Assembly: GCA_017412045.1 (NCBI GenBank)
Contig: JAFQOX010000105.1
Span: 43,120-107,119, forward strand
Length of the DNA stretch: 64,000 bases
Direction: 5' to 3'
DNA from: Clostridia bacterium
GTDB lineage: Bacteria > Bacillota > Clostridia > Oscillospirales > CAG-272
Part shown: positions 1 to 64,000 of the stretch, in pieces
Position numbering within the stretch: position 1 is the stretch's first letter
How the letters are laid out: each line of letters opens with the position of its first letter
Program-made: the position numbers and the translations under genes
Notes under the pieces: model-generated
Told to the model about the DNA's origin: nothing
What the model saw: only the letters and a program-made list of their open reading frames with translations
Database searches by the model: none

Positions 1-903
1 CAATACGATAGCAATTGCTTCTTTATTTTTTCTCATGTTCTGGAAAAGAATGTCCGTTTTTACGGTCTCGGGCACAAAGTATGCAGGGATAACGGCGGAT
101 GCCATAACGTTTTCCTTCGTTTTATCTTCCAGACGGAGGTATGCTCTCGCATCGAGAACGCCGATGATATCGTCAATGTTTTCGCCGCAAATGGGATAAC
201 GGGAGAAACGGCTGTTGACGATAATCTTATCCCATTCCTCAATCGGATCTTCGGAAAGAAGAACCGTAAGGTCCGTTCTGTGGGTTGCGATCTCACCCGC
301 GGAAGTATCGTCGAAATCAAAGATATTCTCAATAATCTCTTTACCGTATTCATCAATGCTACCGTCCTCGTGCGCTTCGTCGACGAGCGTCAGAACCTCA
401 CCCTCAGTGACGGTATCGATGTTTTTCGCTTTGAAAATAAGGGAAAGAAGCTTCTTCCAAAGGGAGAAGATGAAGTTGATGGGGGCAAGAATAACGGTGA
501 GGAATTTGATGAATCTTGCGACCGACATTGCGTAGCCTTCGGCGTGATCCTTCGCAAGGCTCTTCGGCGAAATCTCACCGAAGATCAGAACGACGACGGT
601 GATAACGGCGGTTGAAATCGTAGGATAATACTCGGCAATATCCGTAGCGGCCAAAATCTTCATAAAATACACGGTTGCCATAGAAGACAGCAGGATATTT
701 ACAATGTTATTACCAACAAGCAAGGTTGTAAGCATTTTGTCGTAATTTTCCGCAAGATCAAGAGCAAGTGCGGCTTTTTTGTTTCCGTCCGCGGCAAGAT
801 TTTTCATTTTCGTTCGGTTAAAAGATGTAAATGCGGTTTCCGTACCGGAAAAGAATGCTGAAAAGGCAAGACAGATCAGCATAATGATTAGTTCAGTAGA
901 CAT
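1..903 (-). CDS. DUF21 + CBS-pair membrane protein (CNNM/CorC-HlyC 'hemolysin-family'); C-terminus runs off the left edge
   Basis: Absent from the ORF track because no stop lies in the window. Hand translation from ATG 903 (AAGGAG 5 nt upstream) gives MSTELIIMLICLAFSAFFSGTETAFTSFNRTKMKNL...VLIFGEISPKSLAKDH (DUF21 TM domain), then ...FDDTSAGEIATHRTDL...RFSRYPICGENIDDIIGVL (CBS-type region). Confidence 0.85.
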   Translation of the reverse strand, partial: MSTELIIMLICLAFSAFFSGTETAFTSFNRTKMKNLAADGNKKAALALDLAENYDKMLTTLLVGNNIVNILLSSMATVYFMKILAATDIAEYYPTISTAVITVVVLIFGEISPKSLAKDHAEGYAMSVARFIKFLTVILAPINFIFSLWKKLLSLIFKAKNIDTVTEGEVLTLVDEAHEDGSIDEYGKEIIENIFDFDDTSAGEIATHRTDLTVLLSEDPIEEWDKIIVNSRFSRYPICGENIDDIIGVLDARAYLRLEDKTKENVMASAVIPAYFVPETVKTDILFQNMRKNKEAIAIVL

Positions 904-996
904 GATAACTCCTTGTAATAATGATGTAAAAAGGTTTGACAAAACACATAGCTGAGAAAACCGTAAATGCGGCTTGGTTCGAAACGGCTACAACGC

Positions 997-1039
997 AAAA
1001 AAGCATACCATCCCCTTTTCAAAAAAGGGCGCAGTATGC
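997..1039 (-). terminator. Intrinsic terminator inside the 5' leader of the DUF21/CBS gene (attenuator candidate)
   Basis: Minus strand reads GCATAC-tgcg-CCCTTTT-ttg-AAAAGGG-gatg-GTATGC followed by TTTTTT. It lies about 93 nt upstream of ATG 903 and about 120 nt downstream of the promoter. Confidence 0.6.
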
Positions 1040-1166
1040 CTGTATCAACTTATAAATTTTTTAAAAACGATATACGTACTTCGACAATTATCGTCGTCTT
1101 CTCCGCTATCCACGATATCTTCTCCTGTTAGTGATCAATGTGTTTTGTTTACGAAACGATAAATTT

Positions 1167-1195
1167 ATTATACACCCGAATGACGCCTTTGTCAA
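1167..1195 (-). promoter_or_regulatory. Sigma-A-type promoter for the DUF21/CBS gene leader
   Basis: Minus strand reads TTGACA-aaggcgtcattcgggtg(17 nt)-TATAAT. Both hexamers match the consensus exactly. Confidence 0.65.
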
Positions 1196-1309
1196 TAGCA
1201 AAAGTAAAAATATACATATTTTGCTATTGTTTTTTGTAAAAAATGCTTTCTCCTTTCAGAAGAAATGCGTTGATTTCAAAAACTTTTTCTTTGCAAAACG
1301 GCATTTGTC

Positions 1310-1338
1310 TTGACACGATTTGCAAAAATTGTTATAAT
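1310..1338 (+). promoter_or_regulatory. Sigma-A-type promoter upstream of the lipid kinase gene
   Basis: TTGACA-cgatttgcaaaaattgt(17 nt)-TATAAT, about 64 nt upstream of ATG 1402. Confidence 0.6.
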
Positions 1339-1401
1339 AAATAAGATATTTTCCAATGTATGATAAACAGGAACTTGATTTACGGAAAGGAATAAAAATT
1401 T

Positions 1402-2382
1402 ATGAAACACATCTTCATTGTCAACCCGGCGGCAGGCAAGGGAAAACACATCCCTTCTCTTCTTGCCTCCATCACGTACGCCTGCGAGGATCTGAAGGTC
1501 GAATACGACGTCTATCATACCCATGCAGTCGGCGATGCCACCGAGCACGTTTCGGACGTATGCAAGCAGAATCCGGACGAAAAATTCCGCTTTTACGCTT
1601 GCGGCGGCGACGGTACGCTATCCGAGGTCCTGAACGGCGCGGTCGGTCATGACAATGCGGAAATCGCGGTGATCCCGATGGGTACGGGAAACGACTTCGT
1701 CAAAACCTTCCGCCATCCGGAATATTTTTCCGAAATTCAAAGACAGGTTCGCGGCGTTGCTCAAAAATTCGATTTGCTGAAATATAACGATCGCTACAGC
1801 TTGAATATCGTCAATGCCGGATTCGATTGCGACGTGGTCTGTAAGGTCGCGCAGATCAAGCGGAATGCGTTCGTCCCCTCCAAGCTGGCGTATATCATGG
1901 GTATCTTTTCCGTATTTATCAAACCTCTTGGAAAAAGATTCAAGGTCACGGTTGACGATAGCGAGTACTTCGAAAATGATTTTATGCTCTGCGCCATGGC
2001 GAATGCGCTCTATTACGGCGGCGGCTTCAAGGCGGCGCCTCTCGCGAAGCTGAACGACGGCTATATGGATCTTTGTCTGGTGGACATCGTTTCCCGCTGG
2101 GATTTTATCCGTATCATTCCCAAATATAAGGCAGGAAAGCACGTGGACGAGAACGGCAACAGCCCCTATCCGTTCGTGCATTACCGAAAATGCAAAAAGG
2201 TTGTGATCGAGTCCGAAAACACCATCGGCATATGCGGCGACGGCGAGGTGACGCAGATCAACAAAGTCGTCGTGGAGGTCGTTCCGAGCGCGATCGCATT
2301 TTCGATCCCCAAGGATTCCGACTGTATCTCCGCGGAAACGGATAACTCCGAAAATGGTAAAGATATCGCTTCCGTTTCATAA
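1402..2382 (+). CDS. Diacylglycerol kinase-family lipid kinase (YegS/BmrU/DagK type)
   Basis: 326 aa. N-terminal IFIVNPAAGKGK, then ACGGDGT and PMGTGNDF motifs of the DAGK catalytic domain. RBS GAAAGGA. Confidence 0.85.
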   Translation: MKHIFIVNPAAGKGKHIPSLLASITYACEDLKVEYDVYHTHAVGDATEHVSDVCKQNPDEKFRFYACGGDGTLSEVLNGAVGHDNAEIAVIPMGTGNDFVKTFRHPEYFSEIQRQVRGVAQKFDLLKYNDRYSLNIVNAGFDCDVVCKVAQIKRNAFVPSKLAYIMGIFSVFIKPLGKRFKVTVDDSEYFENDFMLCAMANALYYGGGFKAAPLAKLNDGYMDLCLVDIVSRWDFIRIIPKYKAGKHVDENGNSPYPFVHYRKCKKVVIESENTIGICGDGEVTQINKVVVEVVPSAIAFSIPKDSDCISAETDNSENGKDIASVS

Positions 2383-2399
2383 ATTTTTCACAAAAAAAC

Positions 2400-2428
2400 T
2401 TGCATTCCTTTTATGAATGTGCTATACT
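2400..2428 (+). promoter_or_regulatory. Sigma-A-type promoter upstream of valS
   Basis: TTGCAT-17 nt-TATACT in the 91-bp spacer before valS. Confidence 0.5.
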
Positions 2429-2473
2429 GTTTTCATTGAATTTTTCTGAATAACTGTAAAGGAAGATGAAAAT

Positions 2474-5107
2474 ATGAGAAAAGAACTCGAAAAATCATAC
2501 AATCCGAGTGAAATTGAAAAGCCGCTCTACCAAAAATGGTGCGACGCGGGCTACTTCACTCCCGAAATCGACAGAAATAAAAAGCCGTTTACCATCGTGA
2601 TTCCGCCTCCGAACGTCACGGGTCAGCTGCATATGGGGCACGCGCTCGACGAGACTCTTCAGGATACCATCATCCGTTTCAAGCGCATGAGCGGTTATTG
2701 CACGCTTTGGGTTCCCGGCACCGACCACGCGGGCATTGCGACCCAGATCAAGGTAGAGGAAAATCTCCGCAAGGAGCAGGGACTTTCCCGCCACGACCTC
2801 GGCAGAGAGAAGTTCACCGAGCTCGTATGGGATTGGAAGCATAAATACGGTCACCGTATCATCGAACAGCTCAAGGCGCTCGGCTCCTCCTGCGACTGGT
2901 CGCGCGAGCATTTCACGATGGACGAAACGCTTTCCAAGGCGGTCCGCAAAAACTTCGTTGACCTCTATAATAAGGGCTTGATTTACCGCGGCTTCCGTAT
3001 CAGCAACTTCTGCCCGAAATGCGCGACCGCGCTCTCCGACGCGGAAGTGGAATATAAAGAAAAGGACGGCTCCTTCTGGCATCTCCGCTATCCCGTCAAG
3101 GATAGCGACGAATACGTCATCGTTGCCACTACCCGTCCCGAAACCATGCTCGGCGATACCGCCGTTGCCGTTCATCCCGAGGATGAAAGATATGCTCACC
3201 TTGTCGGAAAAACGCTCATTCTCCCGCTCGTCGGCAGAGAAATCCCCGTCGTTGCGGACGAATACGTAGAAAAGGACTTCGGTACCGGATGTGTGAAGAT
3301 CACGCCTTGCCACGACCCGAACGACTTTGAGGTCGGCAAACGCCACGATCTGGAAATGATCACCGTCATTGATGAGCACGCAAAGATTTGCGGCGGTTAT
3401 AAATACGACGGTATGGACAGATACGAGGCAAGAAAAGCCATCGTTGCCGATCTGGAGGCGGAGGGCTATCTTGTAAAGATCGAGACCTGCAAGCATAACG
3501 TCGGTCATTGCCACCGCTGCGGAACGGCACTCGAGCCTCTCGCGTCCCGTCAGTGGTACGTGAAGATGGAGCCCCTTGCAAAAGAGGCGATCCGCGTCGT
3601 AGAGGAGGGCGAGATCCGCTTCATTCCCGACCGTTTCTCCAAGCCGTATCTGAACTGGATGTACGGCATCCGCGACTGGTGCATCTCCCGTCAGCTCTGG
3701 TGGGGACACAGAATTCCCGCCTTCTATTGCGACGATTGCGGTGAGATCAGCGTTTCCGAAACCGACATCACCGTCTGCCCGAAATGCGGCGGCGCGCTCC
3801 GTCAGGAGGAGGACGTTCTCGATACATGGTTCTCTTCCGCTCTCTGGCCCTTCTCTACGCTCGGATGGCCCGAAAAGACGGACGATCTGGATTTCTTCTA
3901 TCCGACCTCCACGCTCGTGACGGGCTACGACATCATTTCCTTCTGGGTTTCCCGTATGATCACCATGGGCATGGAAAACATGAAGGAAAAGCCCTTCTCC
4001 AACGTATTTATCCACGGTCTTGTTCGTGACGCGGAAGGACGCAAAATGTCCAAATCCCTCGGAAACGGCATCGACCCCCTGGAAATCATTGATACCTGCG
4101 GCGCGGATGCGCTCCGCTTTGCGCTTCTGACGGGTAACTCTCCCGGTAACGATATGCGCTTCTCTCCCGAAAAGATCGACGCGGCAAGAAACTTTACCAA
4201 TAAGATCTGGAACGCTTCCCGCTTCGCTCTCATGAATATTCCCGAAGACCTGGAGGATACCGCGCTTCCCGCAACCGAGGATCTCCGTCTGGAGGACAAA
4301 TGGATCATTTCCAAATTCAATAAGCTCGCGGAAGAGGTTGCCGAAAACCTTGATAAATACGAGCTCGGCATTGCGCTCTCCAAGATTTACGACTATCTCT
4401 GGAACGTGCTGTGCGACTGGTATATCGAGGTCATCAAGCCCCGTCTCTTCAGCAAGGAGGGCGCGGACTATGAAAACGCGTGCCGTGTTCTTTCCTACGT
4501 TCTCAGAGGCGCGATGGAGCTCCTGCATCCCTTCATGCCCTTCATTACGGAAACCATCTGGCAGGCGTTGCCTCACGACGGCGAAAGCATCGTGATCGCG
4601 CCGTATCCCGTCCGTGAAGAATCCCTGATCTTTGAGAAGGAAGAGGCTTCGATGGAGCTTCTGATCACCGCGATCCGTCAGATCCGTAACCGCCGCGCGG
4701 AAATGAACGTTCCGCCGTCCAAAAAGGCGAAGGTGATCGTCGTTTCCTCCGACAAAGAGACCTTCAGTCCCGCGGTTTCCGCGTTCTTCGAGAAGCTTGC
4801 AAGCGCATCTTCCGTAGAATATCCCGAAGCGTTCCACGACGACAGCTGCGTACAGATCATTTCCGATAAGGCGATCATCTATATTCCTTTGGCTGAAATC
4901 ATTGATTTTGAGAAGGAAATCGCCCGTCTGGAAGCAGAAAAGAAGAAGCTGATCTCCGAAATCGAGCGCGTTGACAAAAAGCTCGCAAACAAGGGCTTCG
5001 TAGCGAAAGCGCCCGCCGCCGTCATCGAAGGCGAAAAGAAGAAGAAAGTCGGCTATGCCGACAAGCTCGCTTCCGTAGAAGCTTCGCTCGCAAAGTATAA
5101 GAAATAA
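2474..5107 (+). CDS. valS: Valine--tRNA ligase
   Basis: 877 aa. Class I aaRS HIGH-type motif ([14 protein letters not shown]), KMSKS present, C-terminal coiled-coil tail. Confidence 0.98.
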
Positions 5108-5118
5108 TTGATCATACA

Positions 5119-5158
5119 AAGCATGAGGGATCCGATTTCTCTCATGCTTTTATTTTTG
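5119..5158 (+). terminator. Intrinsic terminator after valS
   Basis: AAGCATGAG-ggatccgatttct-CTCATGCTT followed by TTATTTTT. Confidence 0.8.
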
Positions 5159-5310
5159 ATCAAGAAAATTCAAAAAAGAATGGACAAAATCAATCATTCG
5201 TGATATGATACTCATGTAAAGTTTTTTAAATCTTCGGGAATCGCTCGAAATCAGCCTCGCCGGATCGCAGGCAACCGTGCGATTTACCGCTTTATGAAAA
5301 GGAGTATTTT

Positions 5311-6225
5311 ATGAATATAGATGAAATCATTCAAAGTGCGGCGAAGGAGCTTTCCGTGAACCGTTGCGCTTGCGAGGCACTTCGTTCTGCCGATTCCTGC
5401 GTGCTCCCGAACAGGGAAATGATCATTCAGGTGCTAACGGATTTAAAAAAGGCTATTTTCCCCGGATATTTCGACGGAGAGACCCTGACGGATGCATCCG
5501 CCGAATACTACGAAGGCTATTTGCTGACGGAAATTTACCGCAAGCTGAAGCCCCAGATCGAAATCGCGCTCCGTCTCCCCGTATCCAACACGGATCCCGA
5601 TGAAGCGGAATCCCGCGCGCAGGCGGTTTGCGCCAAGCTGATCTCCGAATTGCCCGAAATCCGCCGCCTTCTGATGTGCGACGTGGAGGCAGGCTTCCAC
5701 GGAGACCCCGCCGCCAAGAGCCGGGCAGAAATTATCGTATCCTATCCGGGATTGCTCGCTATTTTTGTTTACAGGATCGCGCATATTCTTTATAAAGAAG
5801 ATATTCCTTTGATTCCCCGTATCATGACGGAATACGCACACGGAAAGACCGGCATTGACATTAACTCCGGCGCGGAAATCGGCGAATATTTCTTCATTGA
5901 CCACGGAACGGGCGTCGTCATCGGGGAAACGACGGTCATCGGCAACCACGTCAAGCTTTATCAGGGCGTTACGCTCGGCGCGCTCTCCACGAGAAGCGGA
6001 CAGGAGCTTTCCGGCGTGAAGCGCCACCCGACCATACGCGATAACGTCACGATTTACGCCAATTCCACGGTACTCGGCGGAGAGACCGTGATCGGAAACG
6101 GCGTTATTATCGGGGGTAACGCCTTCATCACGAAATCTATCCCCGATTATACGAAAATCATTGTCAAAAGCCCCGAAATGATATTTAAAAATCCGAGAAT
6201 TTCGGCAGGAAAATGGGAAATATAA
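5311..6225 (+). CDS. cysE: Serine O-acetyltransferase (CysE/EpsC type, hexapeptide-repeat)
   Basis: 304 aa. C-terminal left-handed beta-helix repeats (GIDINSGAEIG, FIDHGTGVVIGET, IGNHVKLYQGVTLG) and an N-terminal helical SATase-like domain. Confidence 0.8.
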   Translation: MNIDEIIQSAAKELSVNRCACEALRSADSCVLPNREMIIQVLTDLKKAIFPGYFDGETLTDASAEYYEGYLLTEIYRKLKPQIEIALRLPVSNTDPDEAESRAQAVCAKLISELPEIRRLLMCDVEAGFHGDPAAKSRAEIIVSYPGLLAIFVYRIAHILYKEDIPLIPRIMTEYAHGKTGIDINSGAEIGEYFFIDHGTGVVIGETTVIGNHVKLYQGVTLGALSTRSGQELSGVKRHPTIRDNVTIYANSTVLGGETVIGNGVIIGGNAFITKSIPDYTKIIVKSPEMIFKNPRISAGKWEI

Positions 6226-6227
6226 TT

Positions 6228-6878
6228 ATGAAATATAAAATCGTCATATTTGATCTGGACGGAACGCTGCTGGATACCTTGCAGGATCTGGCAGACAGTA
6301 CGAATTTTGCGCTTTCTTCTTTCGGCTATCCGAAAAGAAGCGTGGCAGAGGTTCGCCGCTTCGTGGGAAACGGCGTCGAAAAGCTGATCGAACGGGCGTT
6401 GCCCGAAGGCGCGTCTCCTGCGGATATCAAGCGCGCGCTTGACGTTTTCAAGGCGCACTACGCCGAGCATTGCGAGGATCATACGGCGCCTTACGCAGGG
6501 ATCACGCTTCTGCTCGACCGCCTGACGGAAGCAGGCGTTCCGATTGCTGTCGTTTCCAACAAAATAGATTCCGCCGTACAAACGCTCTGCAAAAAATACT
6601 TCGGAGAACGGATTCCGATCGCCATCGGAGAACGGGACGGCATCCGAAAAAAGCCTTACCCGGATTCCGTTCTGGAGGTCCTCTCAAAAACGGGAATCTC
6701 TCCCGCGGATGCCGTATACGTCGGAGATTCCGAGGTCGATATCCTGACCGCGCGGAACGCGGGGACTGACGTGATCTGCGTCACCTGGGGCTTTCGCGAT
6801 CAAGATTTCCTCTCGGCATCGGGCGGCTTCATCTTTGCGGATTCTGCGGAGCAGCTGGAGCAAATGCTGATGGGCTGA
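6228..6878 (+). CDS. HAD-superfamily hydrolase (phosphoglycolate phosphatase-like)
   Basis: 216 aa from ATG 6228 (MKYKIVIFDLDGTLLDT = HAD motif I). Also has VSNK and VGDSEVD motifs. The track ORF start at 6213 overlaps cysE and is less likely. Confidence 0.8.
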   Translation: MKYKIVIFDLDGTLLDTLQDLADSTNFALSSFGYPKRSVAEVRRFVGNGVEKLIERALPEGASPADIKRALDVFKAHYAEHCEDHTAPYAGITLLLDRLTEAGVPIAVVSNKIDSAVQTLCKKYFGERIPIAIGERDGIRKKPYPDSVLEVLSKTGISPADAVYVGDSEVDILTARNAGTDVICVTWGFRDQDFLSASGGFIFADSAEQLEQMLMG

Positions 6879-6990
6879 CGGATAAAATCAAAGAAAAAAT
6901 CTTTCACAAATTTCGATAAAACTATTTACAAAATCGTTTTTTTAAGGTATCATATATAGTGTATAGTCATCAAACATAAAGGAGGACATT

Positions 6991-7716
6991 ATGGAGGAAA
7001 AAAAGCCACATTATAAGAGAATTCTCGTCAAGCTTTCCGGCGAAGCGCTCTCGAACGGCGACAAAGGAATTCTGAATTATGACTTTCTCGAGGAAATTGG
7101 CCGCGTCATCAAAACCTGCGTGGATATGGGAACCCAGGTCAGCATCGTTGTCGGCGCAGGCAATATCTGGAGAGGCAGACAGGGCGTCAATATGGACCGT
7201 GCGCGCGCAGACCACATGGGCATGCTTGCAACGGTCATCAACTGTCTCGCGCTTCAGGATACCTTTGAAAGAATCGGTCTGGAAACCCGCGTCATGACCG
7301 CTGTCGAAATGCAGCAGTTTGCAGAGCCTTACATCCGCAACAAAGCGATCTCTCATCTCGAAAAGGGAAAGGTCGTTATCTTCGGTTGCGGCATCGGCAG
7401 CCCGTTCTTCTCAACGGATACCGCCGCCGTGCTCAGAGCCGCTGAAATTTGCGCAGACATCGTTCTTCTCGCAAAGAACGTGGACGGCGTCTACACCGCG
7501 GATCCCAAGCTCGATCCCAACGCGAAAAAGATTGACAGCATCGAATATATTGATATTCTGAGAGAGGGCTTGCGCGTGCTCGACTTTACGGCGACCTCGT
7601 TCAGCATGGAAAATCACATTCCGATCTTGCTCTTCGGACTTGATAACCCGCAAAACATCATCAAAGCCGTAAACGGCGAAAAAATCGGTACCATTGTAGG
7701 AGGAACCAGAAAATGA
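6991..7716 (+). CDS. pyrH: UMP kinase
   Basis: 241 aa. [13 protein letters not shown]-terminus of the amino-acid-kinase fold. RBS AAAGGAGG. Conserved pyrH-frr synteny. Confidence 0.95.
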
Positions 7717-8267
7717 AATTGGATATCAAAACATATGAAGAAAGAATGAAAAAAACGCTCACCGCTTACGAAAAGGATCTCGAATCCATCCGTCTCGGCA
7801 GAGCAAATCCCGTTGTTCTGAATAAGATCACCGTTGACTACTACGGTTGCCCCACGCAGATCTCTCAGATGGCTGAGGTCAAGGCTGTCGACGCCAGAAC
7901 GCTCACCATTACGCCCTGGGACTCCACGACGCTTCGTTCCATCGAAAAAGCGATCCACGAAAGCGATCTCGGAATCAATCCGCAGAACGACGGCAAGACC
8001 ATTCGTCTCGCTTTCCCTCCCATGACCGGTGATACCAGAAAAGCAAAGAAAAAAGAAGTCGAAGCAAAGGGCGAGGATATCAAGGTTGCGATCCGTAACG
8101 TTCGCCGCGACGCAAACGACAAGTGCAAACAGATGAAGAAAAACTCTCAGATGACCGAGGACGAACAGAAGGCTTCTGAAAAGCAGGTTCAGGATCTCAC
8201 CGATTCCTATATCAAAAAGGTTGATGCCATCACTGCGGGCAAAGTAAAGGAAATCATGGAAATTTGA
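7713..8267 (+). CDS. frr: Ribosome recycling factor
   Basis: 184 aa. [16 protein letters not shown] ... LGINPQNDG ... P.MTGD.RK pattern. ATGA start/stop overlap with pyrH. Confidence 0.95.
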
Positions 8268-8353
8268 TTTTGAAACACGAGTCAACCGCCTTTTCCGGGC
8301 GGTTGCTTTGTTCATTCCGAGGGTACGACAAAAAACAGATAACGGAGTTTATT

Positions 8354-9049
8354 ATGCTGAAAAAAGAAGAAGGTCTCGTCCCGAAGCACGTCGCTTTCAT
8401 TATGGACGGCAACGGAAGATGGGCGAAAAAACGACTGCAGCCGAGAGAACAGGGACATCGGGCGGGCGCAAAAAAATTCAAAGAAATCGTAAAGCACTGC
8501 GCAGAAATCGGTGTCGAATGCGTAACGGTATACGCGTTTTCGACAGAAAACTGGAAGCGTCCCAAAAGAGAAGTTGATGCGATCATGCAGCTTTTCCGTG
8601 AGTATATCCGGGAAGCTGTACAGGATTTTGAAAAAAACGATATCCGCGTTCTTTTCATCGGCAACCGCAGCGTTTTTGATGATGAAACGAAAAAAGAAAT
8701 GAAAAAAGTGGAAGATTTGACCGCAGACCGACATAAAACGCTGTGCATCGCCATAAATTATGGTGGCAGAGCAGAAATCGTCGATGCCGTCAATCAGATG
8801 ATTGCAAACGGAAAAACCTTTGTGACGGAAGAAGACGTCACGAGAGAAATTTATTCCGGCGCCGTCCCCCCTCCCGATATGATCATCCGAACGGGCGGCG
8901 AAATCCGTCTTTCCAACTTTCTGCTTTGGCAATCAGCATATGCCGAGCTCTTTTTCACGGAAACCCTTTGGCCCGATTTACAAAATGAAGAAGTCGATTC
9001 GATGATAGAAACGTATTATCAGAGAAATCGAAGATACGGAGGCGTTTGA
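8354..9049 (+). CDS. uppS: Isoprenyl transferase / undecaprenyl-diphosphate synthase
   Basis: 231 aa from ATG 8354 (MLKKEEGLVPKHVAFIMDGNGRWA = cis-prenyltransferase motif); also RLSNFLLWQ. The upstream part of the track ORF covers a hairpin (CAACCGCC..GGCGGTTG). Confidence 0.93.
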   Translation: MLKKEEGLVPKHVAFIMDGNGRWAKKRLQPREQGHRAGAKKFKEIVKHCAEIGVECVTVYAFSTENWKRPKREVDAIMQLFREYIREAVQDFEKNDIRVLFIGNRSVFDDETKKEMKKVEDLTADRHKTLCIAINYGGRAEIVDAVNQMIANGKTFVTEEDVTREIYSGAVPPPDMIIRTGGEIRLSNFLLWQSAYAELFFTETLWPDLQNEEVDSMIETYYQRNRRYGGV

Positions 9050-9052
9050 TTT

Positions 9053-9934
9053 ATGAAAACTCGAGTTCTCACCGCGATTGCCGCGATCTGCGTGCTGATC
9101 CCTTGCCTGATCTGGTCTGATACGATGCTTTTTCCGATCGCCTGCGGTATCGTCGCTTTGATTGCGCTGTTTGAAATTACGGGCTGTATCGGTATCCGAA
9201 AAAAATGGTTGCTCTCTTCCGCCACGTTTTTGTACGGCGCTTTTATATCCGCGATCGTGACGTACTATTTTGTCAATGCAAAGAAAAGTCTGATTCCCCA
9301 CAGCATTTTTGCTTCGGAAAAGCTGACCGTGATGATATTCGCCGCAACCTTTGCTTATATTTTCCTCGTGTTCTGCTTCACGATGCTTTCTCTGGGTGAA
9401 ATCAAATTCCTGCAGGCTGCGGAGTTGATTGCCTGGACGGTCTATATCATGATCGGTATTATGAGCATTGCATTGCTCCGCAGACAGGGAAGCGTAGGCG
9501 TATATCTCTACGGATTGATCTTTATCGGCGCGTGGATGACCGATACGGGTGCTTATTTCGTCGGCGTTTTGTTCGGCAAGCATAAGCTGATTCCCAAGGT
9601 CAGCCCGAAGAAAACGGTTGAGGGCGCTTTCGGCGGCATTCTCGGATGCATCGTCGGATTCGTCGTTTACGGTCTCATCATGCAGCTTGTCAGCGGCGTT
9701 ACGGTCAATTACGTAGCCATGATCGTTCTCGCTGCCGTCATTTCCGTTGTTTCTCAGTTCGGCGACCTCGTCGCCTCCTATATCAAGAGAGAAAGAGAAA
9801 TCAAGGATTTTGGTTTCATCTTCCCCGGACACGGCGGTGTTCTTGACCGTTTCGACTCGATCATTGCCGTTGCTCCCACCATCTATTTCATTACGTATTT
9901 CACAGCGAATTCTTTCCCGATTTTTATTTGTTAA
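9053..9934 (+). CDS. cdsA: Phosphatidate cytidylyltransferase
   Basis: 293 aa, polytopic. C-terminal CDS signature SYIKREREIKDFGFIFPGHGGVLDRFDS. Confidence 0.93.
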   Translation: MKTRVLTAIAAICVLIPCLIWSDTMLFPIACGIVALIALFEITGCIGIRKKWLLSSATFLYGAFISAIVTYYFVNAKKSLIPHSIFASEKLTVMIFAATFAYIFLVFCFTMLSLGEIKFLQAAELIAWTVYIMIGIMSIALLRRQGSVGVYLYGLIFIGAWMTDTGAYFVGVLFGKHKLIPKVSPKKTVEGAFGGILGCIVGFVVYGLIMQLVSGVTVNYVAMIVLAAVISVVSQFGDLVASYIKREREIKDFGFIFPGHGGVLDRFDSIIAVAPTIYFITYFTANSFPIFIC

Positions 9935-9952
9935 TCCCGAGGTGTTCTATTC

Positions 9953-11104
9953 ATGAACGATAAAAAACACATTACGGTTCTGGGCTCTACGGGCTCTATC
10001 GGAACGCAGGCGCTGGACGTTGCCGAATTTTCGGATGACACCGTCGACGCGCTTGCCTTCGGTTCCAATATCAAGCTCGGAGAAGCGCAGATTCGTAAAT
10101 TCAAGCCGAAATTCGTCGCCGTCAGCGATGAACGGTCGGCAGATCAGCTGCGAATCGCCATAGCGGATACCGATACGAAAATCGTAGACGGCGAAGATTG
10201 CGTTTGCAGAATGCTTTGCGAATTGCAGTCGGACGTTTGTATCAACGCGATCAGCGGCTTTAACGGCTTGCGCCCGACTTTGCAAGCGATCAAACAGTTT
10301 CGCCGTATCGGTCTGGCAAACAAGGAAACCATCGTTGCTGCCGGCGAAATCGTCAAAGCAAGCGCGGCTGAGAATCATTGCGAGATTATCCCCGTCGACA
10401 GTGAGCACAGCGCCATTTTTCAATGTCTGGAGGGCAATCGCCGAAAAGAAATCCGTCGGATTCTTCTGACCTGCTCCGGCGGTCCCTTTTTCGGAGCCGA
10501 TCCGGACAGATTGAAAAACGTGACCGTTGCAGAAGCACTCGGTCATCCAACGTGGAGCATGGGCGCGAAAATTACGATCGACAGCGCCACCTTGATGAAT
10601 AAGGGCCTGGAGCTGATCGAAGCCATGCATTTGTTCGACGTATCACCTGACAAGATCGAGGTCGTGGTCCACCGCGAAAGCATCATCCATTCCATGGTTG
10701 AATATCAGGACAGAGCGATTCTTGCACAGCTCGGCGCGTCGGATATGCGTATTCCGATTCAATATGCGATCACCTATCCCGAACGGATCGAATCTCCAAG
10801 CGAACCGCTTGATTTTTTCAAGATTGGCAAGCTGACGTTCTTCGAGCCGGATAGAACGGCGTTTCCGTTGCTTGCGTTGGCGGAACGGACGGCGAGGGCG
10901 GGAGGTGTTCTTCCTTGCGTCATGAACGCCGCAAACGAGGAAGCGGTTGCATATTTCTTAAAAGAAAAAATTACGTTTACCGAAATTTCGGAATTGGTGT
11001 GCGATATTACGGAGAATTACCGTAACATTAAGACTCCGTCGCTTTCCGATATTGAGGAAGCCAATGTTCTGGCAAGAGAGCTTGTCAGAACCAAAATGAT
11101 CTGA
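9953..11104 (+). CDS. dxr: 1-deoxy-D-xylulose-5-phosphate reductoisomerase
   Basis: 383 aa. N-terminal ITVLGSTGSIGTQALDV NADPH-binding motif; also LANKE and SEHSAIFQC. Confidence 0.96.
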   Translation: MNDKKHITVLGSTGSIGTQALDVAEFSDDTVDALAFGSNIKLGEAQIRKFKPKFVAVSDERSADQLRIAIADTDTKIVDGEDCVCRMLCELQSDVCINAISGFNGLRPTLQAIKQFRRIGLANKETIVAAGEIVKASAAENHCEIIPVDSEHSAIFQCLEGNRRKEIRRILLTCSGGPFFGADPDRLKNVTVAEALGHPTWSMGAKITIDSATLMNKGLELIEAMHLFDVSPDKIEVVVHRESIIHSMVEYQDRAILAQLGASDMRIPIQYAITYPERIESPSEPLDFFKIGKLTFFEPDRTAFPLLALAERTARAGGVLPCVMNAANEEAVAYFLKEKITFTEISELVCDITENYRNIKTPSLSDIEEANVLARELVRTKMI

Positions 11105-11125
11105 ATCCCCAAGGAGGAGCCATAG

Positions 11126-12184
11126 ATGCTGCTTTTATATATTATAGTGGCAATTTTGATGTTCGGCTTTCTGATCTTTATTCACGAACTCGGACATTTT
11201 TTGACAGCTCGTCTTTTTCACGTTACGATATACGAATTTGCGATCGGCATGGGTCCGAAGCTGATTTCATGGAAATCAAAGAAAAACAATACCGCGTATT
11301 CTCTGCGCGCCCTTCCCATCGGCGGCTTCGTCAGCATGGCTGGCGAGGATGAAGAATCCAACGATGAAGGATCTCTGCGAAACAAGAAGGTTTGGCAGAG
11401 GATGGTCGTTACCGCCGCCGGATCCGTTTTCAATCTTGTTTTCGGCTTGATCGTTATGCTTTTGATCGTGTCTTTTTCGACACAGATCGGTTCGACCACC
11501 GTCAAAGGATTTCCGCAGGGCGCAACCTCTGTGCAGACCGAAACCAAGGACGGACTGTTGCCGAACGATGAGATTATCGAAATCGCCGGAAAAAAAGTCC
11601 ACGTCTTTTACGACCTCTCTTATAAAATTTCCAGATATGCCGTAGAGCCCGTCGATATCACCGTTATTCGTGACGGAAAGACCGTTCAGCTTTCCGACGT
11701 CGTTTTCCCCACGACGGTCGATCAGGGTGTGACGTTTGCGCAGCGCGATTTCAGCGTATATGCGGCAGAAAAAACACCGGGAACCGTTTTGAAAACGGCA
11801 TTTTATCAATCCGTCTATACCGTTCGTATGGTATTCGATTCTCTGTATGATCTTTTCACGGGACGGCTTGGTATTGAACAAATGTCGGGTCCCGTCGGCA
11901 TTACGTCCATTATCACGGATGCGGCACAGGATGCCGTCGTGAATAAGGACGGCTCGTATCTCTTCATGCTTTTCGTTATTCTGGCAATGAATCTGGGTTG
12001 TATGAACCTGCTCCCCATCCCCGCGCTGGACGGCGGCCGTCTCGTTTTTCTTCTGATCGAGGGTATCACGAGGAAGCCGGTAAACGCCAAAATAGAAAGC
12101 GCTGTTCACCTGGCAGGAATGGCTATGCTCCTCTTTTTCATGTTGATGGTTACCTTTAAGGATGTTTTTTCCCTGATTGTATAA
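11126..12184 (+). CDS. rseP: RIP site-2 zinc metalloprotease RseP/YluC
   Basis: 352 aa. HELGH in the first TM, central PDZ-like segment, NLLPIPALDGG near the C-terminus. Confidence 0.92.
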   Translation: MLLLYIIVAILMFGFLIFIHELGHFLTARLFHVTIYEFAIGMGPKLISWKSKKNNTAYSLRALPIGGFVSMAGEDEESNDEGSLRNKKVWQRMVVTAAGSVFNLVFGLIVMLLIVSFSTQIGSTTVKGFPQGATSVQTETKDGLLPNDEIIEIAGKKVHVFYDLSYKISRYAVEPVDITVIRDGKTVQLSDVVFPTTVDQGVTFAQRDFSVYAAEKTPGTVLKTAFYQSVYTVRMVFDSLYDLFTGRLGIEQMSGPVGITSIITDAAQDAVVNKDGSYLFMLFVILAMNLGCMNLLPIPALDGGRLVFLLIEGITRKPVNAKIESAVHLAGMAMLLFFMLMVTFKDVFSLIV

Positions 12185-12196
12185 GAGGAGGTTTCT

Positions 12197-13282
12197 ATGA
12201 CGAACTATAACGAACGCAGAAAGTCCCGAGTCCTTCGCATTGGAAGCGTTGCGATCGGAGGCGATTCTCCGATCGCCGTACAGTCCATGACGAATACGGA
12301 CTCTCACGATTTTGAATCCACTTACCGACAGATGAAGGAACTGGAGGAAGCAGGCTGTGATATCGTGCGCTTGACTCTCCCCGACGTCGAGGCGTGCGAA
12401 ACGGTCGCGCGATTGAAAAAAAGCGATCTGAAAATCCCGCTTGTCGGTGATATTCACTTTAACTATAAAGTCGCTCTGGCGGCAGCCGAGGCGGGAATTG
12501 ACAAAATCAGGATCAATCCCGGCAATATCGGCTCCGACGAGAAGGTCAAGGCGGTCGCCGATCAATGCAGAGCGCGCGGAATTCCGATCCGCATCGGTGT
12601 CAACAGCGGCTCTTTGGAGAAGCATATCCTTGAAAAATACGGCGCTCCCGTTCCCGCCGCGCTCGCTGAAAGCGCGATGTATCACGCGGGACTGCTTGAA
12701 AAATTCGGATTTGAGGATATTGCGATCTCCATCAAATCCAGCGACGTGCGCAATATGATTGAAGCCAACCGTATTGTGGCGGCGCAATGCGACTATCCTC
12801 TCCACATCGGTGTCACCGAGGCGGGAAGAGGCGCGTCGGGAACCTTGAAGTCGGCGATCGGCATCGGTACCCTGCTTTGCGAAGGTATCGGCGATACCAT
12901 CCGCGTTTCTTTGACGGACTCTCCCGTCAGGGAAATCGAAGCAGGCCGTTCTATTTTGAGAGCCTGCGGTTGCTCTGAAGAAAATTTCATCAACGTCGTT
13001 TCCTGTCCCACCTGTGGACGAACGAAGATTGATTTGATTCATATATGCGAAGAACTCGAAAAAAGATTGAGCGGAATCCGCGTCAATCGGAAAATGACCG
13101 TCGCCGTGATGGGTTGCGTCGTAAACGGACCCGGAGAAGCGGCGGAGGCTGATATCGGAATTGCCGGCGGCAAGGGCGAGGGCATCTTATTCTCTCGCGG
13201 AAAAATTTTGCGCCGTGTTCCGGAAAATCAGTTGCTGGACGAGCTTCTTCTCGAAATTCAAAAATCACAAAATATTTTTTGA
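12197..13282 (+). CDS. ispG: 4-hydroxy-3-methylbut-2-en-1-yl diphosphate synthase (flavodoxin)
   Basis: 361 aa. GcpE family (SPIAVQSMTNTDS, RINPGNIG), C-terminal Fe-S cysteines CPTCGR...GCVVNGPGE. Confidence 0.96.
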   Translation: MTNYNERRKSRVLRIGSVAIGGDSPIAVQSMTNTDSHDFESTYRQMKELEEAGCDIVRLTLPDVEACETVARLKKSDLKIPLVGDIHFNYKVALAAAEAGIDKIRINPGNIGSDEKVKAVADQCRARGIPIRIGVNSGSLEKHILEKYGAPVPAALAESAMYHAGLLEKFGFEDIAISIKSSDVRNMIEANRIVAAQCDYPLHIGVTEAGRGASGTLKSAIGIGTLLCEGIGDTIRVSLTDSPVREIEAGRSILRACGCSEENFINVVSCPTCGRTKIDLIHICEELEKRLSGIRVNRKMTVAVMGCVVNGPGEAAEADIGIAGGKGEGILFSRGKILRRVPENQLLDELLLEIQKSQNIF

Positions 13283-13348
13283 TATTTTGCCAAAATACTT
13301 CCACTATCCAATATGCCGAATGCCATTGGCATATTGGGTAGCATTCTT

Positions 13349-13379
13349 GCGCCCTTTTTTATAAAAGGCGCTTGTTTTT
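13349..13379 (+). terminator. Intrinsic terminator after ispG
   Basis: GCGCC(C)TTTT-ttat-AAAAGGCGC followed by TTGTTTTT. It is preceded by a second palindrome, CCAATATGCC..GGCATATTGG (13308-13337). Confidence 0.6.
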
Positions 13380-13472
13380 GTCTAAAAAGCCCTGATTTTC
13401 TTTTCTTTTTTATATTTTTTGTCCAAAACGAGAAGGGCAGGGAAGTGGTTTGGCGGAAAGGAATTGACGAAA

Positions 13473-16400
13473 ATGCAGAAAAAACCAAAAAATTTGATGC
13501 AAATTTTTTCACGTTATCTCCCGGACGCGGAAAACAGGAGATTTTTGGAAAGCGCTTTGCTGGTCGGAAATATGCGCGTGGATAAAAATTCGCGTATGCT
13601 GGAAGTGGATTTTTCATACGCTTCCTTGATCTCAAAGGCTAAGCTTTATAAGATAGAGGCAGAAATTGAAAAGGCGTACGTTTTACGCTCCGTTCGATTG
13701 TTGCCGAAATATCCGAGTGAGCTTTTTTCGGAGAAGTATTTTCCCGAGATCATGTTTGAGGCTTACCGCACGAATATTATTTCCAAAAGCTTTCTGCAAG
13801 AATATAAGGCGGAATTTAACGGAAACCGTATCGCCATTGAAATTCCATTCGGGATCGGCGGAATCCATTTCATTGAATATAATCATATAGGAAATAAAAT
13901 TTCGGATATTATTTTCCGTGAATTTGGATTAAAATACGAGATCGAGTTTTCTCAAACGGAGGGTTACGTATCCCATCGGGAAGAATGGATGCAAAGTGAG
14001 CTTCGCAAAATGAGGACGAGATCTGCCGCGGCTTCTGCAAACACAGCAAGCCAAAATCAAAGTGCCTCCGGAGAAAACGCGCAAGCGGCGCTTGTCCCGA
14101 CGGAAAAGCGTCCCAGTATTTATCCGAGTGCTGCGATCGTATCGACGGACGATTCCGGCTATTTACATATCGGAAACAGCGTTTTTGATATTGAAGGCGC
14201 GCTTCCTCTCATCGGAGATGCCTTTGAGATCGCACCGTCCCCGATCTTTTATATGACGAGACCGCAATCCTCCGTAATCGCCCTGGGCGAAATTCTCGGA
14301 AAAGAGATCGCAGAAAGAAAGACCAAGGGTAAATATAAGGTTGAATTTTGTGTCACGGACTATGAAGCCACCATCATGGCGCGCTTCGGTGTCACGGATG
14401 AAGAGCTTGTCAAATATCAGGAGCTGTCTGACGGAATGTTTGTAGCCGTCAAGGGTTCGTTGCATTTTGACGAAGCGGACGGCGAGCTGGTCATGACGCC
14501 GCAGGCGATCATGCAGATCAAAAAAGTAGAGCGTATGGATCATGCACCCGAAAAACGCGTGGAACTCCATTTGCACACCAATATGTCCCAGATGGATGCC
14601 ATCATTCCGCCCGACGTTGCCGTCAAAACGGCGCATCGCTGGGGTCACAAAGCCGTCGCCATCACGGACCACGGAAACGTGCAGGGCTATCAGGAAGCAA
14701 TGAAAGCCGCCGCAAAAACGGGCATGAAGGTCATTTACGGCATGGAAGCGTATTATGTCAATGACGAAGAAAAAGCGATTTACGGTGACAGCCGGACGAC
14801 GTTCAAGGACGAATTCATCGTATTTGATATTGAAACGACGGGCTTATCGCCTCTCACCTGTAAGATTACGGAAATCGGCGCCGTTCTGGTCAAAAACGAT
14901 GAGGTTCTTTCCGTGTTCAATACCTTCGTCGATCCGGAAACGCCGATCCCGGACGAAATCGTTCAGCTGACCGGCATTACGGATGAAATGGTCAAGGGCG
15001 CGCCGAAAACGAAGGAAGCCGTACAAAAATTTCTGGATTTTATCGGAGACCGTATGCTGATCGCGCACAACGCCTCCTTTGACATCAGTTTTATACGAAA
15101 AGCCGCGCAGGATCACGGCTTGACCTTCAACAATGCGTATCTGGATACCGTTTCGATGTCTCGTTTTGTCAATCCCGATCTGAAAAAACACAAATTGGAC
15201 GTCATCGCGGAATATTTCGGCTTGGGTAACTTTAATCACCACCGTGCTTCCGACGACGCGGAAATGTGTGCCAGAATCTTTTATCGCATGGTCGAAAAGC
15301 TGGAGGATGACGGCGTTTCGACGGTCGCGCAAATGTCAAACGCCATGGCGGACAGAACGGATCCTCTGAAATTAAACCCGTACCATCTGATTATTCTGGT
15401 AAAAAACGCGGAAGGACTCAAAAATCTGTACAAATTGATTTCCATGAGTTATCTGAAATATTATAAAAAGCGTCCGCGTATCCCCAAAACGCTTCTGGAA
15501 GCCCACCGCGAGGGCTTGATCCTCGGGTCTGCCTGCGAGGCGGGCGAGCTTTACCGTGCCGTTCTGGAGAATAAGCCGTGGGATGAATTGCTTGCTATTG
15601 CTGATTTTTACGATTATCTGGAGATCCAGCCGCTTTCCAATAACAGTTTTATGATCGCCAATAAGACCGTTTCCGGAAACGAGGAATTGATTCGAATCAA
15701 TCAGACGATCATCCGTCTCGGAGACGAGCTGGGTAAGCCGGTGGTCGCAACCTGTGACGCGCATTTTATGGATAAAACGGATGAAATTTACAGAAAGATT
15801 CTTTTGGCGGGAATGAAATTCGACGATGCGGACCGCGATATCGGGCTCTATATGAGAACGACTGAGGAAATGCTCGAGGAATTTTCGTATCTCGGACCCG
15901 AAAAGGCGTATGAGGTCGTCGTTACGAATACCAATCTGATCGCCGATATGACGGAGTCGGGAATCCGACCGTTCCCGGATGGAACATTTACGCCGAAAAT
16001 GGAGGGCGCGGAAGAGGATCTGCGACGTATTTGCTACGAAAGAGCGGAATCTCTTTACGGTTGTCCTTTGCCTCCCATCGTTGAAAAACGCTTGGATAAG
16101 GAATTGACTTCCATCATCAAAAACGGCTTCGCCGTTCTGTATATGATCGCGCAAAAGCTGGTCTGGTACAGCGAACAGCAGGGTTATCTCGTCGGTTCAA
16201 GAGGCTCCGTGGGATCGTCATTCGTCGCTTCCATGGCGGGTATTTCGGAGGTAAATCCCTTGCCGCCGCATTATTATTGTCCATCTTGCCACTATTCCGA
16301 GTTCATTCTGGACGGCTCTTACGGCTCCGGATTCGACTTGCCGGATGCCAAATGCCCCTGTTGCGGAACCGATTTGAGAGGGGACGGACACGATATTCCT

Positions 16401-17873
16401 TTCGAAACCTTCCTCGGCTTTTACGGCGATAAATCGCCCGATATCGACTTGAACTTCTCGGGCGAGGTGCAGGGAAAGGTACATAAGTATACGGAAGAGC
16501 TTTTCGGCGCGGAAAACGTATTCCGCGCGGGAACGATCGGCGGTGTTGCCGATAAAACCGCCTTCGGTTACGCTTCCAAATACGCCGAAGAAAGAAATCT
16601 TTCCGTCAGCAAAGCGGAGATCATTCGCTTGACCAAAAAATGCATCGGCGTCAAGCGTACGACCGGTCAGCACCCGGGCGGCATCGTCGTCGTACCGAAG
16701 GAGTATGATATTTACGATTTCTGTCCCGTTCAGCATCCGGCAGACGACCCGAATTCCAGCATTGTCACGACGCATTTCACGTTCGAATATCTGCATGATA
16801 CGCTTCTGAAGCTGGACGAGCTCGGACACGATATTCCGACAAAATATAAATATCTTGAACGCTTTTCAGGGTTGAACGTCATGGAGCTTCCTATGAACGA
16901 CCAGGACGTTTACGAGCTTTTCCGTTCCACGAAAACGCTCGGCGCAACGCCTGAGGAAATCGGCGGATGCAAGATCGGAACGCTCGGTTTGCCCGAATTC
17001 GGAACCGCATTCGTTATGCCCGTCGTGATCGAAGCGCTTCCGAAAAACTTCAACGACCTTTTGCAGATCTCCGGTCTGACGCACGGAACGGGACTTTGGC
17101 TCGGTAACGCGCAGGATCTGATCAAAAACGGCGTGTGCGATATTTCCAAGGTGGTAGGAACACGAGACAGTATTATGCTTGCGTTGATCCGTTACGGATT
17201 GGATGACAGCACGTCCTTTAAAATCATGGAATTCGTACGCAAGAACAAAGCAGGTAAGCCGATACCGGACAATATGCTGACCGCCATGCGTGAAAAAAAG
17301 GTGGATGAATGGTATATTGACAGTTTGGCGAAAATAAGATACATGTTCCCGAAAGCTCACGCCGCTGCTTACGTAATGAGTGCGATCCGTCTCGGATGGT
17401 TCAAGGTGCATCAACCGATCGTTTTCTACTGCGCTTACTTCAGCGCGGCACCGGACGGCTTCGACGGCTCCGTGGCAGCCAAGGGTAAATCTCAGGTTGC
17501 AAAATTGATCGCAGATATCAAAGCGAAGGACAAAAAGGAGCGCACGCAAAAGGACGATGCCACCGTCGCCGCCATGCAGATCGCGCTGGAATGTCTCGGC
17601 AGAGGCTACCGTTTTTTACCGGTCGACCTCTATAAATCCGACGCAAGAATGTTTCTTCCGGAAAGCAACGGCATCCGATTGCCATTCGGTAGTTTGCCCG
17701 GGCTTGGCGAAGCCGCCGCGTTGAAGCTCCAGGAGGCGCGCGCGGACGGCGAGTATTTCTCGATCGAGGATCTCAAGCAAAGAACGGGAATTTCAAAAGC
17801 AGTCGTGGAAATTCTGGATGCAGGAGGCGTTCTGGAGGGACTTTCCGAAACAAATCAGCTGCGCTTGTTTTAA
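13473..17873 (+). CDS. polC: DNA polymerase III, PolC type
   Basis: About 1466 aa from ATG 13473. PHP domain (ELHLHTNMSQMD), DEDDh exonuclease (FIVFDIETTGLS), zinc-finger cysteines (CPSCHY...CPCCG), Pol III alpha core. The start is uncertain; ATG 13419 and ATG 13497 are alternatives. Confidence 0.95.
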   Translation: MQKKPKNLMQIFSRYLPDAENRRFLESALLVGNMRVDKNSRMLEVDFSYASLISKAKLYKIEAEIEKAYVLRSVRLLPKYPSELFSEKYFPEIMFEAYRTNIISKSFLQEYKAEFNGNRIAIEIPFGIGGIHFIEYNHIGNKISDIIFREFGLKYEIEFSQTEGYVSHREEWMQSELRKMRTRSAAASANTASQNQSASGENAQAALVPTEKRPSIYPSAAIVSTDDSGYLHIGNSVFDIEGALPLIGDAFEIAPSPIFYMTRPQSSVIALGEILGKEIAERKTKGKYKVEFCVTDYEATIMARFGVTDEELVKYQELSDGMFVAVKGSLHFDEADGELVMTPQAIMQIKKVERMDHAPEKRVELHLHTNMSQMDAIIPPDVAVKTAHRWGHKAVAITDHGNVQGYQEAMKAAAKTGMKVIYGMEAYYVNDEEKAIYGDSRTTFKDEFIVFDIETTGLSPLTCKITEIGAVLVKNDEVLSVFNTFVDPETPIPDEIVQLTGITDEMVKGAPKTKEAVQKFLDFIGDRMLIAHNASFDISFIRKAAQDHGLTFNNAYLDTVSMSRFVNPDLKKHKLDVIAEYFGLGNFNHHRASDDAEMCARIFYRMVEKLEDDGVSTVAQMSNAMADRTDPLKLNPYHLIILVKNAEGLKNLYKLISMSYLKYYKKRPRIPKTLLEAHREGLILGSACEAGELYRAVLENKPWDELLAIADFYDYLEIQPLSNNSFMIANKTVSGNEELIRINQTIIRLGDELGKPVVATCDAHFMDKTDEIYRKILLAGMKFDDADRDIGLYMRTTEEMLEEFSYLGPEKAYEVVVTNTNLIADMTESGIRPFPDGTFTPKMEGAEEDLRRICYERAESLYGCPLPPIVEKRLDKELTSIIKNGFAVLYMIAQKLVWYSEQQGYLVGSRGSVGSSFVASMAGISEVNPLPPHYYCPSCHYSEFILDGSYGSGFDLPDAKCPCCGTDLRGDGHDIPFETFLGFYGDKSPDIDLNFSGEVQGKVHKYTEELFGAENVFRAGTIGGVADKTAFGYASKYAEERNLSVSKAEIIRLTKKCIGVKRTTGQHPGGIVVVPKEYDIYDFCPVQHPADDPNSSIVTTHFTFEYLHDTLLKLDELGHDIPTKYKYLERFSGLNVMELPMNDQDVYELFRSTKTLGATPEEIGGCKIGTLGLPEFGTAFVMPVVIEALPKNFNDLLQISGLTHGTGLWLGNAQDLIKNGVCDISKVVGTRDSIMLALIRYGLDDSTSFKIMEFVRKNKAGKPIPDNMLTAMREKKVDEWYIDSLAKIRYMFPKAHAAAYVMSAIRLGWFKVHQPIVFYCAYFSAAPDGFDGSVAAKGKSQVAKLIADIKAKDKKERTQKDDATVAAMQIALECLGRGYRFLPVDLYKSDARMFLPESNGIRLPFGSLPGLGEAAALKLQEARADGEYFSIEDLKQRTGISKAVVEILDAGGVLEGLSETNQLRLF

Positions 17874-17929
17874 ACTGAAATTTTTGCATAAAGAAATCTG
17901 TCAAATTTCAAAAAAATCTGTAAAAAGTA

Positions 17930-17958
17930 TTGAAAAATAATGAAAATCATGTTATACT
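17930..17958 (+). promoter_or_regulatory. Sigma-A-type promoter upstream of hup
   Basis: TTGAAA-17 nt-TATACT, about 50 nt upstream of ATG 18011. Confidence 0.5.
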
Positions 17959-18010
17959 TATTAAGCACGATAAATGAATTTTTTGAAACATTCAAGGAGG
18001 AAAATTGCAT

Positions 18011-18286
18011 ATGAACAAAACTCAATTGATCGACGAAATCGTCGCAAAAACCGGGCTCAAAAAGAAAGACGCAGAAGCTGCTCTCGCCGCTTTCGTTGAC
18101 GTTTTCGCAGACACGCTCGTAAAAGGCGAAAAGGTTCAGATCGCCGGACTCGGCTCTTTTGAAGTAAAGACCAAGGCGCAGAGAATCGGACGCAACCCCA
18201 AGACGCAGGAAACCATCGTCATTCCCGAATCCAAAGCCGTTGCATTTTCTGCCAGCAAGACCCTGAAGGATCTTGTTAATCAGTAA
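18011..18286 (+). CDS. hup: HU-family DNA-binding protein
   Basis: 91 aa from ATG 18011 (MNKTQLIDEIVAK...). GLGSFEVK...RIGRNPKTQE arm region. RBS AAGGAGG 10 nt upstream. Confidence 0.95.
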   Translation: MNKTQLIDEIVAKTGLKKKDAEAALAAFVDVFADTLVKGEKVQIAGLGSFEVKTKAQRIGRNPKTQETIVIPESKAVAFSASKTLKDLVNQ

Positions 18287-18356
18287 TGAACAGCATTTGA
18301 AGTACAGAGCCGTTCTCCATCGGGGACGGCCTGTATTTCACATGAAAGGAATTTTT

Positions 18357-18599
18357 ATGCGATTAGACAAATTTTTGAAGGTTTCCCGCATTATCAAAAG
18401 AAGAACCGTCGCCAACAACGCATGCGACTCCGAGCACGTCAAGGTGAACGGCAAGGATGCAAAGGCTTCCTATGCCGTCAAGGTTGGTGACATCATTGAG
18501 GTGGCTTTCGGCGAGCGTGTCATAAAGATTCGCGTAAAGGATATCAAGGAGCATACCTTGAAAAACGACGCTTCCGAGCTTTACGAAGTCATTTCCTGA
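18357..18599 (+). CDS. yabO: S4-domain RNA-binding protein (YabO-like)
   Basis: 80 aa from ATG 18357 (MRLDKFLKVSRIIKRRTVA... = S4 motif). The yabO-yabP-yabQ-divIC order matches Bacillus. Confidence 0.8.
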   Translation: MRLDKFLKVSRIIKRRTVANNACDSEHVKVNGKDAKASYAVKVGDIIEVAFGERVIKIRVKDIKEHTLKNDASELYEVIS

Positions 18600-18602
18600 T
18601 GG

Positions 18603-18632
18603 CATATTTTTTCACCCTTTCGCATATAAAAT
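18603..18632 (+). promoter_or_regulatory. Sigma-E-like sporulation promoter candidate upstream of yabP
   Basis: gCATATT-14 nt-CATATAAA compared with the published Bacillus sigma-E consensus (ZHATAXX-14-CATACAHT). yabP-yabQ are sigma-E genes in Bacillus. This is a motif match only. Confidence 0.35.
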
Positions 18633-18667
18633 ACTGTGTTATTTTTATTGCGAAAGGGTGAATTATC

Positions 18668-18940
18668 ATGGATACAACGGAAAGCCAAGCTTCGCTTGTT
18701 CTTTATCAAAGAAAAAAATTAAGTCTTTGCGGCATTGAGGACGTCATCAGCTTCGACGAGCTGAGTATCTATTTGATTACGGAAAACGGGAATTTGTTGA
18801 TTGAAGGAGCCGATCTCCATATTACCGTGTTGGACGTTTCTTCGGGTAATATGACTGTGGAGGGTATGATCCGTTCCATTATTTACAACGACAAGGAAGT
18901 CAAGAAAAAAGAAGGCTTCTTTTCAAGGATGATGAAATGA
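18668..18940 (+). CDS. yabP: Sporulation protein YabP
   Basis: 90 aa. LSLCGIEDVISFDELSIYLITENGNLLIEGADLHI pattern typical of YabP. Followed by yabQ with an ATGA overlap. Confidence 0.88.
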   Translation: MDTTESQASLVLYQRKKLSLCGIEDVISFDELSIYLITENGNLLIEGADLHITVLDVSSGNMTVEGMIRSIIYNDKEVKKKEGFFSRMMK

Positions 18941-19467
18941 ACGATTTCTTTTACGATTCATGGCTCGTCATTCTGAAATTTCTGATCCCCGGAATCTTTC
19001 TCGGTGCGGTTTACGATATTTTCCGACTGATCAGAATTGCAAGAAACGATCGTACCTACAACGTCAGGCGCGCCGTCGAAAGACGTTTTTTTCCAAAGAC
19101 GGTCTGCAATGAAAAAACAAAAAAATATATTTCTGAGTATGCGCTTGTGCTGATCGAAGATATTCTGTTTTTTCTGATCGTTGCCGTCACGGAGATCCTC
19201 GCGATCTTTCACCTCAACGGAGGTGAAATCAGAATGGATTGCCTCATGATTTCCGTTGTCGGATTTTTTGTTTATCAAAAAACGTTGGGAAGGCTAATCA
19301 TCTTTTTCTCGGTAAAAATTCTTTACTTGATACGAAAAACGATTTACCTGGTCGTCTGCGTCGTACTGACTCCGATTTTTTTCTTTTCAAAGCAAACCGT
19401 GAAATGCTTCAAGCTCCTGCGCTCAAAACGAAAAGAGAAAACCGCCAAAGATGATTGCACCCTATGA
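18937..19467 (+). CDS. yabQ: Spore cortex biosynthesis protein YabQ
   Basis: 176 aa, multi-TM. Position immediately after yabP. FLGAVYDIFR-type N-terminal region. Confidence 0.8.
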   Translation: MNDFFYDSWLVILKFLIPGIFLGAVYDIFRLIRIARNDRTYNVRRAVERRFFPKTVCNEKTKKYISEYALVLIEDILFFLIVAVTEILAIFHLNGGEIRMDCLMISVVGFFVYQKTLGRLIIFFSVKILYLIRKTIYLVVCVVLTPIFFFSKQTVKCFKLLRSKRKEKTAKDDCTL

Positions 19468-19753
19468 AAGGACGTATGATTTGAAGAAAAAGTCAAAATT
19501 ATTATTACGATTTGTTTTGCTCGCCGTCTTATTGGGGATCCTGATCTATATGATCTCTTTGCAGATTCAGTTGAATAAATTGCAAAAAGAGAGAAATGAA
19601 CTGGCAAATATCGTAGATACCTATAAAACCTCTATTGCGGACATGGAGCGTGAATTGCTGTTGCCAAAAGAAGAATATATTGCAAAATATGCAAGAGAGG
19701 TTTTGGGCTACTATAAATACAGTGATTACATCTTCAAAGAAAAAATCAAATAA
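19451..19753 (+). CDS. Septum formation initiator (FtsB/DivIC family)
   Basis: About 100 aa. A single N-terminal TM followed by a coiled coil (LQIQLNKLQKERNELANIVDTYK). Synteny after yabQ. The start is uncertain; TTG 19481 with a GAAAGGA RBS is an alternative. Confidence 0.75.
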   Translation: MIAPYERTYDLKKKSKLLLRFVLLAVLLGILIYMISLQIQLNKLQKERNELANIVDTYKTSIADMERELLLPKEEYIAKYAREVLGYYKYSDYIFKEKIK

Positions 19754-19773
19754 AAAACCAACCCGTCTTTGTC

Positions 19774-19802
19774 TTGACAATCCTTCCATATTATATTATA
19801 AT
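19774..19802 (+). promoter_or_regulatory. Sigma-A-type promoter upstream of the 98-aa ORF
   Basis: TTGACA-17 nt-TATAAT, both hexamers matching the consensus exactly. Confidence 0.6.
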
Positions 19803-19838
19803 ATGATTGTTCAGATAGGTTTGGAAAGGAGTAAAAAT

Positions 19839-20135
19839 ATGAGCGAACAAACTCTTAACGGAAAATATTTAATGTATAAGGGTAAGCCTCTCGTCAGAGA
19901 GAATAACCGTATTTGTTACGGCGATATGTCGGACAAATATTATTTGTCCATGCTGATTCTTACCAACAAAACCGTTGGCGCTGTCGAAGTTCCCGATAAT
20001 ATTCTGGTACAGGTTTTGACCACGGGAGAAACTCCCAAAATTATGAAACAAGGAAACAAGATCGGTCTTTATGATGCCTTTGACATCGGAACGGTTTGGC
20101 TCGAAAGAGCGCTCCAGGATTCCGCAAATCAATAA
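19839..20135 (+). CDS. Hypothetical protein (98 aa)
   Basis: ATG 19839 is preceded by GGAAAGGAG, has its own consensus promoter, and is followed by a terminator. No family recognised (MSEQTLNGKYLMYKGKPLVRENNRICYGD...). Confidence 0.6.
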   Translation: MSEQTLNGKYLMYKGKPLVRENNRICYGDMSDKYYLSMLILTNKTVGAVEVPDNILVQVLTTGETPKIMKQGNKIGLYDAFDIGTVWLERALQDSANQ

Positions 20136-20147
20136 TGTATAAAAGAA

Positions 20148-20178
20148 AAGGCAGACGAGTTTTCATCTGTCTTTTTTT
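20148..20178 (+). terminator. Intrinsic terminator after the 98-aa ORF
   Basis: GGCAGA-cgagttttca-TCTGTC (one G-U pair) followed by TTTTTTT. Confidence 0.55.
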
Positions 20179-20195
20179 CGTGGAGGTTTTGATTT

Positions 20196-22025
20196 ATGCC
20201 AAAAATTTTTGAAAACAAAAAAGATGATTTTGCCGAGCGAGTATTACCGCTTACGGATTTCCGACTGTTTTCGGATATGCAGAATGCGGATATGTCGGAA
20301 GAGGCTGCATTGTCCGTTATGCGCATTGCCGAAGAATACGCCGCTATGGACTATCAACCGATTCTGGCGCATTCCTATATGCGTTATGAAAAAAACGGAA
20401 ACCGTTCCATTTATGAGAGCGAATATTATACTCGCCGCCGTATGGTATGGTATTTATTCCTCGGAGAATACATGGAAAGAAAGGAACGCTTTCTGGAAAA
20501 ACTGATCGACGGCATTTGGCTGCTTCTGGACGAGTGCTCCTGGGTCATTCCCGCTCATACGAAGATCCGCATTGATTACGTTCCCAAGCTTCCTTTGCAG
20601 TATAAAAACGAAGTCGACATCGTGGATCTGTTCGCGGCGGAAACGGGCGCTATGCTTTCGATCATCTGTTATCTGGGAAAAGAATTTCTCGATGGCGTAA
20701 CGCCGATTATCCGAGACAGGATTTTATACGAGGTTCGCCGAAGAGTTCTTCTTCCGTACCTGAATTATAATGACTATTGGTGGATGGGATACGTCAGAAG
20801 AAATATCAACAATTGGTGTCCGTGGATCACCTCCAACGTATTGCTCGCGTGCGCGCTTTGCGAGCCGGAGACGGAGATAAGAAAGCAGATCACAAGAAAG
20901 TCCATGGAGGTCATCGACCATTTCACGAGCATCTATCACGAGGATGGAGGCTGTGACGAAGGACCGAATTATTGGACGGTTGCGGGCGCGTCTTATTTTG
21001 ATTATCTTGAAATCCTCTACGATATCACGGGCGGTTATGCGGACGTGTTCGACAATCCCTTCATCCGCAGCATGGGAGAATACATCGCGAAATTCTGTGT
21101 CAACGTCGATCAGAGATATTATATCAATTTTGCCGACGCAGGCCCTCACGTGGGGATCAACAGAGATCTGGTCGTGAGATTCGGACGAAGAACAAAATCG
21201 GAGATGCTTTGGCGTTTCGGAATGAATTGTCCCAAGACGGATCATAACGTACGGATGCAGTATACGCTGTACAGATCTCTGAAAAATCTTTATGAAAAAA
21301 ATACGTCCGAAGCCGTAGAATTCAAATATCCGAAAAAAGTTTGGTTCCCGGGGATTCAGGTCATCGCCTCCAGAGAATCCGAGAAGAATTGCAACGGACT
21401 CTTTTTCGCCATGAAGGGCGGACACAATCGGGAGAGTCACAATCATAATGACGTCGGGCACTTCGTGGTATACGACAATGGCGAGCCGCTGATCATCGAC
21501 GTCGGTGTCGGAACTTATTGCGCGGACACCTTCAACGAAAACCGTTATAAAATTTGGACCATGCGTTCTTGCTATCATAATCTGCCGAGCTTCGGTGACG
21601 TGGAGCAGAAGAACGGTTTCGCTTATCGTGCGGAGGACGTTCGATACGATGAAGAGAATCACCGATTGACGATGGAACTGAAAAGCGCTTATCCGGAAGA
21701 AAGCGGTTTGTTTCATTTCATCCGAACGGGCGAGCTGACGGAAGGTGCCGTCAGGATCACGGATGAGATCGAGCTGAATGAACAGAAAAAAATTACCTTT
21801 CACTTCATGGTTGCCGATCGGCCCATTTTGACCGAACGCGGAGCCATTCGTTTGAGCGATCGAAGAAATTTGTATTTTGATGGAGATGCGCTGGAGGCGT
21901 CTGTCGAAGAAATCAAAATCGAAGATCCTCAAATCCAAAAAAGCTGGAGCAGGACGTCGCTTTACAGAATTTTGTTGATCGCCGAAAAAATGCAAAAAAA
22001 ATGCTTCCAATTCACCATTCAATAA
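20196..22025 (+). CDS. Heparinase II/III-family protein (putative polysaccharide lyase-like, no signal peptide)
   Basis: 609 aa. KGGHNRESHNHNDVGHFVVY block characteristic of the heparinase II/III C-terminal domain. RBS GGAGG. Confidence 0.7.
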   Translation: MPKIFENKKDDFAERVLPLTDFRLFSDMQNADMSEEAALSVMRIAEEYAAMDYQPILAHSYMRYEKNGNRSIYESEYYTRRRMVWYLFLGEYMERKERFLEKLIDGIWLLLDECSWVIPAHTKIRIDYVPKLPLQYKNEVDIVDLFAAETGAMLSIICYLGKEFLDGVTPIIRDRILYEVRRRVLLPYLNYNDYWWMGYVRRNINNWCPWITSNVLLACALCEPETEIRKQITRKSMEVIDHFTSIYHEDGGCDEGPNYWTVAGASYFDYLEILYDITGGYADVFDNPFIRSMGEYIAKFCVNVDQRYYINFADAGPHVGINRDLVVRFGRRTKSEMLWRFGMNCPKTDHNVRMQYTLYRSLKNLYEKNTSEAVEFKYPKKVWFPGIQVIASRESEKNCNGLFFAMKGGHNRESHNHNDVGHFVVYDNGEPLIIDVGVGTYCADTFNENRYKIWTMRSCYHNLPSFGDVEQKNGFAYRAEDVRYDEENHRLTMELKSAYPEESGLFHFIRTGELTEGAVRITDEIELNEQKKITFHFMVADRPILTERGAIRLSDRRNLYFDGDALEASVEEIKIEDPQIQKSWSRTSLYRILLIAEKMQKKCFQFTIQ

Positions 22026-22197
22026 CGATTTGAAAAATGGTAAAAATCAAACCGATTTTCACCACTTAAAAAAAGGGGGATTCCTTCGATATATGAAGGA
22101 ATCCCTCCAGAATTAGGTATTGAATTATACAAAATTAATATTTTATATAATTCAGAGAAGGATTTTTTAAGGAGCTTTCGATCCCAAAAGCCCCTTA

Positions 22198-22263
22198 AAT
22201 CAAAAAATCAAACAGAAATCGTATTTTACGAAGGAATCGTCGTCATTTGATTTCTGTTTGATT
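22198..22263 (-). terminator. Intrinsic terminator after the SpoVB-like gene
   Basis: 15-bp arms AATCAAACAGAAATC / GATTTCTGTTTGATT. On the minus strand they are followed by TTTTTTGATTT. Confidence 0.7.
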
Positions 22264-22285
22264 ATTAGTTGTGATGACAAACTAT

Positions 22286-23947
22286 TTATCTCATTAATTT
22301 TATTTTCTTCAATAATCCGTAGATTTTTTGACCTTTCGGCAAGAGAATAATATCGCCTTTTTCAAAAGTATTGAAGAGGAAGAGCAAAATGAAGTAAGCA
22401 ATAACGGTCACAAAAATGGAAACGAGCGTTGCGACGGACGGGTGTCCGAGCTTTGCCATCAGCTGATATACCGTGACGGTCAGTACGGAAGAAACCGCAG
22501 ACGCCAAAAATGCCTTGAGGAAATTTTTGAAGAATTTGATTTCAATGCCGATGTGTCTGATGATAAAGTAGAAATTGATGGCAGCCATGGTGAAGTATCC
22601 GCAAACCGTTGCGATCGGCGCGCCGTAAATTCCGATAGACGGATTGGAGATCAGAATCAGATTCAAGATCAATTTTACGAGAACGCCGCTATACATGGAA
22701 ACGATCGTTTTTTTCTGTAATCCGAAGGATTGCAGGATGGAGGTCGAAATGGTGAGCAGGGCGGTAAAAAATACGCCGATGGAGAGAATGGACAGAAGCG
22801 GCGCGGCGCTTGCGACCGATACGGGATTTTTAAAAAGCAGGGACAGGATCGGTCCCGACAGTACCGACATACCGATTGCGCAAGGAATGGAAATCATGGA
22901 AGAAAATTTCAGACAGGAATGCATGGTTTTCATGGCGCTTGCTTTTCGCGCGATCCGTTCTTCTTCCGTCGGAGCGTTTCTCATGGCAGCCAAGGATGCC
23001 GTCAGAGCCGGCGTCAAAGAAGATGCAATCGGCTGAATAAAGGCGGACGGCAAATGCGCCATCGTCACGGCAAGTGTGCTGTAGTTTCCGTAAGCAATTT
23101 CCGCAATCTCCGTGGTGGTAAACGTTTTCATGGCGTTGATGATAGAAAAGGCATCGATAATGCTCGTCAGGTTCAAAGCGACGGAGCTCAGCGTGATCGG
23201 CAAAGCGATGGAGAGCATTCGCTTAAAAACGGAACGCTTGGAGCTGACCGTCTCTCCGATGACTGCGATGGAAGCGCAGTTCTTTTCCGCATCGCGATCA
23301 TGAAGAAATTTCGCAACGAAAAGAAAGAGCATACCCGTTCCGACGCCGATGGTGATGCCGGCGATCGCGTAAGCGGCGGCGACCTCAATGCTTTCGCCTT
23401 TGTTGATGGCATAGTACGCAAGAACGATACCGATTACGAATTTGCTGATCGCTTCCGTAATTTCACTGACCGCGGTCGGCACCATATTTCGATGCCCCTG
23501 AAAATAGCCTCGCATGGCGCTGGATAGACAAATGAAGAAAAGCGTCGGCGCGATCGCCATAATACAGAGGTAGGAATCCTTGCTTCCCGCCCAGGCGGCA
23601 AGCTGTCTGGAAAATACCAGCATAACCGTCGCGCCAAGAAGTCCCATCGTAAAGAACGCACTGAATGCCACGCGGAAAATTCTTTCCACCTGTTTTCGAC
23701 GGACGGAATTTTCGGGCGTACCGGAAATCATGATCGTGAGCGCGGCGGGCATACCGGCTGTCGCTACCAGATATAAGGTCGTAAATATATTGTACGCGAT
23801 ATTGAAATATCCCATACCTTTGTCACCCAATACGTCCTGCAAGGGAACTTTACAAAGAAGCCCCAGCAATTTGACTGTCAGATTGGATGCAGTTAGAATT
23901 AAAACGCCCGACAATAATCTTGGGCTGGATGATTTTTGTTTTTGCAA
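22286..23947 (-). CDS. MOP-superfamily polysaccharide/lipid II flippase-like protein (SpoVB/YabM/MurJ-like)
   Basis: 553 aa, about 14 TM segments. N-terminus LLSGVLILTASNLTVKLLGLLCKVPLQDVLGDKGMGYF is typical of the family. Apparent TTG start. Confidence 0.8.
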   Translation of the reverse strand: MQKQKSSSPRLLSGVLILTASNLTVKLLGLLCKVPLQDVLGDKGMGYFNIAYNIFTTLYLVATAGMPAALTIMISGTPENSVRRKQVERIFRVAFSAFFTMGLLGATVMLVFSRQLAAWAGSKDSYLCIMAIAPTLFFICLSSAMRGYFQGHRNMVPTAVSEITEAISKFVIGIVLAYYAINKGESIEVAAAYAIAGITIGVGTGMLFLFVAKFLHDRDAEKNCASIAVIGETVSSKRSVFKRMLSIALPITLSSVALNLTSIIDAFSIINAMKTFTTTEIAEIAYGNYSTLAVTMAHLPSAFIQPIASSLTPALTASLAAMRNAPTEEERIARKASAMKTMHSCLKFSSMISIPCAIGMSVLSGPILSLLFKNPVSVASAAPLLSILSIGVFFTALLTISTSILQSFGLQKKTIVSMYSGVLVKLILNLILISNPSIGIYGAPIATVCGYFTMAAINFYFIIRHIGIEIKFFKNFLKAFLASAVSSVLTVTVYQLMAKLGHPSVATLVSIFVTVIAYFILLFLFNTFEKGDIILLPKGQKIYGLLKKIKLMR

Positions 23948-23976
23948 ATCTGAGTACCTGCGCTTTTATTATATTT

Positions 23977-25266
23977 TTAAGTAAAATAATTTTCTGTAAT
24001 CTGACGGAAACGATATTTCAGCTTTTCAATATCAATGGTCTGATATTCTCCGTTTTCATAAAGAATCTTACCGTCAACCATCGTCATCACAACGTTGGAG
24101 GCATTCGCACTATAGAGGAATGCGTCACAATAATCATAGACGGGCATGACGTGAATCATGTCGAAATCCAGCATGACCAGATCGGCGCGCGCGCCGACGG
24201 CGAGTTTTCCGCAATCTGCTCTTCCCTGCATGTTCGCTCCGTTTTGAGTGAGCATTTGAATGAACGCGCCGGAGGGAACGGTATCCGTTCTGCCCGTGCT
24301 TCCCTTTTGCAGTATGGCGGCGAGATACGCTTCCTTCATCACGTCCAGCGTGTTGTTGGAGGCAGCGCCGTCCGTACCGAGCGTTACGTTGATCCGTTCG
24401 GAAAGCATCTTTTCCAATCTGGCGATGCCGGATCCGAGTTTCAGATTGCTCGCGGGATTATGAACGGCGGTCGCGCCGTTTTGCGCGAGGATTTTCATAT
24501 CGTTATCCGTCAAATGCACGCAATGCGCCGCCGTTACGGGCACACGGAATACGCCGTTTCTTTCAAAAAATTCCGTCGGCGTGATCCCGTATTTTTCAAC
24601 GCAGGCATCATGCTCGGATTTCGTTTCGGAAAGATGAACGTGCATGGACAGACCTTTTTCCAATGCAAAATCGGAAATATAGCGGCAAGCGGAAGGCACC
24701 GTGGAGTATTCGGCGTGGATGGACATATCTATTTTTATTCTTCCATCGGCGGAATTATGATACTTTTCATACAGCTTCACCGCTTCCAGGAAGCGATCGT
24801 CCGTCTGCGCCGTGATATTGGGATCAAAAGCCACGGTGGAGCGGGAAATATTCGCTTTGATTCCGGCAGCCGCGGTCGCTTCGATAATATCCTCGCAGAA
24901 AAAATACATATCCGAAAAGGATACCGTTCCGTTTTTGATCATTTCTGCGATGGAAAGCGTGCTCGCCACGGAGACTGCCTCCGGATACAGCTTATCCTCG
25001 GCGGGGAAAATCTTCTCGTGAAGCCATCTGGAGAGCGGGAGGTTTTCCGCGTAACCGCGGAACAAGGTCATTGGGGTATGCGTGTGACAGTTATAAAAAC
25101 CGGGGCAAAGCAATTTATTTTCACCCGAAATGACACGGTCGAAAGTGCCTTCCGGCAATTCCTTGCCGATGGATTCGATTTTTTCATCGTTCACAACGAC
25201 GTACATATTGCGGTCCGTAGAGCCGTCCCCGTACATCAAAGTAATATTTTTAAACAAAATTTTCAT
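23977..25266 (-). CDS. mtaD: 5'-methylthioadenosine/S-adenosylhomocysteine deaminase (amidohydrolase family)
   Basis: 429 aa. PGFYNCHTHTPMT metal-binding motif, HLSET, and GTDGAASNN blocks typical of MtaD/chlorohydrolases. Confidence 0.85.
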   Translation of the reverse strand: MKILFKNITLMYGDGSTDRNMYVVVNDEKIESIGKELPEGTFDRVISGENKLLCPGFYNCHTHTPMTLFRGYAENLPLSRWLHEKIFPAEDKLYPEAVSVASTLSIAEMIKNGTVSFSDMYFFCEDIIEATAAAGIKANISRSTVAFDPNITAQTDDRFLEAVKLYEKYHNSADGRIKIDMSIHAEYSTVPSACRYISDFALEKGLSMHVHLSETKSEHDACVEKYGITPTEFFERNGVFRVPVTAAHCVHLTDNDMKILAQNGATAVHNPASNLKLGSGIARLEKMLSERINVTLGTDGAASNNTLDVMKEAYLAAILQKGSTGRTDTVPSGAFIQMLTQNGANMQGRADCGKLAVGARADLVMLDFDMIHVMPVYDYCDAFLYSANASNVVMTMVDGKILYENGEYQTIDIEKLKYRFRQITENYFT

Positions 25267-25286
25267 TTACAAAACCTTCTTTTTCA

Positions 25287-26192
25287 TCAATTACGGTCCT
25301 TTCCGATAAATTCCCTGAACACGGAGTCCAAGGGAACGAAGCGGGAAGGGATCTCGATCACGTTTTTAAATTCAAAACAAATCCTGTCATATAATTCTTT
25401 TTCATGCGATTTTTCAAAATCAAAAGAAACGACGTTCATCAGATAGGGCTTAATCACGCCCAATTCATACGGCAAAAAGGAATCGATCACGTAATCGGCA
25501 TTTTTTTCATTAGGAATAATATTCTGATCTTCGTTTTCAACGACGCCGATCCAAAGCTCAAGCGTCCGCTCGGGCGTTGCGCTGCGGAACAGAAAATCCC
25601 GTACCAGCCTTCTGTAAAAGCGGACTTCCCGTTTGTCAAAGATCGTGCCGTATGCCTTGACGTCGGTGTCCACGCTGATATAAATGGATTTTGTTATTTC
25701 ATGGGGGAGCGTAGCCAAAATTTCGGGATAAATCGCTTGGATGCCTTCAAAAATAATAATTTCATGTTCAACAGGGGTATACGCGGTATACCCCTGTCTC
25801 TGTCCATGATTGAAATCATAAATGGGAAGCATGGCAGTTTTGCCGTTCAGAATCTGATCGACGCAAGTTTTGAAAACGGGAAAATCGATGGCGGAAATGG
25901 ATTCAAAATCGGGTTTTTCGTCATCCGAGATATCTGCTCGGTTACGGTAAAAATCATCAATGGAAATGATTTTTACCGTCAATCCTCTTTTTTCAAATTC
26001 ATGCTCCAGAATATAGGAGGTGGTTGTCTTTCCCGAGCAGGTCGGTCCGGACAATGTCAAAAATTTGATATGATCCATGCCGCAAATTTCGTTCGCAATT
26101 GCCAGCACCTGATTTTTATAATGCTTTTCCGAGTCTTCTACAAAAAGACGAATTTCCTCATCGGTTATGAACTGATTTTCATAAACAAACAT
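25287..26192 (-). CDS. P-loop nucleoside/uridine kinase-family protein
   Basis: About 301 aa from ATG 26192. Walker A LSGPTCSGKTTT followed by SIDDFY, as in the Udk/PRK family. The track ORF start (TTG 26216) overlaps hemZ. Confidence 0.6.
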   Translation of the reverse strand: MFVYENQFITDEEIRLFVEDSEKHYKNQVLAIANEICGMDHIKFLTLSGPTCSGKTTTSYILEHEFEKRGLTVKIISIDDFYRNRADISDDEKPDFESISAIDFPVFKTCVDQILNGKTAMLPIYDFNHGQRQGYTAYTPVEHEIIIFEGIQAIYPEILATLPHEITKSIYISVDTDVKAYGTIFDKREVRFYRRLVRDFLFRSATPERTLELWIGVVENEDQNIIPNEKNADYVIDSFLPYELGVIKPYLMNVVSFDFEKSHEKELYDRICFEFKNVIEIPSRFVPLDSVFREFIGKDRN

Positions 26193-26209
26193 ATCGCAAA
26201 ATTTCTCCG

Positions 26210-27691
26210 TTACCAAACATTGTGATAAAAATCAATTATTTTTTTCACCTTTTCTTCATTTCTGGTTCCGTTGGTTTCGGCAAGATACTCATAGGGATAT
26301 TTATATTCAAAAATACGGTCGATCACGGAACCGTTTCTGGAAACCATCTTGGAGACCGCGCCCGCGCCAACGGCAAAAATACTGTGGATTTCCTCCATCA
26401 TGTAAATGTTATAGAGCCCCTCCGTTCCGGGGAGAGCATATCCGACGTTTTCCAGATTGTCGATGGTGTTTTTCTGTCTATATATATAATAAGGTATATA
26501 TCCTGCGTTTTTTGCGCTCAATTGAGAATAGTCGACGCATTTGGACGTTTCGTTGAACGTGTGCCATGCATTGATATTGGATCTTTTGTGCGCGAAATCA
26601 GCCGCGTTTTTGATACAAAGTGTGTGGAAAGTCAGATTTTCGGGACGCAATTTGATCAAGGCATCGATGGTTTCGGAGAAGCTGCCGAAGCCTTCGCCCG
26701 GAAGTCCGGCGATCAGATCCGTATTGATGATCGGAATTCCGACTTCTCTTGCCATTTCAAACGCGCGATAAAAATCAGCCGCCGTATGCTTACGCCCAAC
26801 CAGCTCCAGCACGTCGTTGTTCAGTGTCTGCGTGTTGATGCTGACGCGGCTCACGCCGTGGTTTTTGATGATCTGTAATTTTTCTTTTGTGATGGTATCC
26901 GGACGCCCTGCCTCCACCGTAAATTCCTGCAAGGTTGACGGATCAATTCTTGACGTAATGGTATCCAACAAAATTTCCAGTTGATTTTCGTTCAGTGTGG
27001 TCGGCGTTCCGCCTCCGATATAGACGGTGGAGATCTCAAGCCCCAGATCGCGGATACAATCGATCGTCTGATTGACGTCATGACACAATCGGGTCAGATA
27101 AGAATCCAGAAGCCCCAAAAGCTTGGCGGATGTAAAGGAAACGAAGGAGCAATAGCTGCATCTGGAGGGACAGAAAGGAATGGAGATGTAGAGACTGCAC
27201 GCGGAACGGTTTGCTTTCGCGAGAAGATCGTTCTCAATAGAAGCGATTTCCGTTACCAAAGAGGCTTTTTTGGGACTGACCAGATATTCCGAGGTCAAAA
27301 AATCGCGGACTTCTTTTTTTGATTTTCCGTCCATCAAGCCTGTGATCGCAAGCTTGGCAGGGCGAACGCCCGTCAAAATGCCCCAGGAGGGCGTGATTCC
27401 CGTCAGTTTTTTACCTGCTTCAAAGAAAGCCTTGCCGCAAGCGATCTGTTCTGCGGAAACCTTTGCGCCCGCCTTGCTTTCTTCGTGATGCGTACATACG
27501 GCTTCGCCTTTTTCCGTGCGCAGATCCACCGTGGCATCGGCGCCGTTTTCCGTCGTCGTTACCGTGATGTTCACGGAAAGTCCGTCGGACTCTGTCGCTT
27601 CCGTTTTAGAGAATTTCACCCCCGGGAAAAAAAGCATACAGAGTGTTTGTACATAATATTCGTTGATATTGCCTGTGACCTGAATTTTCAT
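26210..27691 (-). CDS. hemZ: Radical SAM coproporphyrinogen-dehydrogenase-like protein (HemZ/HemN family)
   Basis: 493 aa. Radical SAM CPSRCSYCSF motif preceded by a long N-terminal extension, as in HemZ. Confidence 0.8.
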   Translation of the reverse strand: MKIQVTGNINEYYVQTLCMLFFPGVKFSKTEATESDGLSVNITVTTTENGADATVDLRTEKGEAVCTHHEESKAGAKVSAEQIACGKAFFEAGKKLTGITPSWGILTGVRPAKLAITGLMDGKSKKEVRDFLTSEYLVSPKKASLVTEIASIENDLLAKANRSACSLYISIPFCPSRCSYCSFVSFTSAKLLGLLDSYLTRLCHDVNQTIDCIRDLGLEISTVYIGGGTPTTLNENQLEILLDTITSRIDPSTLQEFTVEAGRPDTITKEKLQIIKNHGVSRVSINTQTLNNDVLELVGRKHTAADFYRAFEMAREVGIPIINTDLIAGLPGEGFGSFSETIDALIKLRPENLTFHTLCIKNAADFAHKRSNINAWHTFNETSKCVDYSQLSAKNAGYIPYYIYRQKNTIDNLENVGYALPGTEGLYNIYMMEEIHSIFAVGAGAVSKMVSRNGSVIDRIFEYKYPYEYLAETNGTRNEEKVKKIIDFYHNVW

Positions 27692-27695
27692 TGCT

Positions 27696-28157
27696 TTATT
27701 TACCTTTTCTCCTTAAAACATCGCTGTCCATGACGATCGTGATCGGTCCGTTTGCCACCATGGAAATATCCATGTGCGCGCCGAAAACACCCGTTTCGAC
27801 GATGGAAATCTCCTTTTTCAAAAGAGATACAAAATATTCGTATAATGCGTTTGCGCGCTCGGGAGCCTCCGCCCCGAAATAATCGGGACGGTTGCCGTGA
27901 GCATAGTTTGCGCTTAAGGTGAAATTGGATACGACCAGCGCAGAGCCGCCGATATCCTTCACACTCTTATTCATTTTATCGTTTTCATCAGAAAAAATTC
28001 TTAATTTTGAAATTTTGGCAGCTAAAAGTTCTGCGTCCAATTCCTCGTCTCCCTTGGCTACGCCCAATAAAAGCATGAGCCCTTCGTTGATCCTTCCGGT
28101 CAAAACACCGTCCGATACAACGCTGGCGGAAGATACTCTTTGAATGACTGCGCGCAT
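27696..28157 (-). CDS. dtd: D-aminoacyl-tRNA deacylase
   Basis: 153 aa. MRAVIQRVSSASV...LLLLGV...SNFTL...G.RP motifs. Conserved relA-dtd adjacency. Confidence 0.95.
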   Translation of the reverse strand: MRAVIQRVSSASVVSDGVLTGRINEGLMLLLGVAKGDEELDAELLAAKISKLRIFSDENDKMNKSVKDIGGSALVVSNFTLSANYAHGNRPDYFGAEAPERANALYEYFVSLLKKEISIVETGVFGAHMDISMVANGPITIVMDSDVLRRKGK

Positions 28158-28169
28158 AGATTCCTCCGA

Positions 28170-30377
28170 TTATTTGGCATAACCGCGAGTAACATCGTGG
28201 ACGCCTTTGATAGATTTTAATTTTGAGATAATGCTGTTGAAATGATCCAGATTTTTACAAGAAACGCTGATATTGATCAAAGACTGAATACCGAGCTTCT
28301 GACTGTTGATCTGAAGGATGGACACCCGCATTTCTGCGAGCGCAACGCTGATATCCGCGAGCATGGAGATTCTGTCCTCGGCAACGATCTGCATGAGCGC
28401 CTCGTATTGCTGATCCTTCTGCGTGCCGGAAACCTTTCTCCATTCCACGTTGACGAGCCTGTCTTTGTTCTGTTCCGTGCAATGGATGATATGCGGACAA
28501 TCGCATTTGTGAACTGAAATTCCATATCCCTTGGTAATAAAGCCAACAATATTGTCGCCCGGCAAGGGATTGCAGCATCTTGCGAATTTCACCTGACAGC
28601 CCTCCAGACCGTCGACAATGACGTTTCCGTATTCGCCGGAAGGCTTCTTTTCCGCTACGGGGATCTGCGATACGCTCGTGATCGGAGCGGCTTCCGTGGC
28701 GGGCGTGATGACTTTGTCGTATTCATCACGCAGGCGGTTGATGATCTTATTGACGGAAAGACCGCCGTAACCGATCATGTTGAAAAGATCGTCTGCGGAT
28801 TCCATGCCGACGCGGGAAGCCACGGTGGAGGTAATGGCGTTGAACTGATCCTCGTTGAAGGTTCCGGGGAATTTACGCATTTCCGCAAGGATTTCACTCC
28901 TGCCCTCCACGATATTTTCCGATCTTCTTTCCTTCTTGAAGAATTGACGGATTTTTCCTCTCGCCTCACTGGTTTGAACGATTTTCAGCCAATTTCGGCT
29001 CGGCCCCTTCGACGAGGAGGAGGTCAGAATTTCAACGATCTCGCCGTTTTCAAGCGTTCGGTCGATCGGAACGATCTTGCCGTTGACCTTTGCGCCGACC
29101 ATACGGTTGCCGACCTGCGAATGGATATGATAAGCAAAGTCGATGCAGTTGGCGTTCTGCGGCAAGGTAACGACGTCGCCGTTCGGTGTAAATACGAAGG
29201 TTTCATCCTGGAAAATATCAATTTTGATCGCGTTGATGAACTCGTCCGGGTCTGCCGTGCTGGATTCATTCTCGACGAGCTTGGCAATCCATTCCAGCTT
29301 TTTGTCCAGACTGACGTCACTCTTTTCGCCGGATTTATACTTCCAATGCGCGGCGATACCGAATTCAGCAACGTGATGCATATCCCACGTACGAATCTGC
29401 ACCTCAAAGGGGACGGCATCCTGACCGATAACGGTCGTGTGCAAGGAGCGGTACATATTCGGCTTGGGGATCGAGATATAATCTTTAAATCTGCCGGGCA
29501 TGGAATTGAACATATCGTGAATAATGCCGAGAACGGTATAGCATTCCAGCTCGGTGTTTACGATCACGCGAATGGCGTAAAAGTCGTAAATTTCATCGAA
29601 GCTTTTGTTTTGACGGAACATTTTGCGGTATACGCTGTATACGGATTTCACGCGTCCCTCCAGCGTACACTCAATGCCGCTCTCTCTGACTTTTTTCTCG
29701 ATCGCGGCTTTGGTATGATCGACCAGTGTCTTATTCATGCCGAATTTTCTGTTGATGTCGTTCTGTACTTCGCGATAACCGATGGGATCCAGATAGGACA
29801 GCGCGAGATTTTCGATTTCCTGCTTGACTCTCTGCACACCGAGACGATGCGCCAGAGGCGCGTATACGTGCATGGTCTCCAGCGCGATCATACGGCGTTT
29901 GGCTTCCGGCTGCGCGTTGAGCGTACGCATATTATGCAATCTGTCTGCCAGCTTGATAAAGATGACGCGAATGTCCTTGGACATGGCGAGGAACATTTTT
30001 CGGAGATTTTCCATATGCTCGTCTTCCTTATCGTTGAAGGGGATCTGGACCAGCTTCGTCAGACCGTCTACCATCTGCGCGACTTGTTCGCCGAATTCCT
30101 TTTTCAATTTTACAAGGTCGACCTTGTCCGAGCAGTCCTCGACCGTATCGTGAAGGAGCGCCGCGCAAATGGAGTCGGAGTCCAAGCCGAGGTTGGCGAC
30201 GATTTTTGATACCGCTACGGGATGACAGATATAAGCCTCACCGCTTTTGCGGAATTGACCTTCGTGCAATGCTTTGGCGGTTTCGTACGCCTTCGTTATT
30301 TTTTCGATATTATAGTTTTTTCCGCTTGCGGCGAGCGTTTGCAACAAGCTTTCAAATCCGTCTGATGTATTATTCAT
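28170..30377 (-). CDS. relA: Bifunctional (p)ppGpp synthetase/hydrolase RelA/SpoT (Rel)
   Basis: 735 aa from ATG 30377 (GGAGGAAGGAGAG upstream). HD hydrolase (HPVAV...LLHDTVED), synthetase (YRSLHT), TGS and ACT domains. The 48-codon upstream extension in the track overlaps recJ. Confidence 0.96.
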   Translation of the reverse strand: MNNTSDGFESLLQTLAASGKNYNIEKITKAYETAKALHEGQFRKSGEAYICHPVAVSKIVANLGLDSDSICAALLHDTVEDCSDKVDLVKLKKEFGEQVAQMVDGLTKLVQIPFNDKEDEHMENLRKMFLAMSKDIRVIFIKLADRLHNMRTLNAQPEAKRRMIALETMHVYAPLAHRLGVQRVKQEIENLALSYLDPIGYREVQNDINRKFGMNKTLVDHTKAAIEKKVRESGIECTLEGRVKSVYSVYRKMFRQNKSFDEIYDFYAIRVIVNTELECYTVLGIIHDMFNSMPGRFKDYISIPKPNMYRSLHTTVIGQDAVPFEVQIRTWDMHHVAEFGIAAHWKYKSGEKSDVSLDKKLEWIAKLVENESSTADPDEFINAIKIDIFQDETFVFTPNGDVVTLPQNANCIDFAYHIHSQVGNRMVGAKVNGKIVPIDRTLENGEIVEILTSSSSKGPSRNWLKIVQTSEARGKIRQFFKKERRSENIVEGRSEILAEMRKFPGTFNEDQFNAITSTVASRVGMESADDLFNMIGYGGLSVNKIINRLRDEYDKVITPATEAAPITSVSQIPVAEKKPSGEYGNVIVDGLEGCQVKFARCCNPLPGDNIVGFITKGYGISVHKCDCPHIIHCTEQNKDRLVNVEWRKVSGTQKDQQYEALMQIVAEDRISMLADISVALAEMRVSILQINSQKLGIQSLINISVSCKNLDHFNSIISKLKSIKGVHDVTRGYAK

Positions 30378-30400
30378 AAGCTCTCCTTCCTCCGTACGGC

Positions 30401-32503
30401 TCAATTCTGCATAAGCGTGCGCATGAGCGGCGCTGCATAGAGATCCTTTTTTTCTTTGGTTTGTAATTGACGAATACGGTATGCGCCGACGGAAATCTTC
30501 TTCCACGTAAGCAGATCGCATTCCGAAAGGGTTTCCAGGATGATCAATAATTTCAAATGCGGCATTTCGGGGAAAACGGATTTCAGCTTCATAAGAGTGA
30601 TTCTTTTTTCCTTCTGGAAGCCTTCCTCCCGCAAAAATTTATAAACCACGGCAAAATCCTGTCTTTTCGGTATGACATGGTGATCGAAAAAGAGAGAATC
30701 CTGCTTCAATTTCACGAGATTGTTTTCAACCGTCTCGATCTCCCGCAACGTCTGATCCGCGTAATCAATATCACGAATGATCAACTGTACCGTCTTATTT
30801 CCGCGGAATTCATTGATGTTCATAGAGCACAGCACGTCTGCGTAAATGCCGACGGAAAATCCTTCGTCCAAAAGATTGTGTCCGAAGCATACGGCAGCAA
30901 TGCCGGTTTCGTTCTTGTTCAGATAAAGACGGCTATGCTTTCCCATGCTGAGAGGCGCGATTTCATCAATGCGAACGTTTTTCAAAACGAATACCGGTTC
31001 CGGATTTTTCGCGCCGTACGGCTCCAGCTTCGCAATGTCCTCGATGGTATCCATCGTGACGTCCCGTTCGTCGATTTCGGCTTCCGCAGACGTTTTTACG
31101 ATACAATCGGGAGAAGAAAGGTAGGGGTGCGCATATTCATTCAAGGCTTTTCTGAACGCGTCCAAATTGCCGCGCTCGACAGAGAGACCTGCCGCAAGCG
31201 CATGCCCGCCGTATTTGATCAGCAGGTCGGAACAGCTGGACAGCGCTTCCACGATATTCAATCCCTTGATGCTTCTGGCAGAGCCTTTTCCGGGATCGTG
31301 ATCCGACGGTTCATCGGAATCAAAGGAGATCAGAATGGAGGGCTTGCCGAAAAGCTCCGTCACCTTGGAAGCGACGATGCCGATGACGCCCTGGTGCCAA
31401 TGATCGCTCGCCAGAACGATCACGCTTTCCTTTTCGACGTCGTGCTCCGTTTCGATCTGCTTCAAGGCTTCTTCAAAAATGAGGTTTTCCGTCTGCTGGC
31501 GCTCCTTATTGGTGACGCAGAGCTCCTCTGCAATCACGCTTGCGTAGTGTGGAGAATTGGTCAGAAAAAGACTCACCGCCCTCGAAGCATCGCCGATTCT
31601 GCCCGCCGCATTGATTCTCGGCGCAAGCGTATAGCCGATCGTGGAGGCTGTGATTTTTTTGGTATCGTCGATACCGACCGAGCGAAGAAGCGCGCGTACG
31701 CCCACGTTGGAGGTGTTGGAAAGCAGATGGAGACCCATATGTACCATGATACGGTTCTCGTCATATAAGGGCATAACGTCCGCGATGGTACCGATCGTCA
31801 CAAGGTCGATATAACGGCGGCACATATCCTTGACGGTGAAAATATTATATTCACCGAAATTGAGAATGTCCATTTCCAAAGCGCAAAGAAGCTTAAAAAC
31901 CACGCCGACACCGGAAAGCTCCTTAAATGGGTACTTGCAATCCGGGCGTCTGGGATTGACGACGGCTTCACAAACGGGAAGCTCGGGGCGGCATTGGTGG
32001 TGGTCCGTAACGACGACGTCCAAGCCGATCGTTTTGGCATAAGCGATCTCATTCAGCGCCGTAATACCGGTATCCACGGTGATAACCAACGTGGTGCCGG
32101 TGTCTTTGATGGTGTGAAATGCGCCGATATTGAGTCCGTAGCCTTCGCTTTCCCTCGTTGGAATGTAATAGTCCACGTCGACACCGTGCTCCTTCAGATA
32201 CATATACAGTATTGACACGGAGGTAACGCCGTCAACGTCATAGTCGCCGTAAATCGTGATTTTTTCTTCGCGGGACATCGCCAGACGAATACGGGCGGTT
32301 GCCTTTCTCATATCCTCCAGCAAATAGGGATCGTATAGAAAAGCGTCTGATTTTTCAATAAACGAGCGGGCCGGCGCCACGTCCGTATAGCCTCTGTTGA
32401 TCAGAAGCTTTGCGCATAAGGGCTTGATGCGGAGGGAATCCGCGAGCAATTTCACGTTTTTTTCGTCATGGCTCGGAATCATCCAGCGACTTTTATCATA
32501 CAT
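30401..32503 (-). CDS. recJ: Single-stranded-DNA-specific exonuclease RecJ
   Basis: 700 aa. DHH motifs (IYGDYDVDGVTS, TVDTG, VTDHH) and a DHHA1-type GGHALAAG. Confidence 0.95.
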   Translation of the reverse strand: MYDKSRWMIPSHDEKNVKLLADSLRIKPLCAKLLINRGYTDVAPARSFIEKSDAFLYDPYLLEDMRKATARIRLAMSREEKITIYGDYDVDGVTSVSILYMYLKEHGVDVDYYIPTRESEGYGLNIGAFHTIKDTGTTLVITVDTGITALNEIAYAKTIGLDVVVTDHHQCRPELPVCEAVVNPRRPDCKYPFKELSGVGVVFKLLCALEMDILNFGEYNIFTVKDMCRRYIDLVTIGTIADVMPLYDENRIMVHMGLHLLSNTSNVGVRALLRSVGIDDTKKITASTIGYTLAPRINAAGRIGDASRAVSLFLTNSPHYASVIAEELCVTNKERQQTENLIFEEALKQIETEHDVEKESVIVLASDHWHQGVIGIVASKVTELFGKPSILISFDSDEPSDHDPGKGSARSIKGLNIVEALSSCSDLLIKYGGHALAAGLSVERGNLDAFRKALNEYAHPYLSSPDCIVKTSAEAEIDERDVTMDTIEDIAKLEPYGAKNPEPVFVLKNVRIDEIAPLSMGKHSRLYLNKNETGIAAVCFGHNLLDEGFSVGIYADVLCSMNINEFRGNKTVQLIIRDIDYADQTLREIETVENNLVKLKQDSLFFDHHVIPKRQDFAVVYKFLREEGFQKEKRITLMKLKSVFPEMPHLKLLIILETLSECDLLTWKKISVGAYRIRQLQTKEKKDLYAAPLMRTLMQN

Positions 32504-32570
32504 TCAAATCCCTCCTTTTTTCTTTGATTTTATCCTTGATTATCATAACTTCCTGGTTTTAAATATATTG

Positions 32571-34175
32571 TTACGTTTCGTTTGGCTTATATTTTTTCAT
32601 AATGGCAAGCGCGCATTTGATGCCGTCCACGGCGGCGCTTGTAATACCGCCCGCATAGCCCGCGCCTTCTCCGCACGGATACAGATTGGAGAAGCGAACG
32701 GCAAGATAATCCTCGTTTCTCGGAATGCGGATCGGAGACGACGTTCTCGTTTCCACACCGGTCAGAACGGCATCGTTGGCGGCAAAGCCCTTCAGTTTTT
32801 TATCAAAATTCATAAATCCGAATCGCAGGGATTCCGTTACGAAAGAGGGCAGAACCTTATCCATGTCCGTCATCGTGACCTTGCCGTCCCGATAGGTCGG
32901 CAAAACGCCGGAAGGCAAAGTGTTTTTCGTTTTTCCGAGAAAATCTCCCATCGTCTGGCAAGGCGCGTCGTAGGAACGGTTGGCTGCCAGATAGGCGGTT
33001 TGCTCCAGCTTTCTCTGAAATTCAATCGCCAGATCTACCCGATTTCCGTAATCGGAGGGATTGACGGAGACTGCGACCGCGCTGTTGGCGTTTTTGCCGT
33101 CGCGTCGGAAATTGCTCATGCCGTTCGTAACGACGCCGCCCTCCTCGCTTGCAGCCGCCACGACCTGACCGCCGGGGCACATACAGAAGGTATATACACC
33201 GCGGTTTTCGTTATGACAGGAGAGATTATATTCCCCTTTGGGGAGTGCGGGATGTCCCGCAGATTTACCGTATAGGGCGAAGTCGATATTCTCCTGCAAA
33301 TGCTCTACGCGCACGCCCACGGAGAAAGCCTTCGCCGTCATTTCCACGCCGTGGGAGGAAAGCATGGAAAACGTATCTCTCGCGCTGTGGCCGAGAGCAA
33401 GAACGAGAAGCGAACAAGGCAATTCACCCTTGCTCGTCCTGATGGAAGCGATTCTGCCGTTTGAAATGACGAGATCCTCCAATTTCGTTTGGAAAAGGAC
33501 TTCTCCGCCCAAACGGATGATCTCTTTTTCGGCGTTCTCGACGACTTTTTTCAAATAATCCGTTCCGACGTGAGGCTTTGCCTTATACAGAACCTCTTCG
33601 GGTGCGCCGAAGCGGTGCATTTCGGAAAGCACGTATCCGCATTTCGGATCGTTGATCCTCGTTACCAATTTGCCGTCGGAAAAGGTGCCCGCGCCGCCGG
33701 CGCCGAATTGGATATTAGATTCCGGATTCAGGATGCCGGAGCGAAAGAAGGCTTCCACGTCCGCCGTTCTTTGCTTGACGGAGGCGCCTCTTTCGATGAC
33801 GATCGGTCGGTATCCGTGCTTGGCAAGCAACAGTGCGCAGAAGATTCCGCAGGGACCGAAGCCTACGACGACGGGGCGTCCGTCCATTCGTTCCGTTCCG
33901 AATTCAATGGACATTTCTTCGTCAGGCATGGGCGCGATGCCATCCTTCAGCATTGCGTTTTCGTTTACGCGCGGAGCTTCATGAATCTGCGCGGATACGG
34001 AATAAACGAATAAAATATTTTCCTTTTTTCTGGCATCGATCGAAGATTTATAAATCTTCAGTTCTCCGATTGCATTTTTGGGAAAGAATTTCAAAAGACG
34101 ATGCTTTGCCACCGTCAAAGCATCGTCTTTTGATCTCTCAATTGATAATTTTATGTTTTGAACAATATAGGTCAT
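32571..34175 (-). CDS. FAD-dependent oxidoreductase (COG2509-like)
   Basis: About 534 aa from ATG 34175 (MTYIVQNIKLSIE...). Dinucleotide-binding VVVGFGPCGIFCALLLAKHG. The TTG at 34202 in the track overlaps the upstream gene. Confidence 0.75.
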   Translation of the reverse strand: MTYIVQNIKLSIERSKDDALTVAKHRLLKFFPKNAIGELKIYKSSIDARKKENILFVYSVSAQIHEAPRVNENAMLKDGIAPMPDEEMSIEFGTERMDGRPVVVGFGPCGIFCALLLAKHGYRPIVIERGASVKQRTADVEAFFRSGILNPESNIQFGAGGAGTFSDGKLVTRINDPKCGYVLSEMHRFGAPEEVLYKAKPHVGTDYLKKVVENAEKEIIRLGGEVLFQTKLEDLVISNGRIASIRTSKGELPCSLLVLALGHSARDTFSMLSSHGVEMTAKAFSVGVRVEHLQENIDFALYGKSAGHPALPKGEYNLSCHNENRGVYTFCMCPGGQVVAAASEEGGVVTNGMSNFRRDGKNANSAVAVSVNPSDYGNRVDLAIEFQRKLEQTAYLAANRSYDAPCQTMGDFLGKTKNTLPSGVLPTYRDGKVTMTDMDKVLPSFVTESLRFGFMNFDKKLKGFAANDAVLTGVETRTSSPIRIPRNEDYLAVRFSNLYPCGEGAGYAGGITSAAVDGIKCALAIMKKYKPNET

Positions 34176-34191
34176 AGCTGTATTCCACTTT

Positions 34192-34695
34192 TCATGATTC
34201 AACGCTGTTTTTTGTTATAATAACCTCGATAAATTCCTGTGATTTTTCCGTACAGGAAACCTCGGCAGGCAGATCGACCATCAGAGGAAGCTGAACGATC
34301 TTCATATCCGTGATTTCGGACAAATTTACCGTAGACAGATCGACGTAAATATCCGCGCCGCCGAGAGGGAGCTGGCTGATATGCCAAGTCTTTCCGCTGA
34401 TCGTATAATTTACCTTTACGTTGTTATTGTATTCCACCTTATAGCCCTTGGATTCCACGGCAGCCAGCCTCTTGACCGTTACGGAAGCGGACTGGAATTT
34501 GATTTCCGTTACGCTGACAGAGGAAGCATACCCCCAGATCAAAAAAGCAAACATGAGAGAAACAATCGCAATGGTTATTTTCGAACGTCTCTTTTTCTTA
34601 GCCTCGCAGAGATCCTCGGCGGTCATTTCACGATCGCCCGTGTGTTTGGTCCATGCATTTTCAAAGAAATGAAATTTGTTCTTATTCTTTTTCAT
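34192..34695 (-). CDS. YbbR-like domain protein (short CdaR-like regulator of CdaA)
   Basis: 167 aa. N-terminal TM, then a single YbbR-type beta-rich segment. Sits immediately downstream of cdaA, like cdaR. Confidence 0.6.
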   Translation of the reverse strand: MKKNKNKFHFFENAWTKHTGDREMTAEDLCEAKKKRRSKITIAIVSLMFAFLIWGYASSVSVTEIKFQSASVTVKRLAAVESKGYKVEYNNNVKVNYTISGKTWHISQLPLGGADIYVDLSTVNLSEITDMKIVQLPLMVDLPAEVSCTEKSQEFIEVIITKNSVES

Positions 34696-34714
34696 ACCGT
34701 GAAAAATCCTTCCT

Positions 34715-35533
34715 TTAATTTTTATTGGAAAGCAAAGCCGACAGTTCCTGCTTCAGCATATTGTAATCGTAATTTCTTCTCAATTCGCCGTTCACCGCCA
34801 TAGAGATGGTTCCCGTCTCTTCGGAAACGATGATCGAGATCGCATCGCTGTTCTCACTCATGCCGATTGCCGCGCGGTGTCTGGTGCCCAGATCTTTCAG
34901 AATGTCGTTTCTTTCCGTCATGGGAAGAACGCACCCTGCCGCGTAAACACGGTTATTTCTGATGATGACCGCGCCGTCATGAAGCGGTGCCTTGTTGAAG
35001 AAAATATTTTTCAGAATCGAAACGCTGATATCTGCGTTTACGATCGTTGTTTTGGGTTTGTCGAGAATGTCGCCCAGAGGCGTGCTTCTTTCAATTACGA
35101 TGAGAGCGCCCGTATAATCTCTGGAGAGCTCCGTTACCGCCTGACATATATTGGAAAGGGCGTCATCGTTGGAATAATCCTTTTCCTTCAAGGAAACCGT
35201 ATGCTTTAACGTTTTGACCGAAGTTCCGCCAATCTGCTCCAAGGCAGAGCGAAGCTCCGGCTGGAACAAAAGCAATAGTGCAACCACGCCGACCTGCACG
35301 ATATTGGAAAACAAAAAATTCATAGCGTACATATGAAAAATCTCACTGAACAACAAGAGACCGAGCACGATTACTACGCCGATCGCCAATTTACCTGCGC
35401 GCCGCTCGCGGATAAAGTGGATCAGATAATAAAGCAACACCGTTACCAGAACGATATCCAGAGCATCCATCACTGTAAACCGTTTAAAGATAAAGGATAA
35501 ACAGTTGAAAAGTTTTTCTAAAATAATTTGCAC
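34715..35533 (-). CDS. cdaA: Diadenylate cyclase CdaA
   Basis: 272 aa. Three N-terminal TMs, DAC domain with DGAVII and LGTRHRAAIG...SEETG. GTG start with GGAGG 6 nt upstream. Confidence 0.93.
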   Translation of the reverse strand: MQIILEKLFNCLSFIFKRFTVMDALDIVLVTVLLYYLIHFIRERRAGKLAIGVVIVLGLLLFSEIFHMYAMNFLFSNIVQVGVVALLLLFQPELRSALEQIGGTSVKTLKHTVSLKEKDYSNDDALSNICQAVTELSRDYTGALIVIERSTPLGDILDKPKTTIVNADISVSILKNIFFNKAPLHDGAVIIRNNRVYAAGCVLPMTERNDILKDLGTRHRAAIGMSENSDAISIIVSEETGTISMAVNGELRRNYDYNMLKQELSALLSNKN

Positions 35534-35646
35534 GATTTACCTCCGCCTACATTCGCATAATTTTTTCAGTAAATATATTATACTATATAATTTATAATAA
35601 ATAAATAGTTTTTTCATATTTTTTATGGGAATTTTCAAAAAAATAT

Positions 35647-35675
35647 TTATCAATCGCCATAATTTATGGTATAAT
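35647..35675 (+). promoter_or_regulatory. Sigma-A-type promoter (extended -10) upstream of ispD
   Basis: TTATCA-17 nt-TATAAT with TGg immediately upstream of the -10. Confidence 0.5.
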
Positions 35676-35723
35676 GTTCATATCGTAAGCATTTTATAAA
35701 TTCATGTAATCGGAGGTAAAAGC

Positions 35724-36494
35724 ATGGCATCTCATATTATTCAGAATATTGCAAAAATATGTAATCAAGTAACGACCGAAAAAGCGAAAAAGCCCTATGT
35801 GGTCGCAATCATTCTTGCTGCCGGCAGAAGCACGCGTATGCAGGATGACACGCAAACCAAGCAAATGATGAAGGTTGACGAAATTCCGATCGTCGTTCGC
35901 TCGCTGCTGGCTTTTGAAGCGTGCCCCTGTGTGGACGAGATCTTCGTCGTCGGTCTGAAGGAAGAGCTTTCCATCTATTCGGAATATAAAAGAATCTACG
36001 GCATAACGAAGCTGAAAAAAGCAATTCCGGGTGGAGATTGCCGCGTAAAATCCGCGCAAAACGGATATTCACATCTTCCCAAGGAATGTGAATACGTTGC
36101 CTTCCACGACGCCGCTCGCTGTCTGATCACCGCAAGGGACGTCGAGCGTGTGATCCGAGGCGGTTTCCGCTACGGCGCCGCCATCGCTGCAAAAAAGAGC
36201 ACGGATACGATCAAGATCGCCAATAAAGATAAATACGTCGAAAATACGCCCGACAGAAATACGGTCTGGATGGCGCAAACGCCTCAGGTATTTAAAAAAT
36301 CTCTCTACGAGGTTGCTCTCGCAAAAGCGGAAAAGCTGGACGAAACAGTAACGGACGACGCCATGCTGGCGGAAAATGCGGGATTCCACGTAAAGCTGAT
36401 CCACTGCGAGGATGAAAATATCAAAATAACAACGCCGGATGATATTATGTATGCGGAATATATATTGAAAAAAAGAAGATCCGCAAACAAATAA
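35724..36494 (+). CDS. ispD: 2-C-methyl-D-erythritol 4-phosphate cytidylyltransferase
   Basis: 256 aa. [14 protein letters not shown] glycine-rich loop, VHDAAR-like FHDAARC. Confidence 0.92.
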
Positions 36495-36523
36495 TTTTTT
36501 ATAGTCCAAGAGGAGAAACGATC

Positions 36524-37003
36524 ATGAACTTTCGAATTGGTCACGGATATGACGTACATAAGCTTGTCCCCGACAGAAAATTGATCATAGGGGGCGTTAC
36601 CATTCCCTATGAAATGGGACTGCTCGGTCATTCCGATGCTGACGTACTTTCTCACGCCATCGCAGACGCGCTCCTCGGCGCGGCGGGCAAGCGTGACATC
36701 GGTTATTATTTTCCGGATACCGATCCGCGGTATAAAGGCGTTTCCAGTCTGCTCCTGCTTTCCGAGGTATCGGCGCTTTTAAGAGAGGATGGTTATTGTA
36801 TCGGAAACATCGACTGCACGTTGATCGCGCAGGCGCCGAAAATGGCTCCGCATCTTGTCGATATGATTGCCAATATAGCAAAATCGTTAAACGTTTCCGC
36901 GGATTCGATCAATATTAAGGCGACAACAGAAGAAAAACTCGGATTTACGGGAAGAAAGGAAGGCATCTCTGCGCATGCAGTATGCATAATTGAAAAAAAA
37001 TGA
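36524..37003 (+). CDS. ispF: 2-C-methyl-D-erythritol 2,4-cyclodiphosphate synthase
   Basis: 159 aa. [11 protein letters not shown]...[12 protein letters not shown]...FPDTDP signature. Confidence 0.96.
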
Positions 37004-37080
37004 TTTTTCATATTTAGCGAAAAAATTCATTTTTCTTCCATTTTCTGACAATATACCAAGCGGATATATCCATCATGCAC

Positions 37081-37108
37081 AGGAAATTGCGTTTATTTTG
37101 ATGATTAT
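37081..37108 (+). promoter_or_regulatory. Sigma-H-like promoter candidate upstream of spo0A
   Basis: AGGAAAT-12 nt-GatGATTat compared with the Bacillus sigma-H consensus R-AGGAWWW-(11-12)-R--GAATWW, with one mismatch in the -10. spo0A has a sigma-H promoter in Bacillus. Confidence 0.35.
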
Positions 37109-37214
37109 TTTTGCCCCCATAATGATTGCTCTTTCAATCGTTTTATGATAACATATGACTGCAAGTGTTTTTGAAGCGGATATTGCGACAAAAAAATCAA
37201 AGGAGACGAAAATT

Positions 37215-38009
37215 ATGGAACAAAAGATCAAAATTTTAATCGCAGACGAAAGCGAAAAATTCAGAAAAGACGCGCGTGAATACCTGAGCCGTTACGGCGT
37301 GGAATTTGTTGCCGAAGTAAGTGACGGTACGGATATTTTCGCCAAAATCAAGCAGACGGTGCCGGACGTGATTCTGATCGACGTATGGCTCCCCAAAACA
37401 GACGCCGTTCAGGTCATCAGAAAAACGAACCAGATTTTTGAAACGAGCGCAGCCATCGTACCGAATTTTATCGTTTTTTCCTGCTGTTCAAACCCCAACC
37501 TTTTTGAAGAAGCGACCGAAGCGGGTGCCGCCTACTGTATGCAGAAGCCTGTCGATTATAGCATCCTTTATGAAAGAATGCTCCGCATTTGCCGAAACAG
37601 AAAGAACGCAACGCGCTCCAAAAACGGATTGCATTCTCAGTTCCTTCCCGACCGGAACGATCTGGAGGCACAGGTGACCGGAATTATTCATAAGATCGGC
37701 GTTCCCGCGCACATCAAAGGTTATCAATATTTACGTACGGCAATCATCATGACGATCGAAGACTCCGATCTGATCAACGCCGTCACGAAAGTGCTCTATC
37801 CGACAGTTGCCAAGAAATATCAGACAACGTCCTCCCGCGTGGAGAGAGCGATCCGTCATGCGATCGAGGTTGCTTGGGACAGAGGCGATCTGGATACTCT
37901 GAACGCGTATTTCGGTTATACGATACAGAACGAACGAGGCAAGCCCACCAACTCCGAATTTATAGCCATGATTGCGGATAATCTTCGGTTGAGGAACAAA
38001 ATTTCATAA
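37215..38009 (+). CDS. spo0A: Sporulation master regulator Spo0A
   Basis: 264 aa from ATG 37215 (RBS AAAGGAG). Receiver domain (ILIADE...VILIDVWLP). C-terminal Spo0A-specific block [16 protein letters not shown]...[15 protein letters not shown]. Confidence 0.95.
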
Positions 38010-38055
38010 TTGAAAAATTGATTTCCCACAAGCTAAAAAATCATAAGATAAAAGT

Positions 38056-38093
38056 ACACTTGCAGCCGTTACGGTTGCAAGTGTTTTTCTTTT
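38056..38093. terminator. Bidirectional terminator between spo0A (+) and the HD-domain gene (-)
   Basis: ACACTTGCA-gccgttacggt-TGCAAGTGT followed by TTTTTCTTTT on the + strand. The minus strand has a weaker T-rich tract. Confidence 0.75.
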
Positions 38094-38133
38094 GGTTATC
38101 TGTAAAAGAGCGTGCTTCAGACATCAAAGCGTC

Positions 38134-38796
38134 TCAGATCAGATTTTGACCGTTAATATTCAATTGGAATCGCAATTGCAATTTTTCAGCCGCCTTTCGG
38201 CACAAAATCATACGCTCCATAAAAATCTCAAAAAACTCCATGACCGAGCTGAACGAATCGTCAATCCGCAACAGCAAAGTGATATTCTTGCGTTCTTCAT
38301 CAATTTTCAGTTCTGCGCTTTGCACGGAATAATTGACACGGTCGTGAATGTCAAAGGCGTCGACGTTTCTGTTGCGTACGCGGCTCCGCCGTACGTCGGA
38401 TTTGTCAGCGAGGATCAATGCCGCCGCAATCGGACTGATGGGCACGCCCGTACCTTCGTCATGATTTCCGATGGCGGCAATCACGTCAGAAAGATCCTCC
38501 GTTTCCATCCCCAGCTTATCCAGAATACGAAACGCCATCACGGCACCGCTCTGGGAATGCTCAATACGGTTGACGAGATTTCCGATATCGTGCATATATC
38601 CGGCAATTTTCACGAGCTCGACTTCACGGTCGGAGTATCCGAGCGTCGTCAGAATATACGCGGCGGCATCGCTGACCTTCAAAACGTGAGAAAAGCTATG
38701 CTCCGTAAAACCAAGAACGGAGAGCGCATCGTCCGATTTTTTGATATAAGTCTTGATATCCAGATTTTTTCTGATTTCTTCAAATGTAATCATCAT
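38134..38796 (-). CDS. HD-domain phosphohydrolase-family protein
   Basis: 220 aa. H...HD metal ligands (HSFSHV, YMHDIGN, GNHDE, ADKSD). Confidence 0.75.
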   Translation of the reverse strand: MMITFEEIRKNLDIKTYIKKSDDALSVLGFTEHSFSHVLKVSDAAAYILTTLGYSDREVELVKIAGYMHDIGNLVNRIEHSQSGAVMAFRILDKLGMETEDLSDVIAAIGNHDEGTGVPISPIAAALILADKSDVRRSRVRNRNVDAFDIHDRVNYSVQSAELKIDEERKNITLLLRIDDSFSSVMEFFEIFMERMILCRKAAEKLQLRFQLNINGQNLI

Positions 38797-38931
38797 AACA
38801 CCCCTTTCTTATCCATTTTTATATTACCATATTTTTGCAGAAATATCAATCGTAATCATCGTTTTTCCGATATTTTTTCGTCATTGGCGAAAAATATCCC
38901 CAACGCCGATCGTGGCGCCGGGGATATTTTT

Positions 38932-39039
38932 TATACCATAGGAAATTGCGCAAAATCAACCTCGCCGTTTTGCGTTGTTTGGATACAAGAATAACTGCGA
39001 TAGGCGAGCAGCTTCGAGTGGGCGTTGCCCACTTTTTTA
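38932..39039 (+). repeat. Structured intergenic element, copy A (candidate sRNA or MITE/PATE-like)
   Basis: TATACCATAGGAAATTGCGCAAAAT..CTCGCC..AACTGCGATA-GGCGAG..GTGGGC-gtt-GCCCAC-TTTTTT. Homologous to 52095-52326 (-) and 57384-57512 (+). Confidence 0.8.
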
Positions 39040-39047
39040 CTGTCTGA

Positions 39048-41027
39048 TCAATAATCAATAACTACCATCTGATGGCAAGCGAATCGGTCTACCGTGTAAT
39101 GCAAAATACCGTTTTCATAGGTGTACGCGATATCCTGCATCTGCGGAGCGAGATATACTCTCTTGGGCTGTTTATCCAGCTTCAGAGCGACTTCCGTATT
39201 GTAAACGGGAATCAGATCCTCGATGATTTCCGCGCGCTGACCGCGTTTTACGGGTGCGGCGTAAAGCAGATGGTTGACGTAACGGTTTTCTTCCTTCTGT
39301 TCCATCAGCGTGGTAACGCCCTGCGCGGGAAGATTGGTGGAGAGGGTTTTATTTTCGCCGAGCAATTTATTCAGAACGCCGATGACGGTTTCTCTTGCGA
39401 TCAAAGAGCCTTGGATTGCGTATTCCGTAAAGATATTGAAGGCGATGTAAGCGCCGTCCTTGCCGATCGTGATGGCGGGAGTCGTCACGGTAACGTCGTT
39501 CGGCGTCTGCTGATGGCTGCAAAAATGCTCTACGGTTCTTTCAAAGTACGGATTTTCGCGGAGACCGATCACCTCGCCGGTCGCATTGATTTCCGTTCCG
39601 TTCTCAAAGATGACGTAAGGTGCTTCCCAAAGACCGTTCATTTCGAACTTGGGACGGAGATAGCTGGGATTAAATTTTGCTTTTCCGACGTATTCCGCGC
39701 CGAGATCAAAAGCAAATCCCTTACCGTTTACGTAGGTGGCAGAAGTGCCGGAAGCGAGAATCTTACCGCCGTTTTTGACGAATTCACGGATCTTTTCAGC
39801 CAGGACTTCATCAACCATGCTGTCGTCGGTCATGATCAGAACCTTGTAGGGAGAGAAATCGCCCTGCACGTCTACGACGTTAAAGAGATACTTGCCTTCC
39901 AGAAGGATTCTGGATGCACCGGTGCTGCCCTTCCATGAGTGCTTTCCGGGAGGAACTGCGCCTGGGTGCAAATGACGGAATACGGACTCCTGACCGAGAA
40001 CGGCAACGTCAGCGACAGCCGTTACGTGATCGCACCACGCCTCTTTTTCCTCAACCTCCGCGTATGCGGCGCCGATCAGCTTATAGGTTGCTTCCTCCAT
40101 AAAGCCGAGCGGATGAAGCTGGTCGCCGATAGAGCACTTCGCGCCGTTGGCGATCGAAAGAGAAGCCTCGTAACGCAAAGCGTTCGGATGCTTGAAGCCT
40201 CCAAACTCGCCCCAGCTTCGATGGAATTTACCCGTCATGCCGAGATATTCCATGCCGAGGGTTCTTGCGTAAGCCGCAGAAAGAGGGAAGTGGTCGTAGC
40301 CCCAACCGCCGGTGGGAAGGCTTTCGATTTCCAGATGGGTATTGCCGTAAGCAAATTCTCTGTTGCCGATATAGAGATGTCCCGCATTGTGGAAGATCGG
40401 CAGACCGGGCTTGTACTTGTCAACGGTTTCTCTCATTCTGCGCGTATAGTTGTTGTAGGTTTCAACAGCCAGATTATAGGCGTTCTTAGGATCGTAAGGA
40501 TCCAGACCGCGATCACGCATGGTTTTCAGACAAGTCTGACAGTAGCAGGGGATGATCGCCACGATATCCGTGAAGATGCCGTCTGCATCATAGTTCTGAC
40601 AAACCTCGGCAACCTGATCCAGAAGATAATCAAGATAAGGAGAATTGAAGCAGAATCTGTGATATCCGGGAACCTTGAAGGTAGGTGTCCAGGCAATGGT
40701 TTCGTCTTCGTTACGAATGAGCCATTCGGGATGTCTTCTCGCCGTTTTTTCATCCAGTCCCGCGGAAAGGTATACGGGCGTTTTTACGCCGATTTCATGC
40801 GCCGCTTCAATCTGAGCGCCGAGCAGGTCGAAATCAAGGTGCGGGTGCATTTCGTTCGCCTTAGACGGATGGTAAGCCCAACCGTGATGGCATTTCGAAA
40901 AAACGGTGATGGAGTCTACGTGTCCGGTTTTCAAAGCCTGCTGAAACTGTTCTTTTGAAAATTTGCTTCCGATGCCTTCGATGCATTCGCTGGTATGGAA
41001 GTCAAGATGAACCTGTCTGAATCTCAT
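39048..41027 (-). CDS. Putative glycoside hydrolase (GHL6-like N-terminal TIM-barrel domain plus beta-galactosidase-trimerisation-like domain)
   Basis: 659 aa. The N-terminus MRFRQVHLDFHTS... matches the pattern I associate with the 'hypothetical glycosyl hydrolase 6' family. No signal peptide. Family assignment is from memory only. Confidence 0.5.
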   Translation of the reverse strand: MRFRQVHLDFHTSECIEGIGSKFSKEQFQQALKTGHVDSITVFSKCHHGWAYHPSKANEMHPHLDFDLLGAQIEAAHEIGVKTPVYLSAGLDEKTARRHPEWLIRNEDETIAWTPTFKVPGYHRFCFNSPYLDYLLDQVAEVCQNYDADGIFTDIVAIIPCYCQTCLKTMRDRGLDPYDPKNAYNLAVETYNNYTRRMRETVDKYKPGLPIFHNAGHLYIGNREFAYGNTHLEIESLPTGGWGYDHFPLSAAYARTLGMEYLGMTGKFHRSWGEFGGFKHPNALRYEASLSIANGAKCSIGDQLHPLGFMEEATYKLIGAAYAEVEEKEAWCDHVTAVADVAVLGQESVFRHLHPGAVPPGKHSWKGSTGASRILLEGKYLFNVVDVQGDFSPYKVLIMTDDSMVDEVLAEKIREFVKNGGKILASGTSATYVNGKGFAFDLGAEYVGKAKFNPSYLRPKFEMNGLWEAPYVIFENGTEINATGEVIGLRENPYFERTVEHFCSHQQTPNDVTVTTPAITIGKDGAYIAFNIFTEYAIQGSLIARETVIGVLNKLLGENKTLSTNLPAQGVTTLMEQKEENRYVNHLLYAAPVKRGQRAEIIEDLIPVYNTEVALKLDKQPKRVYLAPQMQDIAYTYENGILHYTVDRFACHQMVVIDY

Positions 41028-41059
41028 GATACATTCTCCTTCTGTTTTTGTTGTTTGAT

Positions 41060-41104
41060 ATAAAATTGCGAGCGTTACGGGGACGCACCGCGTCTCCGTA
41101 ACGC
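41060..41104 (-). terminator. Intrinsic terminator after infB
   Basis: 15-bp arms GCGTTACGGAGACGC / GCGTCCCCGTAACGC (minus strand) followed by TCGCAATTTTAT. Confidence 0.7.
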
Positions 41105-41122
41105 AAATTTACACTTTGAAAA

Positions 41123-43990
41123 TTATCTTTCTACTTCTTCCATGATATAGGCTTCGAGAACGTCATTTTCCTTGATGTCGTTGAATTTCTCAAGACCGAT
41201 ACCGCATTCGTAGCCGGAAGCGACTTCCTTCACGTCATCCTTGAATCTGCGCAAGGAAGCGATCTTATCTTCAAAGATGATGACACCGTCACGAACGACA
41301 CGGATCTGGGACGCGCGGGTGACCTTACCGTCCGTGATATACGAGCCTGCAATCATGCCGACGTTGGGAACGTGAATGGTCTGGCGTACTTCCGCATGAC
41401 CGAGAACGACCTCGCGGTATACGGGCTTCAGCATACCCTTGATCGCAGCGGTAATCTCTTCGATGCATTCGTAAATAATGCGGTAGGTACGAATGTCAAC
41501 TCCCTGCAATTCCGCAGAGTCGATCGCCATCTTATCGGGACGGACGTTGAAGCCGACGATAATCGCATTGGAAGCCGCAGCAAGCATAACGTCGCCTTCA
41601 ATGATACCGCCGACGCCGGTGTGGATGACGTTAACCTTAACTTCATCGTTGCTGAGCTTCTCAAGAGAAGCTTTGACCGCTTCCGCAGAGCCCTTTACGT
41701 CTGCTTTGACGATAATATTGAGATCCTTTACGCCCTCTGCCATCTGCGCGAAGAGGTCGTCAAGGTTGACCTTTGCGTTTGCCTTGAAGATTTCTTCTTT
41801 TTCCTTCTGGCGGCGCTGCTCAGCGAGTTCCTTCGCCATGCGTTCGTCTTCGACTGCGTTGATCTCGTCACCTGCGGAAGGAACGGAGTCGAGACCGATA
41901 ATTTCTACGGGAACGGAGGGACCTGCCGTCTTGATGATCTGACCCTTATCGTTGGTCATCGCGCGAACGTGGCCGACTGCCGTACCGACGATGACGGTAT
42001 CACCCGTATGAAGCGTACCGTTCTGGATCAGTACGGTTGCAACGGGACCTCTGCCGCGGTCGAGCTTGGCTTCGATAACGATACCCTTCGCGCGGCGGTT
42101 GGGATCCGCCTTGAAGTCTTCCACTTCCGCAACGAGCAATACGTTTTCGAGCAGATCGTCAATGCCGTCGCCTCTCAGAGCGGATACGGGAACGCAGATC
42201 ACGTCACCGCCCCATTCTTCGGGAACGAGGTCGTATTTGGTAAGCTCCGTTTTGATCGCTTCGGGATTAGCCGTGGGCTTATCAATCTTATTGATCGCAA
42301 CGATAATCGGAATATCGGCAGCTTTTGCATGGTTGATCGCTTCTACGGTCTGAGGCATGATACCGTCGTCTGCCGCAACGACGAGAATGGCAATATCCGT
42401 GGATTTTGCGCCGCGCGCACGCATAGCGGTGAACGCTTCGTGTCCGGGCGTATCAAGGAAGGTGATATACTGTCCGTTACAGTCCACGCGGTAAGCACCG
42501 ATGTGCTGGGTAATACCGCCCGCTTCGCCTGCGGTCACGCGCGTATTTCTGATTGCGTCGAGAAGGGAGGTCTTACCGTGGTCAACGTGGCCCATAACGC
42601 ATACGACGGGAGGACGCGTTTCGAGCGTATCGGAATCCGCGGGCTCTTCGTCGAAGAGCTTTTCTTCGATGGTTACGACGACTTCCTTCGTTACCTTGGC
42701 GCCAAGCTCGTCAGCAACAAAGAATGCGGTATCGTAATCCACAGACTGGTTGACGGTCGCCATAACGCCCATCATCATCAGACGCTTGATAACTTCGCTG
42801 GCGGTAACCTTCAGCTTCTGCGCAAGCTCGGATACCGTGATCTCATCGGGAATGGTGATCGCAAGCTGTGTCTTTTTGATTTCCTGCTTCTTCATCTTAT
42901 CGGGAGCATTTTTGTTCTTGTCCTTGCTTCCCTTTGCGTAAGGATTATTGTTCTGCTGCTTTTTCAGCTTCTGTCTGTCGGGAGCATTGTTTCTGCGCGC
43001 GCTTTCGGGAACGAAGTTTTCAAGTCTTTCATCGTATTTGGAAAGGTCAACGGACGTTGTTCTCGTGTCTACGATTCTCGTCGTCTTGGGAGCCAGAGTC
43101 GGCTGTTCTTTCTTTTCCTTGGGCTTCTGCGGTTGCGGCTGAGGGATGGGACGGGGAGCGGGAGCGGCAGACTGTGTTACGGGAGCGGCAGGCGCGTTAT
43201 TCTGCGTATTCTGCGGTCTCTGCTGACGCTGGAAATTATTGTTGTTCTGGTTATTCTGATTATTCTGATTATTGTTGCCGCCGTTACCGTGTCCGCCGTT
43301 TCCGTTGTTGAACGGTCTCTGAGAATTCTGCTGACGGTCCTGCTGACGGTCCTGATTTCGCTGTCCGTAGGCAGGCTGTCTTCTGTCATTGTTATTTTCA
43401 TTTTTGTTAAAAGAGGGAGATTTCTGGAAATTGTTCGTGTTTCTTTCCGTACGTCTGGTCTCTTCGGACGCTCCTTGCTTGGCATCGTTATAAGATCTGG
43501 CGGGAGCTGTATTTTTATTCGTATATTCTTTCTTCGGCATTTCTCTTGTATTTTCCTTTGCAGACGTTTCTTTGATCGAACTTTCTTTTTCGGAGGTAAC
43601 TTCCTTAGCAGGAGCTGCTTCCTTTGCGGGAGTTGCTTCCTTTGCGGGAGCTGCTTCCTTAGCGGGAGCCGCTTCCTTAGCAGAAACTGCTTCCTTAGCG
43701 GGAGCCGTGTCTCTTGCGGGTTTGGATTTGGTTGTCTTGGCAACCGTATCCGTCTTCTTTGCCGTTTCTTTCGGAACGTTCGCCTTGCCGGCGAGATAGT
43801 CCGACATATTGGTTACCTGATTGCTTCCGGTAAGGCAACTCAAGAAAACGGAAAATTCTTCCGTTGTGACCGTTCCGGACGTTTTCTTATCAATGCCCGC
43901 CGCGGCAAGAACGTCAATGACGTCTTTGGGCTTCATGTTAAAATCTTTTGCGAGTGTGTTAATTTTTATCTGTTTGGAATTTGTGGCCAT
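41123..43990 (-). CDS. infB: Translation initiation factor IF-2
   Basis: 955 aa. GTPase G-domain ([23 protein letters not shown]). Long low-complexity N-terminus. Confidence 0.97.
43600..43715 (-). repeat. 18-nt tandem repeat inside infB encoding (A/S/T)-K-E-A-x-P units
   Basis: + strand gcttcctt(t/a)gc(g/a)ggag(c/t)(t/c) repeated about 6 times. Protein [34 protein letters not shown]. Confidence 0.85.
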
Positions 43991-43994
43991 ATTC

Positions 43995-44321
43995 TCATTC
44001 CTTTCTTTCTATATTGCGACCGATGAGTTCAGAAAGATGGTAATCGGTAATTCCCACGCAAGCGGCAAACGATTTTCCGATTGCGCCTCCAAGCATTTCT
44101 TTCGTAATATCCGTGAAATGCAATTTTATATGATAATATGCGCAGCAATCGGAAATCCTCTTTTTCGTATTATCGGAAACGTCCCCCGCGCAAACCACCA
44201 GAAAAATTTTATTTTTTCGGATCTCTTCACAAACGAAATCCGTTCCCGAGATCAGTTTGCCCGCTTTTCTGGCAAGACCGATGGAAAAAAGCGTTTGTTT
44301 TAAATTTTTATCTTCGTTCAC
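43995..44321 (-). CDS. ylxQ: L7Ae/L30e-family RNA-binding protein (YlxQ-like)
   Basis: About 108 aa from GTG 44321 (GAGAGGAA upstream; GTGA overlap with the ylxR stop). [14 protein letters not shown]...LVVCAGDVS pattern. Conserved nusA-ylxR-ylxQ-infB order. Confidence 0.8.
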
Positions 44322-44596
44322 AAAGAATTCCTCTCGATTTCTATCTCCAGATTTTGAAATACTTCCTCCGGAATTTTGCAATCCAGATTGATTTCCAGAC
44401 GCTTTCTGGCTTTTTTCAGGCAAGAAGCGGATGGACAAATATATGCGCCTCGTCCGGATTTCTTTCCAGTTCTGTCAATTTCAACGCCTTTTTCATCGGG
44501 AAGTCTTACGATACGGATCAGATCCTTTTTCGCTTTTTTCTCGGAACACCCGATACATTTGCGTTCCGGTGCTTTTTTCGTTGACGCGTTCTGCAA
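44318..44596 (-). CDS. ylxR: YlxR/DUF448-family RNA-binding protein
   Basis: 92 aa. RKCIGC....K.DLIRIV....G....D..GK..GRGAYIC motif. Confidence 0.9.
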   Translation of the reverse strand: MQNASTKKAPERKCIGCSEKKAKKDLIRIVRLPDEKGVEIDRTGKKSGRGAYICPSASCLKKARKRLEINLDCKIPEEVFQNLEIEIERNSL

Positions 44597-44599
44597 GCT

Positions 44600-45658
44600 T
44601 TATTCCTCCGTCACTTTTTCTATCTGATCATCCGTTTTGATATCGATCTTGAATCCGGTCAATCTTGCGGCAAGTCTTGCGTTCTGCCCTTCCTTGCCGA
44701 TTGCAAGAGAAAGCTGATCGTTGTCTACGATGACACGGCAGCTGTGCTCACCCGTAACGGTAACGCTCTTTACGGTAGCGGGAGAGAGCGCCGCGCTGAC
44801 ATATTCTTCGGGCGTTTCGCTGTATTTGATGATGTCGATCTTTTCGCCGCGGAGCTCGTTGATGATATTGGCAATACGACCGCCGCTCTTACCGATGCAA
44901 GCGCCGACGGGATCTACGTTTTCATCTCTGCTCTTGACCGCGATCTTCGTTCGGGAGCCTGCTTCTCTGGAAATGCCCTTGATAATAACGGTAGCATCCT
45001 GAATTTCCGGAATTTCAAGCTCAAAGAGTCGCTTGACAAGACCGAAATGCGTTCTGGACAGAGTAACGATAGGTCCTTTGGTTTCATTTTTGACTTCCAT
45101 GATGAAAACCTTGATGTGATCGCCGGGCTCGAATCTTTCTCCGGGAATCTGTTCGGACTTCATGATAACGGCCTGACTCGTACCCGTATCGACGACGACA
45201 TTGCCGTTTTCGGGATCTACCTTGATGACCGTTGCCGTGACAACCTCTTCTCTCTTGCTGGAATATTCCTTGATCGCCATATTGCGCTCTGCCTCGCGGA
45301 TGCCCTGTACGATAACCTGCTTTGCGGCAAGTGCGCTGATTCTGCCGAAATTCTTGGTTTTCAATTCTACGTCGACGAGATCGCCGATCTCGTATTTTTT
45401 GTTTTTATGGAGTTGCTTTGCATCCTCCAGCGAAATTTCCGTTTCAAAATTTTCAACGGATTCAACGATTTTCTTTACCTGATATACTTTGATATCCTTC
45501 TTTGCTTCATCCATGACGACTCTGACGTTTTCCAGTCCGCCCTTTTCTCTCTGATAAGCGCGTGTCAATGCCGCCTCGATTTTTTCCATCATATGCGCCT
45601 TGGAAATGCCGCGTTCCGCTTCGAGCGCGTCCAACGCATTAAAAAATTCGGTATTCAT
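44600..45658 (-). CDS. nusA: Transcription termination/antitermination factor NusA
   Basis: 352 aa. N-terminal domain, S1, and two KH domains (GACIG..G.RI, AIGKEGQNARLAARLTG). Confidence 0.97.
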   Translation of the reverse strand: MNTEFFNALDALEAERGISKAHMMEKIEAALTRAYQREKGGLENVRVVMDEAKKDIKVYQVKKIVESVENFETEISLEDAKQLHKNKKYEIGDLVDVELKTKNFGRISALAAKQVIVQGIREAERNMAIKEYSSKREEVVTATVIKVDPENGNVVVDTGTSQAVIMKSEQIPGERFEPGDHIKVFIMEVKNETKGPIVTLSRTHFGLVKRLFELEIPEIQDATVIIKGISREAGSRTKIAVKSRDENVDPVGACIGKSGGRIANIINELRGEKIDIIKYSETPEEYVSAALSPATVKSVTVTGEHSCRVIVDNDQLSLAIGKEGQNARLAARLTGFKIDIKTDDQIEKVTEE

Positions 45659-45714
45659 AATTTTAGTTATCCTTTCTTAAAAACAGAAAATGTCTGCCGA
45701 TCCTTGAGCCTGCA

Positions 45715-46206
45715 TCAATCTTCCTTCATGCTGATGGAAGAAAAGTCAAAAACGGTCTGCACCTTGGAAATCTTATTCAAAGGAATCTTACGGGATTCTT
45801 CCGCAAGATCGACCGTGATGGAATCCTCGTCGTAGGCGCTGAGAATTCCGTTGTAAGACTTCTTTTTGTTTTCGTCGGGAGCAAACAGACGAATCTCTAT
45901 TTCACTGCCGATGGAGGCGGCAAAATGCTCCTGCTTGCGAAGCACTCTCTCCAGACCGGGGGAAGAAACCTCCAGATAATAAAAATCTTCGATCGGATCT
46001 GCTTCGTCAATGATGGGATTGATCGCACGGCTTACCTTTTCACAGTCGTCAATGTCGATTCCTTCGTCGGAATCCAGGGTAATGCGCAGATACCATTCCG
46101 TGCCCTCTTTTACATATTCCACGTCCCAAATACGGTAACCGAGCTCCGTTATGCAGGGCGCAACGAGAGCCTCTACACGTTCAGCAATACTGATACCTTT
46201 TGCCAT
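45715..46206 (-). CDS. rimP: Ribosome maturation factor RimP
   Basis: 163 aa. ...YLRITLDSDEGIDIDDCEKVSR...YYLEVSSPGLERVL signature. Confidence 0.93.
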   Translation of the reverse strand: MAKGISIAERVEALVAPCITELGYRIWDVEYVKEGTEWYLRITLDSDEGIDIDDCEKVSRAINPIIDEADPIEDFYYLEVSSPGLERVLRKQEHFAASIGSEIEIRLFAPDENKKKSYNGILSAYDEDSITVDLAEESRKIPLNKISKVQTVFDFSSISMKED

Positions 46207-46298
46207 ACAAAAACCTCCTTGTAATCTGATTTGGGTAAATAAACAAGTGAGAGTGGACTTTCGCCCACTCCCAACATTGCCGTTATCTTACATGATAA

Positions 46299-46327
46299 AG
46301 TATATCATGAATAAAAAAGAAAAGCAA
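46299..46327 (-). promoter_or_regulatory. Sigma-A-type promoter of the rimP-nusA-infB operon, followed by a leader hairpin
   Basis: Minus strand TTGCTT-17 nt-TATACT. The leader contains GAGTGGGC-GAAA-GTCCACTC (46251-46270), an 8-bp stem with a GAAA loop about 45 nt before the rimP ATG. Confidence 0.45.
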
Positions 46328-46564
46328 TACCTAACGAAAAAATATTTTTAAAAATAGTGTTTTTTTATGAAAAAACTGCTATTTTCTAAAAAATCATCCA
46401 TTCCATTCCTCATATTTTTCACAAAAAACAGATACCCTTCATAAGATACCCTATCAACGAAAATACGAAAGGATGGATAGCGCTTGAAGATCGTCGTTTG
46501 GAAATCTCCGAAAATATTTTCCCCCTTGCTGAAAAAATTTTTCCGCATCAAGAAGTCGTGAACG

Positions 46565-46604
46565 CCGAAAAAGGGATCGTCAGAAAATGACAGATCCCTT
46601 TTTC
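46565..46604. terminator. Terminator after the thioesterase gene (A-tract/hairpin/T-tract, bidirectional form)
   Basis: AAAAAGGGATCGTCA-gaaaa-TGAC(a)GATCCCTTTTT. Confidence 0.7.
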
Positions 46605-46620
46605 AACGCTTGCAGAGCGG

Positions 46621-47346
46621 TTAAGAAAGCGCCACGATCGCGCGCAGCTTACCGTCAGGTCCGTAAACGCCGACGGTATGTACGCCGTCGTTATTCTTAT
46701 ATTTACAGGTAATATCCCGCTCGTCGGCGCGGATTTCCTTTCTGTAGGTGATGCGGATTTCACGGAAATCCCTTTCGCGGTATACGTCCTCCGGCACGGT
46801 TTCCAATGCGATGTCCAGATAGCAAAGGTTGTGGAGATGTCCGTTCAGATCGATTTCCTTACGGTAAACGCGATAAGGCATTTCGTAATCGTAGTCCTTC
46901 GGCTCACGCATTCGGGTAAGCTCACCCTCTTCAAAAGCGCTCTTTGCTTCCGTTCCGTATGCCGCAAGGAGTGTATCCGTCACGCGGAGCAGCTTTTTAT
47001 CGACGGCGTTGACGGGCGTCCATTTCGACGATGCGCTGACGCAGAGATTGCCTTCCTCGTCGAAAATCTCAAAATCGCGTAGCGTCGTGCAGGGAGAGCA
47101 TACGCCGCGACTCCACGTCGTGACGCGATAGCTCTCACCGTAATGCATGGGAATATGTATCCTTACCCGCCATTCCAGCAAAAGCCACGCCAGCTTGCTT
47201 TGTTCAATATTTCTCGCCCCGAAGCCGACGGAGTCGGAATGATAGGAGCTGATGTCCTCCAGAACGCGGAGAATCGCCCGTTCCTCCAATCTTCCGTTTC
47301 TGCCGTAATCCTCAAGGCTTGCTTTTACGTATTCTTCGTAGATCAT
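46621..47346 (-). CDS. Acyl-ACP thioesterase (hot-dog fold)
   Basis: 241 aa. Length and the LAWLLLEWRVRI.. / ..DLNGHLHN.. blocks resemble the bacterial acyl-[ACP] thioesterase family. Confidence 0.6.
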   Translation of the reverse strand: MIYEEYVKASLEDYGRNGRLEERAILRVLEDISSYHSDSVGFGARNIEQSKLAWLLLEWRVRIHIPMHYGESYRVTTWSRGVCSPCTTLRDFEIFDEEGNLCVSASSKWTPVNAVDKKLLRVTDTLLAAYGTEAKSAFEEGELTRMREPKDYDYEMPYRVYRKEIDLNGHLHNLCYLDIALETVPEDVYRERDFREIRITYRKEIRADERDITCKYKNNDGVHTVGVYGPDGKLRAIVALS

Positions 47347-47457
47347 ACAGATCCTCCTCGGTGAATATATTTTAATACGATGATATCATACATATATGAA
47401 CTCAATGTAAACAAAAAATTTTTTCTTTTTTCGGAGCGCTAAAAAATAAACCTCTCC

Positions 47458-47486
47458 TTGACATCACAAAAGAGATTGTTTATAAT
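47458..47486 (+). promoter_or_regulatory. Sigma-A-type promoter of the 1028-aa glycosidase-like gene
   Basis: TTGACA-17 nt-TATAAT, both hexamers matching the consensus exactly. Confidence 0.6.
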
Positions 47487-47487
47487 A

Positions 47488-47509
47488 AAATTGTGATTTT
47501 TCACAATTT
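47488..47509. promoter_or_regulatory. Operator-like perfect palindrome over the transcription start
   Basis: AAATTGTGA-tttt-TCACAATTT (9-bp arms), starting 2 nt after the -10 hexamer. Confidence 0.5.
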
Positions 47510-47531
47510 ATTACGAACGGAGAGGTGTTTT

Positions 47532-50500
47532 ATGCTCTATCAAAAAACGAAAGCAGAAAAACTCGACATCGGTTTATTTCAAAACCCAACGAAAGAATAT
47601 CGCGCGGCACCCTTCTGGTCATGGAACTGCGAGCTGAAAAAAGATGTTCTCGAAAAGCAAATAGAAATCATGAAGGAAATGGGCTTCGGCGGCTATTATA
47701 TGCATACGCGCGTCGGTATGGCAACGCCCTATCTTTCCGATGAATTCATGGATCTGATCGGCGCTTGTATCGAAAAAGGCAAAGAGATCGGCATGAACTC
47801 TTATCTTTACGACGAGGACCGTTGGCCATCCGGAACGGCCGGCGGCTTTACCGTCAAGGCTTCCGAGGAAAACAAACAAAAATTTCTCTTTTTTACGTAT
47901 CGTCCCTATAACGACGGATCGCTGACGCTGGAGAGCGATATTGCCAAAGCAAAAGAAGTGACCGACGAAAAATTCAAGTTTCTCGCCTGCTTCGATATTC
48001 TTCTGAATGCCGAAAGCAAATTGGTTTCCTACAGAAGGATCAATATCGGCGACGCGGCGGAGAGCGGGCATGAGAAATGGTTTGCCTATATGGAATACGG
48101 CGATTATTGTGACGTTATGCGCAAGGAAACCATTGACACGTTCATTGATTTGACGCACGAGCGCTATAAGGAACGCTTCGGACACGAATTTCAGACCAAT
48201 GCGCCCACGATTTTCACGGACGAGCCCCAGATGTATCCGAAAAAGGTGCTGGAGCACGCCTCTGATAAAACGGATGTCCGTTTACCTTATACCAACGATT
48301 TCGATGAAACCTTCGCGGAGAAATACGGCGTTCATATAGAGGATCACTTTCCCGTCCTCGTATGGGAAAGCGCCGACGGATCCGTTTCTCCCATACGTTA
48401 TTATTATCACGACCACTCCACGGAACGCTTCGCAGAAGCGTTTTGTGACAACGTCGGCAGATGGTGCGGAGAGAACGGAATCATTTTCACGGGACATATG
48501 ATGAACGAAGTGTCTCTTTACAGCCAGACGACCTCCGTCGGCGAGGCAATGCGCCATTACAGAGGCTTCCAGCTTCCCGGCATCGATATGCTCTGCGACT
48601 ACAGAGAGCTCAATACCGCAAAGCAAGCGCAGAGCGCCGCCCGTCAATACGGCAAGGAAGGTGTGATGAGCGAGCTTTACGGCGTGACAAACTGGGATTT
48701 TGATTTCCGCGGACACAAATTACAGGGTGACTGGCAGGCGGCAATGGGAATCACGCACAGAGTTCCACATCTTTACTGGGTATCTATGGGGGGAGAAGCC
48801 AAACGCGATTATCCCGCTTCAATCGGTCATCAATCGCCGTGGTACAAAGAGTATTCCCATATCGAGGATCACTTTGCCCGCGTGAATACCGTTATGACGA
48901 GAGGAACGCCCGACGTCCGTATCGCCGTGATTCATCCGATCGAATCGTATTGGATTCATTTCGGACCTGCGGATCAAACGGGCACGCACCGCTCCGATAT
49001 TGGCGACCGCTTCGAAAATATCACAAAATGGCTTCTTTTCGGTTTGCACGATTTTGATTTCGTGGCGGAATCCTTGCTCCCTGAACAGTATCGGGAATCT
49101 GAAGACGGCTTTGTGATCGGCGAAATGAAGTATCAGACCGTAATCGTCCCCTATACGGAAACCATTCGCCGTACCACGCTCGAGGCGTTGAAAAAATTCC
49201 GTGCGGCGGGCGGTGAGGTTATTTTCATGGGAAAAGCGCCGATCTACGTCGATGCCGTTCCCTCCGACGAGCCGAGCGCATTCGCTGCACAGTGCAAAAC
49301 CATTCCGTGGTCCGAATCCGCTTTGCTGGAGGCCGTAGAGCACAACCGCTTCCTGGACATCAGAAAAAGGGACGGTTATCCGCCCTCCAATATCATTTAT
49401 CAGCTCCGAAACGATAACGGCTGTAAGCACCTCTTTCTCAGCCACGTCTATAAGACGGATTACGACACGGCGCCCGTGGTCACGACTTCCGTTACGCTGA
49501 AGGGTGAATGGAGCGTTTCGGAATACGATACCATGAAGGGAGAAAAACGCCGCGTTCCCGTCGTCTACAGAAACGGCAATACCGTATTTCCATGGGCGCA
49601 AGCCGTTTGCGACTCTCTCCTTCTGGAATTGAAGGAAGGAAGGGATGCGGAAGCGGGCGACGCTTTTTATCGGGATCCTCGTTATATCAAGGTGGAATAT
49701 CCCGCGCATCGGGCTTCCTATGAGATGGAAGAGCCGAACGTATTGCTTCTCGACCGTCCAAGCTTTTCCTTCAGAGGAAGCGAATGGAGTGAGCCGACGG
49801 ACGTTCTGAAGATCGACGATGCGGTCCGCCGTATCATCGGTGATACCACTAACACCGTCAGCCGCAGAAAGAGACCTCAGCCGTGGCAGCTTCCTCTCGA
49901 TAAAAATCCAAAGGAAGTCGTCTCTCTCCGTTTCACGGTGGAATCGGATATCGAATACGAGGGCGCGCTTCTCGCGCTGGAGTATCCGCAGTATTCCGAA
50001 ATTTTCTTTAACGGCGTTTCCGTTCCCGTAGAAATCGAAGGCACTTACGTGGACGATTCCATCTCGACGGTACGCCTCCCCAAAATCGAGAAGGGAGAAA
50101 ACGAGCTCATCATCCGCCTCCGCTACGGCAATATCGACTCCGTGGAATCCTACTATATTCTCGGCAAGTTCGGCGTGGAGGTACACGGCTATTACGCGAA
50201 GATCACCGCGCTTCCCGATTACCTGTGCTTTGAAAGCATCACCAATCAGAAGATGGGCTTTTACGGCGGTAATCTGAAATATTCCTTCAAAATGAACGGC
50301 GGCGGCAAAAAGACGATCGAAGTCTCCAAATACCGCGGTGCCGTTATCAAGGTTCTGGTTGACGGCGAAGAAAAGGGATATATTGACTTCCCGCCGCACA
50401 GACTTCCGCTCGGGGAATTGAGCGAGGGAGAACACACCGTCGAGCTGATCCTTTACGGCAACCGTATGAACACGTTCGGTCAGCTCCATAAGACCGACGA

Positions 50501-50618
50501 GCATCTGGCATGGACGGGTCCCGACTCTTGGCGTACGAAGGGCAGATTCTGGACTGATGAATACATGCTTACAAGAACCGGTATTCTTACCGCTCCGCGT
50601 ATTCTGACGGAAGAATGA
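47532..50618 (+). CDS. Large putative glycoside hydrolase (family not assignable by eye)
   Basis: 1028 aa from ATG 47532 (RBS GGAGAGG). The N-terminal R.APFWSWN..L....L..QI..MKEMGFGGYYMH.R.G pattern is seen in large bacterial glycosidases. No signal peptide. Confidence 0.5.
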   Translation: MLYQKTKAEKLDIGLFQNPTKEYRAAPFWSWNCELKKDVLEKQIEIMKEMGFGGYYMHTRVGMATPYLSDEFMDLIGACIEKGKEIGMNSYLYDEDRWPSGTAGGFTVKASEENKQKFLFFTYRPYNDGSLTLESDIAKAKEVTDEKFKFLACFDILLNAESKLVSYRRINIGDAAESGHEKWFAYMEYGDYCDVMRKETIDTFIDLTHERYKERFGHEFQTNAPTIFTDEPQMYPKKVLEHASDKTDVRLPYTNDFDETFAEKYGVHIEDHFPVLVWESADGSVSPIRYYYHDHSTERFAEAFCDNVGRWCGENGIIFTGHMMNEVSLYSQTTSVGEAMRHYRGFQLPGIDMLCDYRELNTAKQAQSAARQYGKEGVMSELYGVTNWDFDFRGHKLQGDWQAAMGITHRVPHLYWVSMGGEAKRDYPASIGHQSPWYKEYSHIEDHFARVNTVMTRGTPDVRIAVIHPIESYWIHFGPADQTGTHRSDIGDRFENITKWLLFGLHDFDFVAESLLPEQYRESEDGFVIGEMKYQTVIVPYTETIRRTTLEALKKFRAAGGEVIFMGKAPIYVDAVPSDEPSAFAAQCKTIPWSESALLEAVEHNRFLDIRKRDGYPPSNIIYQLRNDNGCKHLFLSHVYKTDYDTAPVVTTSVTLKGEWSVSEYDTMKGEKRRVPVVYRNGNTVFPWAQAVCDSLLLELKEGRDAEAGDAFYRDPRYIKVEYPAHRASYEMEEPNVLLLDRPSFSFRGSEWSEPTDVLKIDDAVRRIIGDTTNTVSRRKRPQPWQLPLDKNPKEVVSLRFTVESDIEYEGALLALEYPQYSEIFFNGVSVPVEIEGTYVDDSISTVRLPKIEKGENELIIRLRYGNIDSVESYYILGKFGVEVHGYYAKITALPDYLCFESITNQKMGFYGGNLKYSFKMNGGGKKTIEVSKYRGAVIKVLVDGEEKGYIDFPPHRLPLGELSEGEHTVELILYGNRMNTFGQLHKTDEHLAWTGPDSWRTKGRFWTDEYMLTRTGILTAPRILTEE

Positions 50619-50645
50619 TACAGATATCTTGATATTTATCATAAA

Positions 50646-50698
50646 AGAGCAGGGTCAGGGGGCTTTATGCCTCTGCCATACCTGCTCTTTTCGTTTTG
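50646..50698 (+). terminator. Intrinsic terminator after the glycosidase-like gene
   Basis: AGAGCAGG...CCTGCTCT followed by TTTCGTTTTG. Confidence 0.65.
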
Positions 50699-50807
50699 AT
50701 CACCTATAGATTTTTCAATTATACAAAATAAAAATTATTATATAATTCAAGAAAAAAGAAGAGCTTGAAGCGGGATCGAGTCCCTTTTCAAGCCCTTTAT
50801 GAAAATA

Positions 50808-51977
50808 TCATTCGAAAATGAGATCTGCTTCTTCTTGAACCAGATCAGTCTCTGCTTTCATGTCGTTTTCGATGTCAGCGATAACGTGGTCACCGATCAT
50901 ACCGGCGGCATAGGTGGAGAAGGATTCGCGTAGGAGTGCTTTGATTTTCTCTGTCTTTTCCTCGTTTGTAAGCAGGGAGATCGCCTCATCTGCCAAGCCC
51001 TCCAGCGTATCCGCACTGACGGCAAATTCGTTGTTCAGGAAGAAATCCAGGTTTCTCGTTTCACAGCCCGCTACGACATTCAGAAGAACCATCGGGAGCA
51101 ATTTGGTCGCGGACTCCGTGGAGCTGAGACCGCCCGGCTTCGTCATAACGACGTCGCAGGCATCCATATAGACGTTCATTTTATTGGTAAAGCCGATTAC
51201 GCGGAGATTGGGGTCGGAGGAAAGCTTCTCAAATTTATTGACAAGCTTTTCGTTGCTTCCGCAAACAACGATCAGCTTCGCATCTGCGGGCAACTTTTTC
51301 AAAAGCTCTTTACCGAGCTTATAGACGGGACCGCAACCCATACTGCCGCACATCAGAAGAATGACGCGTTTATCCTTCGGCAAGCCCAGAAAATCCCTCG
51401 CCTTTTCCTTGGAAATGGATTTGTGGAATGCGCGCTTGATCGGAATTCCCGTCGGAATCAAAAGATTTTCGTTGACACCGTAATTGAGATAGTCGGGGAT
51501 CAGATATTTATGCGCAATGAAAAACGCATCTGCCTTGACTTCCTCAATACCGGGGTAAGAGGCGTAATCCGTCGCAATGAAATAGGAGCGGATTGAGAGA
51601 TTATAGCATTTTTTCACCTCCGTCATCATCATGCAAGCAAAAACGTGTGTGCAAAGTACGGCATCAAACTGATTTTCGCTCAGATAGCCGTACAGTCTTT
51701 CCGTTCCTCTTTTCATGATGGCGTACGTCAAGGATTCGGTTCCCGGCTTGGAGGGGTGGTTTTCCACAAACTTATAGCCCGCTCCAAACAAGCCCGGCGC
51801 CTTTTTATAAAGTAATATATGCCCTTTGCTGATAATATCCGATTTCAAACGGGAATCAAACGCCAGCGCGTCCTGAATCTCGCTGAAAATATTGCGGGAA
51901 TCAAAATATTCCTTAACTGCCGCTGCGGCAGAATTGTGTCCGCCGCCCGTATTACAGGAAAGAATCAAAATTTTCAT
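50808..51977 (-). CDS. MGDG-synthase-family glycosyltransferase (UgtP-like diacylglycerol glycosyltransferase, GT28)
   Basis: 389 aa. N-terminal MKILILSCNTGGGHNSAA motif of the MGDG synthase family. Confidence 0.8.
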   Translation of the reverse strand: MKILILSCNTGGGHNSAAAAVKEYFDSRNIFSEIQDALAFDSRLKSDIISKGHILLYKKAPGLFGAGYKFVENHPSKPGTESLTYAIMKRGTERLYGYLSENQFDAVLCTHVFACMMMTEVKKCYNLSIRSYFIATDYASYPGIEEVKADAFFIAHKYLIPDYLNYGVNENLLIPTGIPIKRAFHKSISKEKARDFLGLPKDKRVILLMCGSMGCGPVYKLGKELLKKLPADAKLIVVCGSNEKLVNKFEKLSSDPNLRVIGFTNKMNVYMDACDVVMTKPGGLSSTESATKLLPMVLLNVVAGCETRNLDFFLNNEFAVSADTLEGLADEAISLLTNEEKTEKIKALLRESFSTYAAGMIGDHVIADIENDMKAETDLVQEEADLIFE

Positions 51978-52021
51978 GCATGAAACACCTCCGAATCGGT
52001 ATTGAAAAATATATTTTCTAC

Positions 52022-52050
52022 ATTATACCACAACAGTGAAAAAAAATCAA
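52022..52050 (-). promoter_or_regulatory. Sigma-A-type promoter (extended -10) of the glycosyltransferase gene
   Basis: Minus strand TTGATT-17 nt-TATAAT with TGg upstream of the -10. Confidence 0.5.
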
Positions 52051-52094
52051 TCGTTTTTTCCGTTGTCGCCGTATTTTTTTGATTTTCTCCAAAA

Positions 52095-52201
52095 GTAAAA
52101 AGCGGCGAATCGCCGCTGATGGTTGCCGCCGTATCGCAGTTGATTACGACTCCGTACATGGCTCGACGGCGGATCTGATTTGCGTAATTTCCTATGGTAT
52201 A
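52095..52201 (-). repeat. Structured intergenic element, copy B2 (most divergent)
   Basis: Element strand: ATACCATAGGAAATTACGCAAAT..CCGCCG..AACTGCGATA-CGGCGG..GCGGCG-att-CGCCGC-TTTTTA. Confidence 0.75.
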
Positions 52202-52326
52202 AAAAGCGGGCAACGCCCGCTGGAAAACTGCTTGCTCTGCAAGCTGTGTGCTCGCCGATCGCAGTTAAGACTGTATCCAAACGATATAAACGGCGAGGTT
52301 CTATTTTCGCAATTTCCTATGGTATA
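52199..52326 (-). repeat. Structured intergenic element, copy B1
   Basis: Nearly identical to copy C (57384-57512) over more than 100 nt. It ends in GCGGGC-gtt-GCCCGC-TTTTT, which runs directly into copy B2. Confidence 0.85.
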
Positions 52327-52366
52327 AAAAAACCGCCTTGACGAAGCTTTCGCCAAGGCGGTTTTT
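52325..52366 (-). terminator. Intrinsic terminator after the YbjN-like gene
   Basis: Minus strand ACCGCCTTG-gcgaaagcttcgt-CAAGGCGGT followed by TTTTTTT. Confidence 0.75.
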
Positions 52367-52389
52367 ACTTTACGGATCGGAAACCGCAA

Positions 52390-52866
52390 TTATTCGTTTT
52401 CCTTATCGATGAACTGCTTAACCGTCATCAAGCCTTTGGAAATCATGAAGAATTTTTCGTTATACTGATCGGATGTAAACGCGGTCAAAAGGATCATGCG
52501 TTCCAGCACGTCGTCGCTGGGAATTCCATCTCGATAGGTTGCGGTCATTCTGAATCTGATTTCGCCGTCACTCAAATCGTAATCAAAGGAGCCTTCAACA
52601 AGACCGTAGTTTGCAACGTTGACGGCAATCGCGGCATCGACGCGCTTTTCTTCGGTGATGTAGAAAGGCATAATTGACAAAACCTGTACAACTTCGTTTT
52701 TGGGCTTAACGACAACGATGAAGTTTACGGGAAGGCTATCGCCCTTGATCGTTCCCTTGACCATCAGCTTTTCTTCGTATTTATCGTACTTCCAGTCGCG
52801 ATCATCCAACATTTCAACCAGCGCGTCAAAAACTTCGGTTGCTTTATCCATGTTTACTTCTGACAT
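52390..52866 (-). CDS. YbjN-domain protein (putative chaperone-like/sensory transduction regulator family)
   Basis: 158 aa. Acidic, with a DRDWKYD... F.V....N..V.V......I.E pattern resembling the YbjN family. RBS GGAGGAG. Confidence 0.55.
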   Translation of the reverse strand: MSEVNMDKATEVFDALVEMLDDRDWKYDKYEEKLMVKGTIKGDSLPVNFIVVVKPKNEVVQVLSIMPFYITEEKRVDAAIAVNVANYGLVEGSFDYDLSDGEIRFRMTATYRDGIPSDDVLERMILLTAFTSDQYNEKFFMISKGLMTVKQFIDKENE

Positions 52867-53056
52867 TTCTTCTCCTCCAAATTTCTGAATTATTTATAAT
52901 CAGGCAAAAGCCGAATTATTCGTATCAAGATCGTACGAGAACGATTTCAAAATCGAAAGCGTAATCTGTATTAGTTATTATACTATATATACGAAATTTT
53001 GTCAATATAAATGGGAAAATATATTCATATTTTCCAAAAAATAATTGACTTTTCTA

Positions 53057-53085
53057 TTTACAAATATTTCTTGTTATGCTATAAT
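53057..53085 (+). promoter_or_regulatory. Sigma-A-type promoter of the hydrogenase-maturation operon
   Basis: TTTACA-17 nt-TATAAT (TGc upstream of the -10), about 165 nt upstream of ATG 53252. Confidence 0.55.
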
Positions 53086-53180
53086 AGAGAAGATTCCTGA
53101 CATTAAGCCGCGCGCTGCGTGAAAGGATGCGAACAAATGAAATGATGCCAAAGCAATCTCTTGATTTGGCTCTTATTCTT

Positions 53181-53217
53181 ATGCCGCATCCCGATTCGGG
53201 TGCGGCATTTATGTTTC
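53181..53217 (+). terminator. Leader terminator/attenuator upstream of the hydrogenase-maturation operon
   Basis: ATGCCGCATCCCG-att-CGGGTGCGGCAT followed by TTATGTTT. The upstream GGATGCG (53125-53131) can pair with CGCATCC (53185-53191). Confidence 0.5.
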
Positions 53218-53251
53218 TAAGGAATCCAATCAAAAGAAAGGTAGGTTTGAT

Positions 53252-53512
53252 ATGATGGAAACTCGTGTTGCAGTCATGAGCATTATCGTAGAAAACGGGG
53301 CAGCCGCAGAGCAGATCAACGCTCTCCTGCACGAAAGCGGCGAATACATTATCGGCAGAATGGGCATTCCCTATCGGAAGCGCGGCATCAATATCATCAG
53401 TATCGCGCTGGATGCGCCTCAGAATAAAATTTCCGCTCTGTCCGGGAAGATCGGCAATCTGCCGGGCGTGAGCGTAAAGACCGCTTATTCCGGCGTTTTG
53501 AGCAATGAATAA
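53252..53512 (+). CDS. TM1266-family iron-only hydrogenase system regulator (ACT-like)
   Basis: 86 aa. RVAVMSIIVEN......IN.LLHE....IIGRMGIPYR.RGINIISI..DAP...I..L.GK pattern. Located immediately upstream of hydE/G/F. Confidence 0.8.
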   Translation: MMETRVAVMSIIVENGAAAEQINALLHESGEYIIGRMGIPYRKRGINIISIALDAPQNKISALSGKIGNLPGVSVKTAYSGVLSNE

Positions 53513-54554
53513 GAACGTCTTTGACCTGATCGACAGCCTTTGCACGGAGCGTAGCCTCACCTTATCCGAATATCAATCTCTGATCGACGGCAGAACGCCC
53601 GCACTTGCGGAATACGCCGCAGAGCGCGCTGTACGGGCACGCAAGGAAATCTATGGAAATCAGGTCTTTATCCGAGGTCTGATCGAGATCAGCAACGTCT
53701 GTAAAAACGATTGCCTTTACTGCGGTATACGGAGAAGCAACCGCCGTTGCGACCGTTACCGACTGACAGCAGAAGATATTCTCGGCTGTTGCGCGGAGGG
53801 CTATCGGCTCGGCTTCCGCACCTTCGTTCTGCAAGGCGGAGAGGACGGTTATTTCAACGATGACTTTTTATGCGAGCTTCTGCGAGCGATCAAGGGCAGT
53901 TATCCCGATTGCGCCGTCACGCTTTCCTTGGGAGAGCGCACGCGCGAAAGCTATGAGAAATTACGCGCGGCAGGCGCTGACCGTTATCTCCTGCGCCACG
54001 AAACGGCGGACAAGGCACATTACGAAGCCCTGCATCCCTCGGAGATGTCCTTTGACGAGCGTATGCGCTGCCTTTATGATCTGAAGGATCTCGGATATCA
54101 GGTGGGATGCGGCTTTATGGTGGGCTCTCCGCGCCAGACCTCTGCGCATTTGGCGAAGGATCTGAAGTTCATTGAGCAATTTTCTCCCCATATGTGCGGA
54201 ATCGGCCCCTTTATTCCCCAATCGGATACCCCCTTCGGCAAGGAAAATGCAGGCACTCTGGAGCTGACCTGCTATCTGCTCTCGCTCCTGCGCCTGATTA
54301 AGCCGAATCTTCTACTGCCGTCCACGACCGCGTTGGGAACGATCCACCCCTTCGGGCGTGAGATGGGAATCCAAGCGGGCGCAAACGTGGTGATGCCGAA
54401 CCTCTCTCCGGGCAACGTCAGAAAAAAATACGCGCTTTATAACAATAAGCTCTCCGACGGCTCGGAATCCGCGCAATGCAAAGCCGAACTCGCCTCGAGA
54501 ATGGCATCCATCGGATACGAGGTCGTGACCGACCGCGGCGATATGAAACGATAA
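53505..54554 (+). CDS. hydE: [FeFe]-hydrogenase H-cluster radical SAM maturase HydE
   Basis: 349 aa. Biotin-synthase-like radical SAM CKNDCLYCGIR. In operon with hydG/hydF. Confidence 0.9.
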   Translation: MNKNVFDLIDSLCTERSLTLSEYQSLIDGRTPALAEYAAERAVRARKEIYGNQVFIRGLIEISNVCKNDCLYCGIRRSNRRCDRYRLTAEDILGCCAEGYRLGFRTFVLQGGEDGYFNDDFLCELLRAIKGSYPDCAVTLSLGERTRESYEKLRAAGADRYLLRHETADKAHYEALHPSEMSFDERMRCLYDLKDLGYQVGCGFMVGSPRQTSAHLAKDLKFIEQFSPHMCGIGPFIPQSDTPFGKENAGTLELTCYLLSLLRLIKPNLLLPSTTALGTIHPFGREMGIQAGANVVMPNLSPGNVRKKYALYNNKLSDGSESAQCKAELASRMASIGYEVVTDRGDMKR

Positions 54555-54628
54555 GATTGATTTATCTTTTCAAATTTTCAAAAACATCTAAAGAGGAAGA
54601 GTAATCTGACTCCAAGAAAGGAACAACC

Positions 54629-56086
54629 ATGAAAAATTACAATCCCAAATCCATGAAAGCAGAGGAATTCATTTCCGACGCGGAAATCCTTGATACGCTG
54701 GCGTATGCCGAAGCGAACAAAAACAATCTGCCCCTGATCGAGCAAATTCTCGAAAAGGCAAGACCGCAAAAGACCGCAACGGGACATGTCTGCGCGGGAC
54801 TTACGCACAGAGAAGCCTCCGTTCTGCTTGCGTGCGAGATCCCTGAGGTCACTGAAAAAATTTATCGGATCGCGGAAGAAATCAAGCTTGCCTTCTACGG
54901 CAACCGCATCGTGATCTTCGCTCCGCTCTATCTTTCCAACTACTGTGTCAACGGCTGCGTCTATTGCCCGTACCATCTGAAGAATAAAACGATTCCGAGA
55001 AAGAAGCTGACGCAGGAGGAGATCAAAGCGGAGGTCATCGCGCTTCAGGACATGGGTCATAAGCGCCTCGCGATCGAATCGGGCGAGGATCCCGTCAACA
55101 ATCCCATCGAATATATTCTGGAATGTATCAAGACGATCTACAGCGTACATCATAAAAACGGAGATATCCGCAGAGTCAACGTCAATATTGCGGCTACCAC
55201 GGTAGAAAACTACCGCAAGCTTAAGGAAGCGGGCATCGGAACCTACATTCTTTTTCAGGAAACCTATCACAAGGAAAGCTACGAGCAGCTTCACCCGACG
55301 GGTCCCAAGCACAATTACGCTTATCATACCGAAGCGATGGACAGAGCGATGGAGGGAGGTATTGACGACGTCGGACTCGGTGTTTTGTTCGGGCTGGAGC
55401 TTTATAAATACGAATTCGCAGGACTCCTTATGCACGCCGAGCATCTGGAAGCGGTTCACGGCGTCGGTCCGCATACCATCAGCGTGCCCCGTTTAAAGCG
55501 CGCTGACGACATTGATCCCGATCAGTTCGACAACGGCATCGATGACGAAACCTTTGCCAAAATCACAGCCTGCATCCGACTCGCCGTTCCTTATACGGGA
55601 ATCATCATTTCCACCCGTGAGAACGAGGCGGTCCGCACCAAGCTTCTGAATCTCGGCGTTTCACAGGTTTCGGGCGGATCGAGAACCTCCGTTGGCGGAT
55701 ACGCCAATTATACGGCGGACGAACGCCCACACGATACCGAGCAGTTTGACGTTTCGGATCAGCGCTCGCTGGACGAGGTCGTCCGCTGGCTGATGGAAAA
55801 CGGACATATTCCCTCCTTCTGTACGGCGTGCTATCGCGAGGGCCGTACGGGAGATCGCTTTATGAGCCTCTGCAAATCGGGTCAGATCCTGAACTGCTGT
55901 CATCCCAACGCACTGATGACGCTTTCCGAGTATCTGGAGGACTATGCCTCCGATAAAACCAAGTCCGTCGGATATAAGATGGTGGAAGAAGAGCTTAAGC
56001 GTATTCCCAAAGAAAAGGTGCGCAAAATCGCAGAACAGAATATCGCAGATATTAAAAATTCCAATCGAAGAGATTTTCGTTTTTAA
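54629..56086 (+). CDS. hydG: [FeFe]-hydrogenase H-cluster radical SAM maturase HydG
   Basis: 485 aa. ThiH-like radical SAM CVNGCVYCPY plus a C-terminal cysteine cluster (C..CYR...C). Confidence 0.92.
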   Translation: MKNYNPKSMKAEEFISDAEILDTLAYAEANKNNLPLIEQILEKARPQKTATGHVCAGLTHREASVLLACEIPEVTEKIYRIAEEIKLAFYGNRIVIFAPLYLSNYCVNGCVYCPYHLKNKTIPRKKLTQEEIKAEVIALQDMGHKRLAIESGEDPVNNPIEYILECIKTIYSVHHKNGDIRRVNVNIAATTVENYRKLKEAGIGTYILFQETYHKESYEQLHPTGPKHNYAYHTEAMDRAMEGGIDDVGLGVLFGLELYKYEFAGLLMHAEHLEAVHGVGPHTISVPRLKRADDIDPDQFDNGIDDETFAKITACIRLAVPYTGIIISTRENEAVRTKLLNLGVSQVSGGSRTSVGGYANYTADERPHDTEQFDVSDQRSLDEVVRWLMENGHIPSFCTACYREGRTGDRFMSLCKSGQILNCCHPNALMTLSEYLEDYASDKTKSVGYKMVEEELKRIPKEKVRKIAEQNIADIKNSNRRDFRF

Positions 56087-56101
56087 GGAAAGGAGCATTT
56101 T

Positions 56102-57310
56102 ATGGGATTGCATGATACCGTATCGGCAGAACGCCTTCACATCGGATTTTTCGGAATGCGAAACGCAGGAAAGTCGAGCCTTGTGAACGCGGTCACCGGA
56201 CAGGCGCTCTCCGTCGTGTCCGACGTCAAGGGAACGACGACCGACCCCGTAAAAAAAGCAATGGAGCTGCTTCCGCTCGGTCCGGTCGTGATCCTGGATA
56301 CCCCCGGCATCGACGACGAGGGCGATCTGGGAGCAATGCGGGTGGAAAAAGCCAGACAAGCCCTCGTCAAGACCGATATTGCCGTTCTGGTGGCAGACGG
56401 CGCCGTCGGCTTGAGCGGGGAGGACAAGAAGCTGATCCGACTTTTTGACCAAAAGAAGATTCCCCACATCGTCGCCTTCAATAAGGCGGATCTGGTGCAT
56501 GATCGGGTGACGCTCGGTAAAAACGAAATTTACGTGAGTGCGCTAACGGGTGAGGGCGTTGAAGCTCTGAAGGAAATGCTGGGTGAATTCGGCAAGCCCC
56601 TGCAAAGCCCCAAGCTCCTCGTGCGCGATCTTCTCTCGGCAGGCGATCTCGTGGTGCTGGTAACACCCATTGACGAGTCTGCGCCCAAGGGACGGCTGAT
56701 CCTTCCGCAACAGATGGTCTTGCGTGACGTTCTGGACGCGCACGCGACGGCGATCGTTTGCCAGGACACCGAGCTCGCCCAAACGCTGGAAAATCTTGGG
56801 CAAAAGCCCCGTATGGTCATTACCGATTCGCAGGTGTTCGGTAAGGTTGCGAAAAATACTCCCGCGGATATTCCGTTGACCTCCTTCTCGATCCTGATGG
56901 CGCGCTACAAGGGTGATCTGAAACCGCTGGTGCAGGGCTTTGCCGCCCTGAATCATCTGCAAAACGGCGATAAGATACTGATCTCCGAGGGCTGTACGCA
57001 CCACCGCCAATGCAAGGATATCGGAACCGTCAAAATCCCCGGATGGATCGAAGCCTTTTCGGGTGTGAAGCCGGATTATCGCTTCACCTCGGGCGGAGAA
57101 TATCCCGAGGATCTCAGCGAATACCACGTGATCGTCCATTGCGGCGGTTGTATGCTGAACGAAGCGGAAATGAAGCGCCGTATGGAAAGTGCGAAGGTGC
57201 AGGGCATTCCGATTGTCAATTACGGCATCGCCATCGCAGGTATGCACGGCATTCTGAGGCGCAGTCTGGAGCTGTTCCCCGACGTGCTCGCCTTACTTGA
57301 TACGCATTGA
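56102..57310 (+). CDS. hydF: [FeFe]-hydrogenase maturation GTPase HydF
   Basis: 402 aa. G1 GMRNAGKSSLVNA, DTPG, NKAD. C-terminal CTHHRQC...HCGGC cluster ligands. Confidence 0.92.
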   Translation: MGLHDTVSAERLHIGFFGMRNAGKSSLVNAVTGQALSVVSDVKGTTTDPVKKAMELLPLGPVVILDTPGIDDEGDLGAMRVEKARQALVKTDIAVLVADGAVGLSGEDKKLIRLFDQKKIPHIVAFNKADLVHDRVTLGKNEIYVSALTGEGVEALKEMLGEFGKPLQSPKLLVRDLLSAGDLVVLVTPIDESAPKGRLILPQQMVLRDVLDAHATAIVCQDTELAQTLENLGQKPRMVITDSQVFGKVAKNTPADIPLTSFSILMARYKGDLKPLVQGFAALNHLQNGDKILISEGCTHHRQCKDIGTVKIPGWIEAFSGVKPDYRFTSGGEYPEDLSEYHVIVHCGGCMLNEAEMKRRMESAKVQGIPIVNYGIAIAGMHGILRRSLELFPDVLALLDTH

Positions 57311-57334
57311 CGAAATCAAACCGATATGAACGAT

Positions 57335-57375
57335 AAAAAGCCTTGATTCGTTTTTGGAATCAAGGCTTTTTCGTG
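57335..57375 (+). terminator. Intrinsic terminator after hydF
   Basis: AAAAAGCCTTGATTC-gtttttg-GAATCAAGGCTTTTT. Confidence 0.8.
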
Positions 57376-57383
57376 ATTCTTTT

Positions 57384-57512
57384 TATCGCATAGAAATTTG
57401 CGCAGATAGAACCTCGCCGTTTATATCGTTTGGATACAGTCTTAACTGCGATAGGCGAGCACACAGCTTGCAGAGCAAGCAGTTTTCCAGCGGGCGTTGC
57501 CCGCTTTTTTAT
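57384..57512 (+). repeat. Structured intergenic element, copy C
   Basis: TATCGCATAGAAATTTGCGCAGAT..CTCGCC..AACTGCGATA-GGCGAG..GCTTGC-aga-GCAAGC..GCGGGC-gtt-GCCCGC-TTTTTT. Confidence 0.85.
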
Positions 57513-57523
57513 GGATCACCGTA

Positions 57524-58630
57524 TCATTTCCACCATTTGGGATCGTGACAGACTTCGGGTGCCGTTTCTATCCATCCGATCGAAAAAGCGGTGCATTCGC
57601 CGATCCGATTGTCCGTAATATCGTCATACTGCCACAGCATAATATCGTTCGGATAGTGATCGCTTGCCAGACGCTCCCGCTCGTACGAGGCGTAAAAATC
57701 CTCCGCGCCGAACAGATGCAGGATCTCGTGTGCAACGGTGGAGGCTCTCGAGCCGTCCTCGCGCTTATGCGGCGAACCGCCGAGATGATCGGCGAAGATC
57801 ACGCAATGCTCCGAATACTGCAGATAACCGGTTGAAAGACTGTTTCTGGCGTACGATCTTCCCGCTTTGTTCAGGAAATTCAGAAAAATGACGTCGTTAT
57901 CCGGATGCATGGCTTTGTAATAGGAATACAATTCCCAATTGGATTTCAGACCGATGTCGGCGGCGCACTGATCCGTAACGTCCTTCGTGGAACCGCCGTC
58001 ATGCAGATTGGGATTCACGGTGCCTTCATATTTCAGCTCGTATCCACTGAGCGGGGTGGAATAGCTTTCTACGACAAAATTCAGGTCAACGCCCCACGCC
58101 CTTGCGCTTTCCTCAAGATAATCGAGCCCGGGGCTAATTTCCTTTTGCATAAATGAGAAAACCTCTTCCCTCATCCATTGGCTTTGATCGTCGTCCGTAA
58201 ACATCAGAACGACCACGACGTCTCCTTTCAGCGTACGGCAATTTGCCAGCTCGTAGCTGGGTCTTAACTTATCCTGCTCTGTGTCCGTGATACCGGGCAA
58301 AAGCGTGAACCGGAAGGGCGGAATTTCCGCTTGCTGAATGATTTCGTTACAAACGGAGCAAATCCGGCTCTTTTTTCCGCTTTCCTTTGCCGTTGCGATC
58401 TTTTCCATGATCCATGCTTCGCCCGTATGATCGGTGATCGGCAATACGGTCTTTTCTTTTTTTCCGCATCTGCACTTGCGCTCGGCAAGTCCCTCGGATA
58501 AGCAGGTCGCGCGCGTCAGGACCGTCCACTCTCCCCACTTATGCGTATGCGCGTAACGGAATATGAGGACGGGCAAAATCACGATCAAAACGGAAAAAAA
58601 CGAGATTTTTATCATCAATTGACGTTTCAT
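57524..58630 (-). CDS. Membrane-anchored putative zinc metallopeptidase (HExxH) with an N-terminal Cys-rich module
   Basis: 368 aa. N-terminal TM, H.WGEW.V...ATC...G...R.C.CG module plus a CSVC pair, and VAHEILHLFGAEDFY (HExxH). Confidence 0.5.
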   Translation of the reverse strand: MKRQLMIKISFFSVLIVILPVLIFRYAHTHKWGEWTVLTRATCLSEGLAERKCRCGKKEKTVLPITDHTGEAWIMEKIATAKESGKKSRICSVCNEIIQQAEIPPFRFTLLPGITDTEQDKLRPSYELANCRTLKGDVVVVLMFTDDDQSQWMREEVFSFMQKEISPGLDYLEESARAWGVDLNFVVESYSTPLSGYELKYEGTVNPNLHDGGSTKDVTDQCAADIGLKSNWELYSYYKAMHPDNDVIFLNFLNKAGRSYARNSLSTGYLQYSEHCVIFADHLGGSPHKREDGSRASTVAHEILHLFGAEDFYASYERERLASDHYPNDIMLWQYDDITDNRIGECTAFSIGWIETAPEVCHDPKWWK

Positions 58631-58912
58631 TTATTTTCTCCTGTCTTTATCTGTACCGCCTTTACTGTTTGATGAGATAAACGAAAAATAATCCAAACGT
58701 TGACAGTATTTCTGATTTATGATAAAATTATAACATATCCCATCCGTTTTGACAACGGCTTTTCATCGAATCTTTTCAAAGAAAATCGAAAGAATAGAGC
58801 CTATTGACGCTTGAAATCGGAATAGAATGGAAATGCGATGGGAAAGAATGTATTACGAATACGCTTCTCCTAAAAAGGAGCATTGAAATCAATAAAAAGG
58901 AGTCTGATAAAA

Positions 58913-59869
58913 TTGAAAAAAGAATTATTGCTGATCGGAGCGGGCGTTGCCGCGGCGGGAACCGTCATCGGCGCAACCGCATCCAATATGATCACGAAAA
59001 GTCTCACCCGTTTGGCGCTTGCGCGCGAATTACCGAAAGCGATGATGCAGTCCAAGCCAAAAAACGAAGCAGTGCGAGCCTTTCATGCGCGTGTGGAGGA
59101 AGCCGGTCATGCTCTTCGCCAAAAAGATATGGAAGAAGTTGAAATCACGAGCCGCGACGGGCTTCGCCTCGTCGGACATTGGTATCCGTGCGAGAACGCC
59201 AAGCGCGTGATCGTCGCCATGCACGGATGGCGCTCCGCATGGTATATCGATTTTGGTATGCTTTCCGATTTCTGGCGCAGGGAGGGATGCAGCGTCCTGT
59301 TTGCCGAGCAAAGAGCGCAGAATAACAGCGACGGCGAATATATGACCTTTGGCTATATGGAGCGTTACGACTGTCTGGAATGGATTCGCTTTGTCAACGA
59401 GCGTACGGAACGGAAATATCCCGTCTATCTCGCGGGCATATCCATGGGTGCCTCCACCGTTCTGATGACGGCGGGGCTTGACGTTCCCGAAAACGTCAAG
59501 GGCGTGATCGCCGACTGCGGATTTACCTCTGCGTATGATATTTGGCGTCACGTGGTCAAAAAGAATATGAAGATCCCCTTCGGCTTATTTGACCGCCTGA
59601 TCGACCGATCCTGCAAAAAGCAGCTTCAGACGAATGCGCGCGGGATCTCGGCAGTGACCGCCATGCAAACAACGAAAACACCGATTCTCTTTATTCACGG
59701 CTCGGACGATTCGTTTGTTCCCGTTCACATGACTTACGAAAATTATAAAGCCTGCAACGCGCCCAAAGAACTCTTGATCGTTCCCGGCGCCATCCACGCG
59801 CAGAGCTATGACAAGGAAAAGGAAAAATACGAAGCGGCAATCAGAAGCTTTTGGGAAAAATACCGATAA
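58913..59869 (+). CDS. Alpha/beta hydrolase (N-terminal membrane anchor)
   Basis: About 318 aa from TTG 58913 (AAGGAG 10 nt upstream; the track start TTG 58883 is an alternative). Nucleophile elbow GISMGAS, then D and H in ...HGSDD... / ...GAIHAQS. Confidence 0.75.
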   Translation: MKKELLLIGAGVAAAGTVIGATASNMITKSLTRLALARELPKAMMQSKPKNEAVRAFHARVEEAGHALRQKDMEEVEITSRDGLRLVGHWYPCENAKRVIVAMHGWRSAWYIDFGMLSDFWRREGCSVLFAEQRAQNNSDGEYMTFGYMERYDCLEWIRFVNERTERKYPVYLAGISMGASTVLMTAGLDVPENVKGVIADCGFTSAYDIWRHVVKKNMKIPFGLFDRLIDRSCKKQLQTNARGISAVTAMQTTKTPILFIHGSDDSFVPVHMTYENYKACNAPKELLIVPGAIHAQSYDKEKEKYEAAIRSFWEKYR

Positions 59870-59917
59870 GGCATGACAGAGCAACAAAAATCAATTTGAA
59901 AAATAACGGAAGCTATA

Positions 59918-59946
59918 TTGTCAGTTTATCAAATATATGCTATAAT
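59918..59946 (+). promoter_or_regulatory. Sigma-A-type promoter upstream of cas3
   Basis: TTGTCA-17 nt-TATAAT, about 36 nt upstream of ATG 59982. Confidence 0.5.
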
Positions 59947-59981
59947 AAAATCAATGATATTTTTTGAAGGAATGATAAGAA

Positions 59982-62213
59982 ATGGACTACTATGCTCACA
60001 GTAAAGAAATAGACGGAGAAAAAATATATCAAAGCATTCGGGATCACGCGGAAGGCGTCGCGCAAAAAATGATTTCGTTTTCCGATGGATTTTGTAAAGA
60101 AAGCTTTGCAAAATCCATCGCTCTGTTACACGACATCGGTAAATATCAATCGGATTTTCAACTGAGGATTCGCGGCAAGAACGTTCAGGTCCCTCACGCG
60201 ATCTGCGGCTCGAAGGAATTGAAAAAATACGGATTGCCGGACGCGGCGGCATATATCATTTCCGGACATCACGCAGGGCTTCCTGATAAAGGGCCTGACA
60301 TTGCGCCGTCGACGTTGGAATATCGACTGAAGCGGGAAGAAACGCAGGATTATAGCGAATATGAACGCGAGCTGAAATCCTTGATCCCCGCAGGAAGTGA
60401 CACACCGTATCAGAACGCGGTCACTTCTGCCTCTGGAGAATCGGCTTGGAAGGAATACGCATTTTGGATCAGAATGATGTTTTCCTGTCTTGTGGACGCC
60501 GATTTTCTGGATACGGAGGAATTTTGTTCCGGAAATATTGACCGAGGAATGTCGGCAGATTTTGAAAACTGCTTGAAGATATTAAAAGATAGGCTTGCGG
60601 TCTTACAGGACCAAGCCGTTACGGACACGGAAAAGGCAAGAAGCATTTTGCAAAAACAGGTATTGTCTCATAAAAATGAAAATGCGAACTTTTATTATAT
60701 GAACATGCCGACGGGAAGCGGAAAAACTTTGACGAGTATGCTTTTTGCATTGGAGCGCTTGCTTGCCGCGAAGAAAAAACGCATTATTTACGTCATACCT
60801 TATACGAGCATCATAGATCAGAATGCCAAGGTGTTTAAAGATCTGTTTGGAGAGGCGTGCGTGCTGGAGCATCATTGCAATTTTGATTACGATTCCTATG
60901 AAAATATTTCGACAAAAGAAAAAGTACGCCGCACTTCGGAAAATTGGGATGCGCCGATCATTGTAACGACAAACGTTCAGTTTTTTGAATCCATATACAG
61001 CAATCGACCTTCAAAGCTGAGAAAATTACACAATATTGCAAACAGCATTCTGATTTTTGATGAAGCGCATATGCTGCCAAAGGGATATTTTCAGCCTTGT
61101 CTGGAAGCTGTAAAAATATTGACGGAGAAATACGGTTGCGAAGCCGTATTTCTGACGGCAACCATGCCGGATTTTGATCATTGGCTGAAAACGTTTCAAT
61201 GCGAGGGGGTATCTACCTGCAATCTGATTCGGGACACGTCTTGCTTTGAAGCGTTCAAGCGGTCCGAAATCGAAGAGCTTGGCGAGCTTGACGGTGAATC
61301 TCTTCTGGCGCGGGTAATGGAGCATCAAAATGCTTTGGTCGTTGTCAATACGCGAAAAACGGCAAAAATGCTTTATGATCAATACAGCGGAAAAAAATAT
61401 CATCTTTCCACTTATATGAACCATTATGACAGGGACCGCGTGATTGCGAACGTCAAAAAGTCGTTGGCTGACGGCGAGGCGTTTTGCCTGTTTTCCACTT
61501 CCTTGATTGAAGCGGGCGTGGATCTGGATTTTGACGCGGTGTTCCGTGAAAGAGCGGGATTGGATAACCTTTTGCAAACGGCGGGGCGCTGTAACCGAAG
61601 CGGGAAAAAGGAATGCTCTGAATGTAAAAGCTATTCTTTTTCTTTGGAATCTCCGTCTTTCGGCAAAACACCGGATGAATTGAAAATCAGACGTTACTAC
61701 ACGCAGCAAACCTTCGAGCATTACGGAGACATCACAGCACCCGATGCCATTCGCTTTTATTATGATAAGCTGTATGATGATGAAAAACAAAAAATGAACG
61801 CCAACAATTTCCTTTATGCAAAGCCCGTCGGTATGAATACCGACTATTTGAGACAAGCGAAAATGTTTAAAATCAGCCAGATCTTCGCTCGAACGTCTTA
61901 TTTCAATTTTGCAGGCTATGCCAAAGATTTTCATTTGATTGACGATCATACGAAGCCGCTCCTGATTATCAATTCCGAAAACCGCTCCGAGGTTGAATCG
62001 CTTTTGACAACATTGCAATATGCTGAATCCGGCAGAGCGATTTCTCGGAAATTGCAAAAATATATGATTTCTCTCCGTCCTTACGAATGGGATGTTTTGA
62101 AAAAATCCGGTGTGATTCAGACCAGAGAAGGCTTTGACTGTCTGGCAAATGAAAATTATTATCATTCCGAAACGGGAATCCGTTTCGAGGACGATACCGA
62201 TTATATTTATTAA
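59982..62213 (+). CDS. cas3: Type I CRISPR-associated helicase/endonuclease Cas3 (HD + DExH helicase)
   Basis: 743 aa. HD nuclease (LLHDIGKY, SGHHAGL), helicase motif I MPTGSGKT, motif II FDEAH, motif VI-like QTAGRCNR. Confidence 0.93.
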   Translation: MDYYAHSKEIDGEKIYQSIRDHAEGVAQKMISFSDGFCKESFAKSIALLHDIGKYQSDFQLRIRGKNVQVPHAICGSKELKKYGLPDAAAYIISGHHAGLPDKGPDIAPSTLEYRLKREETQDYSEYERELKSLIPAGSDTPYQNAVTSASGESAWKEYAFWIRMMFSCLVDADFLDTEEFCSGNIDRGMSADFENCLKILKDRLAVLQDQAVTDTEKARSILQKQVLSHKNENANFYYMNMPTGSGKTLTSMLFALERLLAAKKKRIIYVIPYTSIIDQNAKVFKDLFGEACVLEHHCNFDYDSYENISTKEKVRRTSENWDAPIIVTTNVQFFESIYSNRPSKLRKLHNIANSILIFDEAHMLPKGYFQPCLEAVKILTEKYGCEAVFLTATMPDFDHWLKTFQCEGVSTCNLIRDTSCFEAFKRSEIEELGELDGESLLARVMEHQNALVVVNTRKTAKMLYDQYSGKKYHLSTYMNHYDRDRVIANVKKSLADGEAFCLFSTSLIEAGVDLDFDAVFRERAGLDNLLQTAGRCNRSGKKECSECKSYSFSLESPSFGKTPDELKIRRYYTQQTFEHYGDITAPDAIRFYYDKLYDDEKQKMNANNFLYAKPVGMNTDYLRQAKMFKISQIFARTSYFNFAGYAKDFHLIDDHTKPLLIINSENRSEVESLLTTLQYAESGRAISRKLQKYMISLRPYEWDVLKKSGVIQTREGFDCLANENYYHSETGIRFEDDTDYIY

Positions 62214-62227
62214 GAAAGGAGTTTTGT

Positions 62228-62908
62228 ATGGGATTTGGATTTCAATTCACCGTGAAGGGTGATTACGCGCTTTTTACCCGTCCCGAATTTGCGGTGGAGC
62301 GCGTCAGCTACGACGTGCCGACACCGTCCGCACTCGTAGGGCTGATTTCATCCGTCTATTGGCATCCGGGTGTCAAATATATCATCGACGAAATTCGGAT
62401 TTATCATCCCGTCAATTTTGTCAATATCCGTCGGAATGAGGTTTCGGATAAGCTTTCGCCCAAGATGGTAAAAGAACAAATGCTTGGGACAAGAAACGAT
62501 CTCGGCATCTACACGAAGGAAAGCATCAGTCAACGGGCATCGCTTCTTCTGAAGGACGTTCACTATGGCGTTTCCGCGCATTTTGAATTGACAAAAGAAA
62601 AAGATGCCGAGCAGTCTGAGGAGAAGGTATATGCGATCCTCTCACGGCGGCTTAAAAAGGGACAGTATTTTTCACAGCCGTTTTTGGGCTGCAGGGAATT
62701 TCCCGCGCGCGTGGAATGGGTGGAGCGTTTGCCCGAAAGCACGCTTGATTACAGCGCGGATCTCGGTTTTATGCTCTACGATTTACAATATCGTAAAGAT
62801 GCCAAGGGCAATGCTCTGGACAGCGCGGATCCGCGATTCTACCGTCCCCGCGTGGAAAACGGCGTGATCGACGTTCAAAAATGGGCAAAGGAGGGCTTGC
62901 GATGTTAA
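62228..62908 (+). CDS. cas5: Type I-C CRISPR-associated protein Cas5c (Cas5d)
   Basis: 226 aa. VKGDYALFTRPEFAVERVSYDVPTPSA...YWHPGV...IRRNEV pattern of Cas5d. Confidence 0.92.
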   Translation: MGFGFQFTVKGDYALFTRPEFAVERVSYDVPTPSALVGLISSVYWHPGVKYIIDEIRIYHPVNFVNIRRNEVSDKLSPKMVKEQMLGTRNDLGIYTKESISQRASLLLKDVHYGVSAHFELTKEKDAEQSEEKVYAILSRRLKKGQYFSQPFLGCREFPARVEWVERLPESTLDYSADLGFMLYDLQYRKDAKGNALDSADPRFYRPRVENGVIDVQKWAKEGLRC

Positions 62909-64000
62909 GAGAATTGGTTGAATATTACGATTGTATTATTCAGCAGCCGGAAAGTGATTTCGTTCCGGACGGTTTCATGAGAGTTCCCAACGTTGCCTAC
63001 AAGATCGTTTTGACACACGACGGAAAATTAAAGGATATTTTGCCGAATACGCGTACCGACACCGATGGTAAAAAGCCGAAAGAGGTCGGATACGATGAGA
63101 TATTTCCGTTTCGTTATTCCGTTCCGGGGATTGCCGCCGAAACGATTGAATGCCGTGGAAAATATATATTTGGGTTTGATTGGGATAAGAACACCGGCGC
63201 TTTTGCTGTAAATAAGAATTCTCTTTTGGCTTATGAAAAAAACAGAGAAAAGAATACCGCGTTTCTGATGGATTTACATTCTCCTGTTATTGATGCTTAT
63301 CGATCGTTTTTGCAACGCTGGAATCCGGAAGAGGAATCGGAAAATGCAATCTTGTTATCGCTTGGAAAAAATTTCGATACGGCAAAATATATTATTGTCG
63401 TTGAGGATTTTGAATCAAGAGAATATGCTTTACATGAAGATCCTGCCGTAAAAGAAAAATGGGTGTATTCCTGGAATAGCCGTTCTCATTCCGAAGCAGG
63501 TGAAGAAGCGTTTATCGGTCAATGCTCGGTAAGCGGAAACGTTGGTCCAATTGCCCGTATTCACAATAATTTAACCGGAATTGCCGGCGGTTTGGCAACG
63601 GGTGTAAATTTGGTATGTTTTAAAACTTCTGCTTTTTGGTCTTATGATCGACAGGGATCTTACAACAGCTCCGTTTCCACAGAAATTATGGAAAAGTATA
63701 CAAAAGTCTTTAATTATCTGACTTCCTCAAAGAAACACAAAAGAATGCTTGATGATATGACGCTTCTTTTCTGGGCGAATACGAAAGAAAAGGAGAGTCC
63801 CTACCTCGAAGAGTTTATTTATGATCTTTGGGATATGGAAGAAAAGCTTGAGGCAGCGGCAACCGAATGGACAAAAGGAAAACCGTCCGATGCAATATTG
63901 GATGAAAACGTGGAATTTTGTATTGTGGGAATCAAACCCAATTCCAGCCGCCTTACCATTAAACTTTTTGAAAAAAATAAATTCGGACAGATGATTGCAC
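62902..64000 (+). CDS. cas8c: Type I-C CRISPR-associated protein Cas8c/Csd1; C-terminus runs off the right edge
   Basis: Absent from the ORF track because no stop lies in the window. Hand translation from ATG 62902 gives MLRELVEYYDCIIQQPESDFVPDGFMRVPNVAYKIVLTHDGKL... and later CSVSGNVGPIARIHN. Position after cas5c fits Csd1. Confidence 0.85.
   Translation, partial: MLRELVEYYDCIIQQPESDFVPDGFMRVPNVAYKIVLTHDGKLKDILPNTRTDTDGKKPKEVGYDEIFPFRYSVPGIAAETIECRGKYIFGFDWDKNTGAFAVNKNSLLAYEKNREKNTAFLMDLHSPVIDAYRSFLQRWNPEEESENAILLSLGKNFDTAKYIIVVEDFESREYALHEDPAVKEKWVYSWNSRSHSEAGEEAFIGQCSVSGNVGPIARIHNNLTGIAGGLATGVNLVCFKTSAFWSYDRQGSYNSSVSTEIMEKYTKVFNYLTSSKKHKRMLDDMTLLFWANTKEKESPYLEEFIYDLWDMEEKLEAAATEWTKGKPSDAILDENVEFCIVGIKPNSSRLTIKLFEKNKFGQMIA

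Follow-up and report, generated by a model that had tools for sequence, protein, structure and literature searches.

A short structured repeat behind intrinsic terminators in uncultured rumen and gut Clostridia

The stretch of Clostridia DNA analysed here (64,000 nucleotides, in the following called the window) carries four copies of a short, structured, non-coding repeat, and approximately 17 further copies were recovered from related Oscillospiraceae/Clostridia MAGs and metagenome contigs. The copies hold a fixed position and orientation behind a hairpin and T-run, several stand in tandem pairs, and mosaics and hybrids occur among them. Promoter, ORF and transposase are all absent alongside the copies. 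With a confidence slightly above even we assign the family to the non-autonomous interspersed repeats, as a terminator-tail-targeting and new family of a known kind, whose copies would have arisen by insertion.

The sequence-only reading had proposed four copies at 52326 to 52199 (copy A, minus strand), 52201 to 52095 (copy B, minus strand), 57384–57512 (copy C, plus strand) and 38932–39039 (copy D, plus strand). All of them were confirmed with a covariance model of the repeat family, which was built from nine copies and run over the 64 kb window. Exactly four matches were obtained, at 77 to 127 bits: copy A at 52197–52331 (−, 121.9 bits), copy B at 52094–52196 (−, 77.4 bits), copy C at 57379–57512 (+, 120.4 bits) and copy D at 38927–39040 (+, 126.9 bits); the next best score in the window was 16.9 bits. 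The 19-nt 5′ block occurs three times in the window at up to three mismatches, in comparison to 0.08 occurrences expected by chance. Copies A and C are 94.5 % identical and have the mini-hairpin module in common, copy D is about 85 % identical to both, and copy B is the outlier. A terminator scan revealed a GC hairpin of 7–8 bp with a T-run at the 3′ end of all four. A candidate for a fifth copy at 5218–5298 (14.7 bits; repeat family D2) is merely the 5′ UTR of the next gene.

The unit has a length of 105–130 bp and no terminal inverted repeats. It starts with (T5–7)-A/G-T and 0–3 nt, followed by the nearly invariant, unpaired block YATAGRAAATTGCGCAAAA, whose conservation between species exceeds that of the rest of the unit. 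Behind 3–4 variable nucleotides, a closing stem P1 (CYYGCC/GGCRRG) encloses a hairpin P2 with the conserved loop TGTTTGGATACA; P2 is followed by AACTKSGATA, in the two types AACTGCGAT or AACTTGGAT, and then by the 3′ arm of P1. A linker or an optional mini-hairpin module of 25 nt leads from there to the GC (terminator) hairpin, which exists in three sequence types, and to the next T-run. The combination of modules varies with respect to the three terminator types, the two AACTKSGAT types and the presence or absence of the mini-hairpin. The stems, the three terminator variants and the T-runs described earlier are all present in the sequence, and copies A and C have the optional mini-hairpin (GCTTGC-aga-GCAAGC) as well. 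One block of copy A had been misread, since it reads AACTGCGATC instead of AACTGCGATA. L006, L013 and copy C of L071/L072 have lost the T-run, and the stem is broken in L010 and L006.

In copy A the 5′ block CATAGGAAATTGCGAAAAT is located at 52321–52303, the P1 arms were assigned by folding to 52297–52292 and 52256–52251, the mini-hairpin to 52244–52230, and the terminator scan placed the terminator at 52221–52205 with its T-run at 52205–52201, all on the minus strand. Copy B, a divergent subtype, is placed on this T-run. Its P1 arms lie at 52172–52167 and 52131–52126 (−), its terminator at 52117–52101 with the T-run at 52101–52097 (−, terminator scan), and a second B-type copy is present in L035. 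On the plus strand, copy C possesses a leading T-run at 57380–57384, a 5′ block from 57389, P1 arms at 57413–57418 and 57454–57459, then the mini-hairpin and a terminator at 57489–57505 (terminator scan). The corresponding positions in copy D, likewise on the plus strand, are 38927–38932 for the leading T-run, 38937 for the start of the 5′ block and 38961–38966 and 39003–39008 for the P1 arms, and 39016–39034 for the terminator (terminator scan).

Pairing was tested on 19 distinct copies with 500 shuffles. Paired cells account for 84.9 %, compared to 79.6 % in the shuffles, none of which (0/500) reached the observed value, and pairing falls to 33–49 % when the partners are slid by 1–3 columns. 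Pairs with double changes number eight, a count reached in 140 of the 500 shuffles. In P1 one pair covaries, being C-G in eight copies and U-A in six. In P3 three pairs change together, which is a swap of the whole terminator module; the pair-preserving changes noted earlier in the 3′ hairpin do keep the pairing, but the hairpins are exchanged as whole modules. The four compensatory changes attributed to copy B (CCGCCG/CGGCGG) are actually a register shift by one base pair. Its stem differs from the common one by the loss of the U-A pair and the gain of an adjacent G-C pair that is found in copy A as well, and the natural A/B hybrid of L026 retains pairing (UCGCCG/CGGCGG). The transition mismatches divide about equally between G⋅U (19 cells) and A⋅C (23 cells), without favouring a strand, and thus give no pointer to RNA specifically. 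Folding z-scores range from −1.7 to −2.9 on the element strand and from −0.7 to −2.2 on the other strand. A further pairing of AUUGCG with UGCGAU was rejected, as it does not covary with the TTGGAT variant. Pairing is maintained, and the partner may be RNA or DNA. The structural evidence is real but thin, with few independent events: the conserved closing stem and the kept pairing stand, but the covariation put forward earlier for selection on a fold is weaker than claimed.

The position of the copies follows one rule. At 16 of 16 independent sites (three in the window, 13 on other contigs) a hairpin of unrelated sequence with a T-run is situated 0–8 nt upstream, in each case on the element strand, and the orientation is invariant. 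No conserved sequence was found upstream of the T-run, where the hairpins are unrelated to one another. Nearly all copies are flanked on both sides by a T5–7 run with A(T), which could represent a target duplication, a recombination core or a part of the element. The left junction consists of T5–7, A/G-T and 0–3 nt that correlate with the subfamily, GC accompanying the TATAG copies and TC or GT the AGAAAATT copies; judged from these subfamily-specific bases, it looks element-derived. The right junction consists of a T-run with a variable AT, AC, AA or CC, contains the stop codon of the convergent gene in L002, L011 and L016, and looks target-derived. Such a pattern, element-like on the left and target-like on the right, is expected if the exchange occurs within the T-run. 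Copies are often located between convergent genes.

Tandem pairs were observed at four sites (A/B, L002, L016 and L018), with the members separated by a single T-run. In all four pairs the partners are of different subtypes and the second member is placed on the first one's own terminator. This unlikeness points towards separate arrival rather than local duplication. As a related observation, an orphan 5′ block (CTATAGAAAATTATCC...) lies directly 3′ of the full copy in L007 (5002–5030), probably as what is left of a second tandem copy that has decayed.

The native terminators next to the window copies could be assigned. That of a YbjN-like gene (52390–52866) forms a hairpin at 52333..52361 on the minus strand (−21.8 kcal mol−1) followed by T7, and its T-run (52332–52326) leads directly into copy A. 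Copy C starts with a second T-run 8 nt beyond the hydF terminator (57335..57371, +, terminator scan; gene at 56102–57310, Pfam HydF) and ends 11 nt short of the stop codon of a convergent gene (57524–58630). In front of copy D a bidirectional native hairpin is found at 38894..38926 (−18 and −24 kcal mol−1 on the two strands). This hairpin is the terminator of the minus-strand GHL6 (glycosidase) gene (39048–41027), and its plus-strand T-run (38927–38932) runs into copy D, which is thus antisense in the 3′ UTR of the GHL6 gene, between stop codon and terminator. A same-strand gene upstream of copy D is absent, showing that the position tracks a DNA motif and not a transcript. In total, about three of ten strong native terminators in the window are occupied. 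Those at 13355 (+), 5153 (+), 22074 (−), 50757 (−), 38084 (+) and 1002 (−) are unoccupied, and the one at 13355 even ends in TTTTTTAT. T-run and hairpin are consequently insufficient for occupancy.

The genes flanking the copies have nothing in common. The window encodes housekeeping genes and the start of a type I-C CRISPR-Cas operon (59982–62908), with Cas3 (HD and DEAD helicase; 59982–62213) and Cas5c (62228–62908); the operon continues past the window end, and no link to the repeat was seen. Additionally, the infB (IF-2) gene (41123–43990, −) contains seven tandem 18-nt repeats in its N-terminal region (43565–43738), a coding repeat. An ORF of 1041 aa at 47493–50618 (+) has no Pfam match; in relatives a protein of about 1028 aa is called here.

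Relatives were sought by scanning species-representative genomes and metagenomes once each. True copies were found in the Oscillospiraceae MAG SIG642 (SVRL01; L002 with two copies, L003 and L006), in the goat-caecum Clostridia MAG RGIG1744 (L007) and in eight contigs of the metagenome assembly JAEIGA01 (L010–L014 and L016–L018), the remaining pattern matches of both scans being chance hits. Viral, phage and plasmid collections yielded zero copies; 27 viral matches to the 5′ block alone are due to chance, with covariance model scores of at most 18.6 bits. With the strict pattern, 4–5 copies are seen per MAG. The carriers form a narrow clade of uncultured rumen and gut Oscillospiraceae/Clostridia.

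In other samples, contigs from this species have copies at the three sites that are occupied in the window. Of about 17 such short-read contigs, eight terminate within a copy, as expected of a multicopy repeat in short-read assembly. In one sample's 17 kb contig (L021, 3670–3751) the sequence past copy A diverges completely from the window; neither copy B nor the MGDG-synthase promoter follows, and the new sequence is absent from the window. Either the repeat has been the site of a rearrangement or the contig is an assembly chimera. Between species the occupied sites differ. In L035 (82 % YbjN identity) the YbjN terminator is empty and two copies are present elsewhere on the contig, one of them the B-type copy; the HydF terminators are empty in relatives of 80–81 % identity, and the genes flanking foreign copies have no homologs in the window. 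An empty-site search through orthologs met lost synteny (YbjN relatives at up to 66 % identity, HydF relatives at 80–81 %), and all same-species contigs carry the copies. As this search yielded no empty and filled pair at one orthologous site, we infer the insertion itself and give the boundaries of the unit as approximate.

The copies are mosaics of exchangeable modules that recombine with each other. L026 holds a single hybrid copy at the A/B site, which switches at AACTGCGATA from A in its 5′ part to B in its 3′ part. In the closest relative (MAG GCA_017532985.1, 97 % HydF identity), copy C (L071/L072) lacks the mini-hairpin module as well as 11 nt that include its T-run, and copy A (L020) carries a different 5′ block. 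These hybrids and variants indicate that copies exchange sequence and that the terminator function of individual copies is unprotected. The same MAG shows an insertion of another kind. An IS3-family element, whose ORF has rve integrase domains, is situated in the loop of the native hairpin before copy D (L040 1–520, JAFXIP010000438.1; corresponding to window position ~38910), with a junction reading ccccaacgccgatc|taatgtgccccctgtcaag. Here, too, a terminator hairpin has served as target, for an element unrelated to the repeat.

According to the reading we prefer, a new copy would enter, always in the same orientation, a T-run that follows a hairpin (in practice an intrinsic terminator's tail), with the exchange taking place by recombination inside this run. 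This might be carried out by a trans-acting site-specific recombinase or transposase encoded outside the window, or might result from copy-choice template switching at hairpin stalls, primed by T-run microhomology. Since the unit ends in its own hairpin and T-run, each insertion would recreate the target, which would explain the tandem pairs; the same feature would keep transcription termination intact, so that insertions would be tolerated. After insertion, modules may be exchanged and copies homogenised by gene conversion, and tandem copies may collapse by recombination. A more far-reaching variant appears doubtful to us: the element would be actively mobile and recognise the structure “any hairpin plus T-run” instead of a sequence, or it would be a mobile sRNA gene with the 5′ block as functional seed. 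Candidates for such recognition would be a structure-specific recombinase acting on terminator hairpins or a (retro)insertion coupled to RNA or transcription termination. If true, structure-recognising mobility of this type would make the repeat a specialised terminator-hopping element for which no enzyme class is known.

Several other explanations have to be weighed against the mobile repeat. The sequence-only reading had left the choice between an sRNA and the ends of a mobile element, and the evidence favours the mobile, interspersed-repeat side and disfavours the sRNA. A multicopy family of trans-acting sRNA genes, with the 5′ block as seed, P1/P2 as structural or protein-binding part, the 3′ hairpin and U-run as own terminator and a location behind terminators chosen for its insulation, is the main rival, which we hold at well below even. 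The architecture, with an unpaired conserved block at the 5′ end, then a stem-loop and an intrinsic terminator, is typical of sRNAs, the 5′ block is nearly invariant between species, the closing stem stays paired through the changes from C-G to U-A, and folding is slightly better on the element strand. However, the promoter scan found no sigma-70 promoter facing any of the four window copies, and the sole conserved upstream sequence is the T-run. Readings of the 5′ block as alternative promoters fail as well, their second element being unconserved: sigma-H (−35 AGGAAAT) would need a GAAT box, which is not conserved, sigma-K/E (CATA...) does not fit, half of the copies having TATAG in the block, and the extended −10 TGCTATAGG is restricted to one subfamily; manual reading of the alignments gave no conserved two-part motif for alternative sigma factors. 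A seed-target search for complements of the 5′ block or loop in the window returned only the copies themselves. The lost T-runs, the broken stems and the balance of G⋅U and A⋅C cells also speak against an sRNA, and the shuffled modules, the hybrids and the broken assemblies are what a repeat would show. The invariant position behind a T-run, the unlike tandem partners, the mosaics and hybrids, the assembly breaks within the element, the species-variable sites and the missing promoter together favour the mobile repeat.

We regard as unlikely that the copies are host-selected cis elements of 3′ ends, acting as backup terminator, read-through insulator or mRNA 3′-end stabiliser, or binding a protein at the palindrome TTGCGCAA, and spread through their usefulness in place. 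They always lie behind terminators and supply a second one in the same direction, are frequent between convergent genes, and SPRITE has been proposed to be co-opted in this way (PMC3049150). Against this stand copy D, antisense to the only transcript crossing it, the copies that have lost their T-run, the low share of occupied strong terminators in the window and the unalike flanking genes; the conserved 5′ block and closing stem would be left unexplained. Very improbable in our view is a PATE of an IS200/IS605-type single-strand transposon, whose Y1 TnpA would read the end hairpins and insert the element 3′ of a short T-rich target, although the absence of terminal inverted repeats, the oriented insertion 3′ of a T-rich motif ending in TTTAT and the hairpin close to the 3′ end would fit. 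Hairpin ends of this type had been suggested earlier and are unsupported: the end hairpins (P1/P2 versus terminator) have unrelated sequences, copies within 19 kb face both ways (+, −, −, +) with no clear GC-skew switch, neither a TnpA nor a TnpB gene is present in the window, and Rfam matches to IS605-orfB or omega-RNA were not obtained. Moreover, a 3′ hairpin in three interchangeable sequences would be intolerable to a sequence-specific TnpA.

ORFs through the copies have no Pfam match, and single-nucleotide indels between copies disrupt every reading frame, in support of the earlier non-coding assignment. Transposase, recombinase and reverse transcriptase are absent among the genes of the 64 kb window, and an autonomous partner element was not found. 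Rfam 15 gave zero matches at gathering score over the whole window, and a permissive search of 51900–52500 reached at best 26 bits against a threshold of 54, over the upstream terminator, in accord with the earlier reading, which could place the repeat in no named RNA family. A CsrA sponge (GGA in 5′ block, loop and junction) was rejected because GGA is missing from many copies, and a Xer/dif half-site (AATTTCCTAT, TGCGCA) because at most 8 of 11 positions agree and the full 28-bp site is absent. A MITE does not fit with the missing terminal inverted repeats and a window that encodes no transposase. REP/BIME sequences, which are RAYT-associated, are imperfect palindromes of 20–40 nt with a GTAG/CGTC tag, often in inverted pairs. 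The present unit has 105–130 nt with a long non-palindromic 5′ block and forms direct tandem pairs. For a class C group II intron this unit is too short, and no Rfam group II match exists.

The rule followed by the copies is unusually clean, with one orientation, a place behind hairpin and T-run, a regenerated target and tandem stacking, and the mechanism is thus testable. In practice, the repeat breaks short-read assemblies of these rumen and gut Clostridia, is mistakable for an sRNA or riboswitch in RNA-motif screens, and adds terminators and antisense 3′ UTR sequence beside housekeeping genes. Little is understood about the small interspersed repeats that occur in Gram-positive bacteria (BOX, RUP, SPRITE, bcr), most of which have no known means of spreading. 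Mobile elements that target terminators or palindromes are represented by class C bacterial group II introns and by the IS3-family elements IS1397 and ISKpn1 in REP loops, which insert in fixed orientation at or after hairpins of variable sequence. Those elements are autonomous, have 1–2 kb or more and encode a reverse transcriptase or transposase, whereas the present one has 105–130 bp and neither ribozyme domains nor terminal inverted repeats.

The closest likeness in size and behaviour is found among two described repeats. SPRITE from S. pneumoniae has about 105 bp, is terminator-like, has no known transposase or target duplication and is enriched at gene 3′ ends and between convergent genes (PMC3049150). 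The present family resembles it in size, in being non-coding and interspersed without real terminal inverted repeats or an identified transposase, in the terminator-like hairpin with T-rich tract at its end, in the enrichment at 3′ ends and convergent genes and in slow turnover. In contrast, SPRITE forms one long duplex (18 bp) with a long U-rich tail, whereas a conserved unpaired 5′ block, a separate closing stem and hairpin and a short GC terminator are found here. SPRITE has no known target or flanking repeat, whereas the present copies all abut a hairpin with T-run and stack in tandem; the host taxon is unrelated, and the two are set apart by description. In the Bacillus cereus group, the bcr1 (group A BCR) repeats have 100–155 bp and no transposase, are flanked by the short direct repeat TTTAT, keep their fold by compensatory changes and have been proposed to move in a manner like site-specific recombination (Okstad 2004 and Kristoffersen 2011, as summarised in PMC3184786 and PMC6542083). 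Similar to them, the present family shows a short T-rich flank (T5–7AT compared to TTTAT), a conserved fold and a distribution that depends on the relative. bcr1 differs in its cruciform of two stem-loops, and targeting or carriage of terminators is not described for it in these sources; its copies number tens to more than 100 per genome. Since host clade and architecture both differ, the present family belongs, as far as can be judged from the descriptions, to neither the SPRITE nor the bcr1 sequence family. Its copies are short, non-coding, multicopy and intergenic, with a conserved fold and variable sites, as is characteristic of small interspersed repeats of the SPRITE/bcr1 type.

What the first reader, a model, noticed from the sequence alone, without database searches (positions are those of the whole stretch)
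53086..53251. Unassigned terminator/antiterminator leader upstream of the [FeFe]-hydrogenase maturation operon
A near-consensus promoter (53057-53085) lies about 165 nt upstream of the first gene, the TM1266-like regulator, which is followed by hydE, hydG and hydF.

The leader contains a GC-rich hairpin (53181-53208) followed by TTATGTTT. A 7-nt upstream segment GGATGCG (53125-53131) is complementary to the hairpin's 5' arm (53185-53191), so terminator and antiterminator are mutually exclusive. A 7-bp long-range helix (53092-53098 with 53220-53226) could close the whole leader. There is also a local hairpin CCAAA..TTTGG (53148-53169).

I see no T-box, SAM, cobalamin, c-di-GMP/AMP or metal riboswitch core that I recognise. 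A cis-regulatory RNA controlling H-cluster maturation would be of interest. HydE and HydG are radical SAM enzymes, and HydG uses tyrosine.
Basis: partly seen in the sequence, partly recalled or inferred. Interest (0 to 1): 0.55.

Follow-up and report, generated by a model that had tools for sequence, protein, structure and literature searches.

The report
Leader RNA switch for hydrogenase maturases
The leader in front of the [FeFe]-hydrogenase maturation operon carries a small two-fold-symmetric RNA hairpin, found in at least five bacterial phyla and absent from Rfam, that most likely shuts the operon off by transcription termination when it is bound by an unknown partner, probably the small "TM1266" protein encoded right after it.

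Summary
The promoter, terminator and antiterminator are at the stated coordinates, and no Rfam family matches.

Its layout is P1 CCU/AGG, a 2x2 purine loop, a 3-bp helix, a second 2x2 loop, then P2.

- It lies upstream of TM1266-family genes in 67 of 80 genome loci.
- A pure RNA pattern scan of metagenomes gave 120 hits, 108 directly followed by TM1266.
- Variants occur in Thermotogae-type, Coprothermobacter, Cloacimonas and Bacteroidota loci.
- Helices covary.
- The 3' strand of P1 is part of the antiterminator, so locking the hairpin forces termination (OFF).

A second copy abuts the hydG ribosome-binding site (54587-54617).

The effector is unknown. I favour the TM1266 protein, which has the fold of the NikR C-terminal domain, acting as PyrR or TRAP do (about 0.5). 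A small-molecule riboswitch is the main rival (about 0.35).

Genes after TM1266 include hydEGF and several importers suited to metal chelates. This hints at a cofactor-like signal.

The parts
53057..53085 (+). Sigma-70-type promoter: TTTACA, 17-nt spacer, TGcTATAAT. The transcript should start about 53091-53093, a few nt before the sensor.
   Evidence: 11 of 12 matches, TG present. In related loci the -10 box usually ends 8-12 nt before the first C of the motif.
53095..53127 (+). Sensor hairpin, site 1. P1 is 53095-98 with 53124-27 (UCCU/AGGA). Loop 1 is GA 53099-100 opposite AA 53122-23. The central helix is CAU 53101-03 with GUG 53119-21. Loop 2 is UA 53104-05 opposite GC 53117-18. P2 is AGC 53106-08 with GCU 53114-16, closed by loop 53109-13. 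The two strands read alike (CUGA-NNN-NAAG), which gives a pseudo-dyad.
   Evidence: The segment 53092-53131 folds on its own into exactly this structure (-10.8 kcal/mol). Model R1 scores it 46.7 bits, E = 8e-10.
53124..53131 (+). Antiterminator 5' strand (AGGAUGCG). It overlaps the 3' strand of P1. Positions 53125-31 pair with 53185-91 in the terminator 5' arm.
   Evidence: (-13.1 kcal/mol).
53148..53169 (+). Spacer hairpin enclosed by the antiterminator helix. Its sequence and length vary between loci.
   Evidence: spacer 4-198 nt; 59% fold at -5 kcal/mol or lower.
53181..53216 (+). Intrinsic terminator: stem-loop 53181-53208 and U-rich tract 53209-53216.
   Evidence: -19.3 kcal/mol. A terminator is present in 167 of 171 homologous leaders.
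53252..53512 (+). TM1266-family gene (PF21699, TIGR03959), 86 aa. The fold is that of the NikR C-terminal / ACT domain. It is the candidate effector or co-sensor.
53505..54554 (+). hydE, radical SAM maturase.
   Evidence: TIGR03956, 556 bits.
54587..54617 (+). Sensor hairpin, site 2, in the hydE-hydG spacer: UCU-AAA-GAG-GA-AGA-(GUAA)-UCU-GA-CUC-CA-AGA. It is followed directly by the hydG Shine-Dalgarno sequence AAGGA (54618-54622); the hydG ATG is at 54629.
   Evidence: it folds as drawn at -7.2 kcal/mol and the SD stays unpaired. The same variant occurs in 40 of 96 hydG upstream regions. R1 finds second-site hits in the independent set.
54629..56086 (+). hydG, radical SAM tyrosine lyase.
   Evidence: TIGR03955, 908 bits.
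56102..57310 (+). hydF, GTPase scaffold. Terminator-like hairpins at the end of the operon follow at 57335-57371 and 57489-57505.

Best explanation
The leader is a conserved attenuator that acts in cis.

**Shown**
- The first ~33 nt of the mRNA can fold into a conserved, pseudo-two-fold-symmetric hairpin at 53095-53127.
- The 3' strand of its P1 helix, plus the next 5 nt, is also the 5' strand of an antiterminator that pairs with the 5' arm of the intrinsic terminator.
- The two folds exclude each other. In the nascent RNA the antiterminator is the default, so the operon is read through unless something holds the hairpin closed.

**Inferred**
- An effector that binds and locks the hairpin lets the terminator form. 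That switches off TM1266-hydE-hydG-hydF.
- A second copy ends one nucleotide before the hydG Shine-Dalgarno sequence. It represses hydG translation by occupying the ribosome landing site.
- The effector is most likely the TM1266 protein, an oligomer with the NikR C-domain/ACT fold, loaded with or freed of a small ligand.
- The system would then be autoregulatory and work like PyrR or TRAP attenuation.
- The ligand is unknown. The regulated genes suggest something tied to H-cluster or iron-cofactor supply.
For: **Structure and switch**
- The motif segment 53092-53131 folds alone into the proposed structure (-10.8 kcal/mol).
- In the nascent RNA up to 53196 the antiterminator replaces it.
- For the RNA up to the U-tract, the antiterminated fold scores -41.7 kcal/mol and the sensor-plus-terminator fold -40.0.
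- Across 132 unique leaders, the antiterminator is in the nascent minimum-energy fold in 94% and P1 in 5%.
- The antiterminator matches its own terminator better than those of other loci (p = 4e-15).

**Conservation and covariation**
- 83.6% of cells are paired, with 0 of 500 shuffles reaching that. Pair 15-42 reads UG 28, GC 12, CG 8, UA 5. Pair 20-37 reads AU 25, CG 25.
- The independent metagenome set is 92.2% paired.
- Site 2 has a covarying central helix.

**Link to TM1266**
- Model R1 hits upstream of TM1266 in 67 of 80 genome loci.
- Of 120 pattern-only metagenome hits, 108 are followed by TM1266 within about 100-230 nt.
- This holds whatever follows TM1266: hydEGF, hydG, an ECF S component, FecCD/ABC with a NifH-like gene, or an NMT1-type ABC transporter.
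- A related hairpin plus antiterminator plus terminator precedes TM1266 in Thermotogae-type, Marinitoga, Coprothermobacter, Cloacimonas and Bacteroidota loci.

**Arguments for a protein partner**
- Both RNA strands read CUGA-NNN-NAAG. In Thermotoga-type loci they read CCUGA-NNNN-GR-GGGA. This two-fold symmetry suits an oligomer with two-fold axes.
- TM1266 matches the NikR tetramerisation domain (TM-score 0.80) and has no DNA-binding domain.
- The loop nucleotides and the length of the central helix (3 or 4 bp) differ between phyla. TM1266 differs in parallel, at about 35% identity.
- Site 2 abuts the Shine-Dalgarno sequence but does not pair with it.
- The P1 base pairs do not vary (62 of 62).
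- In Thermotoga neapolitana the TM1266 homologue, hydG and hydE rise together 6- to 7.5-fold under CO2, while the unlinked hydF rises 1.3-fold (PMC7039931).
Against: - RNA binding has not, to my knowledge, been shown for any ACT or NikR-C-like domain.
- TM1266 is not markedly basic. Only R36, K66 and K76 are conserved basic residues across phyla.
- The motif occurs without TM1266 in cis in 4 loci: three directly before hydE and one before the ECF S component.
- TM1266 proteins with and without an upstream motif do not differ at conserved positions. No protein-RNA co-variation was seen among the Firmicutes subtypes.
- The regulated set, biosynthesis genes plus several importers, looks like a classic riboswitch regulon.
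- No experiment of any kind supports binding.
Confidence: 0.5

Rival explanations
1. The element is a metabolite- or cofactor-binding riboswitch (an OFF switch). The hairpin is an aptamer. The ligand stabilises P1 directly, which causes termination at site 1 and blocks translation at site 2. TM1266 would then be a regulated ligand-binding or carrier protein, not the regulator. The analogy is the TPP riboswitch followed by ykoF, an ACT-like thiamine/HMP-binding protein, and ykoEDC.
For: - The element is a conserved, structured RNA at the 5' end of the mRNA. Its internal loops are highly conserved, the P2 loop is variable, and the helices covary.
- It uses both transcriptional and translational expression platforms.
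- It works without TM1266 in cis in 4 loci.
- The regulon joins biosynthesis genes (hydE/G/F) with four kinds of importer, a pattern typical of cofactor riboswitches: an ECF S component, a FecCD/BtuC-type ABC transporter, an NMT1-type ABC transporter, and a TonB-dependent receptor closest to heme receptors.
- Small rod-like aptamers with internal loops are known (own knowledge: NAD+-I, xanthine, THF-II).
Against: - The loop nucleotides and the length of the central helix change between phyla. That is odd for one fixed ligand pocket.
- P1 is only 3-4 bp and its sequence is invariant.
- The two-fold symmetry is not explained, unless two ligands or one symmetric ligand bind.
- At site 2 the Shine-Dalgarno sequence is not part of any helix.
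- The near-obligatory TM1266 gene directly downstream, in at least five phyla, needs a separate explanation.
- The leader matches none of the 4227 Rfam families, so the ligand class cannot be inferred.
Confidence: 0.35
2. The hairpin is bound by some other factor acting in trans. Candidates are another protein (for example HydF or HydG, or a global RNA-binding protein), a metal ion such as Fe2+ held by the tandem purine loops, or a small RNA.
For: - The element is clearly a sensor of something.
- Neighbouring genes are iron-related: feoAB lies next to the Bacteroidota loci, and TonB, FecCD and NifH-like genes occur in others.
- Tandem G.A/A.A loops are common metal sites (own knowledge).
Against: - An Fe2+ OFF switch fits the iron importers. 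It does not fit repression of the iron-consuming maturases by the same logic.
- No other protein co-occurs as consistently as TM1266.
- No complementary small RNA was seen.
Confidence: 0.1
3. There is no regulated switch. The leader would be a constitutive partial terminator, or the hairpin would be an mRNA-stabilising 5' stem-loop with no sensing role.
For: - 5'-terminal hairpins can stabilise mRNAs (own knowledge).
- The hairpin sits within a few nt of the predicted transcript start.
Against: - A stability hairpin does not need invariant loop nucleotides in more than 200 loci.
- It does not need a covarying antiterminator that overlaps its 3' strand.
- It does not need a second copy at an internal ribosome-binding site.
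Confidence: 0.05

Closest known systems
PyrR-mediated attenuation of the Bacillus pyr operon
   Same: - The leader has alternative terminator and antiterminator folds.
- A conserved hairpin, when bound, prevents the antiterminator and so causes termination.
- The regulator gene is the first gene after the first attenuator.
- The operon holds more than one site.
   Different: - PyrR is a PRTase-fold protein. TM1266 has the NikR-C/ACT fold and no known RNA binding.
- The RNA has no sequence or structural similarity to the PyrR binding loop, and Rfam gives no match.
- Binding is not shown here.
TRAP (MtrB) control of trp genes in Bacillus
   Same: - A small ligand-binding oligomeric protein (about 75-85 aa) would act on a leader to favour a terminator.
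- It would also act on sites next to Shine-Dalgarno sequences of other genes to block translation.
- The symmetry of the RNA target would mirror the symmetry of the protein.
   Different: - TRAP is an 11-mer beta-sandwich that binds 11 single-stranded (G/U)AG repeats.
- Here the target is a folded hairpin with two-fold symmetry.
- Here the putative protein is encoded in the regulated operon.
Transcription-terminating OFF riboswitches (for example SAM-I, preQ1-I, or the TPP riboswitch before ykoFEDC)
   Same: - The conserved aptamer-like fold sits at the 5' end of the mRNA.
- The 3' strand of P1 is shared with the antiterminator.
- Terminator and ribosome-binding-site versions both exist.
- The regulon holds biosynthesis genes plus importers.
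- In the ykoF case, a small ACT-like ligand-binding protein is the first gene.
   Different: - The leader matches no Rfam family.
- The ligand is unknown.
- P1 is very short and invariant.
- The core has a pseudo-dyad and varies between phyla.
- The tie to one downstream gene family is very tight.
NikR (nickel-responsive repressor)
   Same: - TM1266 superposes on the NikR C-terminal metal-binding/tetramerisation domain (TM-score 0.80, 21% identity).
- By my own mapping, not tested by structural superposition, the invariant TM1266 residues (L26-H27, R36, G38, P40) lie in the helix and hairpin that carry NikR's nickel ligands.
   Different: - TM1266 lacks the ribbon-helix-helix DNA-binding domain.
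- It lacks the His/Cys nickel ligands: one conserved His and no Cys.
- Any nucleic-acid target would have to be contacted by the ACT-like domain itself.
BglG/SacY/LicT antitermination (RAT elements)
   Same: The gene order is leader RNA element plus terminator, then the regulator gene, then the structural genes.
   Different: - RAT overlaps the terminator itself, and binding there prevents termination.
- Here the conserved element overlaps the antiterminator, so binding should cause termination.
- No CAT or PRD domains are present.

Membership tests
Any curated RNA family (Rfam 15: riboswitches, T-box, leaders, ribozymes) | Covariance-model match at or near the family's gathering score | tested here: not met
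   - There are 0 matches at gathering score in the whole window.
- At E up to 10 on 52880-53300 there are only chance-level hits of 16 bits or less.
- No matches cover the leaders of 10 diverse loci.
Riboswitch (generic) | Conserved structured aptamer in the 5' UTR with covarying helices | tested here: met
Riboswitch (generic) | Expression platform whose alternative fold shares a strand with the aptamer | tested here: met
   The 3' strand of P1 is part of the antiterminator.
Riboswitch (generic) | Direct, protein-free binding of a small-molecule ligand | not testable with these tools
   This needs in-line probing, ITC or in vitro transcription with ligands.
Protein-mediated attenuation (PyrR/TRAP type) | Leader with mutually exclusive terminator and antiterminator, and a conserved site whose occupation disfavours the antiterminator | tested here: met
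Protein-mediated attenuation (PyrR/TRAP type) | A dedicated RNA-binding protein that binds the site | not testable with these tools
   TM1266 is the candidate only by genomic linkage and by RNA symmetry. No binding data exist.
Protein-mediated attenuation (PyrR/TRAP type) | Homology of the regulator to PyrR (PRTase) or MtrB/TRAP | tested here: not met
   - TM1266 hits only PF21699 and TIGR03959.
- Its structural neighbours are 2NZC, the NikR C-domain and ACT domains.
TM1266 family (PF21699 / TIGR03959), for the first gene | Profile match above the curated cut-off, and the fold of PDB 2NZC | tested here: met
   - 112.8 bits against a cut-off of 60.8.
- PF21699 at 108 bits.
- 2NZC at E = 2e-12.
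- Model TM-score 0.86-0.88 to 2NZC.
Intrinsic (Rho-independent) terminator | G+C-rich hairpin directly followed by a U-tract | tested here: met
   -.
- The U-tract is interrupted (UUAUGUUU).
- Termination itself has not been measured.

The most novel reading that the evidence does not exclude
The hairpin, alone or together with TM1266, senses an organometallic iron cofactor or precursor made by HydG/HydE/HydF. Candidates are the [2Fe] subcluster or the Fe(CO)2(CN)-cysteine synthon.

The same switch controls both its synthesis (hydEGF) and its salvage from the environment. The salvage route would use importers of the kind that normally carry metal chelates:
- an ECF S component;
- a FecCD/BtuC-type ABC transporter;
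- a TonB-dependent receptor closest to heme receptors.

This would be the first natural sensor for an H-cluster building block. It would also be the first evidence that gut and sediment anaerobes scavenge it.
Probability: 0.1. Interest if true: 0.95.

Novelty: new variant of a known kind. Interest (0 to 1): 0.72.

Why it matters
- **Regulation of maturation.** Very little is known about how H-cluster maturation is regulated. In the searches run here I found no experimental work on what the "TM1266 family regulator" does. It has been annotated as a regulator for years, although it has no DNA-binding domain.
- **A concrete target.** A conserved RNA partner gives that protein a testable target. 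It also gives hydrogenase researchers a defined switch, 33 nt plus a terminator, that sets maturase levels.
- **If the protein binds.** It would be a new class of RNA-binding attenuation protein built on the NikR-C/ACT fold.
- **If a metabolite binds.** It would be a new riboswitch class spread over at least five phyla.
- **Practical use.**
  - The element marks genes that share a signal with hydEGF. These include an uncharacterised ECF S component, ABC transporters, TonB receptors and nitrogenase-like proteins.
  - It could also serve as a control part for engineered H2 production in anaerobes.

Tried and rejected
1. **Known RNA families.** Rfam was run at gathering scores on the whole window and on 10 related loci, and at E up to 10 on the leader. 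Only chance hits appeared (IRES_Tobamo, an Enterococcus sRNA, SNORA1).
It is real here but not conserved.
3. **Leader peptide.** The 42-aa ORF at 53127-53255 lies in the region whose length (4-198 nt) and sequence vary between loci. I rejected it.
4. **Full-length thermodynamic two-state modelling.** Simple directional constraints on AGG gave uninterpretable states, because AGG found other partners. I replaced it with nascent-transcript folding.
5. **Model R1 on distant phyla.** It scores at most 11.7 bits. The relatives were found by eye and confirmed with RNAalifold.
6. **Protein-RNA co-variation.** TM1266 consensus sequences were compared by RNA subtype, and with or without an upstream motif. 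No discriminating residue was found.
7. **Resemblance to the hammerhead core (CUGA...GAAA) or to a kink-turn.** I considered both from memory. The topology does not fit and Rfam gives no match.
8. **Literature.** Searches on riboswitch or RNA motif combined with hydE/hydG, hydrogenase maturation, TM1266 and "hydrogenase system regulator" found no description of this element. Three riboswitch reviews were also checked. The held library is incomplete, and PMC5927730 could not be read.

Full report
**1. What is in the window**

- The promoter is TTTACA-17-TGcTATAAT at 53057-53085.
- The G+C-rich hairpin at 53181-53208 is followed by TTATGTTT.
- GGATGCG at 53125-31 is the exact complement of 53185-91.
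- A 7-bp complement joins 53092-98 and 53220-26, and a CCAAA/TTTGG hairpin lies at 53148-69.
- The genes that follow are a TM1266-family protein, HydE, HydG and HydF. All score above the NCBIfam cut-offs.
- The 166-nt leader folds better than shuffles, z = -2.9.
- Rfam gives nothing, either at gathering scores on the whole 64 kb or at E up to 10 on the leader.

**2.

I fetched 80 genome loci that encode TM1266 relatives. All are uncultured Clostridia, Oscillospiraceae, Lachnospiraceae, Acutalibacteraceae and similar. Their upstream regions share a block directly after the promoter:

CCUGA-CAN-NA-AG-[variable stem-loop]-CU-GN-N'UG-AA-AGG

In the window this is 53095-53127.

- Alone, the segment 53092-53131 folds into P1 / 2x2 loop / 3-bp helix / 2x2 loop / P2 at -10.8 kcal/mol.
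- On the 62-sequence alignment, 83.6% of cells pair, and 0 of 500 shuffles reach that.
- There is clear covariation at two pairs (UG 28, GC 12, CG 8, UA 5; and AU 25, CG 25, GC 4). All slid controls fall to about 40% paired.
- A covariance model built from the alignment finds the element upstream of TM1266 in 67 of the 80 loci, and once in the window at 46.7 bits.

**3. Independent confirmation**

I scanned metagenome contigs with an RNA pattern only: CCTGACANNAAGN{4,30}CTGNNTGAAAGG. The genes downstream of the hits were as follows.

| Downstream of the hit | Loci |
|---|---|
| TM1266 gene within about 100-230 nt | 108 |
| hydE directly | 3 |
| ECF S-component gene directly | 1 |
| ORF whose first 14 aa resemble TM1266 | 1 |
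| Contig ends too soon to tell | 5 |
| Chance matches inside ORFs, which the model also rejects | 2 |

Aligned to the model, this independent set is 92.2% paired and shows the same covariation.

**4. The switch**

The antiterminator is the last nucleotides of the hairpin (AAGG) plus the next 5-10 nt. It pairs with the 5' arm of the terminator.

- Of 171 leaders, 167 have a terminator, with a mean of -18.6 kcal/mol.
- The antiterminator segment pairs with its own terminator arm at -13.5 kcal/mol on average. The figure is -11.0 for arms from other loci (p = 4e-15) and -7.5 after shuffling.
- I folded each nascent RNA up to the terminator loop. The antiterminator appears in 94% of 132 unique leaders (57% when the 10 nt after the motif are shuffled). 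P1 appears in only 5%.
- In the window, for the RNA up to the U-tract, the antiterminated fold scores -41.7 kcal/mol and the sensor-plus-terminator fold -40.0.

So readthrough is the default, and anything that locks the hairpin should cause termination. The -10 box usually ends 8-12 nt before the motif. The hairpin therefore sits at the very 5' end of the mRNA, and P1 cannot be longer.

**5. A second copy**

The hydE-hydG spacer of the window holds a variant of the same hairpin at 54587-54617. It reads UCU-AAA-GAG-GA-AGA-GUAA-UCU-GA-CUC-CA-AGA. The hydG Shine-Dalgarno sequence AAGGA follows directly, and the ATG is at 54629.

- The variant occurs in 40 of 96 hydG upstream regions.
- Its central helix covaries (GC 12, CG 5, AU 1, UA 1; and GC 16, AU 6, CG 1).
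- The model picks it up in the independent set at 27-34 bits.
- The Shine-Dalgarno sequence is not paired in any alternative fold that I could find.

**6. Breadth**

I used the Thermotoga maritima TM1266 sequence (PDB 2NZC) to reach distant homologues and looked at their contigs. Leaders in front of TM1266 in Thermotogae-type, Marinitoga, Coprothermobacter, Cloacimonas and Bacteroidota loci have the same architecture, but with a 4-bp central helix and different loop letters. One example is CCUCCUGA-GGUG-GA-GGGA-aaaa-UCCUGA-CACC-GG-GGGAGGGG. Each is again followed by an antiterminator and a terminator.

- RNAalifold recovers the same fold, with compensatory changes.
- The Firmicutes model does not detect these leaders, and neither does Rfam.
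- Two Ignavibacteriae loci lack the element.

**7. What is regulated**

| Genes after TM1266 | Where |
|---|---|
| hydE-hydG-hydF | most Firmicutes loci |
| hydG | Thermotogae-type, Marinitoga, Coprothermobacter, Cloacimonas and L206; hydE follows further downstream only in some |
| ECF S component of unknown substrate, sometimes just after a group A6 [FeFe] hydrogenase gene | about 32 loci |
| FecCD/BtuC-type permease, then an ABC ATPase, then a NifH-like protein | L004; L173 shows the permease |
| NMT1-type binding protein and a permease | L063, L078 |
| TonB-dependent receptor closest to heme receptors, then an EamA transporter, with feoAB next door | Bacteroidota |

The constant partner of the RNA is therefore TM1266, not hydEGF.

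**8. What TM1266 is**

- It is an 86-aa protein of family PF21699.
- The AlphaFold model has pLDDT 93. It superposes on 2NZC (TM-score 0.86-0.88).
- The next-best matches are the NikR C-terminal metal-binding/tetramerisation domain (TM-score 0.80) and then ACT domains.
- It has no DNA-binding domain.
- L26, R36, G38, P40, I49, G65 and G68 are invariant across phyla. H27, K66 and K76 are nearly so.
- I found no paper on its function.
- In T. neapolitana its gene rises together with hydG and hydE 6- to 7.5-fold under CO2 (PMC7039931).

**9. Who binds the hairpin**

Two readings fit the data.

*H1: TM1266 binds the hairpin, as PyrR or TRAP bind their leaders.* I favour this reading slightly (about 0.5), for these reasons:
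- the tie to TM1266 holds across at least five phyla, whatever genes follow it;
- the two strands of the hairpin read alike (CUGA-NNN-NAAG), giving a two-fold symmetry that suits an oligomer;
- the loop letters and the length of the spacer helix drift between phyla, as the protein does;
- the second site abuts the Shine-Dalgarno sequence rather than pairing with it;
- TM1266 is a "regulator" with no DNA-binding domain.

*H2: a small-molecule riboswitch (about 0.35).* These points support it:
- the regulon of biosynthesis genes plus importers;
- four loci where the motif works without TM1266 in cis;
- the precedent of the TPP riboswitch followed by ykoF;
- RNA binding has not, to my knowledge, been shown for this protein fold.

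Neither reading can be settled by computation.

**10. The most novel reading**

The importers behind the switch are types that usually carry metal chelates. They share an OFF switch with the enzymes that build the organometallic [2Fe] subcluster. The signal could therefore be an H-cluster building block that cells either make or scavenge. This is speculative (about 0.1), but the experiments listed above can test it.

**11. Novelty**

- No Rfam 15 family covers the element.
- Keyword searches of the held literature did not turn it up. Nor did a 2024 review of C. difficile riboswitches or two general riboswitch reviews.
- The library is incomplete, so prior description elsewhere cannot be excluded.
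- As a mechanism it belongs to a known kind, attenuation by a sensor RNA. The RNA fold, its symmetry and the likely protein partner are new.

Noticed in passing
window 54587-54622: A second, variant copy of the leader hairpin lies in the hydE-hydG spacer, ending one nucleotide before the hydG Shine-Dalgarno sequence. The same variant is in 40 of 96 hydG upstream regions.
   Followed up: yes
L076 3001-4028; L030, L079 around 3001: In some Clostridia loci TM1266 has no leader motif. It sits right after a gene ending ...LLPRIC (a HypE-like C-terminus). In L076 it also sits right before a NifH-like gene, which suggests a different metallocofactor cluster that also uses TM1266.
   Followed up: partly
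L006 3273-3818 and about 30 other loci (for example L013, L022, L034, L051, L149): An uncharacterised ECF-transporter S component of about 181 aa (PF12822 only, no NCBIfam hit) is the sole gene after motif-TM1266. In L034 and L051 it lies directly downstream of a group A6 [FeFe] hydrogenase gene. Its substrate is unknown.
   Followed up: partly
L194, oriented coordinates 353-1167: A canonical motif and terminator are followed by a 232-aa ORF. Its first 14 residues (MDYRVAVLSIIVEK) resemble TM1266 and the rest is unrelated. This may be a recombination or a fusion remnant.
   Followed up: no
L016 2576-3000; L029 2610-3000; L035 2650-3000: Some leaders carry inserts of about 300 nt between the hairpin and the terminator. 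L016 has two identical terminator copies about 330 nt apart. L029 and L035 carry TTTGCATT-type repeats.
   Followed up: no
L204, L207, L212, L213 (Bacteroidota): Here motif-TM1266 is followed by a TonB-dependent receptor and an EamA transporter. The receptor's best NCBIfam family is the heme/hemoglobin receptors, below the cut-off. In L207, L212 and L213, feoA-feoB lie just upstream. No hyd genes are in view.
   Followed up: partly
window 52977-53005 (- strand) and 52390-52866 (-): A perfect sigma-70 consensus promoter (TTGACA-17-TATAAT) points away from the hyd leader, towards a YbjN-like gene (PF10722). The two promoters are back to back within about 80 nt.
   Followed up: no
window 1-64000: No Rfam family reaches its gathering score anywhere in the 64-kb window. 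That means no tRNA, rRNA or known riboswitch.
   Followed up: no
window 53127-53255: A 42-codon ORF spans the variable part of the leader and ends inside the TM1266 start region. The corresponding region is not conserved in length or sequence elsewhere, so it is probably not a leader peptide.
   Followed up: partly
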